The notes under the pieces: generated by a model
What the model saw: only the letters and a program-made list of their open reading frames with translations
Databases searched by the model: none
What the model was told of the DNA's origin: nothing
Assembly: GCA_022979955.1 (NCBI GenBank)
Contig: GCA_022979955.1_3642.1
Length of the DNA: 64,000 bases
Source: a phage
Strand: one strand, 5' to 3'
In this document: one piece after another, positions 1 to 64,000 of the stretch
Layout of the letters: every line of letters starts with the position of its first letter
How positions within the stretch are numbered: the stretch's first letter is position 1
Program-made: the position numbers and the translations under genes

Positions 1-27
1 GGGGCCGTTTGGCCCCTTTCTTTTTAT
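1..27 (+). terminator. rho-independent terminator at window edge
   Basis: GGGGCC-GTTT-GGCCCC hairpin followed by TTTCTTTTT; shares the GGCCCCTTTCTTTTT core with the terminator at 45066. Confidence 0.5.
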
Positions 28-29
28 AG

Positions 30-230
30 TTAGTAATACTCCCAACATGCCCCATCTTCAGACGGCTTGACGCGCTTACCTTTATGGTCAACATAGGTAT
101 AGCCACAACCTTCACAAATAACAGGTGCTGCATAGCCTTCCTTCCACTGATCCTCAGTGATCAGACCTTCCAAATCTTTGCAGTCAAAGCCAAACAACTC
201 TTCAGAGCAATCTTTACAAAAATCAGCCAT
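30..230 (-). CDS. small Cys-rich protein (zinc-ribbon-like)
   Basis: 66-aa ORF with two CxxC pairs (CKDC, CEGC); co-directional with neighbouring minus-strand genes. Confidence 0.45.
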   Translation of the reverse strand: MADFCKDCSEELFGFDCKDLEGLITEDQWKEGYAAPVICEGCGYTYVDHKGKRVKPSEDGACWEYY

Positions 231-233
231 TTA

Positions 234-680
234 TCAGTCCTCGCATTTAACAAATTTTTCTACAGATCCACCAAGCACAGCTTGTTGTTTGATGGCACTT
301 TCTTCATCATAGTGGATAGACTTATGTTCCGTACCTCCAAACTTACCTGTGTGGAAGGTGTGCACCCAAATCTCTTTAGGAAGGGATTTATTCTCTTCTT
401 CCACCAACTCCCACATTCCCCATAAGTGATCTGTGATATCTCTGATGAAATATCCCTCGCCGAGGTTTGTATTCACACTATAAGCTGATTCGTGATCTCC
501 ACAAATATAACGGAAGGCGGTGTACTCTTTCCCTGGCGTGAAGTGGGTATCCATTAGTATAGCTGTTAAAGAATTAGGGTCTCGAAATCCCAAAAACTTT
601 AGTTTAACAATTTCGACGTTCACATTTGCAAGATTATCCATGACGATCTCCCCTGTTTGGTTGGTGAGATAATCATACAT
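234..680 (-). CDS. hypothetical protein (weak 2H-phosphoesterase-like HxT motifs)
   Basis: 148-aa ORF packed 3 nt from upstream gene; two H-x-T motifs (THFT, HTFHTG); functional call is inference only. Confidence 0.45.
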   Translation of the reverse strand: MYDYLTNQTGEIVMDNLANVNVEIVKLKFLGFRDPNSLTAILMDTHFTPGKEYTAFRYICGDHESAYSVNTNLGEGYFIRDITDHLWGMWELVEEENKSLPKEIWVHTFHTGKFGGTEHKSIHYDEESAIKQQAVLGGSVEKFVKCED

Positions 681-805
681 AGATCTGATGTTGGGGTCAA
701 GCTTAATTTTAAACGATTTTGGGGAGGTATTTTGTTCAGGAGGGTAATCACATAAGGTAGGGCAATTTAGGAAGGCACAGGCCTCGTTTGAGGCCTTAAA
801 ACAGA

Positions 806-1186
806 TTATGACGCTTTGACGTAGCGCTCTGACAAAGCTGGGAAGCCAAAAGCAGCACCTACACTACCGTACGCTATCCACCATTGAAGTTCATCGTGAC
901 ACCATTTTCCGATCAGAAAGGTGCTTGGGTAGCGGGTCAGTATTTTGGCATAAGCTTTAGGGTCTGCATCTTCTGGGATAATGATGCTTGGAACATCTTT
1001 GTTGTGACCACAGCAGCAGTTTAGAGTTTTCAATCCTGCTGCCCATAGACTCATAATAGGCTTAACCATGCACTTATCAAGGCACACACGTTTTTTGCCG
1101 TCACGGAGCTTTTTAGGCACATCAACGATAACATTTGGATGCTTGGCACCTTTCACTTTCCAATTATAGGATTTACACTTGCACAT
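806..1186 (-). CDS. hypothetical Cys-rich protein
   Basis: 126-aa ORF in minus-strand block; several Cys clusters (CKCK, NCCCGH). Confidence 0.4.
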   Translation of the reverse strand: MCKCKSYNWKVKGAKHPNVIVDVPKKLRDGKKRVCLDKCMVKPIMSLWAAGLKTLNCCCGHNKDVPSIIIPEDADPKAYAKILTRYPSTFLIGKWCHDELQWWIAYGSVGAAFGFPALSERYVKAS

Positions 1187-1489
1187 TTAATCAGTCTCCG
1201 TCTAGAAAGCTATGTAACTAAAAATGACGCACAAAACTACCTAGCAATGCAATCTTATACCTGCGGTGAGTTAAGTGCGCTGCAGGGGCTCCTGTTGCGT
1301 TTTAAGTCATATCTTACTTAAAGTCTTTATCACCTGCCACGATTGCATGAATCCACTCATTGTGATGCTCAATAGCGGTGAGATGTAGCATGATGTAGTG
1401 ATCGTCATTGCCAAACATGGTATGATAGGCTTTGGCAGCATTTTGATATAACTTCCACATCAGGTAATGATATCTTCGCCTCATGGCTC

Positions 1490-1960
1490 TTACTCCGGTT
1501 CAGGATCTGGGTAATCTTCAATAATAAAGGGCCATCCGTTCCGCTTAGCCTCAGACTTATACTCGATCTCCTTCATTGCAAACTCTAACTGATTCTTAGC
1601 CGGAATACATGCCGGAGAATCATCAATCCAGATATCTGGGTAGATATCAAACTGCGCCAGATAGGCTGCCTTCTGAACACCACCAGTATAAAACACACCA
1701 ACATTGAGCTCCTTGCGCCAATACTCGATGTCTACATTGTCTTGAGTAATGAATCGGAAAGTCACAAGGTAGACTGTCCACCCCTCTTTCTTCAGATCCC
1801 TGATCAGGCGGGAGAAGATGAAAGGGCTCGCATTAAACGTTCCATCAAAGTCAATGGCGATGATGTGCGTGCCGTGGCGAGTCTCATATGGATTGCTCGT
1901 GGTAAGATTGCTGTAGTTAAAAGGAACTTCTTCCCCGCAGTAGCTGTAGTCCATATTCAC
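1490..1960 (-). CDS. HAD-superfamily phosphatase-like protein
   Basis: HAD motif I DxDGT (IAIDFDGT) near N-terminus and acidic WIDD motif near C-terminus. Confidence 0.6.
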   Translation of the reverse strand: MNMDYSYCGEEVPFNYSNLTTSNPYETRHGTHIIAIDFDGTFNASPFIFSRLIRDLKKEGWTVYLVTFRFITQDNVDIEYWRKELNVGVFYTGGVQKAAYLAQFDIYPDIWIDDSPACIPAKNQLEFAMKEIEYKSEAKRNGWPFIIEDYPDPEPE

Positions 1961-2232
1961 ACCTTCTCGTTGATAAATTTACGGGCGGTTTGGTGAGTTG
2001 TTTCTGCTGTCTTCAGAATGATATTAATTTTATTGTCAAGATCATTCATCTCTGCAGTTAATTCAGGAATCTCTCCGGCATGCATGGTAAAATCATACAT
2101 AGACATGCCCAGAATCTCATTGATTCGGCGGTTGCATTCTGCAGCACGCTGGTTCATTTTCCAAGCTAACACCAGAGCCTCTTGCGTAGCCTCCAGTGCA
2201 AAGTCTAATACGTCAGCTTCTTCTTTCGTCAT
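1957..2232 (-). CDS. hypothetical protein
   Basis: 91-aa ORF; stop overlaps start of downstream gene (coupling). Confidence 0.4.
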   Translation of the reverse strand: MTKEEADVLDFALEATQEALVLAWKMNQRAAECNRRINEILGMSMYDFTMHAGEIPELTAEMNDLDNKINIILKTAETTHQTARKFINEKV

Positions 2233-2287
2233 CTCAGTCTCTCTTGTTGTATTGTTGGTAGGTGCATGAACACCTTATATCTCACTT

Positions 2288-2854
2288 TTATTCAAACTGC
2301 AATAGCAAGTCCACCACCGCACTAGGCCTGTCAACAAATTCCCCAGGTCCACATGCCCATAGAGGGTATCCATCAACATACCGCCATATCCAACCTGCAG
2401 TGTGAAGCTCAAGCAGGGCAGTGCCGTCCTTACTGTCAACCACCCTTTCCCACAGTGTTGGGCAGCGAAGCTTGAGAATCGGGTCCCCGCCCTTATACCC
2501 GTCCATGTAGATACCCATTGCAAAGTTCAGCATCATCTTTTTGTGCACTGATCTCTTACTGAGGGTGCTCATCACTTCCTCTTTGTGAATGTTTGTAAGC
2601 TTCTCTTTGGCTACCCGCAGATCATTGCAACCATTGTTCAGCAGATCTTCCAGACACTTGATCCGAAGGTCGTGAATGTCTTTGTCGTGTACAGTTGGCA
2701 CGGGGTCGTAGCGGTATAGCACCGTTGATACAAGGTTGCTCGGGTGTGGGTCTGACAGCAACCCATAACCCCAATACTCTTCTGTATCTGAAAGGACAAG
2801 ACACCCAATGTCTCTGTCAAGCTTTCCTGTGTTGTAAGCCACATTGACCGCCAT
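2288..2854 (-). CDS. hypothetical protein
   Basis: 188-aa ORF in co-directional block. Confidence 0.45.
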   Translation of the reverse strand: MAVNVAYNTGKLDRDIGCLVLSDTEEYWGYGLLSDPHPSNLVSTVLYRYDPVPTVHDKDIHDLRIKCLEDLLNNGCNDLRVAKEKLTNIHKEEVMSTLSKRSVHKKMMLNFAMGIYMDGYKGGDPILKLRCPTLWERVVDSKDGTALLELHTAGWIWRYVDGYPLWACGPGEFVDRPSAVVDLLLQFE

Positions 2855-2856
2855 GA

Positions 2857-3102
2857 CTATAGCTCCACTAGCAAAGTGCTTTCAAAGTGCCGTTCATGCA
2901 AACCGTTGTAAGGGACCACTTCTACAACGCCATCACGGACATATGGGGCCATCATGGTGGTATAATCTCCAAACGGGTTGGTATTGTCACTAACCACAAC
3001 CACCTTCTGCCCTTCCTTGGCAGAGTGCCAAATAGATCTGCACTTCATCAGGTGTTCGAGAGCTCCAGGTAAAATTTTGTTACGTTCTTTACGGGTCTTC
3101 AT
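2857..3102 (-). CDS. hypothetical protein
   Basis: 81-aa ORF, 2-nt gap to downstream gene. Confidence 0.4.
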   Translation of the reverse strand: MKTRKERNKILPGALEHLMKCRSIWHSAKEGQKVVVVSDNTNPFGDYTTMMAPYVRDGVVEVVPYNGLHERHFESTLLVEL

Positions 3103-3548
3103 AACAGATATAGCTCCTTATGAAAGTGGTCTTTTAATTTCTCACTGAGAAACTTCTTGATACCTTCCTCTAAAGTGTTTTCGATGTAGTCCAGCTTAAC
3201 TGCTTCGATGGACATATCATAGATTGCCAGCTCTAAGCTGTCAAGTCCCATCATAGCATGAACCATAAGATTTTCATCTTCAGATACATTCAGGGGACTT
3301 CCTATAACATCTGTAGGTAGGATAGTTTCCCAATTATTCTGGGGGGCAGTTCTCCCACCATCCACTTTACGGCGCAGTTCGAAGGTGTTCTTAGTGTAGA
3401 ACACTTCATAAGAAACGATACGACTATCACTCTCATAATAAACGAAGTTCAGGTAGGAGCCTAGCCGCAGTCGGCAAACTTCTACCCCAAACCATTGTTT
3501 CTTATAAGAATTCAGGCTAATGCTGTCGCATTCACGCTTGCTCAACAC
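3099..3548 (-). CDS. hypothetical protein
   Basis: 149-aa ORF, 4-nt overlap with downstream gene. Confidence 0.45.
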   Translation of the reverse strand: MLSKRECDSISLNSYKKQWFGVEVCRLRLGSYLNFVYYESDSRIVSYEVFYTKNTFELRRKVDGGRTAPQNNWETILPTDVIGSPLNVSEDENLMVHAMMGLDSLELAIYDMSIEAVKLDYIENTLEEGIKKFLSEKLKDHFHKELYLL

Positions 3549-3564
3549 GGCTATCTCCTTTTTG

Positions 3565-3798
3565 TTAATCTTCGTAAATCAGGATTTCTGCTTTAGGTTT
3601 TCGTGCTTTCAAGTCCAGCTCTATCCAGTGCACCATAGCTGTTTCAAGAAAAACAGCTTGGATGCATCCGTCCTCAGCGTGCCCCACCAACATAACAAGA
3701 TCTTCACCTTCGTCATCTGCATCACGAACATACAGAATCTCTCCAGATTCAAAGTCTTTCACAACCTGATTGCTGGATAATTTACGAATTTTTGCCAT
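3565..3798 (-). CDS. hypothetical protein
   Basis: 77-aa ORF in operon-like packing. Confidence 0.4.
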   Translation of the reverse strand: MAKIRKLSSNQVVKDFESGEILYVRDADDEGEDLVMLVGHAEDGCIQAVFLETAMVHWIELDLKARKPKAEILIYED

Positions 3799-3799
3799 A

Positions 3800-4063
3800 T
3801 CAGAAACCCTCTAAAAAGCTCTTGTAGAAAATAATTTCAGTATCAACACCAGTCACGATCTTGTCGTTCCTGATTTCATCGGTAAGATAGGTGTCAAAAC
3901 GCAGAACCTGTGTGGTATTGTCGCACATCCACTCAGCTGTGACCATGGCGAAAATCTTAGCATCTTCATTATCTGGTGTAAATGTTACCACCTCACCACA
4001 TTTAAATTTTTCGATAGGTTGCGTGTTAGCTTTCGGTTCTGCAATAGTGATTTTCGTGGTCAT
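3800..4063 (-). CDS. hypothetical protein
   Basis: 87-aa ORF, 1-nt gap to next gene. Confidence 0.4.
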   Translation of the reverse strand: MTTKITIAEPKANTQPIEKFKCGEVVTFTPDNEDAKIFAMVTAEWMCDNTTQVLRFDTYLTDEIRNDKIVTGVDTEIIFYKSFLEGF

Positions 4064-4326
4064 TACTCTTCCTCCATAGTTTCACCAAATACTTCGATAC
4101 GAGCATCGAGCTCGGTTGCTTTCAGCTCCCCAACAAAATATTTTAGTTCTTTCTTGTCCAGATCGTAAGCCCACACACAAGAAGAACATGCAGTCACAAT
4201 CAGCAGCGTAGATACACGACCTGACTCTGTGATCATGCTCACAATGGTTCCCACAGGGAACGTGTTGATAGCTTTTTTAACTGGGCGTTCAGCTTTAATT
4301 ACTACCTCTGTTGCCATAAATAACAT
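4063..4326 (-). CDS. hypothetical protein
   Basis: 87-aa ORF, overlaps neighbour by 1 nt. Confidence 0.4.
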   Translation of the reverse strand: MLFMATEVVIKAERPVKKAINTFPVGTIVSMITESGRVSTLLIVTACSSCVWAYDLDKKELKYFVGELKATELDARIEVFGETMEEE

Positions 4327-4332
4327 CCTCTC

Positions 4333-5826
4333 TTACTTAGCGTACTCGATTAATTCCACAGTTTTCCCAAAGCTAGGGATATAATTTTTATTATACCCTT
4401 CGGTGAGAACCCATAAAGTATCGTACTTTTTCCACTTGTTGTCAACAGCCTTTTGTTCAAAGTTATGCTCAAAGTATAGGTCGGTCAGGACGATGACATC
4501 TTTTGCATTCGGTATGTTGGCATCCAGATACTCGAACACGCAAGCAGCTGTTGTGCCCCATGTTGAGTGTACCTCATAGTTGATCATCTCGTCTATGTTG
4601 CCGCGAGTGTATACTTTAACCTCTCCGACTTCAGTTGACCAACAGAACATTGTAACCTTAAACTCTTTATACAGATTGCACAATCCGGTGATTTCATTGA
4701 ACATTTTCTTTAAAGTTCTTTGAGAGATCGAGCCAGAAACGTCTAAAGCTACCACAATATCTATGGTGTTTTCCGGATTACGACCAGGAACAATAACGTG
4801 CTGGTTCTTGTTTATAGCCCCAACTTTTCGCATTGTGCTGGTCAAAGACCCAGATCGGCGACCAGGTTTTCTGTAGGTCAGTTCAGCCTTTCGTTTAGAC
4901 AACATGCGTTGCTTGATGATGTCTATATAATTAATTACAGGCTTACCTCTATTCTTGACAAACTCACGAACCGCCTCAGGGCAACGGCCTCCGGAAGCTT
5001 GCATTGCTGCCTCCAGCATGTCACCAGAGTCCTGCATGGCCTGATCTTTATCAGATTGACTGATTACAGGTTGTGGCTGATCATACCCCATAGCCTTTCC
5101 AAGATCATCACTAGTGCCACCGTTACCACTCATGTGATCGTCGGTTTGTCGTTTATCTCCTTGAGAGTTCTCGCCTTTACCGTTCTTACTTTTACCGCTA
5201 TTCTGATCTCTTTGCTTATCAAGAACCGCATAGACGTTCTCAGCAATCCATCCATGGAACCTCATGTCACAGTAGCAACTAGCTAAGAAGCCAAAAGGCT
5301 TACCTTTTACAAACGTAGTGCTTTTCCCCTTCGGGAAGAAAACACAAGGGGGCTTGCTAAAGTCAACCACAAGACCTGTGTTGATAACATGATCACAGGC
5401 AATATTGAACAGCTCCGGCTCAAAACTTTTGCCACGGACCAGATGATCACAGATAATATGCCCCACCTCATGCGATAGAAGAAATGCCACCTCTTTCACA
5501 GATTTTGGGGAATAGAAAACCTCAGCCATCTCAAACTGCTTGTCAGTCAAAGATGCTTTAAGAATGGTTTTGCGCTCATCCGCCAATCCCATAATGAACT
5601 CAGGGCTGTAATAAATGCGTTTATGGTCTGTTGCCATGGTGGAGCACCATGTGTGGTTTTCTACGAACTGCAACCCTGACAACAGTGTGCCATAAAACGG
5701 CAGTTTTTCAAGAAGATACATACGTGCTGCCTGCAGCATTCGCAAGGCGTCATCTTTTTGTGCGGCAATGATTTCTGAACTTCTGCTATCCATTAAAACT
5801 CCAGAAGGGGACTTGGCCCCTGTCAT
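4333..5826 (-). CDS. vWA-domain protein with zincin-like HExxH motif
   Basis: HEVGH (HExxH) in N-terminal half; MIDAS-like DxSGS (ALDVSGS) in C-terminal half; a MoxR-type AAA+ ATPase is encoded at 9456. Confidence 0.7.
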   Translation of the reverse strand: MTGAKSPSGVLMDSRSSEIIAAQKDDALRMLQAARMYLLEKLPFYGTLLSGLQFVENHTWCSTMATDHKRIYYSPEFIMGLADERKTILKASLTDKQFEMAEVFYSPKSVKEVAFLLSHEVGHIICDHLVRGKSFEPELFNIACDHVINTGLVVDFSKPPCVFFPKGKSTTFVKGKPFGFLASCYCDMRFHGWIAENVYAVLDKQRDQNSGKSKNGKGENSQGDKRQTDDHMSGNGGTSDDLGKAMGYDQPQPVISQSDKDQAMQDSGDMLEAAMQASGGRCPEAVREFVKNRGKPVINYIDIIKQRMLSKRKAELTYRKPGRRSGSLTSTMRKVGAINKNQHVIVPGRNPENTIDIVVALDVSGSISQRTLKKMFNEITGLCNLYKEFKVTMFCWSTEVGEVKVYTRGNIDEMINYEVHSTWGTTAACVFEYLDANIPNAKDVIVLTDLYFEHNFEQKAVDNKWKKYDTLWVLTEGYNKNYIPSFGKTVELIEYAK

Positions 5827-6815
5827 TATTTAACGTGCTTGAAAATACCAGCCAACTCGGTCATTGTCATGCGGGTGGTCTTCATAAGGTCTGTCATAGC
5901 CTTCTCCATAATTGGAGATACTACCATAAAGTTACCTTTGGTGAAACCTTTATTCCAATCAGTCACTAATAGTGGTTTAAGTCCGGTCCCGAGACGCTCA
6001 CCAGTTAAAGCACAACATTTTCGAATATACGTGCTCTTAAACTGACTGAATGACAGATCAACTTTCATACCTGCATCGTAGAACGTCTGGCAATAGAAAG
6101 TGTAAGCTTTGGCAATCTCAACATCGTCAGGCAGTGCAGGAACCTCTTCTGTAAGCTCTTCTTCGGCCTCTTGAGGCTCTTTTTCCTCTTCGTGATCCTG
6201 TTGCATCATTTCTTCAATCTCTTCTGTTACAGGCTCATTTACGATGTCAGAAATGTGCTTGTTGGCTCCACGATTAGCCATGAAGTTTTTAAAATCCTGC
6301 ATTGGTGACATATCTTCCTCCCATTCTTCGTCAAAGAGTGCTAGTTTATCCTCTTCCGTTCCATATTGCAAGATGAAATCTTCAAAAGTGTAATCACCTT
6401 TCAATTTCTCCATACGCTCTTCGCTCAGGTGGAGCATCATCTGCTGGACAATTTTTCGATCAGTTTTGTCTTTAATCAAGACTGCGGTCTTTTTATCTAC
6501 CAGACAGTCCTTTAGAGAGTTGCATCTCAATCCCACCACACAACAATTATCAACAGCATAAGGACCTTCATCATCTATCCGCTCTAGGGAGGGGTAGAAA
6601 GGATTTCCCAGTCCGTTTTCATCTGTGTGCATATCGAAAGGTATAAGGGTATAGTCGCACACCCCCTCTCCTAAAAGTTTTTTACCAAATAGGAGGTATT
6701 CTTCCCATGACAGGTTGAACTCTATATCTCGTTTCCGTGCATTATTTTGTTTGCGTCTGTATTTTTTGAGCAAGCGCTCTAACTCTTCTGGTGTATAATA
6801 TTTTTCAAGATTCAT
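5826..6815 (-). CDS. hypothetical protein
   Basis: ORF is open to 7004, but ATG at 6815 lies about 25 nt downstream of a minus-strand promoter with AAGAGA SD-like sequence; the longer start would overlap the promoter and start of the divergent plus gene. Confidence 0.45.
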   Translation of the reverse strand: MNLEKYYTPEELERLLKKYRRKQNNARKRDIEFNLSWEEYLLFGKKLLGEGVCDYTLIPFDMHTDENGLGNPFYPSLERIDDEGPYAVDNCCVVGLRCNSLKDCLVDKKTAVLIKDKTDRKIVQQMMLHLSEERMEKLKGDYTFEDFILQYGTEEDKLALFDEEWEEDMSPMQDFKNFMANRGANKHISDIVNEPVTEEIEEMMQQDHEEEKEPQEAEEELTEEVPALPDDVEIAKAYTFYCQTFYDAGMKVDLSFSQFKSTYIRKCCALTGERLGTGLKPLLVTDWNKGFTKGNFMVVSPIMEKAMTDLMKTTRMTMTELAGIFKHVK

Positions 6816-6846
6816 GAGTTGTCTCTTGTGCTCTGTAGGTGAAGAA

Positions 6847-6875
6847 ATCTTATCAAGTGCCTCAACAGATGTCAA
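6847..6875 (-). promoter_or_regulatory. sigma70-like promoter (leftward)
   Basis: TTGACA-17-TAAGAT read on minus strand. Confidence 0.5.
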
Positions 6876-6888
6876 CCTCAAAAACGTG

Positions 6889-6917
6889 TTGACTTTACCC
6901 CAAATCCACGATATAGT
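6889..6917 (+). promoter_or_regulatory. sigma70-like promoter (rightward)
   Basis: TTGACT-17-TATAGT, back to back with the leftward promoter. Confidence 0.6.
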
Positions 6918-6957
6918 GCACCCATTCGAAAGAAAACGAACACAGGAGTACTTAATC

Positions 6958-7857
6958 ATGGCAAATCTTAACAGCTTTAGCACTCGATGGAAACAAGATA
7001 TCACAACTAATCTCTCAGCAGGCGATATCCTTTCTGCAATTTACGAGGCTTTGGATGATAAAGCTACTTCAAAATCGGTTTGTACCAACCCGTTAATTCC
7101 TATGGTAATGAAGGTGATTGAGCGTAGGTTGGTATCCGGATCTGATAAGTGGACATATCTGGATAATGGAGGCCACACTTACTCCAACGGATATGTCGAT
7201 ATAAAAGTAGAATATGCGGTATCATATCGCCGGAGCGGCTCTGTAACTTTCAACTTCTCTGGTGGTTTCCGATCTCTGGCAACTTCACCTTTTGTTTCCT
7301 CAGAGGAGAGGTTTGAACTTCCGTTCCTTTGGATGATGGCTAACGCGACAGGCAAAACCCCTGTAAGCATTCGCGTAAAATACAACTACAACGGATCTAG
7401 TAAGATCTATGCCGAGAGTGTCTCAGCAAGTTTTTATTTTGTGATGGGGGATGGAATCCTCAAACATATAAAGATGTGCGATATGCATGATGTTATAAAT
7501 GAAGTGACTGATAAGAATGTTCTAGTGAAAGACCTCAACAATTTTTATACACCCGGAGACTATTACGTCAGCCGTCCACTGTGCATCTTTAATGCCGCAC
7601 ACCCTCTAGGTGAGTATTTGATCGCCAATAGCGATATTGCCAATAACCGCTTCGAGGTAGCAAGAGTTCAGAATGAGGTATTGACATCTTGCAAGAGCGG
7701 TGATAAGTTTACCGAAGAAGAGATGGGTGTTTTAGAAATGATGGGATATAAGTGTAGCCTTTGGGTAGATGAGGTGTTTAATGATTGCATCTATGGACAG
7801 GATATTTACCCATTAAAGAAGTATACTGATTCCAGTTTAATTTACGCGGAGATTTGA
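6958..7857 (+). CDS. hypothetical protein
   Basis: ATG at 6958 preceded by AGGAG (6944-6948); the longest-ORF start at 6814 would lie inside the divergent promoter region. Confidence 0.5.
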   Translation: MANLNSFSTRWKQDITTNLSAGDILSAIYEALDDKATSKSVCTNPLIPMVMKVIERRLVSGSDKWTYLDNGGHTYSNGYVDIKVEYAVSYRRSGSVTFNFSGGFRSLATSPFVSSEERFELPFLWMMANATGKTPVSIRVKYNYNGSSKIYAESVSASFYFVMGDGILKHIKMCDMHDVINEVTDKNVLVKDLNNFYTPGDYYVSRPLCIFNAAHPLGEYLIANSDIANNRFEVARVQNEVLTSCKSGDKFTEEEMGVLEMMGYKCSLWVDEVFNDCIYGQDIYPLKKYTDSSLIYAEI

Positions 7858-8132
7858 CTATGATGAAGTCATGTGGTAGTGTATATTATGTTGGTGAGAA
7901 TGTTCAGGCAGATAGTGTGTGGAAATCCATTAAGTCCACCACCGATGATGCCTTTCTGAGCGGGTTATGTTTTCCCAGCCCAGGGGACACCCTCCCTTAC
8001 CCTGGAGATTTTGTTGTCAACAAGATGGACGGTTATACCGTGTGCCTGATGGTTGAAAAAATCTTTTTAGACACTAGACACAATCACCGTCTTGTGTTAA
8101 AATTTCAAGAATGTAAAATGACAATTGCCTAA
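7854..8132 (+). CDS. hypothetical protein
   Basis: 92-aa ORF, 4-nt overlap with upstream gene. Confidence 0.4.
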   Translation: MTMMKSCGSVYYVGENVQADSVWKSIKSTTDDAFLSGLCFPSPGDTLPYPGDFVVNKMDGYTVCLMVEKIFLDTRHNHRLVLKFQECKMTIA

Positions 8133-8145
8133 GGAGACCTTGCCG

Positions 8146-8502
8146 ATGTCTAAAGTTACTTATCGTGCAGCTATTTACTGCAATGAACACCCAATCAATA
8201 GTGATGGTCACTGCCTTTTTAAAGAAAATCAATTGGGCTGTATTGTCCTCCCTGATGAAGGGGAAGGTTATCTGATTGCATTGACAGGGTTTGAACCTGA
8301 AGCTCTGGAAGCCAATCTGGACTACCTGGTAGAAGAGGGTGCTGCAGACCTGGTTGCCAATGGCTTCTCCGTAAGCCTTGACGAAGTGGAGCGCTTCATG
8401 GGTAATTACCGTGTAGTGCGTGAGTTTACTATCGAGGTGGAAACTCCAGAGTGGGGTAGCACTGAAACTAATGCCGAAGAAAAAGAAGAGGAGGTAGAAT
8501 AA
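8146..8502 (+). CDS. hypothetical protein
   Basis: ATG 8 nt after AAGGAGA; longer ORF start at 8125 lacks SD. Confidence 0.45.
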   Translation: MSKVTYRAAIYCNEHPINSDGHCLFKENQLGCIVLPDEGEGYLIALTGFEPEALEANLDYLVEEGAADLVANGFSVSLDEVERFMGNYRVVREFTIEVETPEWGSTETNAEEKEEEVE

Positions 8503-8759
8503 TGAAAGTACAGATCTTGACTAATGCCGAGAAGATGTTTATTGAAGATACACCTTTTGAAGCTGGTGAGCTACAGTTTGTTTATTTTGTTGACTTAGAT
8601 AAGGTGTTTCCTGCACTGAATCTGGGTCTGGATGAAGTTCCTCATAAGGTTTTGTGCCAAGTTGTTCGTGCCTTAGCGGCAGAGGGGGAGTTCCACACCC
8701 TTCAAGATGTCCAGACCTACGGGTATCTTGAACTACAACGAGAAGAAGAGGTGGACTGA
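8502..8759 (+). CDS. hypothetical protein
   Basis: 85-aa ORF, stop/start overlap with upstream gene. Confidence 0.4.
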   Translation: MKVQILTNAEKMFIEDTPFEAGELQFVYFVDLDKVFPALNLGLDEVPHKVLCQVVRALAAEGEFHTLQDVQTYGYLELQREEEVD

Positions 8760-8761
8760 TA

Positions 8762-9142
8762 ATGGCACGGTGGAAGACAACAGTTGACCTTCATGATCAG
8801 TGGTTAGGACGCATCACTGAAGACGGGAAACTAGTGGAGTGGGACAATAAGCATGTTAGCGAGTTGGCAAGCATTGTGGCTGGCAAGTTACGCTCCAAGT
8901 TCCCTGAACAACTGGATCCTGATAATTCAAAGTTCGATCCTGAGTTGGAGGATGTTGTATACTACTTCGATACCGTGGATGACTACGATGCGTGGTTTGC
9001 AGCACGGGAGCTTTACCCACAAGGCTCTGCTATGCGCCAGATGGAAGAAGATTATCCTCCGTGTGAGCAATTCAATAGTGCAATGACTTGCCTCTATGAT
9101 TGGGCAGATAAGAACCTTGTCTGGATTCGGACTGCATTTTAG
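8762..9142 (+). CDS. hypothetical protein
   Basis: 126-aa ORF in co-directional block. Confidence 0.45.
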   Translation: MARWKTTVDLHDQWLGRITEDGKLVEWDNKHVSELASIVAGKLRSKFPEQLDPDNSKFDPELEDVVYYFDTVDDYDAWFAARELYPQGSAMRQMEEDYPPCEQFNSAMTCLYDWADKNLVWIRTAF

Positions 9143-9186
9143 TGGGCAGGAATGGCGGCAAGGATGCTGCTTAAGGAGTAGTAGAG

Positions 9187-9456
9187 ATGTTATACCAGCA
9201 ATATGAACTTCGTGCAGAAAAAGAGTTAAATTTTGACAAAGATATTCACAGATATTATTATGGGAAAGTTAGAGGGCAAGCAAGAAAGTGTACTCCAACA
9301 CTCTTTTATGCCAGCAGACGACTAGCGCCAGAAGAGGCAACAGTAGAAAGGGTTGCGTACAACTGGAGAGTCACGTATGATATTGATAGATTCGATGTGA
9401 TATCTGTTTTGGAAAACTTTGAAAACACTTACACACAAGTAGAGGACTTTTACTAA
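9187..9456 (+). CDS. hypothetical protein
   Basis: 89-aa ORF, overlaps start of AAA+ ATPase gene. Confidence 0.4.
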   Translation: MLYQQYELRAEKELNFDKDIHRYYYGKVRGQARKCTPTLFYASRRLAPEEATVERVAYNWRVTYDIDRFDVISVLENFENTYTQVEDFY

Positions 9457-10640
9457 TGTCAAGAAACGTATTTGAAAGTGGTCAAATCACTGTCCGTGAG
9501 TTGCCAGCTATCATTCAGTTTGCCCAGCGTCATAACCGATCTGTCCTGATTTTAGGACCAATGGGTGTGGGAAAGAGTCAGGTGATGAAGCAGATCGCTG
9601 ATAATATGTTCGGTGAGCGAGATGACAACCTGGTTGACGTGCGGCTGTCAGATAAAGATCCTGCCGACTTATCTGGGCTACCTATCCCTGTAGAAGCGGA
9701 TGGGACTACACGTACAGTGTTTGCAATCCCAGAATTTTGGCCTGCGGATCCTGACTGGAGCGGAATTGTCTTTCTGGATGAGCTCACTCATGCAGATAAC
9801 TACCTGCAAAAGGTTGCAATGCAGATTATGCTCGACCACAAGTGCGGCACCTATGCATTCCCTAAGGGCTCTGTTTTTGTAGCTGCAGGTAACCGTTCTA
9901 CAGATGGTGCTGTTCTTTCGGCGCTCGAAGCCCCTCTGGCTAACCGCTTTATCATTGTAGAAGTTACAAGCAACGCAGAGGTGTTTATTGAGGACTACGC
10001 ATTCCTTAATGGGGTGCACTCCTCTGTAATTGGATATCTGAAAAGAGTTCCATCAGCTATTGATAATTATGAGGCCATGGCTGAGATTAATTGTCCATCT
10101 TTTGCCACACCGCGATCTTGGGTTGCTGCATCTGATATCTTGCACGATTTTGACAGCGGTATTATTTCTGACGCTATGGCCCGTGTTCTTCTGCAAGGTG
10201 CTATTGGTCACACTGCAGCGGTAGAGATCTGGACTTACCACACCAAGAAACGCAACTTACCGGAAATCGGTCGGATTATGGCAGGAGGTTGCAAAGAATA
10301 CGTAGGCCCTAAACAGCCAGACATCTTGTGGATTCTTGGATCTGAAGGTTGTATCGCTATTCGTAATATGATGGAAAATGCAAGTATCTCCGACGAAGAT
10401 CTTGTTAGCTGTGTGGCAAACTTCCTCGATTTCCTTTGGGAAAACTTCAAGGACGAGAACCGAGATTTTGTATTCTCAGTCTTTATGGCGATGATGAAAC
10501 CTAATGCCTTAGGAAATGCCTTGCTTATCGGTAAAGGTCGTGACAAGATTGTTGCTCAGCTGATCAAAGCATACCCAAACCTGATGAAGATTGTAAAAGA
10601 GTTTGGTGAAGAGTTTAGCGCCATTTTGGCTAAAGCTTAA
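9456..10640 (+). CDS. AAA+ ATPase, MoxR/CbbQ-like
   Basis: Walker A GPMGVGKS and Walker B IVFLDELTHAD; size and motif spacing fit MoxR-type ATPases that partner with vWA proteins. Confidence 0.75.
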   Translation: MSRNVFESGQITVRELPAIIQFAQRHNRSVLILGPMGVGKSQVMKQIADNMFGERDDNLVDVRLSDKDPADLSGLPIPVEADGTTRTVFAIPEFWPADPDWSGIVFLDELTHADNYLQKVAMQIMLDHKCGTYAFPKGSVFVAAGNRSTDGAVLSALEAPLANRFIIVEVTSNAEVFIEDYAFLNGVHSSVIGYLKRVPSAIDNYEAMAEINCPSFATPRSWVAASDILHDFDSGIISDAMARVLLQGAIGHTAAVEIWTYHTKKRNLPEIGRIMAGGCKEYVGPKQPDILWILGSEGCIAIRNMMENASISDEDLVSCVANFLDFLWENFKDENRDFVFSVFMAMMKPNALGNALLIGKGRDKIVAQLIKAYPNLMKIVKEFGEEFSAILAKA

Positions 10641-10649
10641 GGAGGTTGT

Positions 10650-11030
10650 ATGGCTAAAGTAGGTAAGCGGGGAAACTACCTGGTGGTATTGACCGAGGAG
10701 CCGGAGAAGGAGTACGAATGCAGCTCCACTTGCGTGATCGATATCCGAGAAAAAGATGTAGATGAAATCTGGTTTAAAATATTGGACGCTTGCGATAGCA
10801 GTGATTATTTCTTCATCTATGTCAACGATAAGGCTGGGTTCTTCCATGACGACGGAGAGTTGCCGTATGAAATCTATGAACTTGTAGAGGCTTGCCATCG
10901 TGGAGATGCGGAGTTGTTTGGCTTACGGCTGAAAAGCGGTAAATTCTTCTATCAAGATGAGTGCATGAATCTTCATAACTTTGTAGAGGGAACTTGCAAC
11001 GATGGAGAGATTTTGGCACACTACGATTAA
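10650..11030 (+). CDS. hypothetical protein
   Basis: 126-aa ORF with GGAGG SD. Confidence 0.45.
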   Translation: MAKVGKRGNYLVVLTEEPEKEYECSSTCVIDIREKDVDEIWFKILDACDSSDYFFIYVNDKAGFFHDDGELPYEIYELVEACHRGDAELFGLRLKSGKFFYQDECMNLHNFVEGTCNDGEILAHYD

Positions 11031-11043
11031 TTTCTAAGACCTC

Positions 11044-11070
11044 CCCCGCTTCGGCGGGGATTTTCTATTT
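11044..11070 (+). terminator. rho-independent terminator
   Basis: CCCCGC-UUCG-GCGGGG hairpin (UUCG tetraloop) followed by ATTTTCTATTT. Confidence 0.6.
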
Positions 11071-11079
11071 GGAGTTATT

Positions 11080-11580
11080 GTGAAAATTAAGATCTTTGCT
11101 ATTATTTTGAGCGCATTTTTATCGCTGCCTGTTGTTGCAGCACCAAAACAAAAAGTATACCATACTTGCAAGCCATCAGATACTAAGGAAAACATTTTGG
11201 CATGTAATATCTACAGGGAAGCTAGAGGGGATGGCACGATGGGTATGCTGGCATCTGGGTTTGCCACATTAAACAGGAAATCTCACCCTAAATACCCAGA
11301 CACTATAAGAAAGATTGTCTACCAACCTAACCAGTTTTCGTGGACAAACCACGGCAAAACTTTTAAGGTGACAGAAAAAGATTCATGGGATCACGCTAAA
11401 AGTCTTGCAAAGATGCTTCTAAAGGTCTATAATAACAACCATGTTGCATACATGGCTATGGACATAACAGGTGGAGCAACACACTACCATACAACCAAAG
11501 TACGACCGAAATGGGCAAAAAAGATGCAGAGGACAGCTCAATTCGGGAGCCATATCTACTACAAGGAGCGCAATAAATGA
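11080..11580 (+). CDS. secreted cell-wall hydrolase, SleB/CwlJ-like
   Basis: GTG start after GGAG; N-terminal signal peptide; NIYREARGD, QPNQFSW and THYH motifs typical of SleB-type hydrolase domain. Confidence 0.7.
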   Translation: MKIKIFAIILSAFLSLPVVAAPKQKVYHTCKPSDTKENILACNIYREARGDGTMGMLASGFATLNRKSHPKYPDTIRKIVYQPNQFSWTNHGKTFKVTEKDSWDHAKSLAKMLLKVYNNNHVAYMAMDITGGATHYHTTKVRPKWAKKMQRTAQFGSHIYYKERNK

Positions 11581-13559
11581 TTGTAAACAGTAATGAAACT
11601 AAAGCAGTGCTAACCGGAAATATGGAGGTCACCAGGGGCTCAATTTCTCTTAACAAAGAGACTTTTGGGCTAATCATTAAAGGGATTTACGAAGATAAGG
11701 TGCTGGCAAGCTGCCGTGAACCAATCTTCAATGCTGTGGACTCTCATGTTGAGTCTGGACGGGGTGATGTGCCGATCATTATTCACTCTCCTACAGACCT
11801 TGAACCATACTTCTTTGTGCAGGACGTTGGATTGGGCATGTCAGAAGAGATGGTCCGCAACACTTTCATGAACCTCGGTGAGTCAACCAAGCGCAACAGC
11901 AACGCTCTGGTTGGCAATAAAGGTGTTGGTTCAAAGGCTCCGTTCAGCATGGTGGACACTTTCGATGTTATCAGTGTGCACAATGGTATTGAAAGCACAT
12001 ATCTATTGTTCTTGGATCAGGGTATCCCAAACGTTACCAAGATCCGCGAGCGGAAGACTGAAGAGCACAACGGGGTAAAAGTTCAGTTCCATGTTAAGAA
12101 AGAGCATGTTCTGAAATATCGCACTGCTATTGCGTCATGCCTACGCTATGCAAAGTTTCCGTTTACCGTTACCGACCCTATGACCAGTAAGATGCTGGAA
12201 GGTGACAAGGTTGAGGCGCAGTATCGCTACGAGAAAGATGGTTGGAAAATGACTATCCTGAAAGGTTATACCAGCTCTGATGAGAGCCGTGTGGTGATGG
12301 GACACCAACCTTACCGCTCTAAGTTTCTGGAAACATTGACAGACTACCCTGCAATCTGTGTAGAGATCCCTATCGGGGATTGCAATATTAACCCTGGGCG
12401 CGAATGGACCATAGAGGGGCACGACGATGGTGGATTCCAGGATCGCCTGGAGGCCTTTGTCAAAGAAGGTATACGTCTTCGTGGGGCAGAAGTTGTTGCA
12501 GAACTGGAGACGGCAAAAACCTCCGCAGAAGCACGTGAAATGATGAAGAATAGTGGGGTGTTCGGACACATCTTCGGCAAAAACTTTATGTGGAACCGTT
12601 GGGAAGAAACAGGACTTGGAGACTTAGGCGATTGTGAAATTTTCGCTGGCGGCTTAAATAAAGGCCGCATAGGCTATGCTCGTTATGGAAAGTCAGAGTT
12701 CTTACGGGGAGTCTATTTAGTATTTAACGACGGAGACGGCAAATATAACCGAAATAAGTGTAACTACTTAAGCGAGATCACCGGACGCAACGTTTTCTAT
12801 TGCCGTAACACGGATCTGGTGGAAGAGTTTAAAGAAGCGGCACACCACCCGTTCTTTGCAGATACAGTCAAATTGTTATCAGAGCTCCCTCGCCGACCTG
12901 TCAAGAAAGGTGAAACAAAAACTCGTTATGAGCCAGGCTATTGGGTTAAAAAACTTGAGAAGGATGGTTACTTCCGCCGTGAGCGTATTACTAAGGCAGA
13001 GTTCCGGAAGATTAAACACTGCATCCCTTATGAGGGTGATATCCAACGTGGAAGTTGTTGGCTGGGGCAGATGAGTAACATCTACCAGCAAGATTATGAC
13101 CGTGTACGTGCGGCACTTCAGATTCCTGAAGGTGAAGATCTGTATCTGGTATCTGAATCTCGTCTGCTTTGGACTGATCCTGATTGCCAGTATGTTACAG
13201 AGAAGAATGTGGAGCACCTGTTGAAAGAGGATGCTTGGAAATTCTTACTGACCCGTGCAGCAAATGAGACTTCTTATGACAGCCTGTATAGACAATTAGG
13301 GAAAATTATTCCCATGCAAGATTTTGGAAATTATCGGCCACATTTCCACAAGTGGGAAGGTAACACCACGTGGAAGCACAGTGAGCTAAATCATCGTGCC
13401 AAAATCTTAATCGCCAACCGAGTTAAATGCGGGAAGGCCTATATTGCAAGATTGGAAAAGAAATACCCACTTTTGAAGCATGTAGGCTTGAAATATTGGG
13501 ACACTCCTGCTATGATTGAATACCGTGAACTGATCGATACAAAGAATAACATCAAATAA
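11577..13559 (+). CDS. rIIA: rIIA-like protein with GHKL-type ATPase domain
   Basis: Bergerat-fold motifs: N-box REPIFNAVDS, G1 VQDVGLGMS, G2 GNKGVGSKAPFS, resembling the T4 rIIA N-terminal domain as recalled; followed by rIIB-like gene. Confidence 0.65.
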   Translation: MIVNSNETKAVLTGNMEVTRGSISLNKETFGLIIKGIYEDKVLASCREPIFNAVDSHVESGRGDVPIIIHSPTDLEPYFFVQDVGLGMSEEMVRNTFMNLGESTKRNSNALVGNKGVGSKAPFSMVDTFDVISVHNGIESTYLLFLDQGIPNVTKIRERKTEEHNGVKVQFHVKKEHVLKYRTAIASCLRYAKFPFTVTDPMTSKMLEGDKVEAQYRYEKDGWKMTILKGYTSSDESRVVMGHQPYRSKFLETLTDYPAICVEIPIGDCNINPGREWTIEGHDDGGFQDRLEAFVKEGIRLRGAEVVAELETAKTSAEAREMMKNSGVFGHIFGKNFMWNRWEETGLGDLGDCEIFAGGLNKGRIGYARYGKSEFLRGVYLVFNDGDGKYNRNKCNYLSEITGRNVFYCRNTDLVEEFKEAAHHPFFADTVKLLSELPRRPVKKGETKTRYEPGYWVKKLEKDGYFRRERITKAEFRKIKHCIPYEGDIQRGSCWLGQMSNIYQQDYDRVRAALQIPEGEDLYLVSESRLLWTDPDCQYVTEKNVEHLLKEDAWKFLLTRAANETSYDSLYRQLGKIIPMQDFGNYRPHFHKWEGNTTWKHSELNHRAKILIANRVKCGKAYIARLEKKYPLLKHVGLKYWDTPAMIEYRELIDTKNNIK

Positions 13560-13569
13560 GGAGACCAAG

Positions 13570-14775
13570 ATGATTTTCATCTACGAACATTTCAAAACTC
13601 GTAAAGAAGCACGCGACCGCCGTGCAGAACTTGAGAAGAAAGGTTTCACATGTGCCATTGAGAAAGGTGACACAACCTGGACACTGGCAGTGGGTGCCCC
13701 AGAATTGTTCGATCCTGACCGTGACAGCGTCTGCTACACCCGTGAGGATTTTGAAACCCGTGAAGAGGCCCGTCTATTTCGATATGGGCTGGAAGATAAC
13801 GGTAAGTACGCCATGATCTTAGACTTAGGCGAAGGTTCCGTTAAACGTTGGGGCGTGATATACCCACTGTGTGTTGTTCACGGTGTGGGGTTTACTGGGG
13901 TAGCAATCAAGTCAGAAGAACCTTTAGTAGAAGTCAAAGATCCGGTGCTGGAAGTGGTGAGCAGTGTGTCTCAGCAACAGACTCGAAGCATCGAGCCTTT
14001 GGTAGTTATTTGCGGGGAACTCCTCCAGATCACCTGCAACGAAGGAATTTTTGAAATTCGCCGCAGCGAAAGTGAGGAAGTTTACCAGAAAGTCTTCGAC
14101 CATATCTCTGTTCAGGAATATGATGAGGCAATTGGTGAAATCCTTGTCTGGCTGGAACGCAAGAATGAGTTCACCACACTTGCAGACAACCTGATCATGA
14201 AAGATGGTAAGCTCTACTACTACGGTGTAGAGATGCGATCCACCATTGCAAAGAAAATTGAGAAAGATTATGCAGACGGAACGCTGGATGACCGCTATGT
14301 GAAATTCCTCGTTCGCCTGCTACGCAATCCTTCTGCAAAATCTGTAAACATGCTCTACGATTTTATGCAGGCCAATGATATTCAGATTGCAGAAGATGGT
14401 CGAATCATTTGCTACAAAGGGGTTCAGTTTAACGGCAGCAAGTGGGTGGATTGGCACAGTGGTAAAGTTCCACAATACCAGGGTGCTTTTGTATCCATGC
14501 CTCGTAACTTTGTAGAGGATGATCCGGAAGCTGCGTGCTCCTATGGCTTACACTGCGCCAGCAAAGAGTATGCAAAGAGCTACGGCACTGTAATGACTGT
14601 TATGGTTGATCCTGCAGATGTGGTTAGTGTGCCATACCAACACAATAGCGCTAAGTGCCGTGCATGCCGCTATGAGATTGTGGTAGCTCCGGAAGCACGC
14701 AAGGACGGAGACCCGATTGAATACGTGGTTGACCGAGACGGTAACACTATCGACATTCTTTACGAGGAGGCGTAA
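13570..14775 (+). CDS. rIIB: rIIB-like protein
   Basis: C-terminal region (GLHCASK, DVVSVP, AKCRACRYEIV) resembles T4 rIIB as recalled; adjacent to rIIA-like gene. Confidence 0.55.
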   Translation: MIFIYEHFKTRKEARDRRAELEKKGFTCAIEKGDTTWTLAVGAPELFDPDRDSVCYTREDFETREEARLFRYGLEDNGKYAMILDLGEGSVKRWGVIYPLCVVHGVGFTGVAIKSEEPLVEVKDPVLEVVSSVSQQQTRSIEPLVVICGELLQITCNEGIFEIRRSESEEVYQKVFDHISVQEYDEAIGEILVWLERKNEFTTLADNLIMKDGKLYYYGVEMRSTIAKKIEKDYADGTLDDRYVKFLVRLLRNPSAKSVNMLYDFMQANDIQIAEDGRIICYKGVQFNGSKWVDWHSGKVPQYQGAFVSMPRNFVEDDPEAACSYGLHCASKEYAKSYGTVMTVMVDPADVVSVPYQHNSAKCRACRYEIVVAPEARKDGDPIEYVVDRDGNTIDILYEEA

Positions 14776-16145
14776 TGGAAAAAGGGCAGTATGATGTAGG
14801 CACAGATGCTGCCCTTGTTGCAATCATGAGTGGGGAGAATGTCTTCGTTTCAGGACCCGCAGGTTGTGGGAAGACGTACCTCATCAACATGATCCAGTCA
14901 ATGTATGGAGACTCTTGCATAACGGTTGCCCCGACAGGGGTAGCCGCTTTAAACGTTAATGGAGCAACAGCACACCGAACCTTCGATCTTGCAGCAGGTG
15001 TGAGCATGGAGTCTGACTGGACTGCAATAAGGGCAAAAACAGCAAAGCCTTTGAAAAGCAAGGCATTTACCATCCTAATTATCGATGAAATCTCTATGAT
15101 CCGTGCTGATAAGTTTATAGAGATGGATAGGAAACTCCGCTTCCTTCGAAAAAATGACAAACCTTTCGGAGGCATACAGGTCATATTGTTTGGCGATTTT
15201 TACCAGGCACCTCCTGTTGTCTCTTCTATGGAGAAGGAGGCCTACTTCAACTTCTACCACACAGACCTGTGTTGCTATACCGAATCTTGGAAAGAGCTGG
15301 ACCTTCACAACATAGCCCTAATAGACCAGTTCCGACAGGAGTCTATTCGATTTGCCACAATGCTCAACTGTGTTCGTGAGGGTCGTCGCATAAAAGAGGT
15401 TGTAGCAGAACTTAATGCTCGCTGTTACAAAGGCGGTGTACCAACAGACGCTCTCACAATTTGCGCCACCAACAAACAAGCAGAGGAAGTGAACAGAAGG
15501 TTCTATGATGCCATCAACGCCCCAGAGAAGGTATACACTGGTGAAATGAAGGGTAAGTTTCCCTCCACCCTGCCAGTTGAGCAGGAGATGAAGTTGAAAA
15601 TTGGCATGAAAGTTATGATAACCGCCAACGATGTTGACCCGACGCACAAAGTACCTTATTATGTTAACGGAACACGTGCCACAATTGTTAAATTTAAGAA
15701 CAAGGCGGTGGTGGTAGAGCTTGAAGATGGAACACAGGTTGACATAGAGCAGAGGTTGTGGGAAAATAACGAGTATAAGCCATCTCAGAGATACAACATT
15801 GCAGAAAGGAAGATGGAGAAGTTTATAGAGAGGGTAGTGATTGGGTCATACAGGCAACTTCCTCTGAAATCTGGGTATGCCGTAACATCTCATAAAAGTC
15901 AAGGACTTACGCTAGATTGTTACAACCTGGACCTTGGAAAGAACGGAGCTTTCTCTCCTGGGATGACGTATGTTGCTTTGAGTCGGGTTAAGACAATACA
16001 AGGAATAAACTTGTTGCGTCCACTAAGAGAAGTTGACATTATTGTTGACCCGCGAGTCGTAGAGTTTTACAATACAACATTCCCTGACTTAGACAAAATT
16101 GTCAGGAAAGATTTTGAAACCAGAGCCGAAGAGGGGGACGTATGA
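14775..16145 (+). CDS. dda: Dda/PIF1/RecD-like 5'-3' DNA helicase
   Basis: Walker A SGPAGCGKT, Walker B IIDEISM, GDFYQAPPV motif, TSHKSQGLT motif near C-terminus. Confidence 0.8.
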   Translation: MEKGQYDVGTDAALVAIMSGENVFVSGPAGCGKTYLINMIQSMYGDSCITVAPTGVAALNVNGATAHRTFDLAAGVSMESDWTAIRAKTAKPLKSKAFTILIIDEISMIRADKFIEMDRKLRFLRKNDKPFGGIQVILFGDFYQAPPVVSSMEKEAYFNFYHTDLCCYTESWKELDLHNIALIDQFRQESIRFATMLNCVREGRRIKEVVAELNARCYKGGVPTDALTICATNKQAEEVNRRFYDAINAPEKVYTGEMKGKFPSTLPVEQEMKLKIGMKVMITANDVDPTHKVPYYVNGTRATIVKFKNKAVVVELEDGTQVDIEQRLWENNEYKPSQRYNIAERKMEKFIERVVIGSYRQLPLKSGYAVTSHKSQGLTLDCYNLDLGKNGAFSPGMTYVALSRVKTIQGINLLRPLREVDIIVDPRVVEFYNTTFPDLDKIVRKDFETRAEEGDV

Positions 16146-16483
16146 GTTTGTGGAGAAATATAGTTAACTACGTGTGTGGCAATCCAACTCCTGAAGGGAA
16201 GGATGTTGTGATTCACGATTTTACTAAAAGATCTCGTGAAAAAGATCTACTGCTAACAAAGGTGACTGATAAAGATCCTGTAGTAGGGGACTGGGCAGGT
16301 TTTGCGTTTACATCGGACAAATACACCTTTAACAAAGGTGACTACCTTGTTGTGGATTTTAACGAAGACATTGAGGGTGCTGAACCTTACTATCAAACCC
16401 TTATTGTTGCAGGGTGTGTTAATCTCTCTGCAGGCATGCACAGTTTGATTCTTTTTGAGCTTGACTCTGAAGACCTTGAGTAG
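16142..16483 (+). CDS. hypothetical protein
   Basis: 113-aa ORF overlapping helicase stop. Confidence 0.4.
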   Translation: MSLWRNIVNYVCGNPTPEGKDVVIHDFTKRSREKDLLLTKVTDKDPVVGDWAGFAFTSDKYTFNKGDYLVVDFNEDIEGAEPYYQTLIVAGCVNLSAGMHSLILFELDSEDLE

Positions 16484-16489
16484 TAAGAT
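16461..16489 (+). promoter_or_regulatory. sigma70-like promoter
   Basis: TTGACT-17-TAAGAT, followed by leader hairpin GGGGAGG-CACT-CCTCCCC and AAGGAG before the methyltransferase ATG. Confidence 0.5.
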
Positions 16490-16544
16490 GTGAGTATAAA
16501 GGGGAGGCACTCCTCCCCACAAAAACTAAGGAGAGCACCAAACG

Positions 16545-17870
16545 ATGAGTAAAACCAAATTAGAACTTACCTGGATAGGTAAAAACGAGCGCAAAAAGTT
16601 AGAGCCGCACATTTTGTTAGAAGATTCTAGCAAATCTTACCACAGCCAGAAAGTGACCGAAAACGATATTTTTGATAATAAACTGATTTTTGGAGATAAC
16701 TTATTAGCATTGAAGGCGCTAGAGCAAGAGTATGCAGGCAAAGTGAAGTGTGTTTACATAGACCCACCATTCAATACTGGAAGGGCTTTTGAGCACTACG
16801 ATGATAGCCTGGAGCATTCCATTTGGCTGGGCTTAATGAGGGATAGGTTAGAAATAATTCGTAATCTTCTAAGTGATGATGGGGTAATATTCGTTCACTT
16901 AGATGATTGCGAAATGGCGTATTTAAAAGTTTTGATGGACGAGATTTTTGGTCGTGCAAATCAGTTAAATACCATATCGATGACCACAAATTCCCCTTCG
17001 GGATTTAAGGCAACAGGAGCCACAGTTTTCTCCACAGCAAACTTTTTGCTTGTATATGCAAAAGATCGCACCCAGAAGCCGCTTAACAAAATCTATATAC
17101 CTAAAGGGTATGATACAGGATATAACAAATACCTATTAAACCCGGATGACCATTATAAAAATTGGACGTGGTGCGGTATTGCCGATGCGTTTGCAAAGGC
17201 CAATGGCTATAAAGATGCAAAAGAAGCCAAGAAAAAACTGCCTGATACATTCGATGATGAATTAGCACAATTCGCAATTGATAATGCAGAACGTGTATTT
17301 CAATCTGTTGCAATTGGCGGTGGTGCTAAAATAAAGAGAAAAGAAACTATCGAGAAGTCAAAGAAAGATAGGGATAGGGTTTATGTACATCCAAATGAAG
17401 ATGTTGAAGGATTTTATATCGCAAATGGTAGGCAGATGGTCTTTTACTCCAACAGGCTTTTGGAAATTGACGGTGAGATGCAACCTGCGGAACTAATAAC
17501 TGATGTTTGGACAGACATTAGTTGGAATGGAATAGCAAATGAAGGCGGCGTTAGTTTCAAAAATGGGAAAAAACCAGAAGCGCTTTTGAAGCGGATTTTC
17601 GAAATGTGTACGCGAGAAGGCGATTTGGTATTGGATTCATTCGGTGGTTCGGGAACTACTGCTGCTGTAGCTCACAAGATGAAAAGACGTTGGATCTCAA
17701 TCGAGCTAGGTGATCATTGTCATACTCATATTATTCCGCGCTTGGAAAAAGTGATCGATGGTGAAGATCAAGGTGGTATTTCTAAGTATGTAAACTGGCA
17801 AGGTGGTGGTGGCTTCCGTTATTACAAACTTACTCCGACCTTAATTACGAAAGATAAGTCTGATCAATAA
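16545..17870 (+). CDS. DNA methyltransferase, beta-class (Type III Mod-like; N6-adenine or N4-cytosine)
   Basis: Motif IV DPPF (YIDPPFN) precedes SAM motif I FxGxG (DSFGGSGTT); N-terminal LTWIGK as in Mod subunits; no adjacent Res-like gene. Confidence 0.75.
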   Translation: MSKTKLELTWIGKNERKKLEPHILLEDSSKSYHSQKVTENDIFDNKLIFGDNLLALKALEQEYAGKVKCVYIDPPFNTGRAFEHYDDSLEHSIWLGLMRDRLEIIRNLLSDDGVIFVHLDDCEMAYLKVLMDEIFGRANQLNTISMTTNSPSGFKATGATVFSTANFLLVYAKDRTQKPLNKIYIPKGYDTGYNKYLLNPDDHYKNWTWCGIADAFAKANGYKDAKEAKKKLPDTFDDELAQFAIDNAERVFQSVAIGGGAKIKRKETIEKSKKDRDRVYVHPNEDVEGFYIANGRQMVFYSNRLLEIDGEMQPAELITDVWTDISWNGIANEGGVSFKNGKKPEALLKRIFEMCTREGDLVLDSFGGSGTTAAVAHKMKRRWISIELGDHCHTHIIPRLEKVIDGEDQGGISKYVNWQGGGGFRYYKLTPTLITKDKSDQ

Positions 17871-17883
17871 AGAGTACAATCAA

Positions 17884-18189
17884 ATGATGAAATGTTATAA
17901 ACCATACACTTTTGAAATCGATTTCGAACTTGACGATATGTTCACTGTGGAAGCTCAGGCAGTTGTCCAGTTGCCAGACCCAGAGTGCCGTGATTCTGAT
18001 GTTGACTATTACGGATTTAGACAAATTACCGATGTGCATGTTTACCACAACGGTGAAGAGGTGGACTTCCACAAACTGCCAAACGATATGCGCCACTCAA
18101 TTTACAAACGTGCAGCCCGTGAACTAGAGTCATATCTGGATGCAGCGACGACAGCAGCTGCATTTGCTGAAGAAGTGGGAGGTTTCTGA
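17884..18189 (+). CDS. hypothetical protein
   Basis: 101-aa acidic ORF. Confidence 0.4.
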   Translation: MMKCYKPYTFEIDFELDDMFTVEAQAVVQLPDPECRDSDVDYYGFRQITDVHVYHNGEEVDFHKLPNDMRHSIYKRAARELESYLDAATTAAAFAEEVGGF

Positions 18190-18587
18190 TGATTACAGGT
18201 GTGAAGGTTATCCAATACCACTTAACCAAATTGGAAGATGCTGAAAAAGAGCTTGCAGAAGTTCTGAATAGTGGATATACTTTGCTATCATGCGCCTGCT
18301 CAGACACCTACGTTGTGTGGACACTTATCCGGAAGGAAGAGCCTGCAGGGATCTTGGTGCCAAACCCTAAGATTATTAGTGAGGTGGATGACTATCCCCA
18401 GGACGGCCTGCCAGAAGGCTGGGAAGTATGGGAAGGTGGTGAAAACCCTGCACCAGGTAAGTGGGTAAAATATAAACTACGTAGTGGTGCACAGTACGCT
18501 GACTACTCTGATGACCTAGACTGGAGTCATTCTTCACCAGGATCGTCTGCAAGTTCATATGATATCGTTGCTTTTCAGGAAGAATAA
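18189..18587 (+). CDS. hypothetical protein
   Basis: 132-aa ORF, ATGA-type overlap with upstream gene. Confidence 0.45.
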   Translation: MITGVKVIQYHLTKLEDAEKELAEVLNSGYTLLSCACSDTYVVWTLIRKEEPAGILVPNPKIISEVDDYPQDGLPEGWEVWEGGENPAPGKWVKYKLRSGAQYADYSDDLDWSHSSPGSSASSYDIVAFQEE

Positions 18588-18599
18588 GGAGATAGTGTT

Positions 18600-19082
18600 A
18601 TGTCAGATTTTATGTGGAAAGTAGGTTACGCAGCTCCTGAAATGTGTGAGGCTTGCTTTGTGAAAATAGGTCGCGAGGATATCGACAAAGTGATCCTTAA
18701 GTTTCGTGATGTGGCTGTGATCGGCAACCGAGTGCTTAAGCACTTAAAGAATCTGAAGCTCACCAAAAAGAAATTCTTCGGGCTTTTCGAAGAGAAAGTT
18801 GATGCTTGGACCCATTGCATTCAGGAAGCTAAATCTCACTACAGTGCTATCGTTACCCCAGAACGGGTAGCCAAGATGGAAGGACTCATCAACAGCACAG
18901 AGTTCGAGTGTCTGAAAGCTGCACTCGATAGTTATCCGAAATGCCTCAAGCACTTGGACAAGTATGTAGAAAAGGATGGGGAAATGTATCTCACCCTGGA
19001 CGCATATTATGAGATGCAAGAAATTTTAAATTTAGATTTGACATTGGTATCCACCGAGTATACAATAGGTATCCGGGTTTAA
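18600..19082 (+). CDS. hypothetical protein
   Basis: 160-aa ORF with GGAG SD. Confidence 0.45.
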   Translation: MSDFMWKVGYAAPEMCEACFVKIGREDIDKVILKFRDVAVIGNRVLKHLKNLKLTKKKFFGLFEEKVDAWTHCIQEAKSHYSAIVTPERVAKMEGLINSTEFECLKAALDSYPKCLKHLDKYVEKDGEMYLTLDAYYEMQEILNLDLTLVSTEYTIGIRV

Positions 19083-19089
19083 CACTAGG

Positions 19090-19116
19090 CCCTGCCCGAA
19101 AGGGTGGGGCTTTTTG
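19090..19116 (+). terminator. rho-independent terminator (repeated motif)
   Basis: CCCTGCCC-GAAA-GGGTGGGG hairpin (two G-U wobbles) followed by CTTTTTG; same hairpin recurs at 30172. Confidence 0.6.
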
Positions 19117-19133
19117 CATTAGGAGACAGCAAA

Positions 19134-19895
19134 TTGAAATTTATCTACAAAGAACACTACCACAAAGGTGTTGTGTGGAGCCTATTTGACGGATCTGGTG
19201 GTGCAGTCATTGACTGGGCAAAAGCTGGATATCTGTGCCTGTGCTTTAACGCAGAAGGTGCTGACCACGGCAGTTATGCAGAGGTGATCACCGATCATCC
19301 AAATATTCACTATGTAGATTATTGGATTGATCCATGGTTCCCTCAGGAAACTTTCTGCATGTACCCAGCTCCGGACTTTGTTCTTGCATTTCCTCCGTGC
19401 ACCCACTTAGCGGTGTCAGGTGCTGCACACTTTAAGAAGAAGCTGGCTAAGGACCCGTTGATCCAGATTAATGCTGTAAAGGATGCTCGGGTTGCAGAAG
19501 AGTTGGGAGAGATTTACGATTGCCCGTGGCATGTAGAGAATCCTGTGGGTGTTATGTCCACACTGTGGCGCAAACCTGATTACCGTTTTCACCCTTCTGA
19601 CTATGGCGGGTATTTACCGGAGGATGATGTAAACCCCTGGTTTCCTGAATTTATAGCTCCACGTGATGCCTATCCAAAAATAACTTGCGGCTGGATAGGT
19701 AATGGATTTATAATCCCGGCCACAAAACCTGTCCCGCAAATAGTTGACGCGGTTAGCGGGTATTCCATGCAACACGCCAAGCTGGGTGGAAAGAGTGCAA
19801 GAACGAAGATGATCCGAAGCCTCACACCACGTGGCTGGGCAAAAGCCGTATTCTTAGCAAACGAGCCTGCAGTAAGGAGAAGGGCAAATGGTTGA
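19134..19895 (+). CDS. C5-cytosine methyltransferase-like protein (short, PCT variant)
   Basis: TTG start 7 nt after AGGAGA; motif I FDGSGG, motif IV PPCT (in place of PCQ), motif VI-like HVENPVG. Confidence 0.55.
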   Translation: MKFIYKEHYHKGVVWSLFDGSGGAVIDWAKAGYLCLCFNAEGADHGSYAEVITDHPNIHYVDYWIDPWFPQETFCMYPAPDFVLAFPPCTHLAVSGAAHFKKKLAKDPLIQINAVKDARVAEELGEIYDCPWHVENPVGVMSTLWRKPDYRFHPSDYGGYLPEDDVNPWFPEFIAPRDAYPKITCGWIGNGFIIPATKPVPQIVDAVSGYSMQHAKLGGKSARTKMIRSLTPRGWAKAVFLANEPAVRRRANG

Positions 19896-20559
19896 CTGGA
19901 GCAAGTATTTCACCTATAGCGACGGCAAACTGTTCTGGGCGTATACCGCAAAAGCCGGAAGGGGTAGGATCATACATTACGCAGGTGAGGAGGCCACAGG
20001 CACAGATAAAGATGGCTATAGAGTAATAAATGTGTCAGGTGTTGGAAGTGTTCGTAGGCACAGAATAATTTGGGAGATGCATTACGGAGAGATACCTGAA
20101 GGTCTTGTTGTTCGGCACAAGAACGACATAGCAGGGGACGACAGGATAGAGAACCTAATCCTGGGGACACAAGGTGATAATGCACGAGACATGATCTACA
20201 GTGACAAGCTAAACATTAACAATACCTCAGGGTATCGTGGCGTGCGCTATCATAGAGGTATAAAAAGATGGACTGCATCTGCTGGAGACATATACTTAGG
20301 GTGTTTTAAGACAAAAGAGGATGCAATTGCATGCAGAAAGTTATGGGAGAAAGGAAAATTCGTCCCGCAAGAATTAGATGTTAGAAACACTAGCGGTGTA
20401 ACAGGGGTGTTCTATGTGCCGAGCTCTGGAAGGTGGAGAGTCCGAGTGCAAAGCGGCAAAAAGAGAAAGAGCTATGGCACTTACAACACTTTAGAAGAAG
20501 CAAAAGCTGTAAGGGATAAAGTGATGAAAGAGATTGAGGAGTTTAAAGATGGGGAATAA
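19888..20559 (+). CDS. HNH homing endonuclease with AP2 DNA-binding domains
   Basis: HNH region RRHRIIWEMHYG...VRHKNDIAGDDRIENL; two AP2-like repeats (SGYRGVRYH...GCFKTKEDA and SGVTGVFYV...YNTLEEA). Confidence 0.75.
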   Translation: MVDWSKYFTYSDGKLFWAYTAKAGRGRIIHYAGEEATGTDKDGYRVINVSGVGSVRRHRIIWEMHYGEIPEGLVVRHKNDIAGDDRIENLILGTQGDNARDMIYSDKLNINNTSGYRGVRYHRGIKRWTASAGDIYLGCFKTKEDAIACRKLWEKGKFVPQELDVRNTSGVTGVFYVPSSGRWRVRVQSGKKRKSYGTYNTLEEAKAVRDKVMKEIEEFKDGE

Positions 20560-22627
20560 GTTTATACCCTCTGCATATAGCCGCTATGGAGAACCTAACC
20601 CAGTTGCAACAAGATACAAAAGCGGAGGTAGTATGAAACGAGACTATCGCGATGAAAAAGAGGTTGAAACTGTAGAGACCGTTTTAGAAAATACTAAAAT
20701 TGTCCCTGTCCCACAACAAAATATCGGTCTGATGGCTGCACAATATTTTGGTGTGCGATCAGCATTGTCCCAAGAGGACGGTGTGACAGTAACTGCAACA
20801 TATTTCCCATATTACGACCGCTACGGAAATCTATCTGGCTTTAAAAAGCGTGATTGGTCTAAGCCAAAAGAGCAGAAAGGGCACTGGTCTGTAGTGGGCA
20901 TAGTAAAGGCTAACTCCCAGATGTTTGGTCAAAAGCTGTGTGCATCTTCCAACAACCGTAAGCAGATTAATGTTTGTGAGGGAGAAGGTGATGTTATTGC
21001 AGCATGGCAGGCTGCATATCAAATACAAGTAAAAGGGATTCTCACCAACGCTAAAGCCCCGGCAAAGGTGAAACAGTGGGCTAAAGAGGTCCAGGACGGG
21101 ATCGATGCAGTTATCAACGGGGGTGATTTGGCAGGAAAACCCTGCCTGCCTTTTGTTGGAATTAACTGTGGATGTGCAAACGCAGTAGATACTTTTGCAA
21201 ACAATGAGAAATTTATCCGTAGCTACGGAACAGTGGTCCTTGCAATGGACAACGATGCGGCTAACGAGGTAGAGAAGCAAAAACACGTTATAAAAGGTGT
21301 TGAAGCCACACATAATATTGCAGCATTTTTGATGGCTGACAACGTTTACCACGTGGAATATCCTGGCGAGGTAAACGACCCTGATGGTGTAAAAGATATC
21401 CGTGACATGCTGAAGGCTAAAAAGCTGGAAGATATTGTAAACATGTTCCGGCATCCTGTTAAGTATGTGCCTGATGCTGTGTCGGATTTAGAAGACTTCT
21501 CTATCGAATCTTTGCGGAAAAAGACTTCCAACGGGGTAGATATCAGCGCAGAGTTTCCAAAACTGCAAAAAATGCTAAAAGGCTTGCACAAAGGGACACT
21601 CGTAATGCTTACAGGTCCATCAGGAGGTGGTAAAACAACTGTAGCCAAAAAACTGGAACACTGTATTGCAAGATACCTAATGGACCCGACATGTCCAAAG
21701 GCCGATGACTACGAAGAGGATGATCGTCTATGCATGATTCATCTTGAGGAGGACCCAGAGGAAGCAATTAACTCCTTGTATGCAAACCAGTTAGGGTTTG
21801 ATGTTAAAGAGTTTGTTGAAGATCCTAGCCAGTTTTTAACTGATCAAGAACATGCAGAGATTCACCAATCATGGGCAAAAGCTGGAAAAATCAAAGTGTT
21901 CAAACATTTCGGGTCTATTCCAGTGGACGAGTTGATTACCAAGCTTAAGCAAATGGTCTGCCTGTACCATTGTCGCTATATTGTGCTGGATCACCTGTCT
22001 ATGGTAATTTCAGGGCTTAATGTTAAAGATGAGCGAAAAGAACTGGACATGGCTATGACTCAGCTGGCTGCGTTTTGTAAGCAGTTTAACGTGTTTATCT
22101 TGGTGATCGCTCACCTCAAACGTACAGAGATTGTGCCTCCTAAGGACAAGGATGGTAACCCATTACCTTTCTGGTATCCTGTGCGAAAAGAGAATTTGCG
22201 AGGATCGGCTGGGCTTGAACAGTTGAGTTGGGTAGTCATAGGTGTCGAGGCCGAAGAAATGGTGGATCGTTCTCGTGGACGTGTCCGTCTGGTAGGTCTT
22301 AAAAACCGTCCAGCAAAAACTCTAGGTATTGCTGACACTTTGGTTATGGACCCGCACACAGGTAAGTTCCATGATGCCAGTAATTGGTACTGGGACAAAG
22401 AAATGCAAATGTTTACAGACGGAGAAGGTGGGGAGGTTGTTTGGAGACCTCAGGCTATGTTTGAGGATCAGGAGCATGCAGTTGTAGAAACACCTATGGG
22501 CAAGGTTGTGGCTGATAAGGTTGTAACTCCTACTGTTAAGCCTGTTGACACGCAGGAAGACCTCCAGTACGATGATCCATCCTCTGACCCGGTCCCTGGT
22601 TTTGAGGATGATGAAACGCCTTTTTAA
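20549..22627 (+). CDS. DNA primase-helicase (TOPRIM + DnaB-like)
   Basis: ATG 7 nt after GAGGAG; TOPRIM motifs CEGEGD and MDNDAA in N-terminal half; helicase Walker A GPSGGGKT and Walker B-like VLDHLS in C-terminal half. Confidence 0.8.
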   Translation: MGNKFIPSAYSRYGEPNPVATRYKSGGSMKRDYRDEKEVETVETVLENTKIVPVPQQNIGLMAAQYFGVRSALSQEDGVTVTATYFPYYDRYGNLSGFKKRDWSKPKEQKGHWSVVGIVKANSQMFGQKLCASSNNRKQINVCEGEGDVIAAWQAAYQIQVKGILTNAKAPAKVKQWAKEVQDGIDAVINGGDLAGKPCLPFVGINCGCANAVDTFANNEKFIRSYGTVVLAMDNDAANEVEKQKHVIKGVEATHNIAAFLMADNVYHVEYPGEVNDPDGVKDIRDMLKAKKLEDIVNMFRHPVKYVPDAVSDLEDFSIESLRKKTSNGVDISAEFPKLQKMLKGLHKGTLVMLTGPSGGGKTTVAKKLEHCIARYLMDPTCPKADDYEEDDRLCMIHLEEDPEEAINSLYANQLGFDVKEFVEDPSQFLTDQEHAEIHQSWAKAGKIKVFKHFGSIPVDELITKLKQMVCLYHCRYIVLDHLSMVISGLNVKDERKELDMAMTQLAAFCKQFNVFILVIAHLKRTEIVPPKDKDGNPLPFWYPVRKENLRGSAGLEQLSWVVIGVEAEEMVDRSRGRVRLVGLKNRPAKTLGIADTLVMDPHTGKFHDASNWYWDKEMQMFTDGEGGEVVWRPQAMFEDQEHAVVETPMGKVVADKVVTPTVKPVDTQEDLQYDDPSSDPVPGFEDDETPF

Positions 22628-22685
22628 TGTTTAACAAAGAGTGGGAGGGGTAGTACAACCGCCTCCCCTTTAAGGAGAACTGTAT

Positions 22686-25049
22686 ATGAGTATGTGGTCT
22701 TTCGATTTTGAGTCATCCGGTTTGCTGGAAGACCCAGATCTTTATTATCACTGCGGTCTGTTTAAAGAGCTGAATAAGAACCGTTTTATGCTGTTCCTTC
22801 CTCTAAATGACCGCACACACTACTCCGAGGAGGATATAGAAAAGGCTAAGAACTTCATTCTGGCAAAGAAAACTCTTTATAAAGATTTTGAAGTTCGCAT
22901 AGCAGATTTTTCGGAGTTGGAAGGTTGGCTTACAGGCAATTCTGACTGGTCACCAACAGCTTTGAACTGCCATAACTGCTACAGTTATGACTTTATGCTG
23001 ATGGAAAGATTATCCGGTATTCATTTTGACATGTTCCGTGATCCTAAATGCATGGGGACTATCAACGACCACCAGGTTAACCTGTTTGATACGTTGGCGA
23101 TGAGTCGAATCTTGTGGCCTGATCGCCCTTTACCAAAAGGTTGTCCGGACTCTGTATTCAACCCGGTCACTAAGAAAATGCAGCCTGTTGGTCCTCACGG
23201 CCTTATGGCATGGGGCTATGCTCTTGGTAACCAGAAAGTTCAAATTGATGACTGGCGCGATCTTCCGTTATGGAAGTATGTGGATCGTGTATTTGAGGAC
23301 GTTATCATCCAGGAGCTGCTCTGGAAAGAACTGGTAGCGGAATCAAAAGGTGTATTCTACGGCAAGTCTGACATGCAGAACTTTATGTACGATCCTGCCA
23401 AAGAGAAGCCGAAAGGGTTCAAGAAGATCACCTGGAAGAACGCACTACGCCGAGGCATGCTGCAGCACTTCCTGATGGAGCTGCAGGCCCGTCAGGGTGT
23501 GTATTTTGACATAGATGGAGCTATTGCTTTACGTGACCGTTGTGATGCGTGGATGAAAGAAATAGCTGATCGTGTTGAACCACAACTACCTTTAAAAGAG
23601 CTGTCAATGTCTCAGCGGCCCAAGTTCCCTGAAAAGCCGTTTAACCAAGATGGGACAATCTCCAATAATGGTTGGAAATGGTTAAAAGATAAGCTTGGCT
23701 ATCCTGTAGACATGAGCGCTTTAGAGTTCAAAGCCCCGCCTAAGCGAGCATTTACCTCCACAGGAGATGTCAGTAAGATGGGGATAAAATGGTGTGAAGA
23801 GATGGGCTGCAAAGACCCTGATAAGATGGCTGATTTCTTGAGAGGCTATATTAAGGGCACTTCCACACCACAACCTTTACCTAAAGAGCTGATGGATCAG
23901 GCAATAAGTGATCTACAGCAGAAGCGAATGCCGGACTGCAAGATACCTATGAAAATCAGCAATCAGGACGACATTAAGCGATACCTGATCAGTGCTGGTT
24001 GGCTTCCGACAATGTGGAGAACTAAGGATGTAACTAAAGACAGCAAGAAGAAAGCTCTACCTGATGCAGATGTTGATGCACGAGTATATGCATATATGGA
24101 CGAGCTTTTAGAGTCAGAGTATTGTGACCTGATTATCAACTTCTGGAACAAAACTGATGCTAAGTTCCAGACAACCGTGCACAAGTTCCGAAGCTTTCCT
24201 AACTCCGAAAGGATTAAAAAGGAAGTATTCGGGAAAATACGTAGAAAAGCTAGGGCACTTATTACTTCTCCGCAACTGAAAGATACGTTTGGACACCTAT
24301 GCCCTAATCTTGAAAAATTGAACGGAGAGATGGCTAAAGATATCGTCTTGTGGTTATCATTGCGAAACCGCAGATCGGTCCTTGATCCAATCAAGGAGGA
24401 TAAGGTTGATACTGGTCTTCTTAATCACCCACGTTTGAAGATTGACCATAAGCTTCCTGCTAAAAGTTCTGGATTAACAAACACTTCCCGACAGAAACAC
24501 AGTATTTGTGCAAACATGCCTAAACCATCTCCTAAAGTGGTTATGGGTAAAGAGATGCGTAGTCTGTGGGGTGTTCCTCCAGGATACTTTGAGATCGGTA
24601 TTGACGGGTCCAACTTAGAGCAGCTTATCGGGGCTTGGGGTGCCTTTGAGTTCGACAACGGCCTGTATTACGATGTTGTAAGTAACGGAGACGCACACCA
24701 AAACAATGCTGAGGCATATACAAAAGTAGCAGGCAGAGAGGTGTCCCGTAACGACGGTAAACCTATCACGTATGGGGTTATGTACGGAGCACAAAAAGAT
24801 AAAGTTGCAGATATGCTGGACATCTCTCCAGAGTTGGGACAAAGGGTAATCGATGCGCTTTGGGATGCCAACCCTGGTCTTAAGGGCCGTAAAGAGGATC
24901 TGGAGAAATTCTGGGAAGCAACGGGTAAGAAGTTTATCTACTCTTTTGATGGTCATGCCATCTGGACCAGATCTAAACACTCTTTACTTAATGCATACCA
25001 ACAGAATGGTGGTGCATCGCTGTGTGACTTGGTTGGGATACTCATGCAC
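22686..25049 (+). CDS. DNA polymerase family A (T7/Pol I-like), exon 1
   Basis: N-terminal 3'-5' exo motif SFDFESSGL...HCG; motif A-like IDGSNLEQL; motif B RNDGKPITYGVMYGA; reading frame continues to a stop at 25115 inside the putative intron. Confidence 0.7.
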
Positions 25050-25385
25050 CACCAAATGGTGAAGCGTGGGTGGTACGATGAAGGTGTTCGCCGTATTATT
25101 TATTACCATAAATAACATTGTGGCTTCATAGAGTAATCTATGTCGAATAACCTCTTTAACTGCGGGAAGCCTAAACCTTATGGCAAGGTAATCCGCAACG
25201 AAGCGCTCAAAAGAGCGAACGCTCAGAGGCCATTCCGAAAGGAAGTAGACCAGCAAGTGCGGTCGAAATGGGAGGATTCCTGTGGTTGCTTATCATAGGA
25301 ATATGAGATGGTCCGATCCTACGTGAAAACGTATGGCTATGCACGTAATGGTGCGGGGTAGCTTAACGACCTACCTGAACTATTG
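25050..25385 (+). ncRNA. putative group I self-splicing intron, ORF-less
   Basis: 336-nt insert between in-frame polymerase segments; P-like AACUGCGGGAAG (25159-25170), Q-like AAUCCGCAAC (25190-25199), R-like GUAGACCA (25245-25252), S-like GAGAUGGUCC (25305-25314), GNRA-capped hairpin UUCC-GAAA-GGAA; ends in G at 25385; exact junctions uncertain. Confidence 0.5.
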
Positions 25386-25739
25386 GATGAGTACCAACTT
25401 CAAGTGCCTGACACGCCTAAGTATAAGACTGTGTACACCTTCGACACAATTGAAGAACTGGAAGCATTTAAGGCAGAACAGGAGGCCAAACTTCATGTGT
25501 TCGACGGTCATAAGTACAAAAAGGCACGCAAAGATGAGGACGGAAACGAAGTAGTTGACAGGGACGGAAACACGGTGTACGATCCTATCCTGAACGATGA
25601 CGGAAAGCTTGAGCTTATCTGGAGCCCTGTGGGTGAAATGGTGGTGCATTGCTTCTGGCAAGCTTCTAAAATGATGGGAGTCCCGTTCCAGATCACAGGT
25701 GAATACCTGTGTGGTCGTAATTGGGGTGATTGTCACTAA
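25386..25739 (+). CDS. DNA polymerase family A, exon 2 (C-terminal segment)
   Basis: Begins DEYQLQV, which joined to ...GILMH gives motif C LMHDEYQ; ends GRNWGDCH like the T7 DNA polymerase C-terminus as recalled; no SD upstream. Confidence 0.55.
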   Translation, partial: DEYQLQVPDTPKYKTVYTFDTIEELEAFKAEQEAKLHVFDGHKYKKARKDEDGNEVVDRDGNTVYDPILNDDGKLELIWSPVGEMVVHCFWQASKMMGVPFQITGEYLCGRNWGDCH

Positions 25740-25788
25740 TGTAAACTATCAACACATGGAAGTGTTGTTGAGCAAAGAGGAGACTTTT

Positions 25789-26073
25789 ATGGTAGTAGAA
25801 CCAACAAAAACATTTACATCCATGACTATCCCTGTTATTATGCAGGTGGAGTGTGTTCAGGTATCTCAAGTGTGGCCAGGCACTAAAATCCCAACAGGGC
25901 CTGATTTCTTTCAGGTTGGGAAAGTGTACAATGTCTGGAAGGCACCAGATTGTCACCCTTTCATTAAAGATGACCGTGGAATGCTGTGGTATCTTGGAAA
26001 TGATTTGACACTGCACCTTGGGAATGCTATTATTGCAGTATTCAGACTTAACAAGAAGGAGACTGATCAATGA
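25789..26073 (+). CDS. hypothetical protein
   Basis: ATG 7 nt after GAGGAG; longer ORF start would overlap polymerase exon 2. Confidence 0.45.
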   Translation: MVVEPTKTFTSMTIPVIMQVECVQVSQVWPGTKIPTGPDFFQVGKVYNVWKAPDCHPFIKDDRGMLWYLGNDLTLHLGNAIIAVFRLNKKETDQ

Positions 26074-26297
26074 CGACTTTGGTTAAAGCTACCTTTGTAG
26101 AAGAAAAGATGACAGACCTGTCATTCTTTAAAGAAGGAAAGACCTACGAGGTTTATTACGATAAAGCTCGTGCAAACAAGATGATTAAAGACGAGGAAGG
26201 GATTGCCTGGTTTATCTCCCATCTGGCAAACGGTGAGTATCATATCTACGGAACCACCCTGCTTGCCAAGTTTGTAGCTGTTGAAGAGGACCTATGA
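26070..26297 (+). CDS. hypothetical protein
   Basis: 75-aa ORF, ATGA overlap with upstream gene. Confidence 0.4.
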   Translation: MTTLVKATFVEEKMTDLSFFKEGKTYEVYYDKARANKMIKDEEGIAWFISHLANGEYHIYGTTLLAKFVAVEEDL

Positions 26298-26488
26298 AAG
26301 TAAAGTATCTTGCTGAAGGTATGAATAGGTATTTTACCCTTGGTGAAGAATATTGGCCCTTTACAAACAACGGCGATGTCTACGTGAAAGATAATTTCGG
26401 CACGCCGTGGTTTCTGCACTCTAATGGGCTGGGATACTCTATTTACTGCGGTGCAGTGAACAACACAACTCTTGCAGAGTTCGTTTAG
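26294..26488 (+). CDS. hypothetical protein
   Basis: 64-aa ORF, ATGA overlap with upstream gene. Confidence 0.4.
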   Translation: MKVKYLAEGMNRYFTLGEEYWPFTNNGDVYVKDNFGTPWFLHSNGLGYSIYCGAVNNTTLAEFV

Positions 26489-26498
26489 AGGAGGTAGG

Positions 26499-26870
26499 AT
26501 GCTAGTAAAAGGTACCCACACAGTCAAACAACGTATTGAAGTTGAGATTGATGATTGTGAGCTGAAGCATATTTTACGGTCATGCTCCAACGTTTTGCTC
26601 CTTAGTATTCTTCAGGAGCGAGCGGAGAACGAGTTCTTAAATGCATTGGCAGGCCGTCCAGGTGACTTTTGTGTGCGTAAGCGTGGTGACAACAAGTCAT
26701 GGTTGTGGGAAATCGATGCCGACTGGGATTACCACAAAAATGAGGGCATAGATGAGCCTATTCGTGAACTGACGGACAAAGAGATTCAGATGTACAATGA
26801 AGTTTGTCATTGGGCAACACGCCAACAAATTTACCTAGACCCTGTGTGGCTGATTGAAAATAGCCATTGA
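26499..26870 (+). CDS. hypothetical protein
   Basis: ATG after AGAGGAGG. Confidence 0.45.
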   Translation: MLVKGTHTVKQRIEVEIDDCELKHILRSCSNVLLLSILQERAENEFLNALAGRPGDFCVRKRGDNKSWLWEIDADWDYHKNEGIDEPIRELTDKEIQMYNEVCHWATRQQIYLDPVWLIENSH

Positions 26871-26895
26871 CAAGAAGTAAGATTAGATATAAGAT
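26867..26895 (+). promoter_or_regulatory. sigma70-like promoter
   Basis: TTGACA-17-TAAGAT, then AAGGAG and ATG at 26947. Confidence 0.5.
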
Positions 26896-26946
26896 GCTTC
26901 CCACAAACAAAGCGTTGATTTTTAAATAACTAAGGAGACTGCCAAG

Positions 26947-27177
26947 ATGAAAATTACTTTGAAGCCAGAATGCGTTGCAAATGACCGAGCTTTTAAAGAT
27001 TGCACAGTCGGTGCAATCTATGAAGCAGAGTTTTGTGAGAACCCTCTGGTAAAAGCCCTTCTGGAAGAAGGGGCCCTTTATCACAAGAAGAGATTGATGA
27101 GCTGGAAAACTCAGCACAGTGCCTTACCTTTAAAGATGACGAAGGAGACTCTGTCTGGTGCACTGTTAATGAAGTAG
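26947..27177 (+). CDS. hypothetical protein
   Basis: 76-aa ORF with AAGGAG SD. Confidence 0.45.
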   Translation: MKITLKPECVANDRAFKDCTVGAIYEAEFCENPLVKALLEEGALYHKKRLMSWKTQHSALPLKMTKETLSGALLMK

Positions 27178-27203
27178 TTTTTGTAAAACCTGAACATTAA
27201 TAC

Positions 27204-27241
27204 TTGACAACAGTGATAGGGCCTAATATAATGGCCCTATC
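27204..27241 (+). promoter_or_regulatory. consensus sigma70 promoter with overlapping operator-like palindrome
   Basis: TTGACA-17-TATAAT; 9-bp inverted repeat GATAGGGCC/GGCCCTATC (27215-27223, 27233-27241) brackets the -10 hexamer. Confidence 0.6.
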
Positions 27242-27263
27242 AAAACGAAAGGGGACCACAGCA

Positions 27264-27536
27264 ATGACCAAACAATATCAACGAATTAAAGCCAAGGTTA
27301 AGCCAGACTATCTGGAGAAAGACTCTGCTTTTCGGGACTGCACAGCTGACAAAGTTTACACAGGGGCCGTCCTGTTGAACGATGAACTTGAAGTAGATAT
27401 TCTGGGTAAAGAGGCCACTATTAAGGACGACCAAGGCGATTATGTTTGCTGCACCACACGTGAGCTAGAAATCTTAGAATACTTCGGTGAAATCTTCACC
27501 TCTCTTGATGATTACTTAGATGATGAGGAAGCGTGA
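27264..27536 (+). CDS. hypothetical protein
   Basis: ATG downstream of promoter with AAAGGGGA SD-like; longer ORF start at 27204 lies within the promoter. Confidence 0.45.
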   Translation: MTKQYQRIKAKVKPDYLEKDSAFRDCTADKVYTGAVLLNDELEVDILGKEATIKDDQGDYVCCTTRELEILEYFGEIFTSLDDYLDDEEA

Positions 27537-27925
27537 TGAAAAATATTTGGGATATTGATATCTTTGAAGCCTCTAAGCTTGATGGTGCTGATGGAGTGAT
27601 TATGGTATCTGATGGCAAGGCAACACTAGCTTCCGGAGATATCATCTATGCCTTGGACGAGCTGGCGCTTCTGAAATCTACCGGTAACACTCTAGAGGAG
27701 CGTCTTCAAGGCTTCGCCTTCAAAGAAGGTACAAATACAGCCATGATGTGCACCACACGGACAGTTCAGATGGGTAACGGTGTCTATATGATTATTGCTG
27801 TGTGTCCTAAATTCAGCAACGTCAACAAAGATGATGCTGACGCGGTAAACGATGTGGTTGTTCTCTTCGTGGGTGACGCTATGGCAGATCTGATGAATGC
27901 GGGAGAAGCAGCAAATGAAGACTGA
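27533..27925 (+). CDS. hypothetical protein
   Basis: 130-aa ORF, ATGA overlap with upstream gene. Confidence 0.45.
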   Translation: MMKNIWDIDIFEASKLDGADGVIMVSDGKATLASGDIIYALDELALLKSTGNTLEERLQGFAFKEGTNTAMMCTTRTVQMGNGVYMIIAVCPKFSNVNKDDADAVNDVVVLFVGDAMADLMNAGEAANED

Positions 27926-28217
27926 AAACATCACCCCAGCAGGGTTCTTAAAAGTATACCGTGAACTGCTGTATACTACAGAGGACAGTGTTCTAGAGTA
28001 TCCAGAATATCTCTTGCTGTATAAGTATCTGCAGGAGGCTGGTGAAAATCTGCCAGTTAGTGCAGAAGGCGGTCCGAACTGGGTATACAGCGCATGGAGA
28101 AAGGTTGACATTCTCCCAGACCCAGGCAAAGATATGGTAGTTTGGCAGCTTATCAACAACATCGGGATTCCAATCTTTGATGAAGCTGTTAAAATCTATT
28201 TTGAACTTGACGATTAA
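27915..28217 (+). CDS. hypothetical protein
   Basis: ATG after GGGAGAAG; overlaps upstream stop by 11 nt. Confidence 0.4.
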   Translation: MKTENITPAGFLKVYRELLYTTEDSVLEYPEYLLLYKYLQEAGENLPVSAEGGPNWVYSAWRKVDILPDPGKDMVVWQLINNIGIPIFDEAVKIYFELDD

Positions 28218-28234
28218 TATCAGGAGACCTTAAG

Positions 28235-28480
28235 ATGACTGAAGTAGTTGCTCGCGCAGGACAGAAAGTACGTTGTGTTGAAGTAGGTTTTGGTGGCAAA
28301 GGGTGTCAAAACTTGACTCAAGGTAAGGAATACGCTGTTATCTCTGGTGGTGGCGACGAAAGTATTGTGTTTGAGGGCCACATCCTGGATGCTGAAAACT
28401 TTGAAATCTTTGACGACGATGGGGATCCGATCACCTGCCTGCTGGACGGGAATTGGGGAACTTTCGAAGTGATTGGCTAA
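28235..28480 (+). CDS. hypothetical protein
   Basis: 81-aa ORF with AGGAGA SD. Confidence 0.45.
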   Translation: MTEVVARAGQKVRCVEVGFGGKGCQNLTQGKEYAVISGGGDESIVFEGHILDAENFEIFDDDGDPITCLLDGNWGTFEVIG

Positions 28481-28563
28481 CAAATATCTATTGTAATTTG
28501 CAGAAGGGGATGCTAAAATAGTGTCTCCTTCTATGTTGTTCAAATAAAATCGGAGATTCCATA

Positions 28564-28929
28564 ATGGAACAAATGAACGATCAAACGTCGGTTGCAATGA
28601 ACGAGCAAGAACAACCTCAAGAATTTTTCTTAGGGTTAAGTAAAGATCAAGTGTCTCTTTTGCTAGTGCTTTCTTCTTTCATGGGAAGACTTCAGGAGCT
28701 CACACAACAACCGGAGGCTGAACAATTATTTCAGGCTCTGCGCGAAGAAGAAAAATATCGTCGTTTGGACTATGCCTTAGGTTGGGTAGCTCAACAACGA
28801 GATATGCTGATGGCTCTCTCTGGGACCACAAGTTTTGCAATGGGCCTGTTGGCTCAAGTTCAGGACAAATTAATTCAGGCAGGGTTTGCACACACGGCAA
28901 ACACTAACGAAGAACAAGGAGACAAATAA
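28564..28929 (+). CDS. hypothetical protein
   Basis: 121-aa ORF with GGAG SD; possible promoter TTGTAA-17-TAAAAT upstream. Confidence 0.45.
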   Translation: MEQMNDQTSVAMNEQEQPQEFFLGLSKDQVSLLLVLSSFMGRLQELTQQPEAEQLFQALREEEKYRRLDYALGWVAQQRDMLMALSGTTSFAMGLLAQVQDKLIQAGFAHTANTNEEQGDK

Positions 28930-30155
28930 TGAGCGTTATTCAACAATTCGCTAACCCGATGAATCCGCGTGAAACTGTTTTACTGGCTCACGGCATGATT
29001 AAACGTGTCAGCATCAAGCCTATCAAAGGTGCTGATCCTACAACAGGTATTAAAACCACTGTGTGGCAAGGTAAGAAAATTGAATCCAGCCACACCATCT
29101 CTTTACTGATTTCTGAACTGGATTCCTCTGATAACCTGCTTCAAGGTGGTGAAGAAGTTTGGATCAGTATGGGTGATAAGCTGCTTAAACCTGGTCATCA
29201 AGACTCTGTCTCTGTTAAAATTGATGACAAGTGGGAAACCGTAACGCCGGGATGGATCGTAAATATCCCTTTGAAGGCAAACGAGCATAACGGTAAGACC
29301 TATTACAAAGGCTCACTAGCTAAGATGGTCAAGCTGGGTGCAGGAGAGGCTCCAGCAGCGACCCAGCAGCAAAAACAGCAACAAGGTGCACAATCACAAG
29401 GCCAGAAGCAGAAACCTCAGCAGAATGCCAATCAGGACGTTTTACGCATCTATGGTGATGTGACTCAGATTGTTGGCAACGTGGTTACTGTCAATGACCA
29501 CAAGATTGGCGAAGGTGCTATGGTTGTCACCGATGAGCAGCTTAAAGATCTGGTGGTAGGTGGTCGTGTTGCAGCCATTGTTGACAAAGACACCGGAAAC
29601 ATTATCAGTGGTTTCAAAGCCTATCCCCCTAAGGCAGAGAACGGCACTCAAGGCTCCGGTGGCAAGCGTAAATCCTCTTACGACCCTATCGGTGTGGAAA
29701 CGGGGCATAGCATCAATGCGTTGCAGATTATCCTGGATCGCGGGTTTAAGGTAGACGACCCCCTAGGCGTGGCTAAAACACTGCACGTAGTCACCATCGA
29801 GCTTAAGAAAGAGTATGCTCAAGCCACCAACCGAACTGAAGATGAAGTAGGTGCCAGTGTCGGTAATGCGGTGTTGAACGCTTGTCGCCGTATTGACAAG
29901 AAAACGAAAGTTGATGATTTTGCAGCGGCAATTACTGCAGAAGCAAAAGATGTCTTGACTAATCTGGCTGAGCCGTTGTACGATTGGATCAAGAACGGTG
30001 CTGGGTCAACTGACCATCAAGAACCTCAGGCTGCCAAACAGGAAGCAGCTCCACAGCAAAACACTGTAGACGCTCCTCCTGTAAATGATGGGGAAGATGA
30101 CCCAATGGATCAGAATCCAGCACAGTACTCCTTTGATGATGACATCCCTTTTTAA
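28929..30155 (+). CDS. putative ssDNA-binding protein with SSB-type C-terminal acidic tip
   Basis: C-terminus ...YSFDDDIPF matches the bacterial SSB tail DDDIPF; Gln-rich linker; sits in replication module. Confidence 0.5.
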   Translation: MSVIQQFANPMNPRETVLLAHGMIKRVSIKPIKGADPTTGIKTTVWQGKKIESSHTISLLISELDSSDNLLQGGEEVWISMGDKLLKPGHQDSVSVKIDDKWETVTPGWIVNIPLKANEHNGKTYYKGSLAKMVKLGAGEAPAATQQQKQQQGAQSQGQKQKPQQNANQDVLRIYGDVTQIVGNVVTVNDHKIGEGAMVVTDEQLKDLVVGGRVAAIVDKDTGNIISGFKAYPPKAENGTQGSGGKRKSSYDPIGVETGHSINALQIILDRGFKVDDPLGVAKTLHVVTIELKKEYAQATNRTEDEVGASVGNAVLNACRRIDKKTKVDDFAAAITAEAKDVLTNLAEPLYDWIKNGAGSTDHQEPQAAKQEAAPQQNTVDAPPVNDGEDDPMDQNPAQYSFDDDIPF

Positions 30156-30171
30156 CAATTAGTTAACATAG

Positions 30172-30199
30172 CCCTGCCCGAAAGGGTGGGGCATTTTTG
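30172..30199 (+). terminator. rho-independent terminator (repeated motif)
   Basis: CCCTGCCC-GAAA-GGGTGGGG hairpin followed by CATTTTTGT; same hairpin as at 19090. Confidence 0.6.
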
Positions 30200-30217
30200 T
30201 ATAAGGAGATCTGAAAA

Positions 30218-30634
30218 ATGACATTAGAAGATATCATTGTTAAACCTGAGAACTATGACCAATACAACCTGTCAACTCAATCTGTAGACCTTGGATGCGC
30301 CACGGTCAGTGCGTGGCTGGTTAACGGAAAAGAGCTAGATAAATGCTTAGAAGCTCACATGTCTGTTAACAAGTTTCTAGATGAAAATACTCACTGGCTT
30401 GAGGGTGCAGGAGTATATGCTTCATGGTTGGAGAGTATGGGATTCGACTACCAATCTGAAGAGGGGTGGTGGAGCTATTTAGCTATCTGCCCAGAGACGC
30501 TGCAATGCTTCATGAAATATTCTGAAGATTTGGAGTACCGGGCGGTGGTTGACAGTGCTATTGCCCGTTATAGCCGTAAACCTTTTTCCCACGACATTAA
30601 AACTGTGGAAGAATTTGTTGAAGTTTTCTGTTGA
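30218..30634 (+). CDS. hypothetical protein
   Basis: 138-aa ORF with AAGGAGA SD. Confidence 0.45.
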   Translation: MTLEDIIVKPENYDQYNLSTQSVDLGCATVSAWLVNGKELDKCLEAHMSVNKFLDENTHWLEGAGVYASWLESMGFDYQSEEGWWSYLAICPETLQCFMKYSEDLEYRAVVDSAIARYSRKPFSHDIKTVEEFVEVFC

Positions 30635-30730
30635 CACAGGTTGAAAGGTGTGCAATTATAACTTCATATAACGGGAGGACGCGATGAACGAAGAAAACTG
30701 GGATGTATAACTAACAGGAGGCCACTGCCC

Positions 30731-30928
30731 ATGATTTATCGAATCCGTGTAAGAGAAGATGCACCAGGCTGTTACTTTGACTGGCGTGGGTGGTGGTTTC
30801 TACACCCAATGGATGGACTCACAGATAGAATGCTGGATGCTGCCCTTTATACAGATACCGACATAGAATATAATCTCTATCTGAAGGACGGTATAGATAA
30901 CGGCCTGTTTGAAGCAATTCCTGTGTAA
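30731..30928 (+). CDS. hypothetical protein
   Basis: 65-aa ORF with AGGAGG SD. Confidence 0.4.
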   Translation: MIYRIRVREDAPGCYFDWRGWWFLHPMDGLTDRMLDAALYTDTDIEYNLYLKDGIDNGLFEAIPV

Positions 30929-30996
30929 GAGACTGTGATAGCTATGTTTTATGATCTTCCTGTAGCACCACCACCTGTTGAACCTGGAGAACTAAG

Positions 30997-31422
30997 ATGA
31001 TCTATGAAATGCCAAAACTGATTCGTGACGATGCCCAAAACGCCCACACCTTTATCATGGGCAAGCGCATGGATATTATTTGTCATAAAGATTTCTGGGA
31101 AGGGAGTTACTTCACGGAATATTTTGGTAAACTGGATAATGGTCTGCTGATCCAGTTCTACACCGATGCGGAAAACAATATCTGCTGGGAGTTCGAAACT
31201 GAAGATATCCATAAACTTTTCACCTTCCTAGGTATTAAGGTTGAGGCCAAGTTCGAAGAAGGTGAGTGCGACGATTGTGGATTCTACGAGGTAACAGATT
31301 TCTATCTCCCAAGTGGTGAGAACCTTTACTATGAAAGCCACTTCGGCAACTCAAATATGCCACAAGGTTGGGATGAGTTTTTTGAAATTGTGGAAGAGGA
31401 GCTGGCATACCGTGATTATTGA
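30997..31422 (+). CDS. hypothetical protein
   Basis: 141-aa acidic ORF. Confidence 0.45.
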   Translation: MIYEMPKLIRDDAQNAHTFIMGKRMDIICHKDFWEGSYFTEYFGKLDNGLLIQFYTDAENNICWEFETEDIHKLFTFLGIKVEAKFEEGECDDCGFYEVTDFYLPSGENLYYESHFGNSNMPQGWDEFFEIVEEELAYRDY

Positions 31423-31870
31423 TACTGTAGAGGGAGATTTAATCTCCCTTTTTAAGAGCGGCGCTGGTCACCTGATCCACGGTTGTAACTGCTTCCACAC
31501 AATGGGCAAGGGGATAGCAAAACAGATTGCCCGTGAGTTCCCTCAAGCATTGGCAGCTGACAAAGAGACCAGACATGGTTGCCTAAGTAAACTGGGTGCG
31601 TTCTCCCGATGGGAGCACTTATCTCCGAGAGGTATTGTCTACGGAATCAATCTGTATACTCAGTTCTACCCAGGACCTAATGCTGAATATTTCTCAATCC
31701 TGAAAGGCTTTGAGCTAGTCAATGAGGTATTCAGTGGATCGACTTTACCATTCTACATCCCTAAGATCGGGTGCGGCATAGGCGGTTTGAAGTGGGAGCA
31801 CGTAGAGGACGTTATTAACCTTGCCACTTTTGATATGGATATTATCGTGGTGGAGTACAAAAAGTGTTGA
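31412..31870 (+). CDS. macro-domain protein (ADP-ribose binding/hydrolase-like)
   Basis: HGCNCFHTMGKGIAKQI and IGCGIGGL resemble the two glycine-rich macro-domain motifs; GTG start after GAGGAG (alternative ATG at 31373). Confidence 0.5.
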   Translation: MIIDTVEGDLISLFKSGAGHLIHGCNCFHTMGKGIAKQIAREFPQALAADKETRHGCLSKLGAFSRWEHLSPRGIVYGINLYTQFYPGPNAEYFSILKGFELVNEVFSGSTLPFYIPKIGCGIGGLKWEHVEDVINLATFDMDIIVVEYKKC

Positions 31871-31895
31871 CAGCTGGTTTTTGAGACGGTATAGT
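31867..31895 (+). promoter_or_regulatory. sigma70-like promoter
   Basis: TTGACA-17-TATAGT. Confidence 0.55.
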
Positions 31896-31923
31896 CACCA
31901 CAACGATTGAGAGAGGGAGCACT

Positions 31924-32094
31924 ATGGAGACTAAAATCTTAATTCTGGCTGTGATAGATACAACCGAAGGGGCTGTGTTCGAATCTGCAGGAGGGTATTT
32001 CTACCTACCTTACGGAAAAAGAACTGCTGAACCAGGTAAAGATTCAATCATCAAAGTGTTCCCGTGTGCTTTCTGGCTGGAGATTTTGGTATAA
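31924..32094 (+). CDS. small hypothetical protein (56 aa)
   Basis: ATG after GAGGGAG, downstream of promoter; below the 60-aa ORF-track cut-off. Confidence 0.4.
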   Translation: METKILILAVIDTTEGAVFESAGGYFYLPYGKRTAEPGKDSIIKVFPCAFWLEILV

Positions 32095-32120
32095 GATTGC
32101 AGAGGATTTGGGAGAGAATT

Positions 32121-32315
32121 ATGAGAAACAAGAGAGAGCTTTACTCTGGCGAGTGGATCAACGATCAACAAGTCGGAGAGGTAACCTGCTTCCGGTGTTT
32201 TACTCGGTACAATCTTAAAACTGCACCAAAAAGTGTTCCAAAGACTGATGGTTATTACATAAAAGAACCTCATTGCCCAAAATGTAAATGCCGATTGTAC
32301 TGGAGCAATCTATAA
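32121..32315 (+). CDS. small zinc-ribbon protein
   Basis: ATG after GGGAGAG; CxxC...CxxC (CFRC, CPKCKC). Confidence 0.45.
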   Translation: MRNKRELYSGEWINDQQVGEVTCFRCFTRYNLKTAPKSVPKTDGYYIKEPHCPKCKCRLYWSNL

Positions 32316-32319
32316 GAGG

Positions 32320-32347
32320 TTGACATCTGAAAACTGCAGTGTATAGT
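32320..32347 (+). promoter_or_regulatory. sigma70-like promoter
   Basis: TTGACA-16-TATAGT with TG immediately upstream of -10. Confidence 0.5.
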
Positions 32348-32378
32348 ATACGCATAAACTAAAAGAGAGCGATGTATT

Positions 32379-32570
32379 ATGGTAATTTTTAACCGGGATG
32401 GTATCATAGTTAGACAGCACCCGTTCCTTGAATACTATCAAATTGAGCAATGGTGCTACGGAGATTGCAGTCACTCCTATGGGCAAAGTTGGGGATATCG
32501 CACAGTTTTTGAATCAACAGACCTTGACAAAGTAAGACAGAAAGTTTTAGAACTTATTAACAACAAGTGA
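32379..32570 (+). CDS. hypothetical protein
   Basis: 63-aa ORF downstream of promoter. Confidence 0.4.
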   Translation: MVIFNRDGIIVRQHPFLEYYQIEQWCYGDCSHSYGQSWGYRTVFESTDLDKVRQKVLELINNK

Positions 32571-32579
32571 GTATGATAT

Positions 32580-32912
32580 ATGGTAACATTAGAAAGACGT
32601 AAAGCTATCGCCGCCACACTGGCAGACATCTTTTGGGATTGCAACTTAAAAGATACCAGAAATTGTGGCGCATCTGTAGATGTATTATTCCCACGGCCCA
32701 CCATTGTTGCAATGGGAAACCTGTTAAACGTAGTGTACGGAGCATGGGACAAAGAAGGTGGATTCTATATCTGGCAACCTGACTACGGAGCCTGGAAAGA
32801 GGTAAGGGGTGCGGTTGACTTTGGGCCTACAAGTGCTAAGATGGATGGCTGGGAAATTTATGTTGGAAACGACATGAAGCTGAAAGGCGAGATTGTTTAC
32901 TGGTTGCCTTAA
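32580..32912 (+). CDS. hypothetical protein
   Basis: 110-aa ORF. Confidence 0.45.
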   Translation: MVTLERRKAIAATLADIFWDCNLKDTRNCGASVDVLFPRPTIVAMGNLLNVVYGAWDKEGGFYIWQPDYGAWKEVRGAVDFGPTSAKMDGWEIYVGNDMKLKGEIVYWLP

Positions 32913-32932
32913 GAACGTGCAGGAGATAAAAT

Positions 32933-33178
32933 ATGAGCAAAGGGTGGACATTTGTAGACGGCGTTAAAAACATGCCTCTTGGAAAGTATATCGTAGCCAT
33001 GGCTGATGAGGATGGCAATGTAGATTTCGGAGCTTGCGAGGTTGTTCTTGCAGGATCTGGTAACTATGTGGACAAAACCGGGATAATTAACGGTCAGTTC
33101 TACTTTGATCACAACCCTGTTGTAGCGTATATGGCTATGCCAGAGTTCAAGTTCCCAAAGGAGGGTGCAGATGTTTAA
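32933..33178 (+). CDS. hypothetical protein
   Basis: 81-aa ORF with AGGAGA SD. Confidence 0.45.
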   Translation: MSKGWTFVDGVKNMPLGKYIVAMADEDGNVDFGACEVVLAGSGNYVDKTGIINGQFYFDHNPVVAYMAMPEFKFPKEGADV

Positions 33179-33368
33179 GCTTAAATCTGCATGGAACATC
33201 GCTGTGGGGGACGAGATCCGTATCCCAGGTGGAAAGACCATTATGAAGATATCTCGTATTGAGTACGAAGGTGACCGTGTATTCCACATCTTCGCAGAAG
33301 ATGGTCGAGAAATTTATATACAGGCAGGTTCTCACATCTATATCCGTAAGAAAGGGGACGACAAATGA
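33165..33368 (+). CDS. hypothetical protein
   Basis: 67-aa ORF overlapping upstream stop. Confidence 0.4.
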   Translation: MQMFKLKSAWNIAVGDEIRIPGGKTIMKISRIEYEGDRVFHIFAEDGREIYIQAGSHIYIRKKGDDK

Positions 33369-33697
33369 CAGAGATCATCGTTTCAACTGCAGGGTATGTA
33401 TTCCTGACAATCATTGCGCTGGCTATTCTGGTGGCGGTGTATGGATTTGTTATCCTGCCTATTCTTGAGACATTTAGTTTGTGTCGGTGTTGGAGAAAAG
33501 CTTACGGACCACAACCGTGGAAAGACTGGTTCCATTTGGTGCGTATAGCGTTCTCTTATGCCTATGACCACTCTAGCAGTGCATGCGTAACCGGGTACCA
33601 TGCCTACAACTGGAACTGGGAAGGGCTGGGGAGATGGACTGTTACAAAAACTATACCCTTACGGTTGTACAAAGGAAAGAACACACTGGGAGCCTGA
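33365..33697 (+). CDS. small membrane protein
   Basis: ATGA overlap; N-terminal hydrophobic helix. Confidence 0.45.
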   Translation: MTEIIVSTAGYVFLTIIALAILVAVYGFVILPILETFSLCRCWRKAYGPQPWKDWFHLVRIAFSYAYDHSSSACVTGYHAYNWNWEGLGRWTVTKTIPLRLYKGKNTLGA

Positions 33698-33740
33698 TAT
33701 TTTAAGTTATCAGGTTGCCAGAGATCAGGAGGATTTCTAA

Positions 33741-34190
33741 AATGGATTTCCTCCTTTTGATATTTCACCGGGCCGGATATTTTAAAATTCTTAGAAAATC
33801 AGAAAATGGATCGAAAACTAAAATGGATTTTTCAGAGTAGGCGCGACAAGCTGAATAACTCATCCTATCGTTTGCACCATATTCCAGGCCACCATTATAG
33901 ATTTCCCACACATGCTAACCTCTCTCTACTAGAACTTCCTCCACTTACCCTTGACCTTCTATGGTAACAATCTAACCGCTATCTTGAAGTTGCGGTGCAG
34001 CTTTCCAGGTACTCGATCTACTTTTCATTTCAGGGCTTGGATTTTCTGAAAATTTTTCTCGATAAATTTCTCAGTACTCGATCTGTTTTTCGTTTTCTGA
34101 ATCGGATTTTCTGGAAATCGTTCCGGCTCTCAACCTGAAATTTTGGGGACGAAATCGATTTTTCGTTTTCAGAAATGGATTTTTAAAATT
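33741..34190. repeat. iteron-like short direct repeat cluster
   Basis: Recurring AAAATGGAT(T), GGATTTTCTG, GTACTCGATCT and TTTTCGTTTTC units in an ORF-free, AT-rich stretch. Confidence 0.5.
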
Positions 34191-34331
34191 TCTATATGGG
34201 AATATTTTAGTGGATACTATTTTATAGTAAATTGTTACGGAGGGTAATTAGCGTGCTAATTAAATTTATTAAATGCGAGGAGTTCTCATTTAGAATTTTG
34301 AATGATAATCATTCTCGTTTGCAGAATAATG

Positions 34332-34354
34332 GGCAGGCCCGGTGATTGTCTCCC
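34332..34354 (+). repeat. 23-nt repeat GGCAGGCCCGGTGATTGTCTCCC, copy 1
   Basis: Exact reverse-complement copy at 43757-43779; degenerate copy at 34471-34488. Confidence 0.6.
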
Positions 34355-34470
34355 GGCCCCTGCTGCCCCGGCTTGTTATTATAGTATCACACAGGACAAA
34401 GAAAGCAAGGATTTTTTGCATAAACTTTTAAATGATAATGATAACCGTTCTCATTTTATGCAGCGCCCAT

Positions 34471-34488
34471 CCCCGGTGGTTGTCTCCC
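34471..34488 (+). repeat. degenerate copy 2 of the 23-nt repeat
   Basis: CCCCGGTGGTTGTCTCCC preceded by the same AATGATAA...TTCTC context as copy 1. Confidence 0.5.
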
Positions 34489-34711
34489 CCGTCACCGGTG
34501 CCTGCCGTCCTTTCGATAGGTATATTGTGCCACCTGGCGGGGCCGCTGTCAACACTTTTCAAAAAATTTTTCTAACCTGATGCGCTAACCGCTGCAACCT
34601 GGCGGGGCCAGCCTGGCAGGACCTAACTGACCAGGTAGGAGAGAATGAAGGCTTGTAAACCTGGTGGGCCTATGCTATAGGAGAGGTAACAATTGAAGAG
34701 GAGGTACAAAA

Positions 34712-34888
34712 ATGGAAGGTAATATGATCCCCCTGGAAAATGTAGCTATTAATGACGCTGAGGCTATCGCCCTGGTTGAAAAGGCTATGGCGGGAGCGTT
34801 GGAATATAAAGAAGAGTACGAAAAAATGATGGTTAACCTGGCAGGGGCGGCGGCTGGAGAATTCCGCCCAAAAAATAATTTTAACTAA
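34712..34888 (+). CDS. small hypothetical protein (58 aa)
   Basis: ATG after GAGGAGG; first gene of the small-gene array. Confidence 0.4.
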   Translation: MEGNMIPLENVAINDAEAIALVEKAMAGALEYKEEYEKMMVNLAGAAAGEFRPKNNFN

Positions 34889-34891
34889 TGG

Positions 34892-34920
34892 TTGACAGCT
34901 CGGACAGTTCTTGTTATTCT
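34892..34920 (+). promoter_or_regulatory. sigma70-like promoter
   Basis: TTGACA-17-TATTCT. Confidence 0.5.
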
Positions 34921-34973
34921 TATCCTCACAAGGTGAACAACACCACACTAATTAACAGAGAGGATAAAAAATC

Positions 34974-35171
34974 ATGAACGCCTACGGAATCAAAGTACGT
35001 CGCAGCACTCGCCAGGTGGTCACCGATCAAATGGTTTGCCAGGTGGATGTAACCATCAACAACGGGCAAGGCCTTTATAAATTTCGTCGCGGTCATAGCT
35101 ATACCCTGCAACAGCTTAATCGTTGCGCCCTGACAAAAGGCCAGATCAACCACTGGTTTAATAAAAAATAA
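34974..35171 (+). CDS. hypothetical protein
   Basis: 65-aa basic ORF with AGAGGA SD. Confidence 0.45.
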   Translation: MNAYGIKVRRSTRQVVTDQMVCQVDVTINNGQGLYKFRRGHSYTLQQLNRCALTKGQINHWFNKK

Positions 35172-35174
35172 ATA

Positions 35175-35203
35175 TTGACATATAGTCTGACACAAAATAT
35201 ACT
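35175..35203 (+). promoter_or_regulatory. sigma70-like promoter
   Basis: TTGACA-17-TATACT. Confidence 0.55.
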
Positions 35204-35235
35204 GAAATCACAAAAGACACTAAGAGGATAAAATC

Positions 35236-35634
35236 ATGAAAACCACAACCTTTAATTTTGATAATGCCGACTTCTCTTTTTCTGATGTCAAGAACTGCCG
35301 CCGTGATCGTGGATTTTACAAGGCTTATAATCTGGTTGGCCTGGACGATGATAATAATTTGCACGAAGTAGCGGAGATCCGGTACTATGCCGCCGCCAGC
35401 GGTAACACTAACTATTGCGTTTTTTGGATACACGACAACAAGAACAATAAGTACGGTTATACTGGCGGCAAGGCGAGCGGTCACGGTTATGATAAAGCTA
35501 ACGCAGCACTTGAGAGCGCATTAAATGCTATGGGGATCACTGCCAACGGCTGGGTCTATGAAGAAGAGTTTTTGTCGGCACTTGCTGACCATCTAGGCTA
35601 TAAAAAGCACATTGTAACATGCGCCCACGAATAA
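35236..35634 (+). CDS. hypothetical protein
   Basis: 132-aa ORF with AAGAGGA SD. Confidence 0.45.
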   Translation: MKTTTFNFDNADFSFSDVKNCRRDRGFYKAYNLVGLDDDNNLHEVAEIRYYAAASGNTNYCVFWIHDNKNNKYGYTGGKASGHGYDKANAALESALNAMGITANGWVYEEEFLSALADHLGYKKHIVTCAHE

Positions 35635-35640
35635 AAATCA

Positions 35641-35668
35641 TTGACACGCTGCAAAATTTAAGTAAACT
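35641..35668 (+). promoter_or_regulatory. sigma70-like promoter
   Basis: TTGACA-16-TAAACT followed by leader hairpin GGGAA-TGT-TTCCC. Confidence 0.5.
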
Positions 35669-35716
35669 AGGCACAAAAGGTGGGAATGTTTCCCGCCAAC
35701 ACGAAGGAAAAAGATC

Positions 35717-36121
35717 ATGAATAAGAACATACGCCGCATCATGAACGAACTGGCAAACGATGAAAAAATTATTGACATGCATTTAGTCAACATTTGCCGC
35801 CGTTGTGTAACATATAACAACCGCGCCGCAAAAGCGCGTGAGATGAACGCAAAAGGCACCTTAAAGCCATTCCAGGTGGTGGTAAAGGCCATTAAAGATG
35901 TAACTAATACGGCAAACCAGGTACAGGGGAACACCAACGAGAGTACCAATATTGATCCGGCTTACATCATGAAACGGATCCGGACCTGCAAGAACAAAGA
36001 GCAAGTGTATAATGTCATAGACTGGTTGGATTCTATGGGCGATGTGGTTTACAATAGGTTTTCTGCAGCTATCGAGATCCAGCTTGACAGGTTGGACGGT
36101 AAAGTACTGAAAACTTACTAA
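35717..36121 (+). CDS. hypothetical protein
   Basis: 134-aa ORF with AAGGAAAAAG SD. Confidence 0.45.
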   Translation: MNKNIRRIMNELANDEKIIDMHLVNICRRCVTYNNRAAKAREMNAKGTLKPFQVVVKAIKDVTNTANQVQGNTNESTNIDPAYIMKRIRTCKNKEQVYNVIDWLDSMGDVVYNRFSAAIEIQLDRLDGKVLKTY

Positions 36122-36139
36122 GTTTATTTTTAGATGGCC

Positions 36140-36169
36140 TTGACTCCAGGGTCATCAATAAAGTAAACT
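36140..36169 (+). promoter_or_regulatory. promoter within repeated 50-nt cassette (copy A)
   Basis: TTGACT-18-TAAACT inside TTTATTTTTAGATGGCC-TTGACT-CCAGGGTCATC cassette. Confidence 0.5.
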
Positions 36170-36202
36170 AATCTCAACTAAGCGAAAAAGGGGGGCTTTA
36201 AG

Positions 36203-36322
36203 ATGAGCACTACACGCCAATACACAAAGGTAACTATTATCGTTTGCGTTGTCGGTTACATCCTGGCGCAAATGTTAATGAGTAGCGCTAACAGTTTTGC
36301 AAAATTTTTCTTAAATTTTTAA
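36203..36322 (+). CDS. small hydrophobic peptide (39 aa)
   Basis: ATG after AAAGGGGGG; predicted single TM helix; below ORF-track cut-off. Confidence 0.35.
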   Translation: MSTTRQYTKVTIIVCVVGYILAQMLMSSANSFAKFFLNF

Positions 36323-36350
36323 TTGACAAACTAACTTAGATCGATATACT
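36323..36350 (+). promoter_or_regulatory. sigma70-like promoter
   Basis: TTGACA-16-TATACT followed by leader hairpin GGGAAAACTTCCC. Confidence 0.55.
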
Positions 36351-36401
36351 TAAACACGTAAACGGGAAAACTTCCCAGAGCACACAAAAGGAGAAAACAC
36401 C

Positions 36402-36743
36402 ATGACTACTATGACCGCCGCAGAAAAAGCTATGCAGATCGCCGCGCTGAAAAAACAGATCGCAGACCTTGAGAATAAGATCGATAACTTTGAAATCGAC
36501 GAGGACAAGTACGACGAAAACTATGATGAATGGTTAGACGAGATCTACGGCGAAATCATGATCGGAAACATTTCTTTTCTTCCGTCGCGTATCCTCAAGG
36601 AGCTAGATCCTATCGCTTACCGCTGCGGATTTAGCGACTACATCGACAGCCTGGATATTGAGGACGATGAAGAATACCAGGAATTACAGACAGAGCTCGA
36701 AGAAGTGAAAGAAGAGCTTGCAGAACTGGAAGAAAACGAGTAA
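36402..36743 (+). CDS. highly acidic coiled-coil-like protein
   Basis: 113-aa ORF rich in D/E with AAGGAGA SD. Confidence 0.45.
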   Translation: MTTMTAAEKAMQIAALKKQIADLENKIDNFEIDEDKYDENYDEWLDEIYGEIMIGNISFLPSRILKELDPIAYRCGFSDYIDSLDIEDDEEYQELQTELEEVKEELAELEENE

Positions 36744-36761
36744 ATTTATTTTTAGATGGCC

Positions 36762-36791
36762 TTGACTTCAGGGCCATCAATAAAGTAAACT
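36762..36791 (+). promoter_or_regulatory. promoter within repeated 50-nt cassette (copy B)
   Basis: TTGACT-18-TAAACT; -35 hexamer sits between inverted repeat GATGGCC/GGCCATC. Confidence 0.5.
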
Positions 36792-36832
36792 TTAGACTGT
36801 TAACACTTAACCAATACAGAGGAGTTAAAACC

Positions 36833-37078
36833 ATGGCCGCACTAATTACCAAATATTATGCCCCTACCAACACCAAAAGCGCCCGTATCATGGTAAAAGG
36901 CTTCGGACGTAAAAAGGTTTACACCTGGGATTATGCCTTAGACACGGAAGACAACTACACCAACGCGATGACCGATTTTATTAATGATCTGAACACGCGG
37001 ATCTTAACAAATTATAAAATTACCGACATTGCTTATATAGGTGAAGGCGGGATCTGTTTTGTAGGCATTGTGAAATAG
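36833..37078 (+). CDS. hypothetical protein
   Basis: 81-aa ORF with GAGGAG SD. Confidence 0.45.
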   Translation: MAALITKYYAPTNTKSARIMVKGFGRKKVYTWDYALDTEDNYTNAMTDFINDLNTRILTNYKITDIAYIGEGGICFVGIVK

Positions 37079-37152
37079 TTATTTTTTCGGTGGTCCTGGC
37101 TGCAGGGCCATCTATAAAGATAATTTATTAACACAATGAAAGGAGAAAGTAC

Positions 37153-37506
37153 ATGATCAGCGGGGCAAGTTTTATTATTGGCGCTATTGCTACGGCTTTA
37201 ATTGTAAACAAGATCCAATCTAAAAACGAAAAAGAGAGCAACGCGCTCACAGAATACCCATTTTGGGTATTCAACGACAATGAAGACTACATTATCAAGT
37301 ACAAGAATGAGAAGGGCGACCAGGTAACACCGCGACCGATCCCAGCTTACAAGATGCAAGAAACACTATACCGCCTAAAGGCTGGAGGCGCAAAAATCGT
37401 AGACTTTTGGGGATATGATTGCAAGGATCAGGAGGTTATAAAACGGCGTATCCGGGCGATTCAGGCAAATATTGAAGTTAGCAAGGGGGGAATATATGAA
37501 GATTAA
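37153..37506 (+). CDS. hypothetical protein with N-terminal TM helix
   Basis: 117-aa ORF with AAAGGAGA SD. Confidence 0.45.
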   Translation: MISGASFIIGAIATALIVNKIQSKNEKESNALTEYPFWVFNDNEDYIIKYKNEKGDQVTPRPIPAYKMQETLYRLKAGGAKIVDFWGYDCKDQEVIKRRIRAIQANIEVSKGGIYED

Positions 37507-37693
37507 TTTTGAGAAGATTGTAAAGCGATCTCATGATTCCGAAGAGTTGCCGGAACGCCGCCAGCGCAACAATAAATTGAATAAGCCAAAAAGATTTGGG
37601 AAGATCTGGCGGAATCATTATGATCGTAAATTGCCGGGCCTACTTTTGGAACGTGAACGACAGGCGGAACGATACCGCCACAAAGGCAAATAA
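37496..37693 (+). CDS. small basic protein
   Basis: ATG after AAGGGGGG; overlaps upstream stop; Lys/Arg-rich. Confidence 0.4.
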   Translation: MKINFEKIVKRSHDSEELPERRQRNNKLNKPKRFGKIWRNHYDRKLPGLLLERERQAERYRHKGK

Positions 37694-37701
37694 CAACCAA
37701 C

Positions 37702-37730
37702 GCCCCGCCATTGTGCGGGGCTTTTTATTT
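37702..37730 (+). terminator. rho-independent terminator
   Basis: GCCCCGC-CATTGT-GCGGGGC hairpin followed by TTTTTATTT. Confidence 0.65.
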
Positions 37731-37851
37731 CTATCATACGAATAGCGCCCCTGGTTGGCCCTGTAAGCGCCAAAAAGGCCCCCACCTATGCAATCGCCCC
37801 CTTTAACCTGAAAACATCGCCCAGGGCCGTTTTATGGCGTTAAAAATATCA

Positions 37852-37879
37852 TTGACATCGTCAACAGGTTAGCTATACT
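37852..37879 (+). promoter_or_regulatory. sigma70-like promoter
   Basis: TTGACA-16-TATACT. Confidence 0.55.
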
Positions 37880-37911
37880 AACCACATCAAAGAGAGGAAG
37901 GAGTAAACGCC

Positions 37912-38172
37912 ATGCGTAAATTAAAAAATTTTGATAAAGTTGATGTTATCCTGAATAATTTTTACTACTGCAACAACAAGGCTATTTGGTGGCGTGATAG
38001 TTCCACCGATAAAGTCAAGGCGCGCTTTCTCCAAGGGCACTGGCAAGGCCGCCCAGTGATTAAAATCATGGGGCAATTGGTAGCGTTTAAAAATTGCCGC
38101 CGTGTTGATGACGTTGAGGAGATTTTAAACATTTTGCGCCACAATAATTTAAAAAATAGTGTTGACAAGTAA
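37912..38172 (+). CDS. hypothetical protein
   Basis: 86-aa ORF with GGAAGGAG SD. Confidence 0.45.
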   Translation: MRKLKNFDKVDVILNNFYYCNNKAIWWRDSSTDKVKARFLQGHWQGRPVIKIMGQLVAFKNCRRVDDVEEILNILRHNNLKNSVDK

Positions 38173-38189
38173 ATCTCAATAAGTATACT
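38162..38189 (+). promoter_or_regulatory. sigma70-like promoter
   Basis: TTGACA-16-TATACT followed by leader hairpin GGCGGGAA-AACT-TCCCGCC. Confidence 0.55.
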
Positions 38190-38246
38190 TAAACACACAG
38201 GCGGGAAAACTTCCCGCCACTAACAAAGAAAATAGGAGAAAATATC

Positions 38247-38870
38247 ATGACCACCGTTAACATTACCGCAGGTTACAATTTATCTTTCGACGTGCTGACC
38301 GACGAACAAAAAGAAAAAGCTATTGAAATGGTCCGCGAAAGAGAAGAACACAGTGGGGATAACTTTTTTGCAGAAAGTGTAATTGAATACTATAAAGAAT
38401 ATGTTTTTCCAGAGTACGGGCTTGAAGATACAAAAGTACATTGGTCAGGCTTTTGGTGCCAGGGTGACGGCGCGTCAATCAGTGCGGAAAACGTGGATTT
38501 AGAAAAATTCTTGCGTAAAGTCAAGTCTCTGACTAAATTCCGCTCAATTCGTCGCTTGTTCGGCACAATGCACGATGGCGAACTATCCGCAAGTGTTGAG
38601 CGTGATCCATATAGCCGCTATAGTCACGAAAACACTGTAAGCGGGTACATCGATACTACATGGCTAGACCTGACCGCCAAACAAGAAAATAAAGTGGAAG
38701 ATCTGGAAGAGCTGATCACCGAGACGGTACGGGAGCTATCCCGCAAGGTTTACGTAGACCTGGAGGAGGCCTATCTAGAACAGTTCACTACCGAAAACCT
38801 GATCGGCCTTATTGAGGCCAATGATTGGCGGTTTGATGTAGATGAATATGGAGAGATGAGTTTTTCATAA
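38247..38870 (+). CDS. hypothetical protein
   Basis: 207-aa acidic ORF with TAGGAGA SD. Confidence 0.5.
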   Translation: MTTVNITAGYNLSFDVLTDEQKEKAIEMVREREEHSGDNFFAESVIEYYKEYVFPEYGLEDTKVHWSGFWCQGDGASISAENVDLEKFLRKVKSLTKFRSIRRLFGTMHDGELSASVERDPYSRYSHENTVSGYIDTTWLDLTAKQENKVEDLEELITETVRELSRKVYVDLEEAYLEQFTTENLIGLIEANDWRFDVDEYGEMSFS

Positions 38871-38959
38871 ATAAAGTGTTGCAATAATCTAAAAACCTGC
38901 TATATTAAAACTCAAGGGGCAAGACGTTTGCCCCCACACAAAACAAAGAGGAAAACATC

Positions 38960-39340
38960 ATGAAAAACACTACTAAAGCTATTGACACCGTCATGTTTAA
39001 CCTAGTTACCTTTCGCGAGGATATGAAAGATCTTCCACGTGAAACAGTGTGCGATCACATTGAAAACTATCGCAAACTAATCAAAGAGTTGCCTTTAAAA
39101 CGTGATCAGTATGCGGCTAACGCCATGCTTAATGCCATGATCAAAAAGATGATCCAGTGTGATTTAACTCTGGCCTATGACTATGCGGGTGGTCGTTTTG
39201 CAGTATACAATCAGCCCGTGCCCGGTATGGGCACCACCGAAGAATTGCACGCGTTAAATCTGAAGCAAGATGTATGGGATAACATGCCCCGCGTGGTGGT
39301 GTGGGCAGAAAGCGGAAAGATTTACGGCGATAATTTTTAA
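38960..39340 (+). CDS. hypothetical protein
   Basis: 126-aa ORF with AAGAGGA SD; leader hairpin GGGGCAA-GACG-TTTGCCCC upstream. Confidence 0.45.
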   Translation: MKNTTKAIDTVMFNLVTFREDMKDLPRETVCDHIENYRKLIKELPLKRDQYAANAMLNAMIKKMIQCDLTLAYDYAGGRFAVYNQPVPGMGTTEELHALNLKQDVWDNMPRVVVWAESGKIYGDNF

Positions 39341-39350
39341 TCAGGTAACA

Positions 39351-39376
39351 GGCGGCATATTTGCCGCCTTATTGTT
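39351..39376 (+). terminator. rho-independent terminator
   Basis: GGCGGCA-TATT-TGCCGCC hairpin followed by TTATTGTT. Confidence 0.55.
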
Positions 39377-39404
39377 AAACAGAACTGCAAAAGAGGTACA
39401 TAGA

Positions 39405-39776
39405 ATGGAATTTATTATTTTGGCTGTAGTAGTTGCCTTGTTCAACGCCTGGATCGCTGGCAAGATAGGTAGATCCGCTTTTCTATGGTTTGTTATATCT
39501 ATTTTCCTGGGAGTGGTTGCAACTATTGTATTGGTTATCCTTGCAATTGTTGACAAGGGCGATAATAGAAAGGGTAAAGTGTTTTCCGACCTGTATGACG
39601 CACAAACGTTTGTCAACGCCTATTATAGTGATCTTCCAGTCTCCCTACGCTGCAGCCTGGCACAACAGGTTTTTGATGAGGCTAAAACCAGAGACCAAGC
39701 CCATGAGATATGTTTAACTGAGGCGGATCGCCTATTTGAGAGGAATAGAAAATATGTGGACCAGCCGTTTAAATAA
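39405..39776 (+). CDS. membrane protein (two predicted TM helices)
   Basis: ATG after AAAGAGG; longer ORF start at 39270 would overlap upstream gene and terminator. Confidence 0.45.
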   Translation: MEFIILAVVVALFNAWIAGKIGRSAFLWFVISIFLGVVATIVLVILAIVDKGDNRKGKVFSDLYDAQTFVNAYYSDLPVSLRCSLAQQVFDEAKTRDQAHEICLTEADRLFERNRKYVDQPFK

Positions 39777-39999
39777 CGCCACGTTAATTAATCCCTTTAG
39801 TGAAGATTTGAAGCCAGCCGCCTGGCGTGACGGATTCAATAACGAACGCTTTATTTTCAGGCCTGATCTTGAGGAATTTTATAACAATGGATCGAACAAC
39901 AGCGGAGATAATTTTTCTTGTGATGTGCGTGGTGATGGTACTCCTGGGGGCCATTGTAAACCACGTCACTACTACCAGGAGGAAAGGGGGAGACGATGA
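39754..39999 (+). CDS. hypothetical protein (uncertain frame choice)
   Basis: ATG after GAGAGGAA; an alternative overlapping frame encodes a 41-aa TM peptide. Confidence 0.3.
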   Translation: MWTSRLNNATLINPFSEDLKPAAWRDGFNNERFIFRPDLEEFYNNGSNNSGDNFSCDVRGDGTPGGHCKPRHYYQEERGRR

Positions 40000-40040
40000 C
40001 AACCAAGGATAAGCCCCGCACCGATAAGGTGCGCCAGGTT

Positions 40041-40115
40041 ATGGTATGGCTTGAGATCATCGCCCTTGAAATATTGTTAGGGGTAGGAATGTACTTTATT
40101 GCTATAAGTAACTGA
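40041..40115 (+). CDS. small hydrophobic peptide (24 aa)
   Basis: ATG 9 nt after AAGGTG; followed by terminator. Confidence 0.3.
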   Translation: MVWLEIIALEILLGVGMYFIAISN

Positions 40116-40120
40116 TAACG

Positions 40121-40148
40121 CCCCCGATCATGGGGGCTTAACTTTTTC
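40121..40148 (+). terminator. rho-independent terminator
   Basis: CCCCC-GATCAT-GGGGG hairpin followed by CTTAACTTTTTC. Confidence 0.55.
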
Positions 40149-40254
40149 AAAAAATTTTTCTTCCAGGGTGTTGCAATCTGGTCCGCAATATGGATAATAA
40201 CAATCAACGGGGAAACATCCCCACCAACACAAAAACCAGAAAGGAGAAACAAAA

Positions 40255-40455
40255 ATGAGCAACAATATCCGCGTTATTAACTTCAAAAAAGAAGAAAAAA
40301 TTGCCGTGCTGATTGACGGTCAAGAAATATTCAAGGGGTATTATGAAGATCATCAAACGGCGATTAGTATCACTCGCGTGATTGGTTACCATAATTTTTA
40401 CCCTCAAGGCGCTGAGGCAGCAGTAAAACGAATTAAAGAGATTGTAGGCCTGTAA
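40255..40455 (+). CDS. hypothetical protein
   Basis: 66-aa ORF with AAAGGAGA SD; leader hairpin GGGGAAACATCCCC; promoter-like TTGCAA-17-ATAATA upstream. Confidence 0.45.
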   Translation: MSNNIRVINFKKEEKIAVLIDGQEIFKGYYEDHQTAISITRVIGYHNFYPQGAEAAVKRIKEIVGL

Positions 40456-40474
40456 AATTTATTTTTAGATGGCC

Positions 40475-40504
40475 TTGACTCCAGGGCCATCAATAAAGTA
40501 AATT
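40475..40504 (+). promoter_or_regulatory. promoter within repeated 50-nt cassette (copy C)
   Basis: TTGACT-18-TAAATT; identical GATGGCC-TTGACT-CCAGGGCCATC core to copy B. Confidence 0.5.
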
Positions 40505-40546
40505 TAAACCCTGTTAAAATAATCAGTGCAAAAAGGAGTAATGATC

Positions 40547-40846
40547 ATGTTTATCCAGGCTAATAATCTTTATTTCTTTGATGGTCAGATCGTAGACGGC
40601 GTGGAGGTGGAAATCACCGGGTGCCCTGGCGGTCAGGTTATGACTTTTCGGAATAATGCCTTTGATGATTCTCATATCGTTATGAGAATGGAAGTTAGTA
40701 AGCTGGATGACAAGAAAACACTTATCGACTATTCCGTCAAAGATCATCCAGACTACCACATGATCTATGGTGATTTGTGCATTGTTGACCGTGACAAGGT
40801 GAACGGCATTGTTATAGCCATTGTGAACGATGTTTTCTCTGAATAA
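40547..40846 (+). CDS. hypothetical protein
   Basis: ATG 8 nt after AAGGAG. Confidence 0.45.
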   Translation: MFIQANNLYFFDGQIVDGVEVEITGCPGGQVMTFRNNAFDDSHIVMRMEVSKLDDKKTLIDYSVKDHPDYHMIYGDLCIVDRDKVNGIVIAIVNDVFSE

Positions 40847-41069
40847 TTCCGGCAAATGATGCAAAATAAGGCCCCTAGCAGGGCCTGCAGCGATATAATC
40901 ACATAAAGGCTATGCGGTTGCATGTCCTTTATTATTTTAGCGTTACAGCGGCCCCAAGGCGCTTAAAAAAATTTTTAAAGAAGTACTTGCATCAAGCCCT
41001 ACAATATGGATAATAGGACGTGTCAGGGGGAGGCCCCAATCATTAACCGGATAGATAGGAGTTAAAACC

Positions 41070-41354
41070 ATGGCTATTGTTACCGCTGGCGATGTAGTAG
41101 AAATGGAAGCAAAATACTTAAAAGCGGGTATGCATATCCTACGCAACGATCTTGAACTGGTCCTGACAATGGTTGACTATAACCCAGGGCAAGATTATCC
41201 AAGTGTTGACTACTTTTTTGAGTATGTTGATGAAGAGTTGAAAGAGGATGAGGCCTATTGCGGTGAGTTCTGCAACTTCTTTTGTCCTGATGAGGTTGTA
41301 AAGGTTATCTATCAACCTGGCGTAGCTTTCCCGCTGCACGCTATCAATAAATAA
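41070..41354 (+). CDS. hypothetical acidic protein
   Basis: 94-aa ORF with TAGGAG SD. Confidence 0.45.
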   Translation: MAIVTAGDVVEMEAKYLKAGMHILRNDLELVLTMVDYNPGQDYPSVDYFFEYVDEELKEDEAYCGEFCNFFCPDEVVKVIYQPGVAFPLHAINK

Positions 41355-41416
41355 ACCTGGCGGGGCCGAAAAGGCCCCCGCCTGAAATTATGAAAAATAA
41401 AAAGAGGCAAACTATC

Positions 41417-41650
41417 ATGATGGAACAAATTAAACGCGCTGAGGCTATTAATGGCAATGTGATCTATTTTGTCAGCAAAAACGAAAAAGGCGTACCCTAT
41501 GCGGCGGTAATAGTACAGCCTGACGGCGATTATTGGTGCACTGTGTACGGCGCTTATTCTTTTGGGCGTCCAGTGCATGATAAAATTTTGAAAGTAGCGA
41601 ACCCTACCGGGAAAAATATTACAGCAGAAAAATTTTTTGAAAATAGTTGA
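41417..41650 (+). CDS. hypothetical protein
   Basis: ATG after AAAGAGG; longer ORF start lacks SD. Confidence 0.4.
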   Translation: MMEQIKRAEAINGNVIYFVSKNEKGVPYAAVIVQPDGDYWCTVYGAYSFGRPVHDKILKVANPTGKNITAEKFFENS

Positions 41651-41674
41651 CATGACCATATAAAACTGTAGTAT
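41647..41674 (+). promoter_or_regulatory. sigma70-like promoter
   Basis: TTGACA-16-TAGTAT with TG upstream of -10; leader hairpin GGGGGC-AACAA-GCCCC follows. Confidence 0.5.
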
Positions 41675-41725
41675 ATAAATCAAAGGGGGCAACAAGCCCC
41701 ACCAACCACAAAGAGGATAAAAATC

Positions 41726-41905
41726 ATGGCTATTATTGCAAAGACTGAGATCGTAGGCTTAGATTCTATTCTCCTCGCATATGAGGAAGCTATAGAAATG
41801 TATGTAGTTTCCTATGGTGAGTATATCCGTGAATATAAATCTATTGATCTGGCTTTTGAATGTTATATTCGCCAGGTAAATAAAGCATATGATGATTATC
41901 GTTAA
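41726..41905 (+). CDS. small hypothetical protein (59 aa)
   Basis: ATG after AAGAGGA; below ORF-track cut-off. Confidence 0.4.
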   Translation: MAIIAKTEIVGLDSILLAYEEAIEMYVVSYGEYIREYKSIDLAFECYIRQVNKAYDDYR

Positions 41906-41911
41906 AATAGT

Positions 41912-41939
41912 TTGACAACAATTACAAATCGGGTAGAAT
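41912..41939 (+). promoter_or_regulatory. sigma70-like promoter
   Basis: TTGACA-16-TAGAAT. Confidence 0.5.
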
Positions 41940-41996
41940 GTATTTCGTAGGGGAGACAAGCGCCCCATTAAACGCAACAGGAAGAGGATAAACACC

Positions 41997-42242
41997 ATGA
42001 AAAGCAATAAAGGTTATAACGGTTACAAAAACAAAACTCATTGGAATGTAAGCCTTTGGATTAATAACGATGAGTCATTGTACCGGTTGGCCCAAGGCTT
42101 TATTAACGCTAATGCTAATCGTAATGATGCGGCGCGGGATATGATGCTTTTTCTGGAGCTAACCGGACAAGATAAGACCCCGGACGGCTTCAAGTACAGC
42201 ACTACGGCGATCCGTTCCGCGATGGTTGGAATGAAACACTAA
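41997..42242 (+). CDS. hypothetical protein
   Basis: 81-aa ORF with AAGAGGA SD. Confidence 0.45.
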   Translation: MKSNKGYNGYKNKTHWNVSLWINNDESLYRLAQGFINANANRNDAARDMMLFLELTGQDKTPDGFKYSTTAIRSAMVGMKH

Positions 42243-42319
42243 AAGCACATAGCCGCCTTACCCTGGGGCTGTAGTAGCGGCCCCATGAATAAGGTTACTA
42301 ACAGAAGAGAATAAACACC

Positions 42320-42424
42320 ATGAAACAGAAATTAATCGATGCAGTGATCTTGGTTATTGCCCTTGGTATTGGCCTGATTGCAACCATGTCTAATATGATC
42401 TTGTCTTCCAACGGTATCGGGTGA
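42320..42424 (+). CDS. small hydrophobic peptide (34 aa)
   Basis: ATG after AGAAGAGA; single predicted TM helix. Confidence 0.35.
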   Translation: MKQKLIDAVILVIALGIGLIATMSNMILSSNGIG

Positions 42425-42433
42425 GGTTGGCAA

Positions 42434-42649
42434 ATGATCACTAACAAAACAGGCAAAACAGAATTTTTACGCGGCTTGCAAATAGGTAAGCCTGAGATCT
42501 GGCATTGCACTAAAACACCACGCGACGAAATGAAAGACTTTACCGCCACGCTGAAGCGGGTAAAGATATCCATTACGCAGAAAAAAGCCTTGATAGTGGT
42601 GGAAGGTGAGATCCCTCAAGCCGTTGTTATAGTTGAGCGTACAGCATAG
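42434..42649 (+). CDS. hypothetical protein
   Basis: 71-aa ORF with GGTGAGG SD. Confidence 0.4.
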   Translation: MITNKTGKTEFLRGLQIGKPEIWHCTKTPRDEMKDFTATLKRVKISITQKKALIVVEGEIPQAVVIVERTA

Positions 42650-42740
42650 TTTAATTTATACCGATACCCGAAAATTAACCAACAAAGCATAAACAGGCGG
42701 TTGCCGCCGCCTTAAACGTAGCAGAAAGAGGATAGATACA

Positions 42741-43025
42741 ATGAAAAAGATGATCGCAGTGGTTGCCCTGGTTGTTGGACTTAATGCGCCTGTAATGGCC
42801 AAAGAGCTGGCAAAAGAGGTAGATCTAACTGATATCCATGCCGTCAATCAAATCGGTGTTACTTATCGCCTATGCCTTGCCGCTAAAACTTTCCAGGATG
42901 GCACGACAGAGTACTACGGATTCGAGGGCGTTCGGTGCGGTGAACTTGCTCACGACCTTAAAGAAGATCCAGACCTGGAGGATCTGCCGATAACCGTAAA
43001 CGGGAAAACTTACGTGAACCGTTAA
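42741..43025 (+). CDS. secreted small protein (signal peptide)
   Basis: N-terminal MKKMIAVVALVVGLNAPVMA signal-peptide-like sequence; AAGAGGA SD. Confidence 0.45.
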   Translation: MKKMIAVVALVVGLNAPVMAKELAKEVDLTDIHAVNQIGVTYRLCLAAKTFQDGTTEYYGFEGVRCGELAHDLKEDPDLEDLPITVNGKTYVNR

Positions 43026-43027
43026 CC

Positions 43028-43162
43028 ATGAGAAAGATAATTATTACCATTGGGATCGTGGCGGCAATGTTGGCGATCTTTCCCTTTATGGTTAGGTATG
43101 TGCTGATTAATGTTGTCCTGGTAGTCAGTGATCTGGTGTTATATATTAACTCATTGTTTTAG
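43028..43162 (+). CDS. small hydrophobic peptide (44 aa)
   Basis: ATG 2 nt after upstream stop; no clear SD; two hydrophobic segments. Confidence 0.3.
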   Translation: MRKIIITIGIVAAMLAIFPFMVRYVLINVVLVVSDLVLYINSLF

Positions 43163-43170
43163 GCGCGATA

Positions 43171-43362
43171 ATGACAGCGGAAGAAGTTAAAAAAGTACTG
43201 GCGGTACTGCGTTATCATAATCATTGCAAGGTGAAGAATGATCCTGATTATCTTGATTCATCCCTTGAAGAGGATACACTACAAGCCATAAGCAACATGC
43301 AAGAATTGCTTAAGCGTATGACAGAGAAAAACCGACCGGACTACATAGGGGGTAAAATATGA
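43171..43362 (+). CDS. hypothetical protein
   Basis: 63-aa ORF. Confidence 0.4.
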   Translation: MTAEEVKKVLAVLRYHNHCKVKNDPDYLDSSLEEDTLQAISNMQELLKRMTEKNRPDYIGGKI

Positions 43363-43670
43363 TCGCTATTACGCCAACCGTTTTAGATTGGTATCGGCAA
43401 CGCATAGCGCCTCCGCTGGCTATCTTCAAAGATGCGGAAGCAAAACAACGCCGGATCTCAATACATGAGATCATCAACCTTAACGCCGGAGGCACACCAT
43501 ACCGCCCAGGACCTGGCCGTGAGATGGACAATACGTTAGCGATCCTGAAGATACGCCGTAAACGGTCCTCCCTTACTCTGGACTCATTACACACAATGCA
43601 GCCTCCGTTCCAGGTGACCGGGAAACGGATCGCCAGGTCCTGGACAAAGGCCAATGATCGGACCGTATAA
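43359..43670 (+). CDS. hypothetical protein
   Basis: 103-aa ORF, ATGA overlap, GGGGG SD. Confidence 0.45.
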   Translation: MIAITPTVLDWYRQRIAPPLAIFKDAEAKQRRISIHEIINLNAGGTPYRPGPGREMDNTLAILKIRRKRSSLTLDSLHTMQPPFQVTGKRIARSWTKANDRTV

Positions 43671-43699
43671 ATAAAAGTGTTTTGGTACTGATTTTGGGG

Positions 43700-43728
43700 T
43701 TGACTTGTTCGGCCCCTTTTGCTATTCT
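43700..43728 (+). promoter_or_regulatory. sigma70-like promoter
   Basis: TTGACT-17-TATTCT, immediately upstream of repeat copy 3. Confidence 0.45.
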
Positions 43729-43756
43729 TATTAAACGGGCGGCACTTGGGAACAGG

Positions 43757-43779
43757 GGGAGACAATCACCGGGCCTGCC
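43757..43779 (-). repeat. 23-nt repeat, copy 3 (inverted)
   Basis: GGGAGACAATCACCGGGCCTGCC is the exact reverse complement of 34332-34354. Confidence 0.6.
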
Positions 43780-43804
43780 TGTCATATAAGAACTATAAAA
43801 ACCG

Positions 43805-43833
43805 TTGACATCTGCCATGGGGTGAGGTAACAT
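43805..43833 (+). promoter_or_regulatory. sigma70-like promoter
   Basis: TTGACA-17-TAACAT followed by leader hairpin GGGCA-AAAG-TGCCC. Confidence 0.5.
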
Positions 43834-43887
43834 TTATCTTGAAGGGGCAAAAGTGCCCACACAACAACCAGGAGAGAGGAAAACACT

Positions 43888-44160
43888 ATGTCAAGCTGGA
43901 TTAATCAAGAAGTCGAATCACGTTTTAATGCTATTTGGGATCTCATCGAAAAAGAGGACGGAACATCAAGCCCCTATCTCAACAATTTGGAATTCCATTT
44001 TGTGGAAGCGATGAACGCAGAACATGATCACGAAGGTGGCGCGGATGAGTTCGCTAAAGGTTATGGCTTTAACAATGCCAACGAAATGATCGAGGCGGTC
44101 GTACTCCAAGCTGAGGAAGATTATCAATTAAAAACGCTTGAATTCTGCCGCCATAAGTAA
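43888..44160 (+). CDS. hypothetical protein
   Basis: 90-aa acidic ORF with GGAGAGAGGA SD. Confidence 0.45.
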   Translation: MSSWINQEVESRFNAIWDLIEKEDGTSSPYLNNLEFHFVEAMNAEHDHEGGADEFAKGYGFNNANEMIEAVVLQAEEDYQLKTLEFCRHK

Positions 44161-44220
44161 TAAGATAATGACACGGGCCAAAAGGCCCACTAATCAGAAC
44201 CGCACAAAGAGGTAAACATC

Positions 44221-44484
44221 ATGAAACGTCTTGATCAGCTCAAATTAGTTCAATATATGGCTTATCGTGTTCTTGAAGTCCAGAAAGGTAGCAAAAAAGA
44301 GGTTTGCGAGAAAGCTTATAAGATCTTCACTCGCAAAAAAGATGACTGGATGCTACGCCAGACTAAAAAGGCTGACATCTTGGGGTACCTGGAAGAAGAG
44401 ATCCGCCTTGAAGAGCAAGAAGAGATCCGCCGTAGTGAGGCAGATTATCAGGCAGCTTGGGAAAACTGGATGAGCAACAAATAA
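44221..44484 (+). CDS. hypothetical protein
   Basis: 87-aa charged ORF with AAGAGG SD; leader hairpin GGGCC-AAAA-GGCCC. Confidence 0.45.
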   Translation: MKRLDQLKLVQYMAYRVLEVQKGSKKEVCEKAYKIFTRKKDDWMLRQTKKADILGYLEEEIRLEEQEEIRRSEADYQAAWENWMSNK

Positions 44485-44540
44485 TACAACAAGTTACATG
44501 GTCAGGGGCAATAAAGCCCCTTGATCACATAAAAATTATG

Positions 44541-44569
44541 CTATCCCTGGTTGACAGGGATCGGCAGTT
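44541..44569 (+). promoter_or_regulatory. sigma70-like promoter with palindrome around -35
   Basis: TTGACA-17-TATATT; TCCCTG/CAGGGA inverted repeat flanks the -35. Confidence 0.5.
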
Positions 44570-44627
44570 TTGCTATATTCTTTTTGAAGGGAAGTTGTAA
44601 GAAAATTAACTAAGAGGTAAAAACACC

Positions 44628-45047
44628 ATGAACATTAAATCTAATAATCCGGCATATAGCTTTGATAACGCTTTTTGTCACGGTCCGGCGGCGAAAGGAT
44701 TCGAAATCGATGGTAAACTAATTATTGTCAATGTTGACGGGGAAGAGGTTGCAGTATATCCGGTGGCAGACGTAAAAAGCCGTTTACAATGCCGCATGGA
44801 TGTTACCGCCTATCAGCTTGATCCGGTCCGCATAGTTGCCCTGGTCCTGGAAGAAGAAATTAAAGCCATGCACCATAGCAACAGATTTATTGGTGACGCG
44901 CAGGATAATATGAAAGTATGCCGCCATAAAGTTAATGAAGTGCTTAAAGAGTACGGCTATAGAGATCTTATGATCAAACGTGAGGAAAAATTCCGCTACC
45001 GTAACGACCTGGCAAATCGGATTTTTGAAATATACGAATCATTATAA
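44628..45047 (+). CDS. hypothetical protein
   Basis: 139-aa ORF with AAGAGG SD; last gene of plus-strand array. Confidence 0.45.
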   Translation: MNIKSNNPAYSFDNAFCHGPAAKGFEIDGKLIIVNVDGEEVAVYPVADVKSRLQCRMDVTAYQLDPVRIVALVLEEEIKAMHHSNRFIGDAQDNMKVCRHKVNEVLKEYGYRDLMIKREEKFRYRNDLANRIFEIYESL

Positions 45048-45065
45048 TTTTTTAACTGAATTATC

Positions 45066-45092
45066 AAGGGGCTTAGGCCCCTTTCTTTTTGT
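45066..45092 (+). terminator. rho-independent terminator
   Basis: AAGGGGC-TTAG-GCCCCTT hairpin followed by TCTTTTTGT. Confidence 0.65.
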
Positions 45093-45689
45093 CTGCTCTT
45101 CTCCTACCATAAACGGCCCTACCTGGCAAGTGGAATAATTGACTAGCCATCAATCCCACATACTGTACAAATATACATGGAAAATAACTATTGCATAATT
45201 TTTCATTGTGTGGTAGCAAGTCCATTTTTACCCGTTTTCTCTCCCAAAAGTGCACGTAATGCCGCTATTGCACAAATTTTAACCTGATGCACATCTCTAA
45301 TATCTTGTCAACAACTAAAAATCTTTATAAGTCATACACTTACACAGCATCGAAAGCGTGTTCTACGCGAAAAATCGAGTATAACTATAGCCGCCAGATC
45401 TCAGAATTCACGTACGCACGCCATTCTATAGCCTGCAAAGTATTTATTCCAACCACAGAATAACGGAATAGTCAATACCTGCATAAAATAATTATTCGTG
45501 TAAACTGCATAACATAAATCAGCTCAGGTGTCAACATTTTTCGTAAACAGTTCGAAATTGTCACGGTAAGTTATTATACACAGAGAAATCTTTAGTCGTC
45601 TAATGGTTACTATACATTACTAATCTGACTGGAATCATTAGATGACTAATAGAAAGATAAGAAATAATTAACAGTCTAATTATATTAAC

Positions 45690-45970
45690 GATAACAATAA
45701 CAGCGGTTAAAGTCATGGCGCGACGGAGTCGCGACATAATAACACCGAGTAACCCTCACCCCCGTGAGCGTTGCGAATGTTATTATGCCATGACTAAATC
45801 ATTTCAACACGTAACTATAGGCATAACAACATTCCCTCGGTGTTATTATGTCGCTAGTTATTATATAACTGTTAACAATAACGCCTCGGGAATAGTTCTG
45901 CCTGCACGATGTTTATAACAGCAAGTTATGATCAACATTTCACAGATTATAATAACAGCGGTTAAAGTCA
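45690..45970. repeat. direct-repeat pair flanking a 19-bp inverted repeat
   Basis: AATAACAGCGGTTAAAGTCA exact at 45696-45715 and 45951-45970; inside, GCGACATAATAACACCGAG (45731-45749) and its reverse complement (45836-45854). Confidence 0.6.
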
Positions 45971-46597
45971 GGCGTAGAAACAGTGGAAGTGTAAACAGTC
46001 AATCATGTAAATGATAAGTATGTGAACAGTTATCCATGTAAACTATTAGACATGTAAACAATCAGGTGTGCAAAAGTGTCAAGGGTGTCACCATTGTGTC
46101 TAAAGTGTCGTATGTCATCAGTATGTCAGACAAGTTTTTCTCCTCTTTGTCAAGTGCTGCATGAAAAATTTACAATCTTGTATGGTAGCATTTTTGCGGT
46201 CCTGTTTACATTCAGAGATGTATGTATAATCCTTGTTGTGTGGGCGTTTAGACGTCTAGACGGTCAGAAGTCTGCAGGTCAATATCTAATCTATTGGCTG
46301 CTAACTATATCCCACACAAATAGTAAGAAATATAATTGTTATATGCGTAAACAGTAACCCATGTTATCAATCCCTGTATGGATCGCCAGTGGTGCGCATA
46401 ATGGGTATTATGTTAAATTGCCCGTAATGATAATGGTTCTCACAATGATATGTATTCTCATTCCCCCACACAAAATAGATTGCAAATGTTGTGCCACTAT
46501 GTGAACGGCCTCACCTATTAATTTGCCTCACTGCCTCGATATTTGAGAATTATTATAAGAATGAGAAGTATTCCCATTTCGTCCGCCTGGCAGCGCT

Positions 46598-46657
46598 CCT
46601 GTAGGTCCTGCAAGGACTCTAGCTGAAAGCTAGACCCTTCGGGCCTCCCTGTAGGTC
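46598..46657. other. three consecutive tetraloop hairpins bracketed by CCTGTAGGTC direct repeats
   Basis: GTCCT-GCA-AGGAC, CTAGC-TGAAA-GCTAG, CCC-TTCG-GGG; CCTGTAGGTC at 46598 and 46648. Confidence 0.4.
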
Positions 46658-46705
46658 AGGTCAAAATCGTGGTAGAATTGGGCCTATTCAGATATTTCTG
46701 GCTGG

Positions 46706-46900
46706 CTCTTCAGGTCTGTGTGGGAAAAGCCAACCTCTCCGGCGGGGCAGGGGGAGGTAAATTAAAAAATTTACGGGGTATATGAAGCGCTCTTCAGGTA
46801 AGGCATGTACTATGGGATGAAACCCTCTTCAGGCAATGATATTTGTGGGTGTGATATTTGCTGGAAAGCCAGATATGACGGGACTCCCGGCGGGGCAGGG
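46706..46900. repeat. degenerate tandem unit CTCTTCAGG...CCGGCGGGGCAGGG
   Basis: CTCTTCAGG at 46706, 46790, 46825 (also 47238, 47886); CCGGCGGGGCAGGG at 46739 and 46887. Confidence 0.55.
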
Positions 46901-47596
46901 GTAGTACAGACAGGGAAAATATGAGAATGTAGTTGGGGAAATTGATCAGACAGGTAGAGTATGGAATATGTTACAAGTATGTTAAATATGGAGGTTGAAT
47001 ATCTGTAGGATTTGTGTGTAAAATCAAAGACTTAAGGGGTGTTGTGGTATTTTCTATAAATAATTCAAGTTTAATAGGCAATATTTGTCTCTATCCGCTT
47101 TGTGTGGTAAACAGATTCAGATTAGATTGGTTTACAAGTGTATACATAATATACAAATTAAAGATACAAGAAACCCCCCTCCCCCTTCGGCTACCATTCA
47201 CCTTTTCCTCTGACTGGTACTTAAACACTTATTCAGACTCTTCAGGTTATCACCCATATATCATATGGCAGTGACTGGTGTCCTCCGGCCCCTCTTTCGT
47301 CACCCGTCCGCTTCGCCATGCTAATGCCATAGCTAATGGTTCGGTTGTTCACCCTGTTCACTCAGGTGTATCTCTATACCCCTTCAAACCGAAGAGAACA
47401 GAAAACCCGAATTACTCGGTAAAAGAAAAGAGAAGAACTTAATTTTATCAGGATAGGCAAGAATGTCAAGGCATGACTGCTCACTAAACAAGCAAACAGT
47501 CATGTGTGGGAGGTAAGTGATTGTGGTGGTAGGAAATTTAGTTGAAAGATGTGTTATAGGTGCTTCCAGCACTTTAGCCTGGCAGCTAATTGTGTG

Positions 47597-47812
47597 TCAG
47601 TCCAGCGGTTCATCCTCTACTTCACTGAAATCAATGTTCATGGTCTCTTCCCAACCATCGATCTCAGCACAAGAGTGGAGTTCTTTAGGGTTTACTCCCA
47701 AAGCCTCAGCAACAGAGTCTATATTTAACACCTCTGGCAGGTATGTTTCATCGAATTCAAGGTAAATCAGGCCACGAGTGTTGTCAGCTCCACCAAATAT
47801 TTCTATCTTCAT
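47597..47812 (-). CDS. hypothetical acidic protein
   Basis: 71-aa ORF; last gene of minus-strand block. Confidence 0.4.
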   Translation of the reverse strand: MKIEIFGGADNTRGLIYLEFDETYLPEVLNIDSVAEALGVNPKELHSCAEIDGWEETMNIDFSEVEDEPLD

Positions 47813-47933
47813 GAAATCTCCTCTGGAAATGAGAGTGTGAACAGGGTTTTATACGTTCCAATGCACTGGAATTATACACGTTTGCCTCTTCAGGCCATGC
47901 TTTAGCATGAGGAGCCTGTGTGGGCTCGGTGCT

Positions 47934-48347
47934 TCATAGTCTACCACCTCTGAACTCTTCGTGCTCAGGCATAATAGAGAACCAGATATCTACGATGTCT
48001 TCCCACGTTAGGTCATCAGCCTCAGGATCTGTCTGGGACGAAGATGGAGAATCTTCAGAATCGAAGTTTTCCTCTTGCACTGGCTCAGTCAAGGGACATA
48101 TAGTCACTCCTTTGGATGTCTCTTCAGATGCATGTGTGTTTATCATGTTCCACCCGTGAGTATTCCGGCAACAGCCACTATGGACGTAATGATCATCAGG
48201 ATCACCACCAAAACCTCTGACAATGTTTTCATTGTGTATCCCATATTCTCCAAACGATGTGTGGATACTATCACTGGAGCGGCAATGTGTCAACAGAAAC
48301 GCCGCGAGGGTTTGGTTAAAATCCGAGCGTATGGTGATTTGGGTCAA
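47934..48347 (-). CDS. hypothetical protein
   Basis: 137-aa ORF. Confidence 0.45.
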   Translation of the reverse strand: MTQITIRSDFNQTLAAFLLTHCRSSDSIHTSFGEYGIHNENIVRGFGGDPDDHYVHSGCCRNTHGWNMINTHASEETSKGVTICPLTEPVQEENFDSEDSPSSSQTDPEADDLTWEDIVDIWFSIMPEHEEFRGGRL

Positions 48348-48506
48348 AACGGACGTGCGTTCTCGCTACGCTCGAAAGAGAGACTTGTTTGTAGAAAGCT
48401 CTTAAACGCTCTGTAACGAGATTATCTGTCCAAGGTATGCAATCGTGCACCAGATAAAGAAAAGGACGCCACAGAGCGTCCTAGGTGTCTTAAATTTGAT
48501 ATTTTG

Positions 48507-48818
48507 CTATACCCATGAGGGCTTATCAAGGTTGGAGTAGCTGAAAGGTGTCAAAAGGTGACTGTCAAAATCCCTCAAACTATCCAAATCTTTTTCCTCG
48601 TCCTGACACCATCTGTGCCTACATTTATTGTTGTAGTGCATAGAATGCATAGCGTTCTGCAACTTAACAGGTACAAGTGATTCAGGAGTAGATAGTATTG
48701 TTGGGTATGCCAGAATCACCTCAAACAGTGGAAACACATCGAAACTAAAGTCTACCTCTGCAGAGGTTGATGGCATATAGGAGTATTTAGCCGCCTTTGT
48801 AGACATAATCCACCTCAC
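48507..48818 (-). CDS. hypothetical protein
   Basis: 103-aa ORF. Confidence 0.4.
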   Translation of the reverse strand: MRWIMSTKAAKYSYMPSTSAEVDFSFDVFPLFEVILAYPTILSTPESLVPVKLQNAMHSMHYNNKCRHRWCQDEEKDLDSLRDFDSHLLTPFSYSNLDKPSWV

Positions 48819-49141
48819 ACAGGTTTGATAATACCTTTACCGAATAATTCTTCGTATCTAATCTTATCCGGATCCCACTCTTGGATAATTTCGAAGACAA
48901 TATCCAACCCAGGGATAATCACTTCTCCAGTGTCAAGTTTGGCAAGAACAAAACCAGAAGGCTGAATGGTTTCCCAGTTGCGCCGATTGGAATAGAAGAC
49001 CTCGAAAATATCGCCGACCTTTATCTGTTGATCAAGATGTTCAAGATTCTCTTTCATATAGACGCAGCGGATTTTTCGTGCAGGCCATAGACCACCTGCA
49101 TCACGTTCATTTAGCTCTTTTACAGTAATCGGTATACCCAT
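48815..49141 (-). CDS. hypothetical protein
   Basis: 108-aa ORF overlapping downstream gene start. Confidence 0.45.
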   Translation of the reverse strand: MGIPITVKELNERDAGGLWPARKIRCVYMKENLEHLDQQIKVGDIFEVFYSNRRNWETIQPSGFVLAKLDTGEVIIPGLDIVFEIIQEWDPDKIRYEELFGKGIIKPV

Positions 49142-49168
49142 CTCAAATCTCCTTCATAGATAGTAAAA

Positions 49169-49193
49169 AGAGGGGCCCAAGCCCCCCTCTTTG
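49169..49193 (-). terminator. rho-independent terminator (possibly bidirectional)
   Basis: AGAGGGG/CCCCTCT stem with 8-nt loop; U-rich run on minus strand (TTTTACTATCT). Confidence 0.5.
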
Positions 49194-49196
49194 TCA

Positions 49197-49502
49197 TTAT
49201 TCTACAGAGCGTTTGAACAGAATGTCTGCCTCAGACATGTGCTCAACCTCTTCTTCGATTTTAGCGCGACGTTTTTCAGCCTCATAGCGAATATCGAACT
49301 CGGTAGCCACCAGAGATTTGATGAATTTAGGAGAATACAGGTGATCCTGCTTCTCAACGAGAATGATATCCTTAATGGCATCTTTCAGATCTTTAATCTG
49401 AAGTTGGAGTTCTACCAGTTCTTCGATTGTTTTGCGAAGGCGATCACGCTCTGCAGTGTCAGAAGGAAGAGAGGTGAACAGTTCAACTTTAGATTTAGCC
49501 AT
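49197..49502 (-). CDS. hypothetical charged protein
   Basis: 101-aa ORF. Confidence 0.45.
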   Translation of the reverse strand: MAKSKVELFTSLPSDTAERDRLRKTIEELVELQLQIKDLKDAIKDIILVEKQDHLYSPKFIKSLVATEFDIRYEAEKRRAKIEEEVEHMSEADILFKRSVE

Positions 49503-49530
49503 AGTAAGAGTCTCCTTATGTTGTTTTAAA

Positions 49531-49782
49531 TTAACGTTCTACAAAAATACCGTTCAGTTCAATAACCAGGAATTTCTGGTCTTCACTATCGTCTCGTGCC
49601 AGCACCTCACAGACGTATCGGTCATCCCCATCATCATCGCAGTCAAATACAAGACTGAGGACTTTATCATGGTAAACCTTCGCCACTACCGCCTCGTAAG
49701 TATTGCCGATTGTGAATCCAAGATAATCTCCGATGCATTTGACAACAACATGGTCTCCAGCATTTAAGTCAATCTTCGTCAT
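49531..49782 (-). CDS. hypothetical protein
   Basis: ATG at 49782 lies 7 nt after AAGGAG; longer ORF start at 49848 lacks SD. Confidence 0.45.
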   Translation of the reverse strand: MTKIDLNAGDHVVVKCIGDYLGFTIGNTYEAVVAKVYHDKVLSLVFDCDDDGDDRYVCEVLARDDSEDQKFLVIELNGIFVER

Positions 49783-49937
49783 TACTGCGCTCCTTGGGTA
49801 ATAATACTGTATGTAAAACTTTAACCAGAGATGTGAATAACGCCCCAAAACACACCGATAGCGCTAAAACAGACAAGGCCATCATTAAAGCTTCAGTAAA
49901 ATCAGTCATTCCTCACCTCTTGTTAGTCACTATACTA

Positions 49938-50201
49938 TCATTTATCCTTGTCGTCAAGAACTTTTTTAAATCTTTCAGGGATATCTCCCGTTCTTAGATA
50001 GTTCATGACCTCGCAAGGTTCCCACTTGAATTTCTTACAGAGCAGGGCGGCTGAGATTGTTTCATTGCGAAAAGAAAGGATATTAATATCCCACTCTGAG
50101 AACCCCAACTTCCGAAGGGTAGCTACAGAAATCCTCACCGCAACCCAGCAGCAAAAACATGCAACAAACGCCACTGCTACAACCCACATCAGGATGTTCA
50201 T
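49938..50201 (-). CDS. small protein with N-terminal TM helix
   Basis: 87-aa ORF with hydrophobic N-terminus. Confidence 0.4.
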   Translation of the reverse strand: MNILMWVVAVAFVACFCCWVAVRISVATLRKLGFSEWDINILSFRNETISAALLCKKFKWEPCEVMNYLRTGDIPERFKKVLDDKDK

Positions 50202-50290
50202 ATAAGCACCTTACTGAAATACAAGACACAGTGTTAAGGTTACTGACCAGCAAATAATTAACAGTGCCGTTGCAACCTTGGCAAGATTTA

Positions 50291-50578
50291 TCATAGTGCC
50301 TCTAAGATTTCATATCCTTCGGGTCGGAATACAAGCCACTCTGTGGCTCCGTTTGGTCGATACGCTTTATACAGAACAACCTGGTCTCGGCACATGCACA
50401 TGGCTACATAGTTTTCATCCACACCTGCAGCCTGCATTGTATCTTCTTCTCCGGCAACTGCTTTGCTTACAACCTCCTTGGTAGGCAGGTGTGCGATCAG
50501 CTCGTCACCATCATTAATTCCAAAATGGCTGAGTTCTCCATTGGTATCTTTAATCTTAATCTTAACCAGATCTTTCAT
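50291..50578 (-). CDS. hypothetical protein
   Basis: 95-aa ORF. Confidence 0.4.
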   Translation of the reverse strand: MKDLVKIKIKDTNGELSHFGINDGDELIAHLPTKEVVSKAVAGEEDTMQAAGVDENYVAMCMCRDQVVLYKAYRPNGATEWLVFRPEGYEILEAL

Positions 50579-50907
50579 TAGTCTTCCTCCAGGTTCAAAG
50601 GTCCTAAGATTTCATATGCCAGATTAGAAGTTACCAGAGGGTCTTCTGCATCTTTAGTATTATACCACCCGTGAATAACCAGAGTCCCACTCTGTTTCAT
50701 ATCTAACTGGAACTGTTCTGCAGTTTCCTCATCCATCTCTAAGATCTCCATAAGGTACTTGATGTTAGGAAGGTATGCAGCTGTTACAGTTCCCTCTACC
50801 AGACCTTCGGGCCAACCTACATCCGGATGACAAGTAGGAACCAGGTTGGTCAGCTTAATGGTGTACGCTTTTTCTGCACGAGCCTTCAGTAACGGGTCAA
50901 TTTTCAT
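50578..50907 (-). CDS. hypothetical protein
   Basis: 109-aa ORF, 1-nt overlaps with both neighbours. Confidence 0.4.
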   Translation of the reverse strand: MKIDPLLKARAEKAYTIKLTNLVPTCHPDVGWPEGLVEGTVTAAYLPNIKYLMEILEMDEETAEQFQLDMKQSGTLVIHGWYNTKDAEDPLVTSNLAYEILGPLNLEED

Positions 50908-51257
50908 TATTCGTCCTCCTCTTCGGTGCCTGCTTCCAGTAATAAGTTAAGAATATCTTCTGCACAAGGCTCATAGAACTCTTGGCCTTCATTATCGATG
51001 ATTTTGTAGTCATCTCCACGAATAATCAGGGGATCACTCTCAAAATTATCGAGACCTTTAACAACGACAACACGATCGATTGCCATCATTGTAAGAACTT
51101 TATCGACATTTTCCTCTGCTACACCATACTGCAGCAGAATGTCTTTGGTAGGAGGAACAGCATCCACAACAACACCGTTACCAAAACCTTCCGGAAGTTT
51201 AACTAAAATATCTTCCGGAACAACATTCACATCAAAACCAGTAATTTCTACTTTCAT
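50907..51257 (-). CDS. hypothetical acidic protein
   Basis: 116-aa ORF starting MKVEI, acidic C-terminus. Confidence 0.4.
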   Translation of the reverse strand: MKVEITGFDVNVVPEDILVKLPEGFGNGVVVDAVPPTKDILLQYGVAEENVDKVLTMMAIDRVVVVKGLDNFESDPLIIRGDDYKIIDNEGQEFYEPCAEDILNLLLEAGTEEEDE

Positions 51258-51518
51258 TTACAGCACCTCTTCGTCAACTACTTCATAAAAATGGCTTGGG
51301 ATTGCAATAGCGTTCTCACCTTCACCCAAGAACACTGTCCCACTAACGATTAACATTAGAAGAACGTCTGCGATACCTTCCTCGGGGACGTTGCCAAAAC
51401 CTTTAATCAGCTCGTAGGTTGGAATATTTACCTCTAAGATGTCACCATCTTTAGAACGGAAATCAACACCGTCCTGAATCTCTGCCGTTTCAAGGTTTTT
51501 CAATTTAATCTTCATCAA
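51258..51518 (-). CDS. small acidic protein, paralog family A
   Basis: MMKIKL... ending ...YEVVDEEVL; shares N- and C-terminal pattern with 52685, 54211, 54455, 57972. Confidence 0.45.
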   Translation of the reverse strand: MMKIKLKNLETAEIQDGVDFRSKDGDILEVNIPTYELIKGFGNVPEEGIADVLLMLIVSGTVFLGEGENAIAIPSHFYEVVDEEVL

Positions 51519-51594
51519 TCGGTCTCCTATCTTGTTAAGATGAAGGTATTATTTCACACAGGGTTGGCGTTGTCAACACCTGTGTGCAAGAAAA

Positions 51595-51990
51595 TTACTG
51601 AAACAGTGCGGATAAATTACCTTCTGGTGGGAACTTATCTGCCAAAAACGGTGTTAGCACAGTAGCCTTCTGAAGATCTGGGGTCCACTCGTTGTTCAGA
51701 ACATCCCAGTAGTACGCAATGTTACTGTGTGGGTGCCGCATTACGAACTTTTTCCCCTCGTAGTCATCTGAAACCTCTACAGAAGAAATAACAACAGAAT
51801 CTTCAAGGGTTTCTTCATAGAAAGATCCGCCTTCAAATTTCCAACGAGATGCAAGAGCCCCTGCCTTGAACGCTGCAGATAACGGACTGTCGGCAAGAAC
51901 ATACATTTCTTGCACTCTGTCGCTGCGATCTTTGCTTCTTACGTTGTATACAGTATCTGAGCTATACTCAACACGGTATAGGCTTACCAT
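51595..51990 (-). CDS. hypothetical protein, paralog family B
   Basis: Shares KFVMRHPHS...YW...EWTP with 53800..54198. Confidence 0.45.
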   Translation of the reverse strand: MVSLYRVEYSSDTVYNVRSKDRSDRVQEMYVLADSPLSAAFKAGALASRWKFEGGSFYEETLEDSVVISSVEVSDDYEGKKFVMRHPHSNIAYYWDVLNNEWTPDLQKATVLTPFLADKFPPEGNLSALFQ

Positions 51991-52322
51991 TACCGCACCT
52001 CCTCAATAACTTCCACATCTGAACCCACCACAAATGCAAAAGGACAGGTTTCATGAAAGACATCCGGATCGCCGCCAAGCTTGCTAACAATTTCTCCACC
52101 ACTAATAAACACAAGCTCACCGATATTCATCAGATTGCTGAAATAGTATCCATAATGATTAAAGAATGCAGCAGGGTCAGGTAGACTAGTAGCCTCAAGT
52201 TCTACATCGGTTGAGATTACTTTCTTATCATAACCTCTCGCCTTCTGAGATGCAAGATCTGCAGAATCTTCAGGCGACCGGAGATGCACAGGAATTGTTT
52301 CACCAATAAATCGTACTTTCAT
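51990..52322 (-). CDS. small acidic protein, paralog family A
   Basis: ATG at 52322 (MKVRFIG...); ends ...DVEVIEEVR; the track start at 52349 is a TTG without SD. Confidence 0.4.
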   Translation of the reverse strand: MKVRFIGETIPVHLRSPEDSADLASQKARGYDKKVISTDVELEATSLPDPAAFFNHYGYYFSNLMNIGELVFISGGEIVSKLGGDPDVFHETCPFAFVVGSDVEVIEEVR

Positions 52323-52326
52323 ATTC

Positions 52327-52590
52327 TTACCCAACAACCATAGCTTCAAAAGGAGTCATGAACGAATAAACGGCATCATCATCTGCTTCAGGAAATGCTC
52401 CCAAAGACTTCATATCTGAGCCCTTGACAAATACAAGGTTTTGATCAAAAGCTTCTTGAGGGTCAATCCGATACATATCTCGTAGGATATCGCTTACCTC
52501 CTCATCAAGAGGTGAGTATGCTGTGCACGTTTTTCCGATCAAGCTTTGAGAATCAGGGTATCCACCTGAAGTTTTAAAATAAACAATCAT
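52327..52590 (-). CDS. hypothetical protein
   Basis: 87-aa ORF. Confidence 0.4.
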   Translation of the reverse strand: MIVYFKTSGGYPDSQSLIGKTCTAYSPLDEEVSDILRDMYRIDPQEAFDQNLVFVKGSDMKSLGAFPEADDDAVYSFMTPFEAMVVG

Positions 52591-52684
52591 ATAGTATCAC
52601 CTCTGGCAAGAGATGGGGATTCCTTTCCCACAAATAATTACAAACTTTTCTTTTTATTGAGGGAGTATGCTAATCAAAGCAGGA

Positions 52685-52954
52685 TTACTCTTCTACAATC
52701 TCATACACATCAGGAGTTACAATCAACTCTTCTCCGTTACCTGGTGCAACAAACACCACCAAGCCTTCAGGTGTGTGCTTTTTAGCCATCTCGATGACAT
52801 CTTCTCGCAGAGCTGGCTCCATCAGATCAAAGCCTTCACCCAGTGCATCACGAACTACCTTCATGTAGTCCACTGGTTGTGCTTCAACGATCATGCCTTC
52901 AACCAGTCCGCAGTTTTTGTCTGCCAGCTCAGTTTTGAATAATTTAATTTTCAT
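52685..52954 (-). CDS. small acidic protein, paralog family A
   Basis: MKIKLF... ending ...YEIVEE. Confidence 0.45.
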   Translation of the reverse strand: MKIKLFKTELADKNCGLVEGMIVEAQPVDYMKVVRDALGEGFDLMEPALREDVIEMAKKHTPEGLVVFVAPGNGEELIVTPDVYEIVEE

Positions 52955-52980
52955 TTAGAGGTCTCCTCGATTATTTGATA

Positions 52981-53082
52981 TTAATAGCCGTAACCTAACA
53001 CATTAACTACAACTGCGATTGCAAACATAATTTCAAAGCATGCAATCTCTACATTTGGGACTAATTTCTTAATCATACCCAT
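52981..53082 (-). CDS. small hydrophobic peptide (33 aa)
   Basis: ATG after GAGGTG on minus strand; hydrophobic core. Confidence 0.3.
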   Translation of the reverse strand: MGMIKKLVPNVEIACFEIMFAIAVVVNVLGYGY

Positions 53083-53091
53083 TGTAGCACC

Positions 53092-53409
53092 TCAATCCCA
53101 AAAGTCAATCTTTACTTTACCTTTTCCCTTACCTTTCTTTCCACCGCATTTAGCCAACTGGCGTGCTGCAACATCCACCATACGGTCAGTTGCCTCGTAA
53201 GCATCGCTACCTTTAGCTTTGGCGATAACTTCTTTCCCAGAATTGTCAAAAATAAAAGCCATAACTTCCTGGTGATCATTTTCAACTTTTACACTCACAC
53301 GTGCATAGTTGGCAGAGGGGTGCAAGCGCTCCAGCTTGGACATTTTGTGGGAAATGAAAGACACCATACCTTCAGTGATCTCTACGTTGCCAGTGATTTC
53401 AATCTGCAT
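53092..53409 (-). CDS. hpf: ribosome hibernation promoting factor (HPF/RaiA family)
   Basis: MQIEITGNVEITEGM...KLER...VKVE...AKGSDAYEATDRMVDVAARQLAK closely follows bacterial HPF/YfiA sequence pattern as recalled; Lys/Gly-rich tail. Confidence 0.8.
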   Translation of the reverse strand: MQIEITGNVEITEGMVSFISHKMSKLERLHPSANYARVSVKVENDHQEVMAFIFDNSGKEVIAKAKGSDAYEATDRMVDVAARQLAKCGGKKGKGKGKVKIDFWD

Positions 53410-53456
53410 AACGTGCTCCTTTTAAAGAAGAGGGAACCAAACCCTCTTTGAAAATA

Positions 53457-53485
53457 ATGATACTAAAGATCAAATGTTGTGTCAA
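53457..53485 (-). promoter_or_regulatory. sigma70-like promoter for hpf
   Basis: TTGACA-17-TATCAT on minus strand, then leader hairpin AAGAGGG-TTTGGTT-CCCTCTT and AAGGAG. Confidence 0.55.
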
Positions 53486-53491
53486 CAGTTT

Positions 53492-53782
53492 TTACAGCTT
53501 GTCGTCGATAGTTTTTAAAATATCTACTGCAAGATCTGCCATTTTACGAACATACTCTGCAAACTCAACAGGATCCTTGATCAATGAGTTCACAGGGTCA
53601 TACCCTAAAGCGTTTAAAATGGCTACAGCATCCACAACCTTCTCATCATTTGCGAAGATCTCACCGTCAAACTTGTAGGTCCATTTTGAGTCAATCTTGG
53701 CATGGCAGGATTGGTCCATGCTTATTACACCATCTTTTTTAAACGATTCGGTGTTATCAGTGTCCAAAACTAAATCCATCAT
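53492..53782 (-). CDS. hypothetical protein
   Basis: 96-aa ORF. Confidence 0.4.
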   Translation of the reverse strand: MMDLVLDTDNTESFKKDGVISMDQSCHAKIDSKWTYKFDGEIFANDEKVVDAVAILNALGYDPVNSLIKDPVEFAEYVRKMADLAVDILKTIDDKL

Positions 53783-53799
53783 GTAAGTACCCCACTATT

Positions 53800-54198
53800 T
53801 CAGCTTATTTTTTCTTCAACAACCCCGTAGCTCGGGGCAGAGTCAAGAGCTTTCTGGTTTAAAAGTGGTGTAGCAGAATCTGCAAACGGTGTCCAAGTTT
53901 TTGTTCTGGCATTCCAGTAATGCTTCACTCTGGAATCCGGATGCACTATAACAAAAACTTTTTCACTTGTCAACACATTAATTTCTTCTACACCCTTGCT
54001 GATAATTTCTCCGTCATAGCCCCCAGTCTGGTATCCTTCGTACCAGGTTCTTGCATAGGCATAGCCAGCCTGCCAGCATGCAGCCTCCTCCGAGGTGGAG
54101 ACTACGTAGAAGTCTTTCTCAAATTCCGGAATACGCCCTTGCTTTACGCTCCAAGCTCCGCGAATTTTCATTGTAACTTTGAACAGTTTATTTTTCAC
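53800..54198 (-). CDS. hypothetical protein, paralog family B
   Basis: Shares KVFVIVHPDS...YW...TWTP with 51595..51990. Confidence 0.45.
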   Translation of the reverse strand: MKNKLFKVTMKIRGAWSVKQGRIPEFEKDFYVVSTSEEAACWQAGYAYARTWYEGYQTGGYDGEIISKGVEEINVLTSEKVFVIVHPDSRVKHYWNARTKTWTPFADSATPLLNQKALDSAPSYGVVEEKIS

Positions 54199-54210
54199 AA
54201 CGGTTACCCA

Positions 54211-54465
54211 TCACAGCTCTACAATATCTGCATCTGACCCTGCCCCAAAGGCATAATAGGACTCTTCCCCGAAATAATATTCAGGTGCACCAGCGGTGAT
54301 CAGGTCTGCTCCTAAGATAAACACCACGTTGTGGCCTACATAACTGTGATGTTGCCGCACAGGATCATCCCACGGCAACCCTTCGAAGTATACCGCAGGA
54401 ACGACCTTTCCATTCAGGAAGGATTGTCCCAAGTAGACGTTAGAATCAAGAATTTTAACCTTCAT
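54211..54465 (-). CDS. small acidic protein, paralog family A
   Basis: MKVKILDSNVYLGQ...GADLITAGA...; tandem with 54455. Confidence 0.45.
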   Translation of the reverse strand: MKVKILDSNVYLGQSFLNGKVVPAVYFEGLPWDDPVRQHHSYVGHNVVFILGADLITAGAPEYYFGEESYYAFGAGSDADIVEL

Positions 54466-54682
54466 GATCGTCCTCCACTACCTCTACATCCTCACCTAGG
54501 GCAAAGTTGTAGGTCCACTGACTGTCAAAGCATTCCTGAGATGCACCAGCGGCAATAAGATCTGCTCCTTTTATTTTTAAAAGGTCATGGTAATCTTCGT
54601 TAGGGACAGCAGTAAACACTTTTCCTACTAAAGGATCCTGACCAATATAGAAGCTTGAATCTAAAACTTTAACTTTCATCAA
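54455..54682 (-). CDS. small acidic protein, paralog family A
   Basis: MMKVKVLDSSFYIGQ...GADLIAAGA...EVVEDD. Confidence 0.45.
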   Translation of the reverse strand: MMKVKVLDSSFYIGQDPLVGKVFTAVPNEDYHDLLKIKGADLIAAGASQECFDSQWTYNFALGEDVEVVEDDHEG

Positions 54683-54963
54683 CGGTCTCCATCAGGTGGT
54701 TGTGGGACGTAAACACTGTTACGAATATCGTCCGCAGTATAGTAATAAGTGTCTCCAACCCTATCTCTGGCTGCAATGTACTCTGCTATACCAATAAGTG
54801 CCATTGATTTGGTGGCGTATCTTCCCCATTCGTTAGCTCCCCAGCAAAATCTCTGCCAAAACGGTATGAAACCGAATAGGTACACCTTCTGTTTCACTAT
54901 CCAATAAGTTCCTTTACAGATCACTTTAAACTCTGCAGCACTGTTACTGACACCATTGTTCAT
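54679..54963 (-). CDS. hypothetical protein
   Basis: 94-aa ORF. Confidence 0.4.
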   Translation of the reverse strand: MNNGVSNSAAEFKVICKGTYWIVKQKVYLFGFIPFWQRFCWGANEWGRYATKSMALIGIAEYIAARDRVGDTYYYTADDIRNSVYVPQPPDGDR

Positions 54964-54975
54964 TATCTTCTCCTT

Positions 54976-55260
54976 TTATTTTTCTGGGTTTGGCAGATAT
55001 TGCACATTGGCAGGAGGAACACCGGATAGCTCCCAAACAACCATAGTGCTGTACCCTGGCACACTTCTAACATTTAAAAGAGTAGGAGCACCAACACATT
55101 TAAACTTCCTTTTCCCAAATCCGTTCTCCATCATAACCCAGTATCCGGTATCCTGATCACCTGGAATTTGTGTTCCATCATCGTCCACCCAGCGGACGGT
55201 CCATTTTGATACAGCAACGGCTCGGTATTTAAACTTTTTAAACCACTCAAACAGTTTCAT
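54976..55260 (-). CDS. hypothetical protein
   Basis: ATG at 55260 lies 8 nt after GAGG; longer ORF start overlaps upstream gene. Confidence 0.4.
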   Translation of the reverse strand: MKLFEWFKKFKYRAVAVSKWTVRWVDDDGTQIPGDQDTGYWVMMENGFGKRKFKCVGAPTLLNVRSVPGYSTMVVWELSGVPPANVQYLPNPEK

Positions 55261-55444
55261 CTTCAGCCTCGCTTGGCAGCTCTTCCATTTTGACATACCG
55301 GAAAGTGTTGCCGTAATAGTTGATCCATGACATCAGCTCGCTTTCTTGCTCTTCCTCTGGGATTGACTCTCGGATGCTGACAAGTTTTAAGAAAATCCAA
55401 TCACAATCTACACCCATCCTACCAGACAGGCAATAGTGCTTCAT
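55247..55444 (-). CDS. hypothetical acidic protein
   Basis: 65-aa ORF. Confidence 0.35.
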   Translation of the reverse strand: MKHYCLSGRMGVDCDWIFLKLVSIRESIPEEEQESELMSWINYYGNTFRYVKMEELPSEAEDETV

Positions 55445-55462
55445 AGAACCCTCCCGACTGGT

Positions 55463-55657
55463 TTAGAATATTGCTTCTTCCATTGCACCTGAGAGCAACA
55501 AAGAGGTAATATGGCTAACATTCATCTCAGACTCTACTTCCTCCCCTTTGAAAGGTTCGCGGCAGAATAGGACTGTTTCAGGACTTTTACTTCGAACAAT
55601 ATAATACAAATCATTCAAAGTGTTGTAGTAATAAGTGTTAAAACGTAAGTTTTTCAT
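55463..55657 (-). CDS. hypothetical protein
   Basis: 64-aa ORF. Confidence 0.4.
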   Translation of the reverse strand: MKNLRFNTYYYNTLNDLYYIVRSKSPETVLFCREPFKGEEVESEMNVSHITSLLLSGAMEEAIF

Positions 55658-55941
55658 TTTCTAGTCCCCTTCTTAGATTTTTGTGCAGAAACGCTTTCTG
55701 CAATACGAGACAGGCGTTCTTCTGAAGCTTTACCTACCCCAGGTTTCTTGAGCGGGTTATCTTTATGACCGCAATCCAATTGGATGCTAGATACCTCCCC
55801 AACCTTGTAAGTCAATTCTAACAAAAGGTTGTCGTCCTTGTCAAATGTTTTTACGATAAATTTTTTATCGTCCTCCTGAACCTCATATCGGGTACCTGCA
55901 GTATACAGCATGGTGCCATCAGTATAGGATATCCAGATCAT
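55654..55941 (-). CDS. hypothetical protein
   Basis: 95-aa ORF, overlaps neighbours by 4 nt. Confidence 0.4.
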   Translation of the reverse strand: MIWISYTDGTMLYTAGTRYEVQEDDKKFIVKTFDKDDNLLLELTYKVGEVSSIQLDCGHKDNPLKKPGVGKASEERLSRIAESVSAQKSKKGTRK

Positions 55942-56285
55942 TGAGCCTCCTTCTGCTGCAACAGCATTAACTCTTTGTTAGAGATCTTTACTGCTGTTTT
56001 TATTGTTCCATCTTCACGGAACCACGACCAGAACTCTACAGTGTCACCACTATCAAGCAAAGCATGCCCATGGTAAAAATCCTTGTCCTTAGACAGTTTC
56101 TCATCTATATCTGCATCAACACATTCGTGATCCATAGCATTTTGCCTGAATGCATCGGTTATGCCAATGCATGCCTTGCTCTCAAGACTGGTATATCCGA
56201 TATCTTTTAATTCAGTTTCCCAAGTCCAGTATCCTACAAAAGCTACAACAGCTGCCCACATTAATACCGACTTAATCTTTGGCAT
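55938..56285 (-). CDS. protein with N-terminal signal/TM segment
   Basis: N-terminus MPKIKSVLMWAAVVAFVGYWTW. Confidence 0.4.
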   Translation of the reverse strand: MPKIKSVLMWAAVVAFVGYWTWETELKDIGYTSLESKACIGITDAFRQNAMDHECVDADIDEKLSKDKDFYHGHALLDSGDTVEFWSWFREDGTIKTAVKISNKELMLLQQKEAQ

Positions 56286-56345
56286 TCTCTCTACCTCTTT
56301 CTTAGTTTATTTAATCATGGCACATCCTTTGTGCCTTGTTGCACA

Positions 56346-56807
56346 CTACTTGAACAACAGTTCAAGATAGTGCAAAATTAACAGAAGTTGAATTACGCCT
56401 AGCACAACGGCGAGTATGTTAATCTTAGAATCAAAAAACTTCTTAACTTTTACCCTAAAAGGCTCTTTAATGTCCTTTACGATCCTATTTATAGATGATT
56501 TCATATCCCTGATTACCATCCTAAACATTAGAGACGGATCCTCCTTCTCTGTAACAGAATCGAAAACATACTCTCTTCGGTCATAAGGCCCTCCAGATCT
56601 GCGTATTAACCTCTCCACAGAGACCTCGTACGACACACCTGTAACGTAATCATCTATGACAAGTAGTGACGGGTCTTTATCATCCAAGGGTATCAAAGTT
56701 ATCTTTCCAGATCTTGTTAAAATTTCTCCTTTTTCAAGCAAGGTGTACCAATGCTCTCTACCAAGGTTGTTGAGGCACGTTTTTACATATTTAACAAACA
56801 TCGTCAC
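56346..56807 (-). CDS. protein with C-terminal TM anchor
   Basis: C-terminus ...ILAVVLGVIQLLLILHYLELLFK. Confidence 0.45.
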   Translation of the reverse strand: MTMFVKYVKTCLNNLGREHWYTLLEKGEILTRSGKITLIPLDDKDPSLLVIDDYVTGVSYEVSVERLIRRSGGPYDRREYVFDSVTEKEDPSLMFRMVIRDMKSSINRIVKDIKEPFRVKVKKFFDSKINILAVVLGVIQLLLILHYLELLFK

Positions 56808-57007
56808 CCCTCATCACACGTCTGATATAACCATTCTATGAAATCTTGATACCACTCTCCCTCTGAGCGCTCCGTAGGCCAATAATCTTCCCCCTCTCTT
56901 GCATTAAAATCTGAGTATTCGACTTTCCACTCCTTTACCAGCTCGTGGAGAAGGTTTTCAGCCTGTTCTAAGGATTTATTTTTTGTCATTACTGTCCCCT
57001 TTTTCAA
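56804..57007 (-). CDS. hypothetical protein
   Basis: 67-aa ORF. Confidence 0.4.
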   Translation of the reverse strand: MKKGTVMTKNKSLEQAENLLHELVKEWKVEYSDFNAREGEDYWPTERSEGEWYQDFIEWLYQTCDEG

Positions 57008-57209
57008 GATAATTATACATTAGTGCCGCACCACCCAAAATGGCTACCAGCAGTAATACTCCGGAGAGCATTTCAATAAACATGGCTTGAAACATTAGAA
57101 GGTCCCCTCTAATTTCACGCACCATTTTAAATACACACTCTTTTCCCATGAAGATACTGAACTAAGGTCTGTATAGAATGCAATCTCCCTAAGAACAGTA
57201 TAAACAGTT

Positions 57210-57446
57210 TCAGTCACTGTTACCATTCTTATCTTCCTCCTTCATTTTTCTGACGGTTTTACAGTGATCTACCAAGCACATAACAACAATGAAGAGAACG
57301 ACAGGCCAAAAAGGTGCGGCAGTGATTATAGTTATAAAGTCGTCAAACTTAATTTTTCTACAAGATATGATGCAAAGAGTTGCTAAAACAACCATTGTCA
57401 GAAAGGTCAATGCGCAATACCAAACCAACACAGTATCTATGGCCAT
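57210..57446 (-). CDS. small membrane protein (two TM helices)
   Basis: 78-aa hydrophobic ORF. Confidence 0.4.
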   Translation of the reverse strand: MAIDTVLVWYCALTFLTMVVLATLCIISCRKIKFDDFITIITAAPFWPVVLFIVVMCLVDHCKTVRKMKEEDKNGNSD

Positions 57447-57447
57447 A

Positions 57448-57975
57448 TTACATCTCCTGGTTCAAACTGTTAAGAAAGGATACTCTGTCTTCGCTATTTT
57501 TCTCTGTGATATACCCTCCAAACATGGAAAGAATCACATGCTTCAAGTAATCTTTTTCTGGGTCGCTTAGATGATTGCGTGGCTTTATTTCCACATCATG
57601 GTAGTCATACAATCCACAATCATGATACCCCCAGTATCGACACACCTCAATACTGATCGGGAGTTTTTTGTCACACGAAACTTTCCAACGGGTTACGTTG
57701 TTACCAGGGGATAAATCCTCGCCCACCTTCACGAATGACAAATCGTAATTCATAAACTTTTCGTGCAGTTTAAGTACAAAACCCTCTACCTGTGGAGAAA
57801 CACCAGCCACTAGCTGGGCGTATCTATATTTACTTTCAATAATTTTTCGGCGCTTTGCTGTAAGGTTTATTGCAGCAATTTGACTCTCTGAGTATCTCCA
57901 AGGCTTATATATAAATGCTTTCGGGTCTTTATCGCCATAAAAATCTTTCCAATCAACCAGTAGCATACCTGTCAC
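57448..57975 (-). CDS. hypothetical protein
   Basis: 175-aa ORF. Confidence 0.45.
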   Translation of the reverse strand: MTGMLLVDWKDFYGDKDPKAFIYKPWRYSESQIAAINLTAKRRKIIESKYRYAQLVAGVSPQVEGFVLKLHEKFMNYDLSFVKVGEDLSPGNNVTRWKVSCDKKLPISIEVCRYWGYHDCGLYDYHDVEIKPRNHLSDPEKDYLKHVILSMFGGYITEKNSEDRVSFLNSLNQEM

Positions 57976-58205
57976 TCCTCCACAACTTCAAGGCCTTTGC
58001 CGCCTCGTTCTGGTAGATTACTTAAAGACAGGTAATACGTATAGTCAGGAGAGATCCTGCCAGACTCTGCACCTGCAGATAGTAAATCTTTTCCCTTAAC
58101 CATGACAACATTATCGTTTGCAGATAGTCGTTTTGCTTCCACAATTTTACCAACGCAGTCAACCAAGGAAGGGTACCCTAAATCTGTAAGAAATTTAACT
58201 TTCAT
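57972..58205 (-). CDS. small acidic protein, paralog family A
   Basis: MKVKFLTDLGY...GKDLLSAGAE...LEVVEE. Confidence 0.45.
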   Translation of the reverse strand: MKVKFLTDLGYPSLVDCVGKIVEAKRLSANDNVVMVKGKDLLSAGAESGRISPDYTYYLSLSNLPERGGKGLEVVEE

Positions 58206-58244
58206 GCTACCTCCTACTTCTACCGTCCCTGGTAAGATAAATTA

Positions 58245-58643
58245 TTACTGAACAGAGCGCGGAGCTGGGAAGGATAACTCTTCTAAAGAGAAGATTTCAT
58301 TCCCCACAATCCATGTTGCAGGATCATCTGGGTTGACTGGATAGATAATCATCACCTCGTCAGTGTTACATACCCGCTTTTTACCTGTGGAGTCATCAGC
58401 GACCAGCATGCGCGGTTCTTCAGAAATGCACAGGTAGCCTCCTCGGCCCACTGTTCCTTCCACAGGATCTTGTCCTTTGATCACGATGATTATCTTCTCT
58501 CCTGAGGTGATATTACCTTGCACACTCACCGTTTGACCAACTTTAGATGTGCCGAACTTGGTGGTTTCAAACATTAAATCTCGAATTACTGTTGCATAGT
58601 CTCCAGACACTTTCTTACCTTCTTTAGTGATCTCAATCTTCAT
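58245..58643 (-). CDS. hypothetical protein
   Basis: 132-aa ORF starting MKIEIT. Confidence 0.45.
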   Translation of the reverse strand: MKIEITKEGKKVSGDYATVIRDLMFETTKFGTSKVGQTVSVQGNITSGEKIIIVIKGQDPVEGTVGRGGYLCISEEPRMLVADDSTGKKRVCNTDEVMIIYPVNPDDPATWIVGNEIFSLEELSFPAPRSVQ

Positions 58644-58906
58644 ACACTGGGCTCCTTAAATGAATCTATGTAATCAATTAAATCCCAAGCATCCCTATGA
58701 CCTGTCAGAGGGTATACTTCTCCAAGAGGGATCATAGCAATAAGTCTATCAAAAACCCAATCTGGGCGCAACATTTTATGGTGATACTCCCACTCACCTT
58801 CTACAGATTTTTTCTGAGTAATCAGGATCTCTGTGTAGTGTTTCGCCTGTCTTGAGTAAATTGAAAATGACTTGTACATAAATGACCCCCTTGTTGAGAA
58901 CAACAA
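58640..58906 (-). CDS. hypothetical protein
   Basis: 88-aa ORF. Confidence 0.4.
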   Translation of the reverse strand: MLFSTRGSFMYKSFSIYSRQAKHYTEILITQKKSVEGEWEYHHKMLRPDWVFDRLIAMIPLGEVYPLTGHRDAWDLIDYIDSFKEPSV

Positions 58907-58913
58907 TACATAA

Positions 58914-59198
58914 CTACCAGGTTACTGTCAAGTAGGCAACCGTGTTATTTTTCTCTGGAGAGATGCCAACAACATCTACCTGCAGACCTCCTGCCCTCAA
59001 ATCCCCAACAATATGCGGGAAGTAATCTGAGAGATGTGAGGGTAGATTTATCGAAAATCCGCATCCCAGAAAGCCTGCTAACGCTTTATTTTGTATCTCC
59101 CCTACAATCGCATCATAAATGGAGTTAAGCTCGTCAGGGAGCGTTACAGGACGTTTTAGCGCTAACTGGTGCAACTTGTCCTTAGCACTCATTTTCAT
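58914..59198 (-). CDS. hypothetical protein
   Basis: ATG at 59198 forms ATGA overlap with the Dam-like gene stop; the longer ORF to 59267 would overlap that gene by 73 nt. Confidence 0.4.
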   Translation of the reverse strand: MKMSAKDKLHQLALKRPVTLPDELNSIYDAIVGEIQNKALAGFLGCGFSINLPSHLSDYFPHIVGDLRAGGLQVDVVGISPEKNNTVAYLTVTW

Positions 59199-59728
59199 TT
59201 CAAATCTGCCTCTGGTGGTGCCAACCACATAAATGGCGGCAAGTTTAGACGGTTTTTCTTGTCCCATACAAAATATGCATATGCCTGCCCATCCGTTCTA
59301 CCATTGGATTGGAATGACGGGCGCTTAGATATTGTGATCACAGTGGTAGGTGCATTATCAAGCCACCATTCAAATCTGGCCTTGCTTTCCAGAAAATTAA
59401 GACGCAAAAGCATAATAACTACGTCAGCATCTTTCAACGCCTTGTCTACAAACTCACGAGCCAGGCTGTATGGTGGGTTGGTGATAATACAGTCAACATG
59501 GTTGTATTCTGTATTCAGATAGTCAACACCTTCTTGGATTTCTCCCCATGCAGATCCTAACGGCATACGGGAGTAGAACACACCTGAGGCACTATTCCTG
59601 CAAGGCTCTAAGTAGGTCCAGTCTTCTGGGAACGGAATAAGGTCATACAGCCCTTCTGCACACCACTCCGGTGTCACATACTCATCGTAGGCGTTACGTT
59701 GTTCATCAGGTTTTCTAGCACAAGTCAT
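59195..59728 (-). CDS. phage Dam-like N6-adenine DNA methyltransferase
   Basis: Catalytic NPPY motif (DCIITNPPYS); N-terminal YVTPEW motif. Confidence 0.65.
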   Translation of the reverse strand: MTCARKPDEQRNAYDEYVTPEWCAEGLYDLIPFPEDWTYLEPCRNSASGVFYSRMPLGSAWGEIQEGVDYLNTEYNHVDCIITNPPYSLAREFVDKALKDADVVIMLLRLNFLESKARFEWWLDNAPTTVITISKRPSFQSNGRTDGQAYAYFVWDKKNRLNLPPFMWLAPPEADLK

Positions 59729-59779
59729 GCAAATCTCCAGATCATAAAAGCCCTCCGAAGAGGGCTTTAGAATTAATGT

Positions 59780-60826
59780 TTAAGCTTCTTCGACAATTCC
59801 TGCACCCAGGATTTTTTCATTGAGCTCTTTTGCTGTTTTAATAATATTGTCCACCAGACGCTTGCGAGTCTTATCTTTCACCTTAACCTCTTCACCGCCG
59901 TTCAGAGTAGTCTTCAATTGAGACAGAATATCCTGAAGTTCAACGACAGAGAATCTCTGCAGATCTTCTGAAGTAATCTCACCTAGGGCAATTCTGACGG
60001 TCTCGCCACTTTCCATCTGCAGATTCAGGAACACAGTGTGAACATCACCTTTCGAACCAACCGCTTTCGCAGATTCAACAGCATGAACTAACTCATCTAA
60101 AGAGGTGCACTGGTGAATCTCAGGAAGACCTGCTTCACCTAACACTCCTTCATCACCTTTTGCCAGAAGCTTTTTAGGTTTTTGTCCGTTCTGGATGCGT
60201 TGTATGTTACCTTCATCCAGAATAATAGCTCCAGTGCGTGCTGCCAGCTCTTCTCCGTCCAACCACACTTCGCCACCAGCTGTGATGGATGCGATCTCAT
60301 CTTCTGTCAGCACCCCACCGTAGTATTTTTCGATCAGGCGTTCGAAACGTTTTTTCCAGTAGCTGACCTGAGTATTCATGTTCACACCGTTACCATAAGT
60401 GCCGCCTTGATAGTAGTGGAACATAAACTCTGTGTCCGGAGCCACGGTGCGTTCTTTGCAACCCAGCCATAGGATTGTTCCAGCAGAGCAGCACATCCCT
60501 TCAGCATGTGCAACAACGCTTGCCTGAGATTCGCGGAATGCCTGCAGATAAGCCATTGCAATGTGCACGCAACCCCCAGGGCTATTGATGATTACCCGAA
60601 TGCTTTCTTCCGGCTGAGCCATACGGATCGTCTGCAGACGAGACATATGATCCTGCAGGTCTTCCAAATCGTCGATATAAAGAACGTGGTCAACAACAGG
60701 TGTTGGGTAGCTGTATGTTTCCATGATACCGCCCGGCATACCAAACATTTTATTACTCATAGGTTCGAAACCGTTCTGTTTTTCTTTCATGCCGTGTACC
60801 ATGGTGCTGCGAGGTGTTAAATTCAT
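59780..60826 (-). CDS. ClpP-like serine protease (S14 family) with C-terminal extension
   Basis: INSPGG, catalytic Ser context GMCCSAGT and His context FMFHYY in N-terminal ~180 aa; ~170-aa charged extension; ATG 7 nt after AAGGA. Confidence 0.65.
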   Translation of the reverse strand: MNLTPRSTMVHGMKEKQNGFEPMSNKMFGMPGGIMETYSYPTPVVDHVLYIDDLEDLQDHMSRLQTIRMAQPEESIRVIINSPGGCVHIAMAYLQAFRESQASVVAHAEGMCCSAGTILWLGCKERTVAPDTEFMFHYYQGGTYGNGVNMNTQVSYWKKRFERLIEKYYGGVLTEDEIASITAGGEVWLDGEELAARTGAIILDEGNIQRIQNGQKPKKLLAKGDEGVLGEAGLPEIHQCTSLDELVHAVESAKAVGSKGDVHTVFLNLQMESGETVRIALGEITSEDLQRFSVVELQDILSQLKTTLNGGEEVKVKDKTRKRLVDNIIKTAKELNEKILGAGIVEEA

Positions 60827-60886
60827 GAGAAATCCTTAATATTGGAAGTTGAAAGCTATTTATTTAAACCTGATTCACATTTACCT

Positions 60887-61198
60887 TTATTTAGCAATCA
60901 CTATGGAATACTTACGATTGTCAGAAGCATCACAACTCAATGATTGCCAGTCTACCACATACCACGTATCATTGTCAACAATTACTTTATCGCCTGTTCT
61001 GTAGCAGGTGCTGCTTTCAATAATCCGAGACTCGATAAAGAATCTGTGTCGGCGCTCACGTAGCAACGCTAAGTTGATTATATTACCACCACTGTCCTTG
61101 ATCCACACATTCTTGGATCCTTTATTTGCCAAAATTGTCTCGCCGTTATAGACAAACAGGCAGTATATTTTATTCAGTTTCTCTTGTATTGTAGCCAT
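60887..61198 (-). CDS. hypothetical protein
   Basis: ATG at 61198 after GGAGGAGG; longer ORF start at 61321 overlaps phoH and lacks SD. Confidence 0.4.
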   Translation of the reverse strand: MATIQEKLNKIYCLFVYNGETILANKGSKNVWIKDSGGNIINLALLRERRHRFFIESRIIESSTCYRTGDKVIVDNDTWYVVDWQSLSCDASDNRKYSIVIAK

Positions 61199-61299
61199 AC
61201 TGTCCTCCTCCTTGTTTTGTCCGATAATAATATCTAAAGCTTGCCTATTTGTCAACAACTGTTTTAGATATTTAAGGGTGGAATAACCACCCTTCTGTA

Positions 61300-62088
61300 T
61301 TACTCGGAAACAGGGGTCCAAATATGATTTGCACGATCCTCAATAAGATTGAGTGCAATCTGACGACCCAACCCGGAACGAACGACATCATCTGGACTAT
61401 CAAAGCTGATCATTCCAACCTCAGGATCTGGATGACGAGTAAAGAAATCCGTCACCCATGCAAGGCCAGATTTACCAGGGATGTCACGTTGGCTATTATC
61501 GCCCATAATTACAAGGGTTGCCTGATCAGAGATCCTTGTGATAATTGACAACATTTCTTCAGGGTTAGTTTGCTGTGCCTCGTCAATCAGGACAAAGCAT
61601 CGCTCATCGAAACTACGACCACGAATGCTTTCAACTTCACAAATCTCGATACGGCTGTTCTGACCGTCTCCCAGCATTGCGGCAAAAGCACCTTTACCAA
61701 CACGACGACAAATCGTGTCCATCATGCTTCGAAGATAGGGCCACAGTTTCTGCATTGCATTTCCGGGTTTAAATCCTGAAGTCTTTCCTGTCTGGACGTA
61801 AGGACGTGCAACAATGATCTTATCAATCTCGTTCTTACGCAGAAGATCACCTGCATATGCAGATGCCATGAATGTCTTACCGGATCCAAACACACCGTTT
61901 ACAATAATAATCTTACGTGACCCTAGATAATCAAGATACTTTTGCTGCTTCTTATTCATTGGTCGGAGAGCTGGAGCGGTGTGCTCTCGTTCGTCAGCAA
62001 ATTTCTCAGCAGCCTTACGCAGGCGATCAGATTTGCGAGCCTCTCTAGCTTCATCACGCATGCGTTTTGTTTCTTTAGCTCGACCCAT
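61300..62088 (-). CDS. phoH: PhoH-like ATPase
   Basis: Walker A GVFGSGKT, Walker B FVLIDEAQ, GDNSQRD motif, matching PhoH family pattern. Confidence 0.85.
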   Translation of the reverse strand: MGRAKETKRMRDEAREARKSDRLRKAAEKFADEREHTAPALRPMNKKQQKYLDYLGSRKIIIVNGVFGSGKTFMASAYAGDLLRKNEIDKIIVARPYVQTGKTSGFKPGNAMQKLWPYLRSMMDTICRRVGKGAFAAMLGDGQNSRIEICEVESIRGRSFDERCFVLIDEAQQTNPEEMLSIITRISDQATLVIMGDNSQRDIPGKSGLAWVTDFFTRHPDPEVGMISFDSPDDVVRSGLGRQIALNLIEDRANHIWTPVSE

Positions 62089-62126
62089 GTTGGGACTCCT
62101 TTCAGATTGAGATGTGCCAAGTACTT

Positions 62127-62477
62127 TTACTGCAACAGTTTTTCAATAGCCGCTTCCATGCTGCTTGCAACAGCCTGAACTCGGATATTCATCTCTTCTT
62201 GGTGGATCAGCTCCTTAAGCTCTTTAATGGTAAATTCTTTAGAGAAACCTTCCACCATAATCTTGTGTAAGGCTTCTTGCGTATCTACTTGCAAGAACTT
62301 TTCCAGTTTGTTGGCAGAGGCTTCTAAATCAGCCCGAATACGAGGGTCATCTGTGCGATTCAGCATTAGGCGTAAGCCATCAAGATTAGTAGAAATAGCA
62401 TCTGCATGTTGAGTAACTAACCGTGGCAAAATGAGATCTACAAACTTATTAGCCAAATCGATACGTTCTTGTGTCAC
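62127..62477 (-). CDS. hypothetical protein
   Basis: GTG start after GAGGGGGTG. Confidence 0.45.
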   Translation of the reverse strand: MTQERIDLANKFVDLILPRLVTQHADAISTNLDGLRLMLNRTDDPRIRADLEASANKLEKFLQVDTQEALHKIMVEGFSKEFTIKELKELIHQEEMNIRVQAVASSMEAAIEKLLQ

Positions 62478-62587
62478 TGTTGCACCCCCTCTTCATCTTC
62501 ATGATGTTTCTTTTCACGCTTGTGTTTTTTCTTAAGCTCAAGCGCAATCTCTTTCTTGTACGCCTTCTTCAAGGCTTTTTTAGCCAT
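62474..62587 (-). CDS. small basic peptide (37 aa)
   Basis: ATG after GAGGAGGTG; Lys-rich; stop overlaps downstream GTG start. Confidence 0.35.
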   Translation of the reverse strand: MAKKALKKAYKKEIALELKKKHKREKKHHEDEEGVQQ

Positions 62588-62649
62588 TTGGCACCTCCTC
62601 TGCTTTCATTACGGCAATTATAACCAACTCAACAAAGCTTTGTCAACAA

Positions 62650-63123
62650 CTAGTCCACCTGAACCCAACCGCCTGATACTTTTTTAAACATTCTTTGGTT
62701 ATCACTGCCTCGGAACGGTTTCTTGGTTGGTAAATCTTTTACATACTTACCGTCAATGATGATATCAGCCAGTTTAAGAACATCACTAGAGATATGGTCA
62801 AATGTGAACCCAGTATATACAAGAATAGTTTTCTTGTCACCAAATTTTTCCTTAATTTTCTCCATCAGGCTAATAATATCTGGCTCATTATAGTATGCTA
62901 AGGGTTCTCCACCCAGTAGAGAGATACCGCACACAGACGGGTTATCTAAATCTGACAAGATTTTTTGCAAATCTTCTTCAGTGAACTCTCTCCCCTTATC
63001 CTTTGACCAAAATGCCTGATTAAAGCAACCAGGGCAAGCGTGTGGGCACCCAGATACCCACAAGGCAGTTCTAATACCTGGCCCTTCGATGTAAGATATT
63101 TCTGTATATCCGGCAATGTTCAT
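62650..63123 (-). CDS. nrdG: anaerobic ribonucleotide reductase activating protein (radical SAM)
   Basis: VSGCPHACPGCFN cysteine motif and overall similarity to NrdG pattern; adjacent to nrdD. Confidence 0.85.
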   Translation of the reverse strand: MNIAGYTEISYIEGPGIRTALWVSGCPHACPGCFNQAFWSKDKGREFTEEDLQKILSDLDNPSVCGISLLGGEPLAYYNEPDIISLMEKIKEKFGDKKTILVYTGFTFDHISSDVLKLADIIIDGKYVKDLPTKKPFRGSDNQRMFKKVSGGWVQVD

Positions 63124-63236
63124 AGATACTCCGCATCACATTTGGGGCAATGCCAAATAAAATCGTCCAGTGCCTTGCACCAACGAAGATTGCAATGACA
63201 ACCACACTTGCAAATTTTATAAATACCTGATGACAT
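63120..63236 (-). CDS. small Cys-rich zinc-ribbon-like peptide (38 aa)
   Basis: ATG after AGGAGGTG; seven Cys (CKCGCHC...CPKC); TGA stop overlaps nrdG ATG. Confidence 0.5.
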   Translation of the reverse strand: MSSGIYKICKCGCHCNLRWCKALDDFIWHCPKCDAEYL

Positions 63237-63299
63237 ACTGCACCTCCTAGCTCGCTGTGTGTCAATAATATGCCACATCCTTGTGGCTTTTGTCAAGAA

Positions 63300-64000
63300 T
63301 CAGCAACCACAACTTCCGTAGTGCTTAACTCGCTCGATAACTTCCGCTTGCTTACCTTTATTGTAAGGACGGGAGTTAGGACTGGAAAGATATCCAGACA
63401 CTCTTCGGATCACTGAGATATATTGTTCATCGTGGCATCCACACGCAGGGCAGCAGAACCCTTTAGCTGTTGCACTGAACTCACCAGAGAAACCGCACTT
63501 AAGACATTTATCCACAGGCTGGTTAATACCAAAATACATAATGTGTTTATATCCGAAATCAACAAGAGCTTCCAAAGCATCTAAGTTGTTTTTCAGATTT
63601 GGTGTCTCTATGTACCCAATGTTGCCACCAGAGGAGATCATAGCAAAACCTTCCTCATACTTCCACTTATCAAAAGGCGAGCTATTTATCCATACTGGCT
63701 GATGGAAACTGTTGGTGAGATATTCATGCTCATGCTTCAACACTTCAGGATATTCACGATCCAGACAGGTTGCAGCTTTATAGCATAGACTCTCAGAAGG
63801 GGTGCCGTACAAGCTAAACGCTAGTCTACTTTCCTTCTTGTATCGCTCACAAGCATCTCTCATGTGCTGAAGGATTCCAAGAGCTAAAGCCTTGTCACCC
63901 TCTCTGCCCAAAATCTGACAGGTTTCATACACACCAATATACCCAATACTGATGGAAGCGTACCCGTCATAGAAGAGTTTATCAATACTCTCTTCAGGAT
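63300..64000 (-). CDS. nrdD: anaerobic ribonucleoside-triphosphate reductase, C-terminal part (5' end beyond window)
   Basis: Zinc-ribbon CLKCG...CPACG and glycyl-radical-type motif RRVSGYL near C-terminus; reading frame open to the window edge. Confidence 0.8.
   Translation of the reverse strand, partial: PEESIDKLFYDGYASISIGYIGVYETCQILGREGDKALALGILQHMRDACERYKKESRLAFSLYGTPSESLCYKAATCLDREYPEVLKHEHEYLTNSFHQPVWINSSPFDKWKYEEGFAMISSGGNIGYIETPNLKNNLDALEALVDFGYKHIMYFGINQPVDKCLKCGFSGEFSATAKGFCCPACGCHDEQYISVIRRVSGYLSSPNSRPYNKGKQAEVIERVKHYGSCGC

Follow-up and report, generated by a model that had tools for sequence, protein, structure and literature searches.

The analysed window is a 64-kb stretch of DNA that stems from a Vequintavirus (rV5-like) E. 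coli phage, as indicated by nucleotide matches to phage records. Replication, rII and HNH genes make up its large ORFs. It encodes a family-A polymerase together with a T7-like primase-helicase, a phage RNA polymerase is absent from the window and no terminase gene was identified within the 64 kb. Positions 45048-47596 form a non-coding, repeat-rich gap bounded by convergent gene blocks. The final gene on the + strand (44628-45047) and the final gene on the - strand at the gap edge (47597-47812) both match PHROG families, and the latter confirms the block end at 47597 that had been read from the sequence alone. The terminator claimed at 45066 was likewise found. It closes the + strand block of replication genes and is annotated at the equivalent site in phages Alma and Gotham. 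The gap and its edges carry the following features.

45066-45083, + strand: intrinsic terminator, AAGGGGCTTAGGCCCCTT plus T-run, with a 7-bp G+C stem and a 4-nt loop
45093-45689, no strand: conserved non-coding left arm; column identity in 16 genomes 83-97% per 50-nt bin, in most bins about 90% or higher
45690-45970, no strand: palindromic module with a 26-nt direct repeat at either edge (45690-45715, 45945-45970)
45989-46066, + strand: array of ~16-bp units with GT(A/G)AACAGT, 5 units in the window and 3-12 in relatives
46075-46128, + strand: (A/G)TGTC(A) array with 7-11 bp spacing, ending at the repeat boundary inside TGTCA|GACA
46129-46587, no strand: direct terminal repeat (DTR) of 459 bp, assigned by homology to both annotated Gotham repeat_regions
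46147-46176, + strand: sigma-70-like promoter inside the DTR, TTGTCA-18-TACAAT
46588-46665, no strand: hypervariable zone outside the other DTR boundary, 57% gaps across genomes
46706, 46790, 46825 and 47238, with a fifth at 47886, + strand: CTCTTCAGG boxes, invariant in 16 genomes
46739-46757 and 46887-46904, + strand: paired G-tracts, lying with the boxes in 46706-47246
47174-47185, G-rich on the - strand: C6TC5 tract, a paired G-tract
47150-47560, - strand: ultra-conserved non-coding block, 7% variable columns compared to 14-24% in neighbouring genes
47469-47442, - strand: promoter in the ultra-conserved block, TTGACA-16-TGaTAAAAT, near-consensus with an extended -10

A protein-coding gene within the gap was considered and rejected, based on codon periodicity and family membership. 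Across 16 aligned genomes, substitutions in the flanking genes are 3-periodic (p=2e-13, 2e-6 and 9e-10); this periodicity is absent from gap segments and gap ORFs (p>0.27). Coding potential was examined on the seven longest gap ORFs (54-93 aa), and the gap ORFs lacked PHROG matches as well as Pfam matches exceeding the curated cut-off. For a 62-aa ORF that overlaps the ultra-conserved block, the L006 clade contains no equivalent. The absence of credible ORFs, as proposed from the sequence, is thus upheld and agrees with the label 'non-coding' given to the equivalent gap in the rV5 paper (PMC3606486). Several automated annotations place 7-14 tiny ORFs there.

With blastn, 122 phage records matched the gap region at 90-97% identity, nearly all of them Vequintavirus. 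The sequence-only reading had listed absence from close relatives among the points that would speak against it; about 120 GenBank phages were found to carry the stretch. As a check for host mimicry, positions 46588-47596 were compared to 5,426 E. coli genomes and gave no match. Identity among the 16 genomes is 85-100% in the DTR and in both arms. The flanks of about 1 kb on either side of the DTR are non-coding yet under constraint.

The segment 46129-46587 is the homologue of the 459-bp DTR that is found at both virion DNA ends in close relatives. The Gotham repeat_regions (1-459 and 136567-137025) align base for base to 46587..46129, with both ends exact, and at least eight independently deposited relatives start or stop exactly at the two boundaries. 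The records of HdK5, EdH4, ECP2303, ECP2309, Pr121LW, bov10K2 and bov22_2 begin or stop there (query positions 1037 and 1495). GenBank records opened at physical ends break the match at exactly these two points, which places the DTR. The repeat is about 93-95% identical to those of Vequintavirus relatives, which have the same boundaries and the same site between convergent blocks. Terminal repeats of 459 bp or 458 bp were published for Gotham, EdH4 and HdK5 (PMC7471380, PMC6563267), and PBES-02, another member of Vequintavirinae, has a DTR of 443 bp. The 459-bp sequence is single-copy in the 64-kb window because the assembly is collapsed or circularised.

A further reference is KPP-1 (Mydovirus), for which a read-mapped DTR of 514 bp and the PhageTerm class T7-type were published (PMC9862379). 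This DTR sits in an equivalent gap of 1.8 kb, and its boundary lies within 1-2 nt of the homologous junction sequence. Orientation of KPP-1 was set by the conserved boundary and the promoter, as the flanking proteins share no homology. The promoter inside the DTR is kept in KPP-1 as TTGTCA-18-TACAAA. The junction TGTCAGACAAGTTTT is invariant in 16/16 genomes, and related junctions were observed in the L006 clade (GTATGCCTAA|CAAA) and in KPP-1 (GTATTGCTAA|ACACAA). Comparison of the two DTR boundary sequences gave no clear common motif marking one nuclease site.

Based on this homology, the gap most probably represents the terminal region, or concatemer junction, of a Vequintavirus genome, to which we assign a probability of about 0.85. 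Earlier publications on relatives already describe both the DTR and the 'non-coding' gap. Differing descriptions exist: in the older rV5 paper, the genome was described as circularly permuted (PMC3606486), and in one 2026 paper a Vequintavirus was classed as 'headful' by PhageTerm. The sequence-only reading had offered a replication origin, a packaging site, a genome end and a non-coding RNA locus without choosing between them. Its genome-end and packaging-site options are strongly supported by the exact alignment and the shared record boundaries; the DnaA-box cue for an origin and a known RNA family or tRNA are not. The flanks may additionally harbour an origin or a small RNA.

Short repeats were claimed near 46000-46110 and proved to be real: TGTAAAC-type units occupy 45990-46060, and (A/G)TGTC units occupy 46076-46127. 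The 64-kb window has 18 GTRAACAR matches, ten of which lie within 45543-47844, and GT(A/G)AACAGT also occurs inside the DTR (46347-46354) and as an inverted pair at 47345-47361. At the other boundary, a hairpin-rich insertion lies between two CTCC(C)TGTAGGTC repeats (46600-46650), a form found in 4/16 genomes. The proposed run of tetraloop hairpins is this strain-variable insertion, and its folding is unexceptional (46586-46670 not better than shuffles, z -1.4 and -0.3). Hypervariable, copy-number-variable repeats abut exactly both DTR boundaries in the 16 genomes, an anatomy that appears to be undescribed before.

The proposed pair of direct repeats flanking an inverted repeat was confirmed. 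Between the 26-nt repeats lies a perfect 19-nt inverted repeat (arms 45731-45749 and 45836-45854); further, smaller hairpins are located at 45720-45732 and 45756-45767. Among 500 dinucleotide-shuffled sequences, the longest inverted repeat had a mean length of 9.6 nt and reached 15 nt at most, and as single-stranded DNA the module folds with z=-6.8. The inverted repeat lies about 275 bp from the DTR boundary. Perfect inverted repeats of 17-21 nt were found in seven Vequintavirinae lineages, with different but fully compensated arm sequences. All pairs are Watson-Crick with zero G:U, which points to selection on DNA rather than RNA. This pairing-preserving inverted repeat appears to be undescribed before. 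The window's own variant (45768-45990) had no match in 50,697 phage records, and phage FV3 has one copy of the direct repeat and lacks the module. Since the arrays vary in copy number and FV3 does without the inverted-repeat module, no single flanking element is proven essential.

On the far side of the DTR, CTCTTCAGG has six exact copies in the 64 kb, five of them in 46706-47894 and all on the + strand, and CCGGCGGGGCAGGG has two. Both had been described as tandem units; the copies are present, but dispersed. Paired G-tracts number four in the window, three of them inside the gap. A + strand G-tract is found at the same relative position in L006, rV5, KPP-1 and PVP-SE1, and in the Erwinia and Av-05 lineages downstream of the inverted repeat. 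In the ultra-conserved block, the - strand promoter is followed by a CU-rich leader and then by a hairpin with a U-run (47419-47400); two GTGAACA copies lie at 47345-47361. In the L006 clade, this promoter is retained as TTGCAA-17-TGcTATAAT, and the hairpin is likewise retained but has a different stem. An island of the left arm (45285-45394) is alignable even in this distant clade. The conserved paired G-tracts with CTCTTCAGG boxes appear to be undescribed before, and so does the 400-bp block with a sigma-70 promoter, which exceeds neighbouring genes in conservation.

Seven lineages were compared: the window's Vequintavirus type, rV5 (the majority type), four other genera and an uncultivated sister clade. 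In each of them, the elements that are kept follow the order inverted repeat, cut site, promoter, DTR, G-tract. The inverted repeat and a + strand G-tract occur in 7/7 lineages, the promoter in four, and a homologous cut-site junction in four, plus rV5. The other genera were reached solely via the KPP-1 gap; blastn from the window did not reach them. Two pattern scans and one protein-anchored scan of IMG/VR gave chance matches apart from a few real relatives: contigs of two close Vequintavirus relatives (L007/L026 and L034), three contigs belonging to one sister clade (L006/L051, L033 and L044), and a single more distant contig, L008, whose gap is unalignable.

By analogy to T7-type packaging (PMC5557969, PMC4281155), replication would yield concatemers with one repeat per junction. 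A terminase would recognise fixed sites and nick at 46128/46129, inside TGTCA|GACA, and at 46587/46588, and 3' extension would duplicate the repeat, leaving a copy at both ends of each packaged genome. Protein recognition most likely takes place at the (A/G)TGTCA and GT(A/G)AACAGT arrays running up to the cut. The inverted repeat with its perfect pairing may form a DNA hairpin or cruciform, which could serve junction processing or replication, and the promoters, G-tracts and CTCTTCAGG boxes of the far side are further putative cis signals. We infer roles of these elements as terminase signals, as a fold-back hairpin and possibly as a primer or small RNA.

Other functions of the gap need to be weighed. 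A replication origin, possibly located beside the terminus, is unlikely overall but has several points in its favour. Host RNA polymerase would start at 46147-46176 (+) or 47469-47442 (-) and enter paired G-tracts of the non-template strand. There, a hybrid G-quadruplex or an R-loop would provide the T7-like polymerase and primase-helicase of the phage with a primer. Consistent with this are the encoded replication proteins together with the absent phage RNA polymerase, the conservation of the promoters between clades, and the concentration of paired G-tracts downstream of promoters, on the matching strand and at a position conserved across lineages. Alternatively, the arrays and the hairpin could together constitute an origin, as repeat arrays beside a structured inverted repeat resemble iteron origins. 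An oriC-type origin with DnaA boxes was rejected: the DnaA-box-like TTATCCATG amounts to a single TTATCCA within one variable repeat unit (one in the gap, 13 in the window), is absent at that position in relatives and is a chance match. Cumulative GC skew has its peak in the gap, which fits convergent transcription and contains no origin signal, as also stated in the rV5 paper (PMC3606486).

We consider a combination of such an origin with the preferred genome-end reading as speculative and somewhat less probable still. The Vequintavirinae terminal gap could then be a two-part cis machine, in which hairpin arms would stay exact through fold-back copying during duplication of the terminal repeat, and host-polymerase promoters would fire into paired G-tracts that form R-loop or G-quadruplex primers, resulting in a ColE1- or mitochondria-like chromosome-end origin for a T7-like replisome.

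A non-coding RNA locus is about as doubtful as the origin. It would produce either a - strand RNA of about 45 nt, consisting of the CU-rich leader and the terminator hairpin, or a long + strand RNA leaving the DTR. The hairpin with U-run lies about 16-18 nt downstream of the likely start, or about 22 nt after the -10 hexamer. In the L006 clade, promoter and hairpin are kept, the stem covaries and a TCTTCTCT tract is conserved. The block surpasses the neighbouring genes in conservation and shows no coding signal. However, the tRNA and ncRNA model scans that had been proposed as a check yielded no Rfam family even at E<=1 (44000-49000) and no tRNA or tmRNA (ARAGORN, whole window), the latter in line with the earlier statement that no tRNA-like T-arm sequence was seen. 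Folding of 47150-47436 is not better than that of shuffles on either strand (z -1.2 and -0.1), the hairpin run beside the DTR is strain-variable, and the purely Watson-Crick pairing of the large inverted repeat points to selection on DNA. No transcriptome studies of Vequintavirus were found in the literature.

It is improbable that the palindrome at 45690-45970 is a small mobile element near the genome end (MITE-like or a homing remnant). Long direct repeats flanking a palindromic core, the 'empty site' of FV3 with its single repeat copy, a sequence variant of the window that no other phage record contains and an HNH endonuclease gene in the equivalent gap of a relative are compatible with mobility. 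Nevertheless, the module is fixed in position in seven lineages and has diverged along with them, the 26-nt flanking repeats co-vary with lineage instead of representing one duplicated target, and neither a second copy in the window or in phage records nor an associated transposase was found. Decayed coding sequence or a functionless spacer is the least probable explanation: tiny annotated ORFs and indel-prone parts would fit it, but codon periodicity and family matches are lacking, conservation equals or exceeds that of neighbouring genes, and the order of the cis elements is unchanged in the seven lineages examined.

Assignment of the gap as a genome terminus has practical consequences. The true ends determine how the genomes of this phage and of many relatives are to be oriented; most records are opened arbitrarily. 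Annotation is affected as well, since several records contain spurious ORFs in the gap and the genome was described as permuted in the founding paper. In the ongoing engineering of therapeutic rV5-like phages, the cis signals of these 2.5 kb must stay intact. The shared layout also provides an entry point for studying recognition, cleavage and duplication of the termini in large myoviruses with T7-type ends, processes for which we know of no studies beyond T7 and T3.

Compared to the DTRs of Gotham, EdH4 and HdK5 (458-459 bp), the window holds one collapsed copy and its ends are placed by homology; its palindromic module variant is absent from deposited phages. The junction resembles that of T7 and T3 in its short exact terminal repeat and fixed ends. 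In these phages, one repeat per junction is duplicated by extension from staggered nicks (PMC5557969), and a DNA hairpin intermediate was reported for T7 (PMC4281155). Unlike T7, the junction described here belongs to a 137-kb myovirus without phage RNA polymerase, its repeat is three times longer with 1 kb of flank on each side, and the gap has no sequence similarity to T7. Short-repeat arrays flanking the terminal repeat are a further likeness; for T7, such 'SRL/SRR' arrays were reportedly described by Dunn & Studier in 1983. The gap also resembles T5 in being a large gene-free stretch, rich in repeats and palindromes, near a repeat-bearing genome end. The non-coding region of the T5 terminal repeat is said to have been proposed as an injection stop signal by Davison in 2015. 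In contrast to the gap described here, the T5 region is part of a 10-kb repeat and is linked to DNA transfer in two steps. In the ColE1 RNA II origin and in mitochondrial LSP-CSBII, a promoter is followed by non-template G-tracts some hundreds of nt downstream. The G5AG6 tract of the window resembles conserved sequence block II (CSBII) in form alone, and by analogy the arrangement of a promoter, then G-tracts, together with a T7-like replisome may liken the Vequintavirus gap to these systems.

The 2.5-kb stretch is matched at 90–97% identity by 122 phage records, 97 of which span 80% or more of its length. Almost all 122 belong to Vequintavirus (rV5-like E. coli myoviruses). The plus-strand block up to 45047 encodes rIIA/rIIB, a Dda-like helicase, a methyltransferase, a T7-like primase-helicase and a family-A DNA polymerase, and the minus-strand block ending at 47597 is made up of small genes. 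At a divergent switch between transcription blocks, two neighbouring large ORFs with HNH-endonuclease PHROG matches were observed (4333-7004, minus strand), the second of which also weakly matches a family labelled 'decoy of host sigma70'. Nineteen GenBank 'Campylobacter phage' records (MG0656xx) are 93–97% identical to E. coli Vequintaviruses over this region; the one opened, MG065646, carries an UNVERIFIED flag. Their host label looks doubtful.

In records opened at physical genome ends (Gotham, HdK5, EdH4, ECP2303, ECP2309, Pr121LW, bov10K2 and bov22_2), breaks in the match fall consistently at query positions 1037 and 1495. Both annotated repeat_regions of Gotham (1-459 and 136567-137025) align, with exact ends, to the reverse complement of window 46129-46587, and terminal repeats of 459 bp and 458 bp were obtained from read coverage for Gotham, EdH4 and HdK5 (PMC7471380, PMC6563267). 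We conclude by homology that the gap is the genome terminus, or in concatemers the junction, and that the single copy found within the 64-kb window is the direct terminal repeat (DTR) in collapsed form. Its boundaries are:

46128/46129: DTR boundary 1, inside TGTCA/GACA
46587/46588: DTR boundary 2, ...CGTCCGCC/TGGCAGC

The sequence-only reading had proposed a replication origin, packaging site, genome end or non-coding RNA locus. Genome end and packaging region stand, homology to relatives showing where the DTR lies and how far it extends; a DnaA origin and a known RNA do not. Published descriptions of the terminus in relatives are in conflict: the sharp 458–459-bp repeats of Gotham, EdH4 and HdK5 contrast with permuted or headful reports, rV5 having been described as circularly permuted (2013) and a 2026 Vequintavirus paper giving headful as the PhageTerm call.

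The gap does not code for protein. When 16 genomes are aligned, the flanking genes have their substitutions concentrated at a single position of the codon (p = 2e-13, 2e-6 and 9e-10), and codon periodicity was absent from every gap segment and gap ORF (p > 0.27). Gap ORFs yielded no PHROG match and no Pfam match above the cut-off, whereas both flanking genes do match PHROGs. The flanking genes are real, as is the terminator after the plus-strand block (45066-45083), and the earlier claim of a gap without credible ORF is borne out. A tRNA scan found no tRNA, and an ncRNA model scan found no Rfam family in the gap. Careful annotations of relatives leave the gap empty, automated pipelines place 7–14 mutually inconsistent tiny ORFs in it, and the rV5 genome paper draws it as a box marked "non-coding" (PMC3606486). 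Outside the gap, a listed 137-aa ORF (47934-48347, minus strand) lacks codon periodicity in its substitutions (p = 0.30). It is probably not the real gene, because annotations of relatives show shorter, different genes there.

Across genomes, DTR identity is 86–97%. Hypervariable zones adjoin both boundaries: zone 45750-46128 extends to the 46128/46129 cut, and zone 46600-46649 begins about 12 nt past 46587. The outer arms of the gap are conserved, and 47150-47560 has 7% variable columns compared to 14–24% in adjacent genes. The repeats listed from sequence are present and non-random; the run of tetraloop hairpins among them exists, but is a strain-specific insertion of unremarkable folding energy. 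On the 45.7-46.1 kb side, the genomes compared share three elements in the same order, phage FV3 lacking the module:

Element (i): palindromic module with long direct repeats at its edges
Element (ii): array of ~16-bp units with GT(A/G)AACAGT, 3–12 copies by phage
Element (iii): array of (A/G)TGTCA units extending to the invariant junction TGTCAGACAAGTTTT

Further signals lie within and beyond the DTR:

46147-46176, plus strand: second promoter-like site, ~18 nt inside the DTR
46744 (plus), 46892 (plus), 47174 (G-rich on minus): paired G-tracts
47469-47442, minus strand: near-consensus promoter TTGACA-16-TGaTAAAAT, inside the ultra-conserved block
47419-47400, minus strand: hairpin and U-run after a CU-rich stretch downstream of the minus-strand promoter

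The 64-kb window contains just four paired G-tracts, and three of them fall beyond the DTR. On that side there are also five CTCTTCAGG boxes, invariant and each on the plus strand. Exact CTCTTCAGG copies outside the gap were found at 63990-63998, the very end of the window, and at 47886-47894, 74 nt upstream of the start of the last minus-strand gene; an equivalent of the latter is kept in L006, an uncultivated sister-clade contig. This sister clade keeps the minus-strand promoter as TTGCAA-17-TGcTATAAT and the hairpin with a different stem. A replication origin may additionally be present: G-tracts placed after a promoter, in combination with a T7-like replisome, are suggestive. However, conservation is the sole evidence, and the DnaA cue fails: the proposed DnaA-box-like site amounts to just one TTATCCA, inside a variable repeat unit. 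A small RNA transcribed from the minus-strand promoter is plausible, although the larger region around it lacks the folding behaviour of a structured RNA.

The module core in the window is a perfect inverted repeat, GCGACATAATAACACCGAG / CTCGGTGTTATTATGTCGC, with 19-nt arms; the longest inverted repeat in shuffled sequence had a mean of 9.6 nt and a maximum of 15. Homologous inverted repeats with 17–21-nt arms are found at the corresponding position of seven lineages (the window, the majority Vequintavirus type, the L006 sister clade, KPP-1, PVP-SE1, Av-05 and an Erwinia phage). Between lineages, 9 of 18 aligned arm positions vary, each compensated by the partner arm and none as a G:T pair. 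Folding as ssDNA was far beyond shuffles for the three variants covered (z = −6.8 for the window, −6.6 for L006 and −9.6 for the majority type). Arms that pair strictly by Watson-Crick rules speak for selection on a DNA structure, either hairpin or cruciform, rather than an RNA. The variant of the module carried by the window (45768-45990) had no match among 50,697 phage records. Its arms are nearer to distant clades (L006, KPP-1) than to 118 other Vequintavirus records, so this variant may be ancestral or may have come in as a cassette by recombination. In FV3 (JQ031132, about 1500-1720), a single copy of the direct repeat is present and the module is missing; hence either the module is dispensable, or that record has a sequencing or cloning deletion of the palindrome. 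Derivation from a mobile element is unlikely, because the module is fixed in position and co-diverges with the lineages. A 'junk' gap is excluded by the conservation level.

The same layout was found in other genera. In KPP-1 (Mydovirus), a read-mapped 514-bp DTR of the PhageTerm class T7-type (PMC9862379) sits within a 1.8-kb gap flanked by convergent blocks, its boundary at most 1–2 nt from the homologous junction sequence. The counterpart of the 46147-46176 promoter reads TTGTCA-18-TACAAA there. Corresponding gaps of 1.6–2.2 kb are present in PVP-SE1, Av-05 and an Erwinia phage. KPP-1 and PVP-SE1 were oriented by DTR-boundary and promoter alignment, and all seven lineages by the relative order of inverted repeat and G-tract. 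Across the seven lineages examined, the elements kept by each follow one order: inverted repeat, cut-site motif, promoter, DTR and paired G-tract (on the promoter's non-template strand). The terminal gap of L006 (IMGVR_UViG_3300045988_159287) also contains an insertion, a 256-aa ORF (8716-9486) that encodes an HNH_3 endonuclease domain and is absent from the window and cultured relatives.

Since gap and DTR are already published for close relatives, the observation as put forward concerns a feature already known. The arrangement of cis elements (cross-genus hairpin, G-tract placement, CTCTTCAGG boxes and ultra-conserved promoter block) was not found in the searchable literature and is the part of the terminal gap deserving further work. 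Under a T7-type model (PMC5557969, PMC4281155), each concatemer junction would contain one repeat, terminase would nick at the two fixed boundaries and 3' extension would duplicate the repeat. The arrays ending at the cut are natural candidates for recognition by terminase or an accessory protein, and their copy-number variation fits slippage among putative tandem binding sites. For T7, an intermediate of the fold-back/cruciform type has been reported (PMC4281155), and the perfect inverted repeat of the window could be its counterpart.

What the first reader, a model, noticed from the sequence alone, without database searches (positions are those of the whole stretch)
45690..45970. 20-bp perfect direct repeats flanking a 19-bp perfect inverted repeat
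AATAACAGCGGTTAAAGTCA is exact at 45696-45715 and 45951-45970 (about 25 nt with two mismatches when extended). Between them, GCGACATAATAACACCGAG (45731-45749) and its exact reverse complement (45836-45854) could form a long stem with an 86-nt loop; a GTCGCGAC palindrome lies just upstream of the left arm. The arrangement resembles a small insertion with duplicated target or att-like sites, or a cruciform element, but has no ORF.
Basis: seen in the sequence. Interest (0 to 1): 0.55.

Follow-up and report, generated by a model that had tools for sequence, protein, structure and literature searches.

The report
Swappable structured DNA cassette beside phage terminal repeat
The repeats are real and belong to a conserved, non-coding, hairpin-forming cassette that sits next to the terminal repeat of rV5-like phages; this phage carries a unique sequence version of it, one relative has lost it precisely, and its function is still unknown.

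Summary
The window is a Vequintavirus (rV5-like) phage, and the feature lies in a 3.4-kb non-coding gap, 159 bp from the 459-bp direct terminal repeat (DTR-equivalent 46129-46587).

It is not an insertion peculiar to this phage. 118 related records carry a homologous unit at the same site with the same architecture: 20-nt direct repeat, small GC hairpin, long perfect inverted repeat enclosing two hairpins, spacer, second direct repeat, iteron array, DTR. Their repeat sequences differ ("type A"). The window's "type B" was found nowhere else. More distant phages have further versions (C, D) with the same fold.

Between A and B both direct-repeat copies changed identically and the stems changed with full compensation. 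Flanks stay 98% identical to a type-A genome, so this is a recent cassette swap bounded by the direct repeats. Phage FV3 has a precise deletion leaving one repeat copy, so the unit is a discrete, dispensable indel.

Transposon, att site, known RNA family and coding gene are rejected or unsupported. Best reading (about 0.42): an accessory cis-acting, structure-forming DNA element for replication or concatemer processing at the genome end. Main rival: a structured non-coding RNA.

The parts
45600..45699 (.). AT-rich tract (24% GC, lowest of the gap) immediately left of the cassette. Contains two TTAG-N4-CTAA palindromes (45592-45603, 45638-45649). Nearly invariant in relatives.
45690..45715 (+). 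Left direct repeat (DR-L). Exact 20-mer at 45696-45715. Left boundary of the type-B-specific island.
45720..45735 (.). Conserved GC element GCGAC-GGA-GTCGC (5-bp hairpin) that includes the GTCGCGAC palindrome. Identical in types A and B; GGCGCGAC...GCGACA also present in type C.
45731..45749 (+). Left arm of the 19-bp perfect inverted repeat (outer stem). The proximal GACATAATA is shared with type A; the distal ACACCGAG is type-B specific.
45751..45772 (.). Hairpin 1: AACCCTCAC-CCCC-GTGAGCGTT. Conserved in types A and B with one compensated pair (A-T to C-G). Related hairpin TAACCATC-GGTG-ATGGTTA in Phapecoctavirus ESCO25.
45775..45834 (.). Hairpin 2: 15-bp arms GAATGTTATTATGCC / GGCATAACAACATTC (one A.C mismatch on +, G.T on -), 30-nt loop. 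Type-specific sequence.
45836..45854 (-). Right arm of the 19-bp perfect inverted repeat.
45855..45944 (.). Spacer between the structured core and DR-R. The equivalent stretch is indel-variable among type-A phages (DR spacing 227-294).
45945..45970 (+). Right direct repeat (DR-R). Exact 20-mer at 45951-45970. The type-B island ends about 15 nt further on (about 45985).
45990..46065 (+). Iteron array GT[AG]AAC[ATC][AG]T (45991, 46022, 46038, 46054), all in one orientation. Copy number varies among relatives. One further copy left of the cassette at 45543.
46076..46128 (+). GTGTCA-type short repeats abutting the terminal-repeat boundary.
46129..46587 (.). Equivalent of the 459-bp direct terminal repeat of Vequintavirus virion DNA (435/459 identical, ungapped, to Gotham's annotated repeat).

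Best explanation
The feature is this phage's copy of a conserved, single-copy, non-coding cassette found beside the direct terminal repeat of rV5-like phages and, in related form, of phAPEC8/phi92-like phages. Its layout is: AT-rich tract, 20-nt direct repeat, 5-bp GC hairpin, a branched inverted repeat of about 125 nt (perfect 15-19-bp outer stem enclosing two hairpins), variable spacer, second direct repeat, iteron array, DTR. I propose that it acts in cis at the DNA level. When the neighbouring AT-rich DNA is unwound or made single-stranded during replication or concatemer processing, the inverted repeat folds into a branched hairpin or cruciform. That structure would serve as an accessory architectural or loading signal for the replication or end-processing machinery that uses the adjacent iterons and DTR boundary. 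The two direct repeats make the unit a block that can be deleted precisely (as in FV3) and exchanged as a whole; they may also be paired binding sites. SHOWN: the anatomy; the conserved position next to the DTR; the conserved fold with compensated changes; the identical change of both direct repeats; the cassette boundaries; the recent A-to-B swap; dispensability in FV3; single copy per genome. INFERRED: DNA-level rather than RNA-level action; the link to replication or end processing; any protein binding.
For: Position: 159 bp from the DTR-equivalent. In the complete Gotham genome every component occurs only at 593-843, which is 134-384 bp inside the left DTR. The order 139-aa gene, module, DTR is shared with Stephanstirmvirinae (DTRs documented in PMC7471380, PMC6563267, PMC12210895, PMC12695924). 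Context: AT-richest 100 nt directly adjacent, and iterons on both sides. Structure under selection: four sequence types give the same topology, z from -3 to -11. A versus B shows at least 4 compensated pairs plus a paired indel in the outer stem and one compensated pair in hairpin 1. ESCO25 versus BME3 shows 2 compensated pairs. HMD-6 has compensating changes in the inner hairpin. DNA rather than RNA: the five outer stems inspected (83 pairs) are all Watson-Crick with no G.U; there are no consistent promoters or terminators in types A, B or C; there is no Rfam match. Purifying selection: 118 of 120 related records keep the unit at 85-100% identity. Precedent: T7-type DTR phages must duplicate the repeat, and a DNA hairpin intermediate has been observed (PMC4281155, citing Chung and Hinkle 1990 and Molineux 2006).
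Against: FV3 lacks the whole unit and is a published, viable phage. The element therefore cannot be an essential pac site or the only origin; at most it is accessory or redundant. No protein in the 64-kb window co-varies with the type-B switch, including DNA polymerase and primase/helicase. T7 itself has only weak, short inverted repeats next to its repeat, so that precedent is loose. The role of the direct repeats is unexplained. An 86-nt loop disfavours simple cruciform extrusion from duplex DNA. There is no experimental evidence on this region for any member of the group; the rV5 paper only labels it 'non-coding'.
Confidence: 0.42

Rival explanations
1. It is a gene for a structured non-coding RNA of about 130-260 nt. 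The GC hairpin plus branched stem is the RNA fold, and the direct repeats are processing or transcription signals at either side. The RNA has an accessory role such as host takeover or anti-defence, which would explain why FV3 can live without it.
For: The fold is conserved while the sequence diverges, with compensated changes, and hairpin 1 with its loop is conserved between types A and B. The unit lies in a gap bracketed by good terminators of the flanking operons and is dispensable. Two inner-hairpin mismatches (C.A in type A hairpin 1, A.C in type B hairpin 2) would become G.U on the minus strand, and the minus strand folds slightly better in all types. Strong sigma-70-like minus-strand promoters at 47469-47442 and 48293-48265 point toward it.
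Against: No Rfam family matches at E <= 5. No conserved promoter or intrinsic terminator flanks the unit in types A, B or C. The outer stems are perfectly Watson-Crick over 15-19 bp with no wobble pair in 83 pairs, which is unusual for RNA helices and would make an RNase III substrate. Identical direct repeats are not explained by RNA folding. The constant proximity to the DTR is not required for an RNA gene.
Confidence: 0.25
2. It is a small non-autonomous mobile or integrative element (MITE-like or att-flanked) that inserted here. The 20-bp direct repeats are a duplicated target or att core.
For: FV3 looks like an 'empty site' with a single copy of the 20-mer. The unit is exactly bounded by the repeats. 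It has no ORF.
Against: The same flanks carry different 20-mers in types A and B, so the repeat travels with the cassette and is not a target. The inverted-repeat arms lie 15 and 96 nt inside the repeats, not at the termini. There is one copy per phage genome and none in E. coli genomes, plasmids or IMG/VR. 20 bp is longer than the usual target duplications of about 2-15 bp (general knowledge, not a tool result). The unit is present in 118 of 120 related records at one fixed site, and homologous or analogous units sit at the syntenic site in other genera. No transposase or integrase is associated.
Confidence: 0.06
3. The cassette is the essential packaging-recognition (pac) site or the sole replication origin. 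The lineage-specific repeats are binding sites for a co-evolving terminase small subunit or initiator protein.
For: Single copy, DTR-proximal, next to iterons and an AT-rich tract. Coordinated change of the repeated sequences resembles specificity switching. The terminase genes lie outside the window, so co-variation cannot be excluded.
Against: FV3 lacks it entirely. A type-A phage 98% identical in the flanks exists. Replication genes in the window are about 95% identical to those of type-A phages. There are only two direct-repeat copies 255 bp apart, unlike iteron or R-site arrays.
Confidence: 0.08
4. It has no function for the phage. It is a fast-evolving non-coding palindrome whose perfect arms and repeats are maintained mechanically (template switching at quasi-palindromes, slippage or gene conversion) and are tolerated in a gene-free gap.
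For: It is dispensable in FV3. The stems are perfect, as expected from templated correction. Indel-rich spacers and variable iteron numbers occur nearby.
Against: It is retained in 118 of 120 records at 85-100% identity, with invariant DR, stem and hairpin-1 sequences, while the adjacent spacer and iterons vary. The same branched topology recurs in four sequence types across two subfamilies at the syntenic position. Deletion-prone 20-bp repeats persisting in three types argues for selection.
Confidence: 0.12

Closest known systems
Concatemer-junction region of T7/T3-type DTR phages (short repeat series SRL/SRR flanking the terminal repeat; hairpin intermediate in terminal-repeat duplication)
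   Same: Non-coding, single-copy region directly abutting a short direct terminal repeat. Series of short repeats lie between it and the repeat boundary. A DNA hairpin is implicated in end processing (PMC4281155). rV5-like phages also have a T7 gp4-like primase/helicase.
   Different: T7's own right end shows only weak inverted repeats (12 nt, 83%) and no flanking 20-nt direct repeats. The T7 signals involve phage RNA-polymerase promoters, which rV5-like phages lack. The T7 element is needed for packaging, whereas FV3 lives without this unit.
Iteron-type replication origins (lambda ori, P4 ori/crr, plasmid oriV) and structure-defined single-strand initiation signals (ssi/sso of plasmids and small phages)
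   Same: AT-rich tract plus same-orientation iterons plus a structure-prone palindrome. For sso/ssi signals the fold is conserved while the sequence differs between types, and they are accessory rather than essential (established knowledge, from memory).
   Different: No adjacent or co-varying initiator gene. The two 20-nt repeats are 255 bp apart, not an array. There is no evidence of rolling-circle or single-strand replication in these phages. The skew signal follows transcription only.
cos/pac sites with accessory protein-binding repeats (lambda cosB R sites, P1 pac hexamers, SPP1 pacL/pacR)
   Same: Repeated short sites within a few hundred bp of the terminase cut site. Allelic 'specificity' variants exist among related phages.
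   Different: Those sites are essential and co-vary with the small terminase subunit. Here the unit is absent from a viable relative, and no branched palindrome is part of the known sites.
MITEs / IS elements with target-site duplications, and att-flanked integrative elements
   Same: Direct repeats flank an ORF-less unit that contains an inverted repeat, and one relative has a single-repeat 'empty' configuration.
   Different: The repeat differs between alleles in identical flanks. The inverted repeat is internal, not terminal. Single copy, fixed locus. No recombinase.
Structured phage or bacterial non-coding RNAs with a long closing stem (6S RNA, Y-RNA-like YrlA, T4 stable RNAs C/D)
   Same: Long closing helix with internal hairpins; fold conserved with little sequence conservation; dispensable.
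   Different: No Rfam match. No transcription signals. Perfectly Watson-Crick 15-19-bp stems. Flanking direct repeats.

Membership tests
Transposable element with target-site duplication (MITE/IS) | Terminal inverted repeats abut the duplicated target | tested here: not met
   The inverted-repeat arms (45731-45749, 45836-45854) lie 15 nt and 96 nt inside the direct repeats.
Transposable element with target-site duplication (MITE/IS) | The direct repeat is the pre-existing target sequence (same flanks give the same repeat; the empty site has one copy) | tested here: not met
   FV3 has one copy of the type-A 20-mer. However, the window has a different 20-mer in flanks 98% identical to a type-A genome.
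Transposable element with target-site duplication (MITE/IS) | Multiple copies or occurrence at unrelated loci | tested here: not met
   Two DR copies and one IR pair only in the window. One module in the 137-kb Gotham genome. Nothing in E. coli genomes, plasmids or IMG/VR.
att-flanked integrative element | Identical core sequence on both sides, and a single core at the empty site | tested here: met
   20/20 identical repeats; FV3 has the single-repeat configuration.
att-flanked integrative element | Associated site-specific recombinase and cargo genes | tested here: not met
   No conserved ORF in the unit. Neighbouring genes are of unknown function with no recombinase hit.
Iteron-type replication origin | Array of three or more same-orientation repeats plus an adjacent AT-rich unwinding element | tested here: inconclusive
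   An AT-rich tract (24% GC) and a GTAAACAGT array flank the unit. The reported 20-mers themselves are only two copies, 255 bp apart.
Iteron-type replication origin | Cognate initiator protein that co-varies with the repeats | tested here: not met
   The window is 96-99% covered at 95-96% identity by type-A phages. Genes outside the window are untestable.
Iteron-type replication origin / pac site | Required in cis for replication or packaging | tested here: not met
   FV3 lacks the unit. Caveat: redundancy, or an assembly error in that record, cannot be excluded.
T7-type concatemer-junction processing element | Lies in unique DNA within a few hundred bp of a short direct terminal repeat | tested here: met
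   159 bp from the DTR-equivalent; 134-384 bp in Gotham; under about 300-400 bp in BME3 and ESCO25.
T7-type concatemer-junction processing element | Forms a hairpin intermediate during concatemer processing; depends on phage RNA-polymerase promoter and pause signals | not testable with these tools
   Only in-silico folding is available. rV5-like phages encode no known phage RNA polymerase (own knowledge).
Known RNA family (Rfam 15) / tRNA / tmRNA | Covariance-model or ARAGORN match | tested here: not met
   No Rfam match at E <= 5 in 44900-48600; no tRNA or tmRNA in the window.
Independent ncRNA gene | Own promoter and terminator conserved among alleles | tested here: not met
   Consensus scans of types B, A and C give no shared sites. 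Sigma-70 and intrinsic-terminator models only.

The most novel reading that the evidence does not exclude
The cassette is an exchangeable 'identity tag' for the genome end. In this reading it is a structure-defined cis element whose lineage-specific repeats and stem sequences set which co-infecting genomes, or satellites, are recognised for end processing or replication. It would be swapped as a block between phages and be precisely excisable through its 20-nt repeats. Types A, B, C and D would then be incompatibility alleles.
Probability: 0.12. Interest if true: 0.75.

Novelty: new variant of a known kind. Interest (0 to 1): 0.52.

Why it matters
rV5-like and phAPEC8/phi92-like phages are widely isolated and used for typing, biocontrol and therapy. 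Yet the 3-kb gene-free region around their terminal repeat is undescribed; the rV5 genome paper marks it only as 'non-coding' and did not define an origin. This analysis defines a discrete element there with clear signs of selection: a conserved fold, compensated substitutions and identically changing repeats. It also finds natural alleles (A, B, C, D), a natural swap in a 98%-identical background and a natural deletion (FV3). These are ready-made genetic reagents for asking how short-DTR myoviruses replicate or process their ends, or for discovering a new phage RNA. For genome engineering it marks a site that tolerates replacement and deletion.

Tried and rejected
- Rfam E-value scan of the whole gap: nothing. 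ARAGORN: no tRNA or tmRNA.
- Coding potential: the 67-aa ORF is not conserved and not on record.
- Search for other type-B carriers, all negative: INPHARED blastn, E. coli genomes and plasmids, IMG/VR 17-mers (all eight hits were chance matches), metagenome and genome collections via the invariant core.
- A loose IMG/VR pattern (GGCGCGAC-N9-GCGACA) returned only unrelated contigs, none with a module-like inverted repeat. Loci L030 and above are junk.
- Co-varying protein: none in the window. Terminase is not in the window, so that test could not be completed.
- GC skew as an origin indicator: it follows transcription direction only.
- Neighbouring genes (139, 87, 90 and 58 aa): no Pfam domain, and the PHROG families that match have unknown function; the 58-aa ORF matched none.
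- Promoter and terminator scans: no signal shared by types A, B and C. Type A's hairpin 1 looks terminator-like on the minus strand, but this is not conserved in type B.
- T7 right end as a structural match: rejected, a loose analogy only.
- The BME3 record is mis-joined around its DTR, so it was used only as weak support.

Full report
OBSERVATION. The reported repeats are exactly where stated. The 20-mer AATAACAGCGGTTAAAGTCA occurs at 45696-45715 and 45951-45970, extending to 26 nt at 92% identity. The 19-mer GCGACATAATAACACCGAG at 45731-45749 has its exact reverse complement at 45836-45854. Allowing 3 mismatches, each occurs only at these positions in the 64-kb window. Shuffles give expectations of 0.02 and 0.00. 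As single-stranded DNA, the stretch 45690-45970 folds to -50.2 kcal/mol, z = -6.4. The long stem encloses two further hairpins: AACCCTCAC-CCCC-GTGAGCGTT at 45751-45772, and GAATGTTATTATGCC / GGCATAACAACATTC at 45775-45834. The stem is preceded by a small GC hairpin, GCGAC-GGA-GTCGC at 45720-45732.

CONTEXT. The window is a Vequintavirus (rV5-like) phage. The + strand operon ends at a good terminator (45066-45083) and the - strand operon ends at 48463-48482. The feature therefore lies in a gap of about 3.4 kb without conserved genes; the rV5 genome paper shows this region only as a 'non-coding' box and could not define an origin (PMC3606486). Vequintavirus virions have fixed ends with direct terminal repeats (DTRs) of 458-459 bp (PMC7471380, PMC6563267). 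Gotham's annotated repeat aligns ungapped to window 46129-46587, 435/459 identical. The cassette thus ends 159 bp from the DTR boundary. In between lie an array of same-orientation GTAAACAGT-type iterons (45991-46054; copy number varies among relatives) and GTGTCA repeats. Immediately left of the cassette is the most AT-rich 100 nt of the gap (24% GC, 45600-45699), with two TTAG-N4-CTAA palindromes and another iteron copy at 45543.

THE SAME ARCHITECTURE WITH DIFFERENT SEQUENCES. Aligning the window with relatives and inspecting 14 loci shows that they carry the same layout at the same place with other repeat sequences; I call this type A. Their direct repeat is ATGCAAACGAATGGCATGGC, with exactly two copies 227-294 nt apart. 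Their inverted repeat is GACATAATATAAAAGCAG / CTGCTTTTATATTATGTC. Only the GC hairpin, the proximal half of the outer stem (GACATAATA) and hairpin 1 are shared with the window.

Between type A and the window's type B, several changes are coordinated:
- Both direct-repeat copies changed identically at about 14 of 20 positions.
- The outer stem shows at least four fully compensated pair substitutions plus a paired 1-nt indel.
- Hairpin 1 shows one compensated pair, A-T to C-G.

More distant Vequintavirinae (A73, A5-4, LTH01, W70) were found through the neighbouring 87-aa and 139-aa genes. They share no detectable nucleotide similarity with the window's gap, yet they have a type C unit. It consists of the direct repeat ATTGCCAGAGTATGG[A/C]GG, 406-426 nt apart; a GGCGCGAC...GCGACA element; and a 21-nt inverted repeat (16 bp perfect) enclosing two small hairpins.

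Phapecoctavirus ESCO25 and the phi92-like phage BME3 belong to a different subfamily. They carry a type D unit in the same position relative to the shared 139-aa gene: a 5' hairpin followed by a 15-bp perfect outer stem enclosing two or three hairpins. One of these hairpins, TAACCATC-GGTG-ATGGTTA, resembles hairpin 1 of types A and B. The outer stems of ESCO25 and BME3 differ by two compensated pairs.

All types fold into the same topology, with z-scores from -3 to -11. The five outer stems inspected total 83 base pairs, all Watson-Crick, with no G.U-type pair.

THE TYPE-B ALLELE IS UNIQUE AND RECENT. None of 118 INPHARED records shares the type-B-specific sequence; only the conserved core matches. 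E. coli genomes gave no match, and the GTDB genome collection has no exact copy of the invariant core. The rest of the window is 96-99% covered at 95-96% identity by type-A phages, including DNA polymerase and primase/helicase. A Logan assembly (SRR10049553) encodes the identical 139-aa neighbour protein. It is 98.2-98.4% identical to the window over 2.1 kb on the left and 1.9 kb on the right, yet it carries a type-A unit. A sliding identity profile puts the breakpoints at about 45,690 (start of DR-L) and about 45,985 (15 nt after DR-R), with only 45,715-45,744 staying near 97%. The difference is therefore a recent replacement of the whole repeat-bounded cassette, not gradual divergence. The donor lineage is unsampled.

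PRESENCE/ABSENCE TEST. Searching with Gotham's full unit finds it in 120 records at 85-100% identity over DR-L to IR-R, except phage FV3, which accounts for two records. FV3 reads ...AAGGCAACT-ATGCAAACGAATGTCATGGC-TTATCATATCTGCGTAAAC... That is the left flank, one direct-repeat copy, and then directly the sequence that normally follows DR-R. This is the product expected from recombination or slippage between the two repeats. The unit is thus a discrete indel and is dispensable for a propagatable phage, unless that record is mis-assembled. In the complete Gotham genome every component occurs only once, at 593-843.

WHAT IT IS NOT.
- Not a transposon with a target duplication. The repeat differs between alleles sitting in the same flanks, the inverted repeat is internal to the unit, and there is a single copy at one fixed locus.
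- Not an att-flanked integrative element in the usual sense, because no recombinase or cargo is associated.
- Not a known RNA family or tRNA.
- Not a protein gene.
- Not an essential pac site or the sole origin (FV3).

MOST LIKELY MECHANISM. Several facts point to selection on the ability of this DNA to form a branched hairpin or cruciform near the genome end:
- the fixed position between the 139-aa gene and the DTR in two subfamilies;
- the embedding between an AT-rich tract and iterons;
- the perfectly Watson-Crick stems;
- the lack of any shared promoter or terminator.

I therefore favour, at about 0.42, an accessory cis-acting DNA element for replication initiation or concatemer and terminal-repeat processing. 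T7-type phages offer a loose precedent: the repeat must be duplicated during processing, and a hairpin intermediate has been observed (PMC4281155). T7's own inverted repeats near its terminal repeat are weak, however.

The direct repeats remain the least explained part. They change together with the cassette and are conserved despite being deletion-prone. They may be paired binding sites, or they may simply be the features that make the cassette excisable and exchangeable.

The main rival, at about 0.25, is a structured non-coding RNA. This is supported by the compensated changes, the dispensability, and two mismatches that would become G.U pairs on the minus strand.

LIMITS. Function is inferred, not shown. 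The terminase genes lie outside the window, so co-variation with a packaging protein could not be tested. The virion ends of type-C phages are unmapped. The BME3 record is mis-joined around its DTR. The FV3 deletion rests on a single published sequence.

Noticed in passing
window 46129-46587: Equivalent of the 459-bp direct terminal repeat of Vequintavirus virion DNA (435/459 identical to Gotham's). The window therefore spans the junction of the physical genome ends.
   Followed up: yes
window 45990-46128 (also 45543, 46347): Array of same-orientation GT[AG]AAC[ATC][AG]T iterons followed by GTGTCA repeats, right up to the DTR boundary. Copy number and sequence vary strongly among otherwise near-identical relatives (mean identity 0.45-0.65). 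These are candidate binding sites for a terminase or replication protein.
   Followed up: partly
window 45592-45603 and 45638-45649: Two TTAG-N4-CTAA palindromes (only three in 64 kb) in a nearly invariant AT-rich tract. They look like operator sites for a dimeric DNA-binding protein.
   Followed up: no
window 47469-47442 and 48293-48265 (minus strand): Two strong sigma-70-like promoters (11/12 with TG, and 10/12 with TG) inside the 'non-coding' gap. They point toward the DTR and the cassette. The first is followed by no convincing ORF, so it may drive an untranslated transcript that reaches the cassette only when the genome ends are joined.
   Followed up: no
window 46739-46756 / 46887-46904 and 46782-46801 / 46817-46836: Further direct repeats (CCGGCGGGGCAGGGGGAG, 148 nt apart; ATGAAGCGCTCTTCAGGTAA, 35 nt apart) on the other side of the DTR. 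Similar GGCGGGG-containing repeats occur in type-C phages.
   Followed up: no
window 44628-45047: The 139-aa protein of unknown function (phrog_12277) is 88-90% identical between Vequintavirinae and Phapecoctavirus (Stephanstirmvirinae), far more conserved than the surrounding DNA. It always borders the module-containing gap, but it is absent from some type-A phages (Gotham, Alma).
   Followed up: partly
L154 (phage FV3, NC_019517) 1300-1345: Precise deletion of the whole DR-bounded unit, leaving one 20-mer. This is the only such case among 120 related records.
   Followed up: yes
L014 (phage A73) 6755-6915: 103-bp tandem duplication that creates a third copy of the type-C direct repeat. A5-4, LTH01 and W70 have two copies.
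   Followed up: partly
L152/L153 (phage BME3, PP239276) record 146170-147371 and 1-1200: The deposited record has Ns, a 789-bp perfect duplication and the DTR in tandem around the annotated DTR. This is probably an end-joining artefact of assembly.
   Followed up: partly
database records: About 18 'Campylobacter phage' records (MG0656xx) and a 137.6-kb E. coli 'plasmid' (CP057073.1) are rV5-like coliphage genomes, so they are likely mislabelled or misfiled.
   Followed up: no
window 4336-7004 (minus strand): Two adjacent large HNH-endonuclease-family ORFs (497 and 392 aa). The second also matches Srd anti-sigma / sigma-70-decoy families at lower scores.
   Followed up: no

Follow-up and report, generated by a model that had tools for sequence, protein, structure and literature searches.

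Among described phage chromosome ends, those of T7 and T3 come closest to the locus reported here. Arrays of short repeats reportedly flank the 160-bp terminal repetition of T7. Packaging of T7 DNA takes place at the concatemer junction, with recognition at pacB and cleavage at pacC (PMC9860248). For the bacterial chromosome dimer-resolution machinery, the consensus of the KOPS motif, GGGNAGGG, and its role have been described (PMC2800217).

In the genome paper of phage rV5, the gap that concerns us was drawn as an unexplained "non-coding" box. Papers that followed gave the length of the repeat, with terminal redundancies of 458 bp (Korf 2019) and terminal repeats of 459 bp in Vequintavirus Gotham (Dias 2020), and not its surroundings. 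The relatives CB7 and phiTE have been reported as headful or circularly permuted, as has another relative, BpE1AUH, by PhageTerm (headful/permuted), and these reports for some relatives conflict with fixed ends across the whole subfamily. Here we place the gap at the chromosome ends of the phage and describe the oriented motif arrays that surround the cut.

Results

The non-coding gap adjoins the direct terminal repeat

The window, by which we mean the whole 64,000-nucleotide stretch of DNA that was analysed, belongs to a Vequintavirus, an rV5-like E. coli phage. The repeated motifs singled out by a first-pass annotation sit in a 2.5-kb ORF-free gap on which both gene arms converge, and the region that holds them begins 11 bp past the right border of a 459-bp direct terminal repeat (DTR; Table 1). 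The limits of the DTR were taken from relatives, namely the record ends of EdH4 and bov10K2 and the published 458/459-bp repeats: the complete EdH4 genome (136,031 bp) begins and ends with identical sequences of 459 bp, its record starting at window position 46587 and ending at 46129, and the bov10K2 record also starts at 46587. Sequence conservation jumps at the left and at the right DTR border, and the related phage Hena1 has an annotated DTR of 519 bp with the same internal landmarks.

One of these landmarks is a short motif at the right cut which recurs as GTCCG[TC]C in Vequintavirus, Hena1, PVP-SE1 and KpS11, at +190 to +235 relative to the dif-like site described below; in Hena1 its last base is no more than 1-2 bp away from the DTR end annotated at 519. 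The 10-mer GCCTGGCAGC, found at 46585 and 47577, was considered as a second mimic of the cut site and rejected, as its second copy is unconserved in relatives.

Table 1. Features at and around the terminal repeat, in window coordinates.
Feature	Position	Strand	Remarks
Direct terminal repeat (DTR), 459 bp	46129..46587	.	physical chromosome ends; EdH4 record ends and published termini
Sigma70-like promoter TTGTCA-18-TACAAT	46147..46176	+	about 20 bp from DTR left end, points inward
dif-like XerC/XerD site GGTGCGCATAA-TGGGTA-TTATGTTAAAT	46391..46418	+	11-6-11 layout, inside DTR
GATATTT array	46538..46859	+	copies at 46538, 46691, 46838, 46853
GTCCGCC, conserved motif at DTR right cut	46581..46587	+	cross-genus comparison
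50-bp insertion ("hairpin triplet")	46608..46657	+	between CCTGTAGGTC duplicates 46598-46607 and 46648-46657
CTCTTCAGG copy 1	46706..46714	+	invariant, 16/16 genomes
G-rich 14-mer copy 1	46739..46752	+	has GGGCAGGG at 46745-46752; KOPS consensus GGGNAGGG
CTCTTCAGG copy 2	46790..46798	+	point mutation removes copy in FV3 only
CTCTTCAGG copy 3	46825..46833	+	point mutation removes copy in B9-1, WalterGehring
G-rich 14-mer copy 2	46887..46900	+	has GGGCAGGG at 46893-46900; kept in 13/16 genomes
AT-rich spacer, partly variable	46915..47164	.	30% GC; flanking blocks 45-51% GC
Ultra-conserved ORF-free block	47165..47590	.	identity to this phage 0.92-1.00 in steps of 25 nt, 16 genomes
C6TC5 run (+), G5AG6 (-)	47173..47184	-	has GGGGAGGG at 47177-47184; kept in 16/16
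CTCTTCAGG copy 4	47238..47246	+	within ultra-conserved block; invariant, 16/16 genomes
Short hairpin and T-run	47407..47419	-	directly downstream of the 47442..47469 promoter
Sigma70-like promoter TTGACA-16-TAAAAT, upstream TG	47442..47469	-	11/12 matches; points toward DTR
CTCTTCAGG copy 5	47886..47894	+	74 bp upstream (- strand) of first right-arm gene

Two polar motif arrays surround the cut

The five copies of the 9-mer CTCTTCAGG that had been listed earlier are all exact and all on the + strand; a sixth occurs at 63990, within coding sequence and followed by A. Six copies in the window compare with 0.50 expected, and 0 of 100 shuffles reached that number. When the 9-mer was counted across the EdH4 genome, a check that the first-pass annotation had proposed, its distribution proved uneven, with five of the eight copies near the DTR, about 70-1260 bp from the terminal repeat and all on one strand. 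In the window, the first copy lies 119 bp from the right DTR border and the copies are irregularly spaced (84, 35, 413 and 648 bp). The core, CTTCAGG, is present at 4.2/kb in the non-coding segment vs. 0.17/kb antisense to coding DNA (P = 2e-5), a 25-fold excess in local density. Codon bias (CTG-AAG) was rejected as the cause, since within genes it accounts for no more than a mild surplus of antisense 7-mers (22 vs. 12), and not for the 25-fold local density. No ORF runs over copies 1-4, so that a missed coding sequence was not found there.

Four to five copies of CTCTTCAGG recur in the same order and on the same strand in 16 of 16 sampled members of the genus, copy 5 being kept in every genome whose fetched locus extends that far. 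Comparison across genera whose DNA otherwise does not align showed that six of eight Vequintavirinae lineages have CTTCAGG clusters in the same relative place and on the same strand. In the zone from +250 to +1000 relative to dif, the eight loci together hold 16 copies on the + strand and 0 on the - strand, vs. 0.37 expected; without Vequintavirus, the count in this zone is 12 vs. 0.32 expected. The exact heptamer is absent from the zone in Hena1, which has variants only, and in Kashira. The second motif, GATATTT, straddles the cut, with one copy inside the DTR about 45 bp before it and the others 104-266 bp past it. Same-strand copies on both sides of the DTR cut are found in 8/8 lineages, and no opposite-strand copy occurs in that zone around the cut in any of them.

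The gap sequences are near-identical within the genus, and blastn at word size 11 found DNA-level homologues in Vequintavirus records only, none outside the genus. Neighbouring small proteins have no DNA-binding domain recognisable with Pfam or PHROGs; the acidic 71-aa protein encoded at 47812-47597 matches Terminase_5 only faintly (E = 0.16).

The hairpin triplet is a dispensable insertion

Three adjacent hairpins bracketed by the 10-mer CCTGTAGGTC had also been reported, and both copies of the 10-mer are exactly in place. The three hairpins do fold (DNA MFE -13.1 kcal/mol, z = -2.6), but they are not conserved: the 50-bp insertion that carries them is missing in 13 of 16 aligned genomes, five of which hold another insertion there. 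Only 32 of about 122 records have the insertion, always at this one locus, so that the hairpin triplet is dispensable; the place where it sits, just beyond the cut, is an indel hotspot. Of the marks of a mobile insertion, it has the 10-bp flanking duplication, and its copies occur at one locus only. The two degenerate tandem units of about 145 nt described in the same annotation found little backing, with no such repeat reported by Tandem Repeats Finder; in a pairwise alignment the two stretches had only three things in common, a short CAGGTA and the blocks that hold GATATTT-TGG and the G-rich 14-mer.

A dif-like site lies inside the repeat and KOPS-like motifs lie beyond it

Within the DTR, both arms of a dif-like site (XerC 11 bp and XerD 11 bp) match at 22/22 positions, with 0 matches in shuffles. 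The site was found in 16/16 genus members sampled and in eight Vequintavirinae lineages. Its central 6 bp read TGGGTA in the phage vs. TGTATA in the host, and differ from the host in 8/8 lineages. The phage site aligns to the chromosomal site of E. coli D8, which adjoins a filamentous prophage. With a 51-bp dif query, a single place per genome was found in 5403 of 5426 E. coli genomes, and no integration was seen. The peak of the cumulative GC skew coincides with the dif position; the authors of the rV5 paper attributed skew changes to the orientation of transcription. In the paper library that was searched, no paper was found linking Vequintavirinae with Xer or dif.

Both copies of the G-rich 14-mer CCGGCGGGGCAGGG were recovered where the first-pass annotation had placed them, against 0 expected, and a scan of viral contigs for the 14-mer gave single chance matches in unrelated contigs only. 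Matches to GGGNAGGG start at 46745 (+), 46893 (+) and 47177 (-), that is, three within 440 bp vs. 4.8 expected per 64 kb. Across the genus, copy 1 reads GGGCAGGG, GGGGAGGG or GGGAAGGG, with the consensus intact in 16/16 genomes and only its N varying. Polarity toward dif was not found, as the two + strand copies, right of dif, point away from it. Among relatives, Certrevirus has GGGNAGGG in the opposite orientation, Hena1 lacks it, and in Kashira and the Avunavirus it occurs only at more than 1 kb from dif. Genome-wide, EdH4 has no KOPS polarity (8 on one strand vs. 9 on the other), and searches for matS and Ter sites gave chance-level matches, none of them in the region. Labels of "DNA translocase FtsK" carried in some records by 44221-44484 and 44628-45047 were dismissed, being without Pfam or PHROGs support.

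Conserved sigma70-like promoters point into the gap

The gap DNA has no credible ORF, yet its conservation exceeds that of the left-arm coding DNA upstream. Sigma70-like promoters face it from either side. The one on the - strand is nearly invariant in the genus, with isolated substitutions in few genomes; for the one at the DTR end, TGTCAAG followed by TTACAA(T/A) is kept in PVP-SE1 and KpS11. Transcription of the gap on both strands, starting at these conserved promoters, is probable. Searches with Rfam (E <= 1) and ARAGORN found no RNA family and no tRNA. Folding of 46690-46915 and 47160-47440 on both strands gave z-scores of +0.14, -1.99, -0.04 and -1.29, none of them clearly beating shuffles.

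Discussion

We propose, with a probability of roughly 0.4, that the motif region is a cis-acting terminal module of the Vequintavirus chromosome, in which the arrays are putative DNA-level sites for concatemer-junction recognition and packaging. The proposal builds on what the analysis shows: the arrays lie next to mapped ends, are enriched there, keep to one strand, and recur across genera in the same place and orientation. Terminase sites were among the roles that had been suggested for the repeats, and their placement is borne out: the array lies about 120 bp from the end mapped through EdH4, bov10K2 and published termini, it is strand-specific, and its position is kept across genera. Protein binding and a role in packaging are what we infer by analogy. 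Like pac- or cos-type sites, the region adjoins a mapped end and has repeated, oriented sites that are conserved among relatives; counting against packaging, the CTCTTCAGG copies are unevenly spaced over 1.3 kb, a longer stretch than classical pac or cos sites occupy, the exact core is missing from the zone in Hena1 and Kashira, and the neighbouring small proteins offer no recognisable DNA-binding domain. The one-strand CTCTTCAGG array, found almost nowhere else, interleaves with the GATATTT array and the G-rich elements, and in the mechanism that we envisage these sites would be bound by a phage protein, a small-terminase-like recognition factor. This factor may recognise the junction within the concatemer and set the direction in which ends are cut and DNA is packaged, a task that could be likened to that of pacB in T7/T3 and cosB in lambda.

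Instead of, or besides, terminase sites, the locus may serve site-specific recombination. We entertain tentatively that the dif-like site is a predicted working XerCD substrate inside the Vequintavirinae DTR, which would cyclise the injected genome or join or resolve concatemers via the host dimer-resolution machinery, with the flanking KOPS-like, CTTCAGG and GATATTT arrays as a putative accessory or directionality region. In its stricter form, in which the 14-mers are KOPS that load and orient FtsK near dif, XerCD acts on the DTR genome or its concatemers as above and the 9-mers are accessory, the idea accounts mainly for CCGGCGGGGCAGGG and we judge it unlikely. The perfect dif arms inside the DTR, the occurrence of the site in eight lineages, and the three clustered GGGNAGGG matches, of which copy 1 keeps the consensus throughout the genus, are consistent with it; the orientation of the two + strand copies away from dif, the flips and absences in other genera, the unpolarised KOPS genome-wide, the absence of matS and Ter and the unsupported FtsK annotations nearby speak against it, and a C-run/G-run hairpin is another reading of the G-rich element. 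Doubtful, in our estimate, is an RNA-level element, in which CUCUUCAGG or CCUGAAGAG would be the recurring motif of a non-coding RNA, serving protein or RNA binding, processing or as part of a hairpin, and transcribed from the DTR-end promoter rightward and/or from 47469-47442 leftward. The two conserved promoters that aim into the region and the almost invariant, ORF-free stretch of about 430 bp (47165-47590) would suit such an RNA. On the - strand, moreover, CTCTTCAGG copy 1 is half of a 12-bp hairpin in which the G/A variant of the genus is tolerated only as G-U, and some copies in CR8 and PVP-SE1 lie within small hairpin loops. Set against this are the lack of any Rfam match at E <= 1, the ordinary folding z-scores, a structural context of the motif that is inconsistent between copies, and the want of a convincing terminator, the only candidate being a weak hairpin 15 nt past the - strand start.

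A replication origin or primer-formation zone, with a 250-bp AT-rich unwinding element (46915-47164), G-runs and promoters, and with the 9-mers as initiator sites, appears quite unlikely. It would draw on the low GC content of the spacer between richer blocks, on G-runs that converge on the spacer (+ strand on the left, - strand on the right) and on promoters that aim inward from both sides. The G5AG6-TTT run is presumably similar to CSBII, the element of mitochondrial DNA at which primers form. According to the rV5 paper, the phage also encodes a T7-type primase-helicase and Pol A. Against an origin, the gene arms are transcribed toward the locus, so that outgoing forks would meet transcription head-on, no part of the block is less conserved than the AT-rich spacer, and the rV5 authors put the skew changes down to transcription; the initiator sites suggested in the first-pass annotation suit the iteron model poorly because of the irregular spacing and the short 9-mer unit, and no recognisable initiator gene adjoins them. 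The same annotation had offered non-sigma70 promoters, and phage-specific promoters at the CTCTTCAGG copies now look very improbable. Copy 5 would qualify, since TATAAT follows it and it precedes a - strand gene by 74 bp; for the other four of the five, no gene or ORF lies downstream in either orientation, -10-like hexamers lie at 7 to 13 nt with poor matches and no consistency, and a promoter scan flagged none of the copies. The 9-mer is not found upstream of genes elsewhere, just three other copies being present in 136 kb, and the rV5 paper describes promoters of sigma70 type all over the genome and, for late genes, another motif.

Conserved cut-site landmarks and two polar site arrays are now defined across a whole subfamily of candidate therapeutic phages, whose hosts are E. 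coli, Salmonella, Klebsiella, Cronobacter, Erwinia and Serratia. These provide mutable targets for studying how exact repeats are recognised and duplicated in large myoviruses, and could be of use in the correct opening and annotation of genomes and in the design of packaging-competent vectors or transducing particles. The dif reading, if true, would supply a host-provided counterpart of P1 Cre-lox, and a functional dif in the repeat would make this a first example of host Xer recombination put to use by a virulent tailed phage.

In comparison with known systems, the locus shares with T7 and T3 an exact DTR only a few hundred bp long, adjoining non-coding DNA with cis signals and arrays of short direct repeats, host-type promoters at the extreme end that point inward, and hairpin-prone sequence beside the junction. 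It differs from them in its motifs, in belonging to a myovirus of about 137 kb without a phage RNA polymerase, in an array that spreads up to 1.3 kb and whose binding and packaging role is putative, and, from T7, in the dif inside the repeat, which T7 has not. As in lambda cosB (R sites and an IHF site) and SPP1 pacL/pacR, several short oriented sites lie beside the cut, here with GATATTT on both sides and CTTCAGG on one; those phages, however, use cohesive ends or headful packaging with sites within about 200 bp of the cut, and there is no sequence similarity. Iteron origins likewise have direct repeats adjoining an AT-rich stretch, whereas the unit here is 9 nt vs. 17-22 nt, is irregularly spaced, has no adjacent initiator gene and lies where transcription converges. 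With the E. coli dif/XerCD/FtsK-KOPS system the locus has in common a full 11-6-11 site with perfect arms, KOPS-consensus motifs nearby and a GC-skew peak at the site. Unlike the host dif system and the Xer-exploiting elements (IMEX) compared, such as CTXphi, TLC and gokushovirus prophages, the locus is carried by a virulent tailed phage of 137 kb, and it has a central 6 bp unlike that of the host and KOPS that do not converge on dif. Finally, as proposed for P1 Cre-lox, two sites in direct repeat on a linear DTR genome would yield a circle on recombination.

Gene-free gap and chromosome ends

The region matches about 120 Vequintavirus (rV5-like) coliphage genomes at 90-98% identity, and its ORF-free gap (see table) coincides with a peak in cumulative GC skew. 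In the rV5 genome paper the gap is drawn as a "non-coding" box, and terminators were not found in it. Some GenBank records label ORF 44221-44484 and the last gene of the left arm 'DNA translocase (FtsK)', which is supported by neither Pfam nor PHROGs. About 19 'Campylobacter phage' records (MG0656xx, flagged UNVERIFIED) share 94-98% identity with this E. coli Vequintavirus and probably carry wrong host labels or are contaminants. The word TGTGTGGG occurs 12 times in the window vs. 1.95 expected, with six occurrences, on both strands, in the terminal gap (cluster 46237-47924); outside the gap it often directly follows -10-like hexamers or separates a terminator hairpin from a ribosome-binding site.

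Features of the terminal region
Feature	Position	Strand	Remark
Last gene of left arm	44628-45047	+	ends left of gap
Terminator of left arm	45066-45083		
ORF-free gap	45090-47597		2.5 kb; houses 9-mer array
dif-like site	46391-46418		GGTGCGCATAA-TGGGTA-TTATGTTAAAT; inside DTR, 180 bp left of array region
Hairpin triplet	46608-46657		50-bp insertion flanked by duplicated 10-mer CCTGTAGGTC
Last gene of right arm	47812-47597	-	ends right of gap

The record of the complete genome of the relative EdH4 begins at the base corresponding to window 46587, ends at 46129, and carries an exact repeat of 459 bp at both ends. EdH4 and HdK5 were described by their authors as having "short terminal redundancies of 458 bp" (PMC6563267), for Vequintavirus Gotham another group reports terminal repeats of 459 bp and a packaging start that is fixed (PMC7471380), and the records of the bov10K2 family begin at the same base as EdH4. 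We therefore place the direct terminal repeat (DTR) at 46129-46587, so that the repeated-motif region starts 11 bp past its right boundary. The right cut reads GTCCG(T/C)C in four lineages, and in Hena1 this motif ends 1-2 bp or less from the annotated DTR end. At the left end stands TGTCAAG, and this forms most of the -35 element of an inward-pointing sigma70-like promoter. Published packaging modes in the subfamily conflict: exact repeats of 458-519 bp (EdH4, HdK5, Gotham, Hena1) stand against headful packaging, inferred from PhageTerm in one 2026 paper for the Vequintavirus BpE1AUH, and circular permutation, described for the Certreviruses CB7 and phiTE.

Conservation within the genus

We aligned 16 diverse genus members and scored conservation as the fraction of the other genomes that agree with the window, taken as a mean per 25 nt. 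The DTR scored 0.86-0.99 and the block 46690-47600 0.81-1.00, with 47165-47590 nearly invariant, while coding DNA of the left arm upstream of the gap was lower (~0.6-0.9). Exactly outside the DTR borders lie two hypervariable blocks, 45740-46128 and 46588-46689 (0.1-0.7 vs. >0.9 inside). The left one holds three copies of CATGTAAA, repeats of GTAAACAG, and four GTGTC within 46076-46109, a T7-type primase recognition sequence.

Several smaller elements occur further right. The tract 47173-47184, C6TC5 on the + strand (G5AG6 then TTTC on the - strand), does not vary among the 16 genomes, stands at the edge of an AT-rich spacer and presumably resembles CSBII, a primer-forming G-run element of mitochondrial DNA. 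A 12-nt tandem repeat (GCCATGCTAAT, 2.1 copies) at 47315-47338 takes in the main positions variable across the genus in the ultra-conserved block, 47334 and 47337. On the - strand, 47400-47469 carries a strong, almost invariant sigma70-like promoter (TTGACA-16-TAAAAT, TG upstream), and a short hairpin with a T-run lies within ~15 nt downstream; together they could specify a very small RNA (~40 nt) or an attenuator heading the 47165-47590 block.

The hairpin triplet described in the first-pass annotation, with exact CCTGTAGGTC copies at 46598 and 46648, falls in the right hypervariable block. Most of the 16 genomes have a single CCTGTAGGTC at the insertion site, five carry an unrelated ~40-bp insertion there instead, and the 50-bp insert occurs in 32 of ~122 records, each time at this one locus. 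The predicted folding held up (z = -2.6), but the insertion is dispensable and missing from most records. The "145-nt tandem units" were not detected by TRF, and all they have in common is a pair of short blocks and a match of 6 nt. Both are minor features.

A polar array of conserved 9-mers

All five copies of CTCTTCAGG (46706, 46790, 46825, 47238 and 47886, copies 1-5) are exact and on the + strand; a sixth, at 63990, lies within a gene. Six copies in the window compare with 0.5 expected and were reached in no shuffle, and when 45090-47950 was scanned for words enriched relative to the remainder of the window, CTCTTCAGG came out as the top 9-mer. In the complete genome of EdH4 (136,031 bp) the motif is unevenly spread, five of eight copies lying ~70-1260 bp from the DTR on a single strand; it thus passes the check that the first-pass annotation had set for it. 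The core CTTCAGG occurs four times in a 959-bp non-coding segment (4.2/kb vs. 0.17/kb, P = 2e-5); its mild antisense excess in coding DNA (22 vs. 12) is explicable by CTG-AAG codon pairs. Four to five copies are kept in all 16 genomes with order and strand unchanged: copies 1 and 4 are invariant, as is copy 5 wherever the locus extends that far, and point changes have cost one genome copy 2 and two genomes copy 3. The repeated motif is real and not a product of chance.

A dif-like site in the DTR and conservation across genera

The most interesting lead is the dif-like site adjoining the array. Both 11-bp arms (XerC, XerD) of E. coli dif, the XerC/XerD recombination site of the host chromosome, are perfect in it, with TGGGTA at the centre vs. 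TGTATA in the host. When 51 bp around the site were used as a query, 5403 of 5426 complete E. coli genomes gave a match at a single chromosomal position; in E. coli D8 the sequence there is GGTGCGCATAATGTATATTATGTTAAAT, next to a filamentous prophage with genes for Zot and a secretin, the expected setting of chromosomal dif. The phage site is present in 16/16 genus members and in all eight lineages compared, which infect six host genera, in uniform orientation to DTR landmarks and with a central 6 bp that differs from the host in every lineage; in Hena1 it falls inside the annotated DTR. We found no literature linking Vequintavirinae with Xer or dif in the paper library searched. Host XerCD could conceivably convert a linear genome with two direct-repeat dif sites into a circle, or by intermolecular recombination yield head-to-tail concatemers. 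In the record of phage I29 (ON286975.1, ~2800-4250), a ~590-bp duplication containing the dif site and motif arrays is joined via a perfect palindrome and CCCTGT microhomology; this may be a genuine rearrangement by template switching at the terminus, or else an artefact of assembly.

With this site inside the DTR as anchor, the homologous gaps could be aligned in position in seven other lineages (Henunavirus Hena1, Seunavirus PVP-SE1, Certrevirus CR8 and KaOmega, Mydovirus KpS11, Serratia phage Kashira, Avunavirus 19-1-2), whose DNA is otherwise unalignable with the window. In the eight lineages together, the stretch from +250 to +1000 relative to dif contains 16 copies of CTTCAGG on the + strand (0.37 expected) and none on the - strand; with Vequintavirus left out, 12 copies compare with 0.32 expected. 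Exact copies are found in six of the eight; Hena1 has variants only (TTCAGGG, CTCAAGG, CTCAGGG). GATATTT recurs on the + strand in all eight: a single copy precedes the DTR right cut by ~45 bp, and the first ~270 bp or so beyond the cut hold one to three more. This cross-genus conservation indicates that the terminal module is ancient and that what has been retained is the motifs rather than the sequence around them.

Function of the array

Several other functions can be weighed against these data. Action at the RNA level is possible but doubtful: conserved promoters point in from both sides and 47165-47590 is ultra-conserved though free of ORFs, but Rfam gives no match, folding is unremarkable and transcript ends are not evident. 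The G-rich 14-mer CCGGCGGGGCAGGG, exact at 46739 and 46887, includes GGGCAGGG, a match to the FtsK KOPS consensus GGGNAGGG (PMC2800217). A span of 440 bp contains three of these motifs; the one at 47177 is on the - strand, the other two on the + strand. Copy 1 changes across the genus at the degenerate position alone (C, G or A), the consensus being kept in 16/16 genomes. A KOPS role is nevertheless unlikely, since both + strand copies face away from the nearby dif, their orientation is the opposite in Certrevirus, Hena1 lacks the motif, Kashira and the Avunavirus have it only >1 kb from dif, and the element can also be read as a C-run/G-run hairpin.

That the locus is a replication origin, as its 30% GC spacer (46915-47164) between G-runs converging on it might suggest, appears quite improbable: both arms are transcribed toward it, its repeats are unlike iterons and no part is less conserved than the spacer. 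Promoter activity of the 9-mers, raised by the first-pass annotation, is very improbable, four of the five copies having no downstream gene.

The best-supported reading, to which we give a probability of about 0.4, is that the arrays may be polar DNA sites through which the concatemer junction would be recognized and processed. The terminase or terminus role proposed from the first inspection gains from the position beside the DNA ends, polarity, enrichment and conservation of the array; that its sites bind protein and act in packaging we infer from these features. Such polar junction-processing sites would have a proposed analogue in T7 pacB/pacC (PMC9860248) or, alternatively, in lambda cosB.
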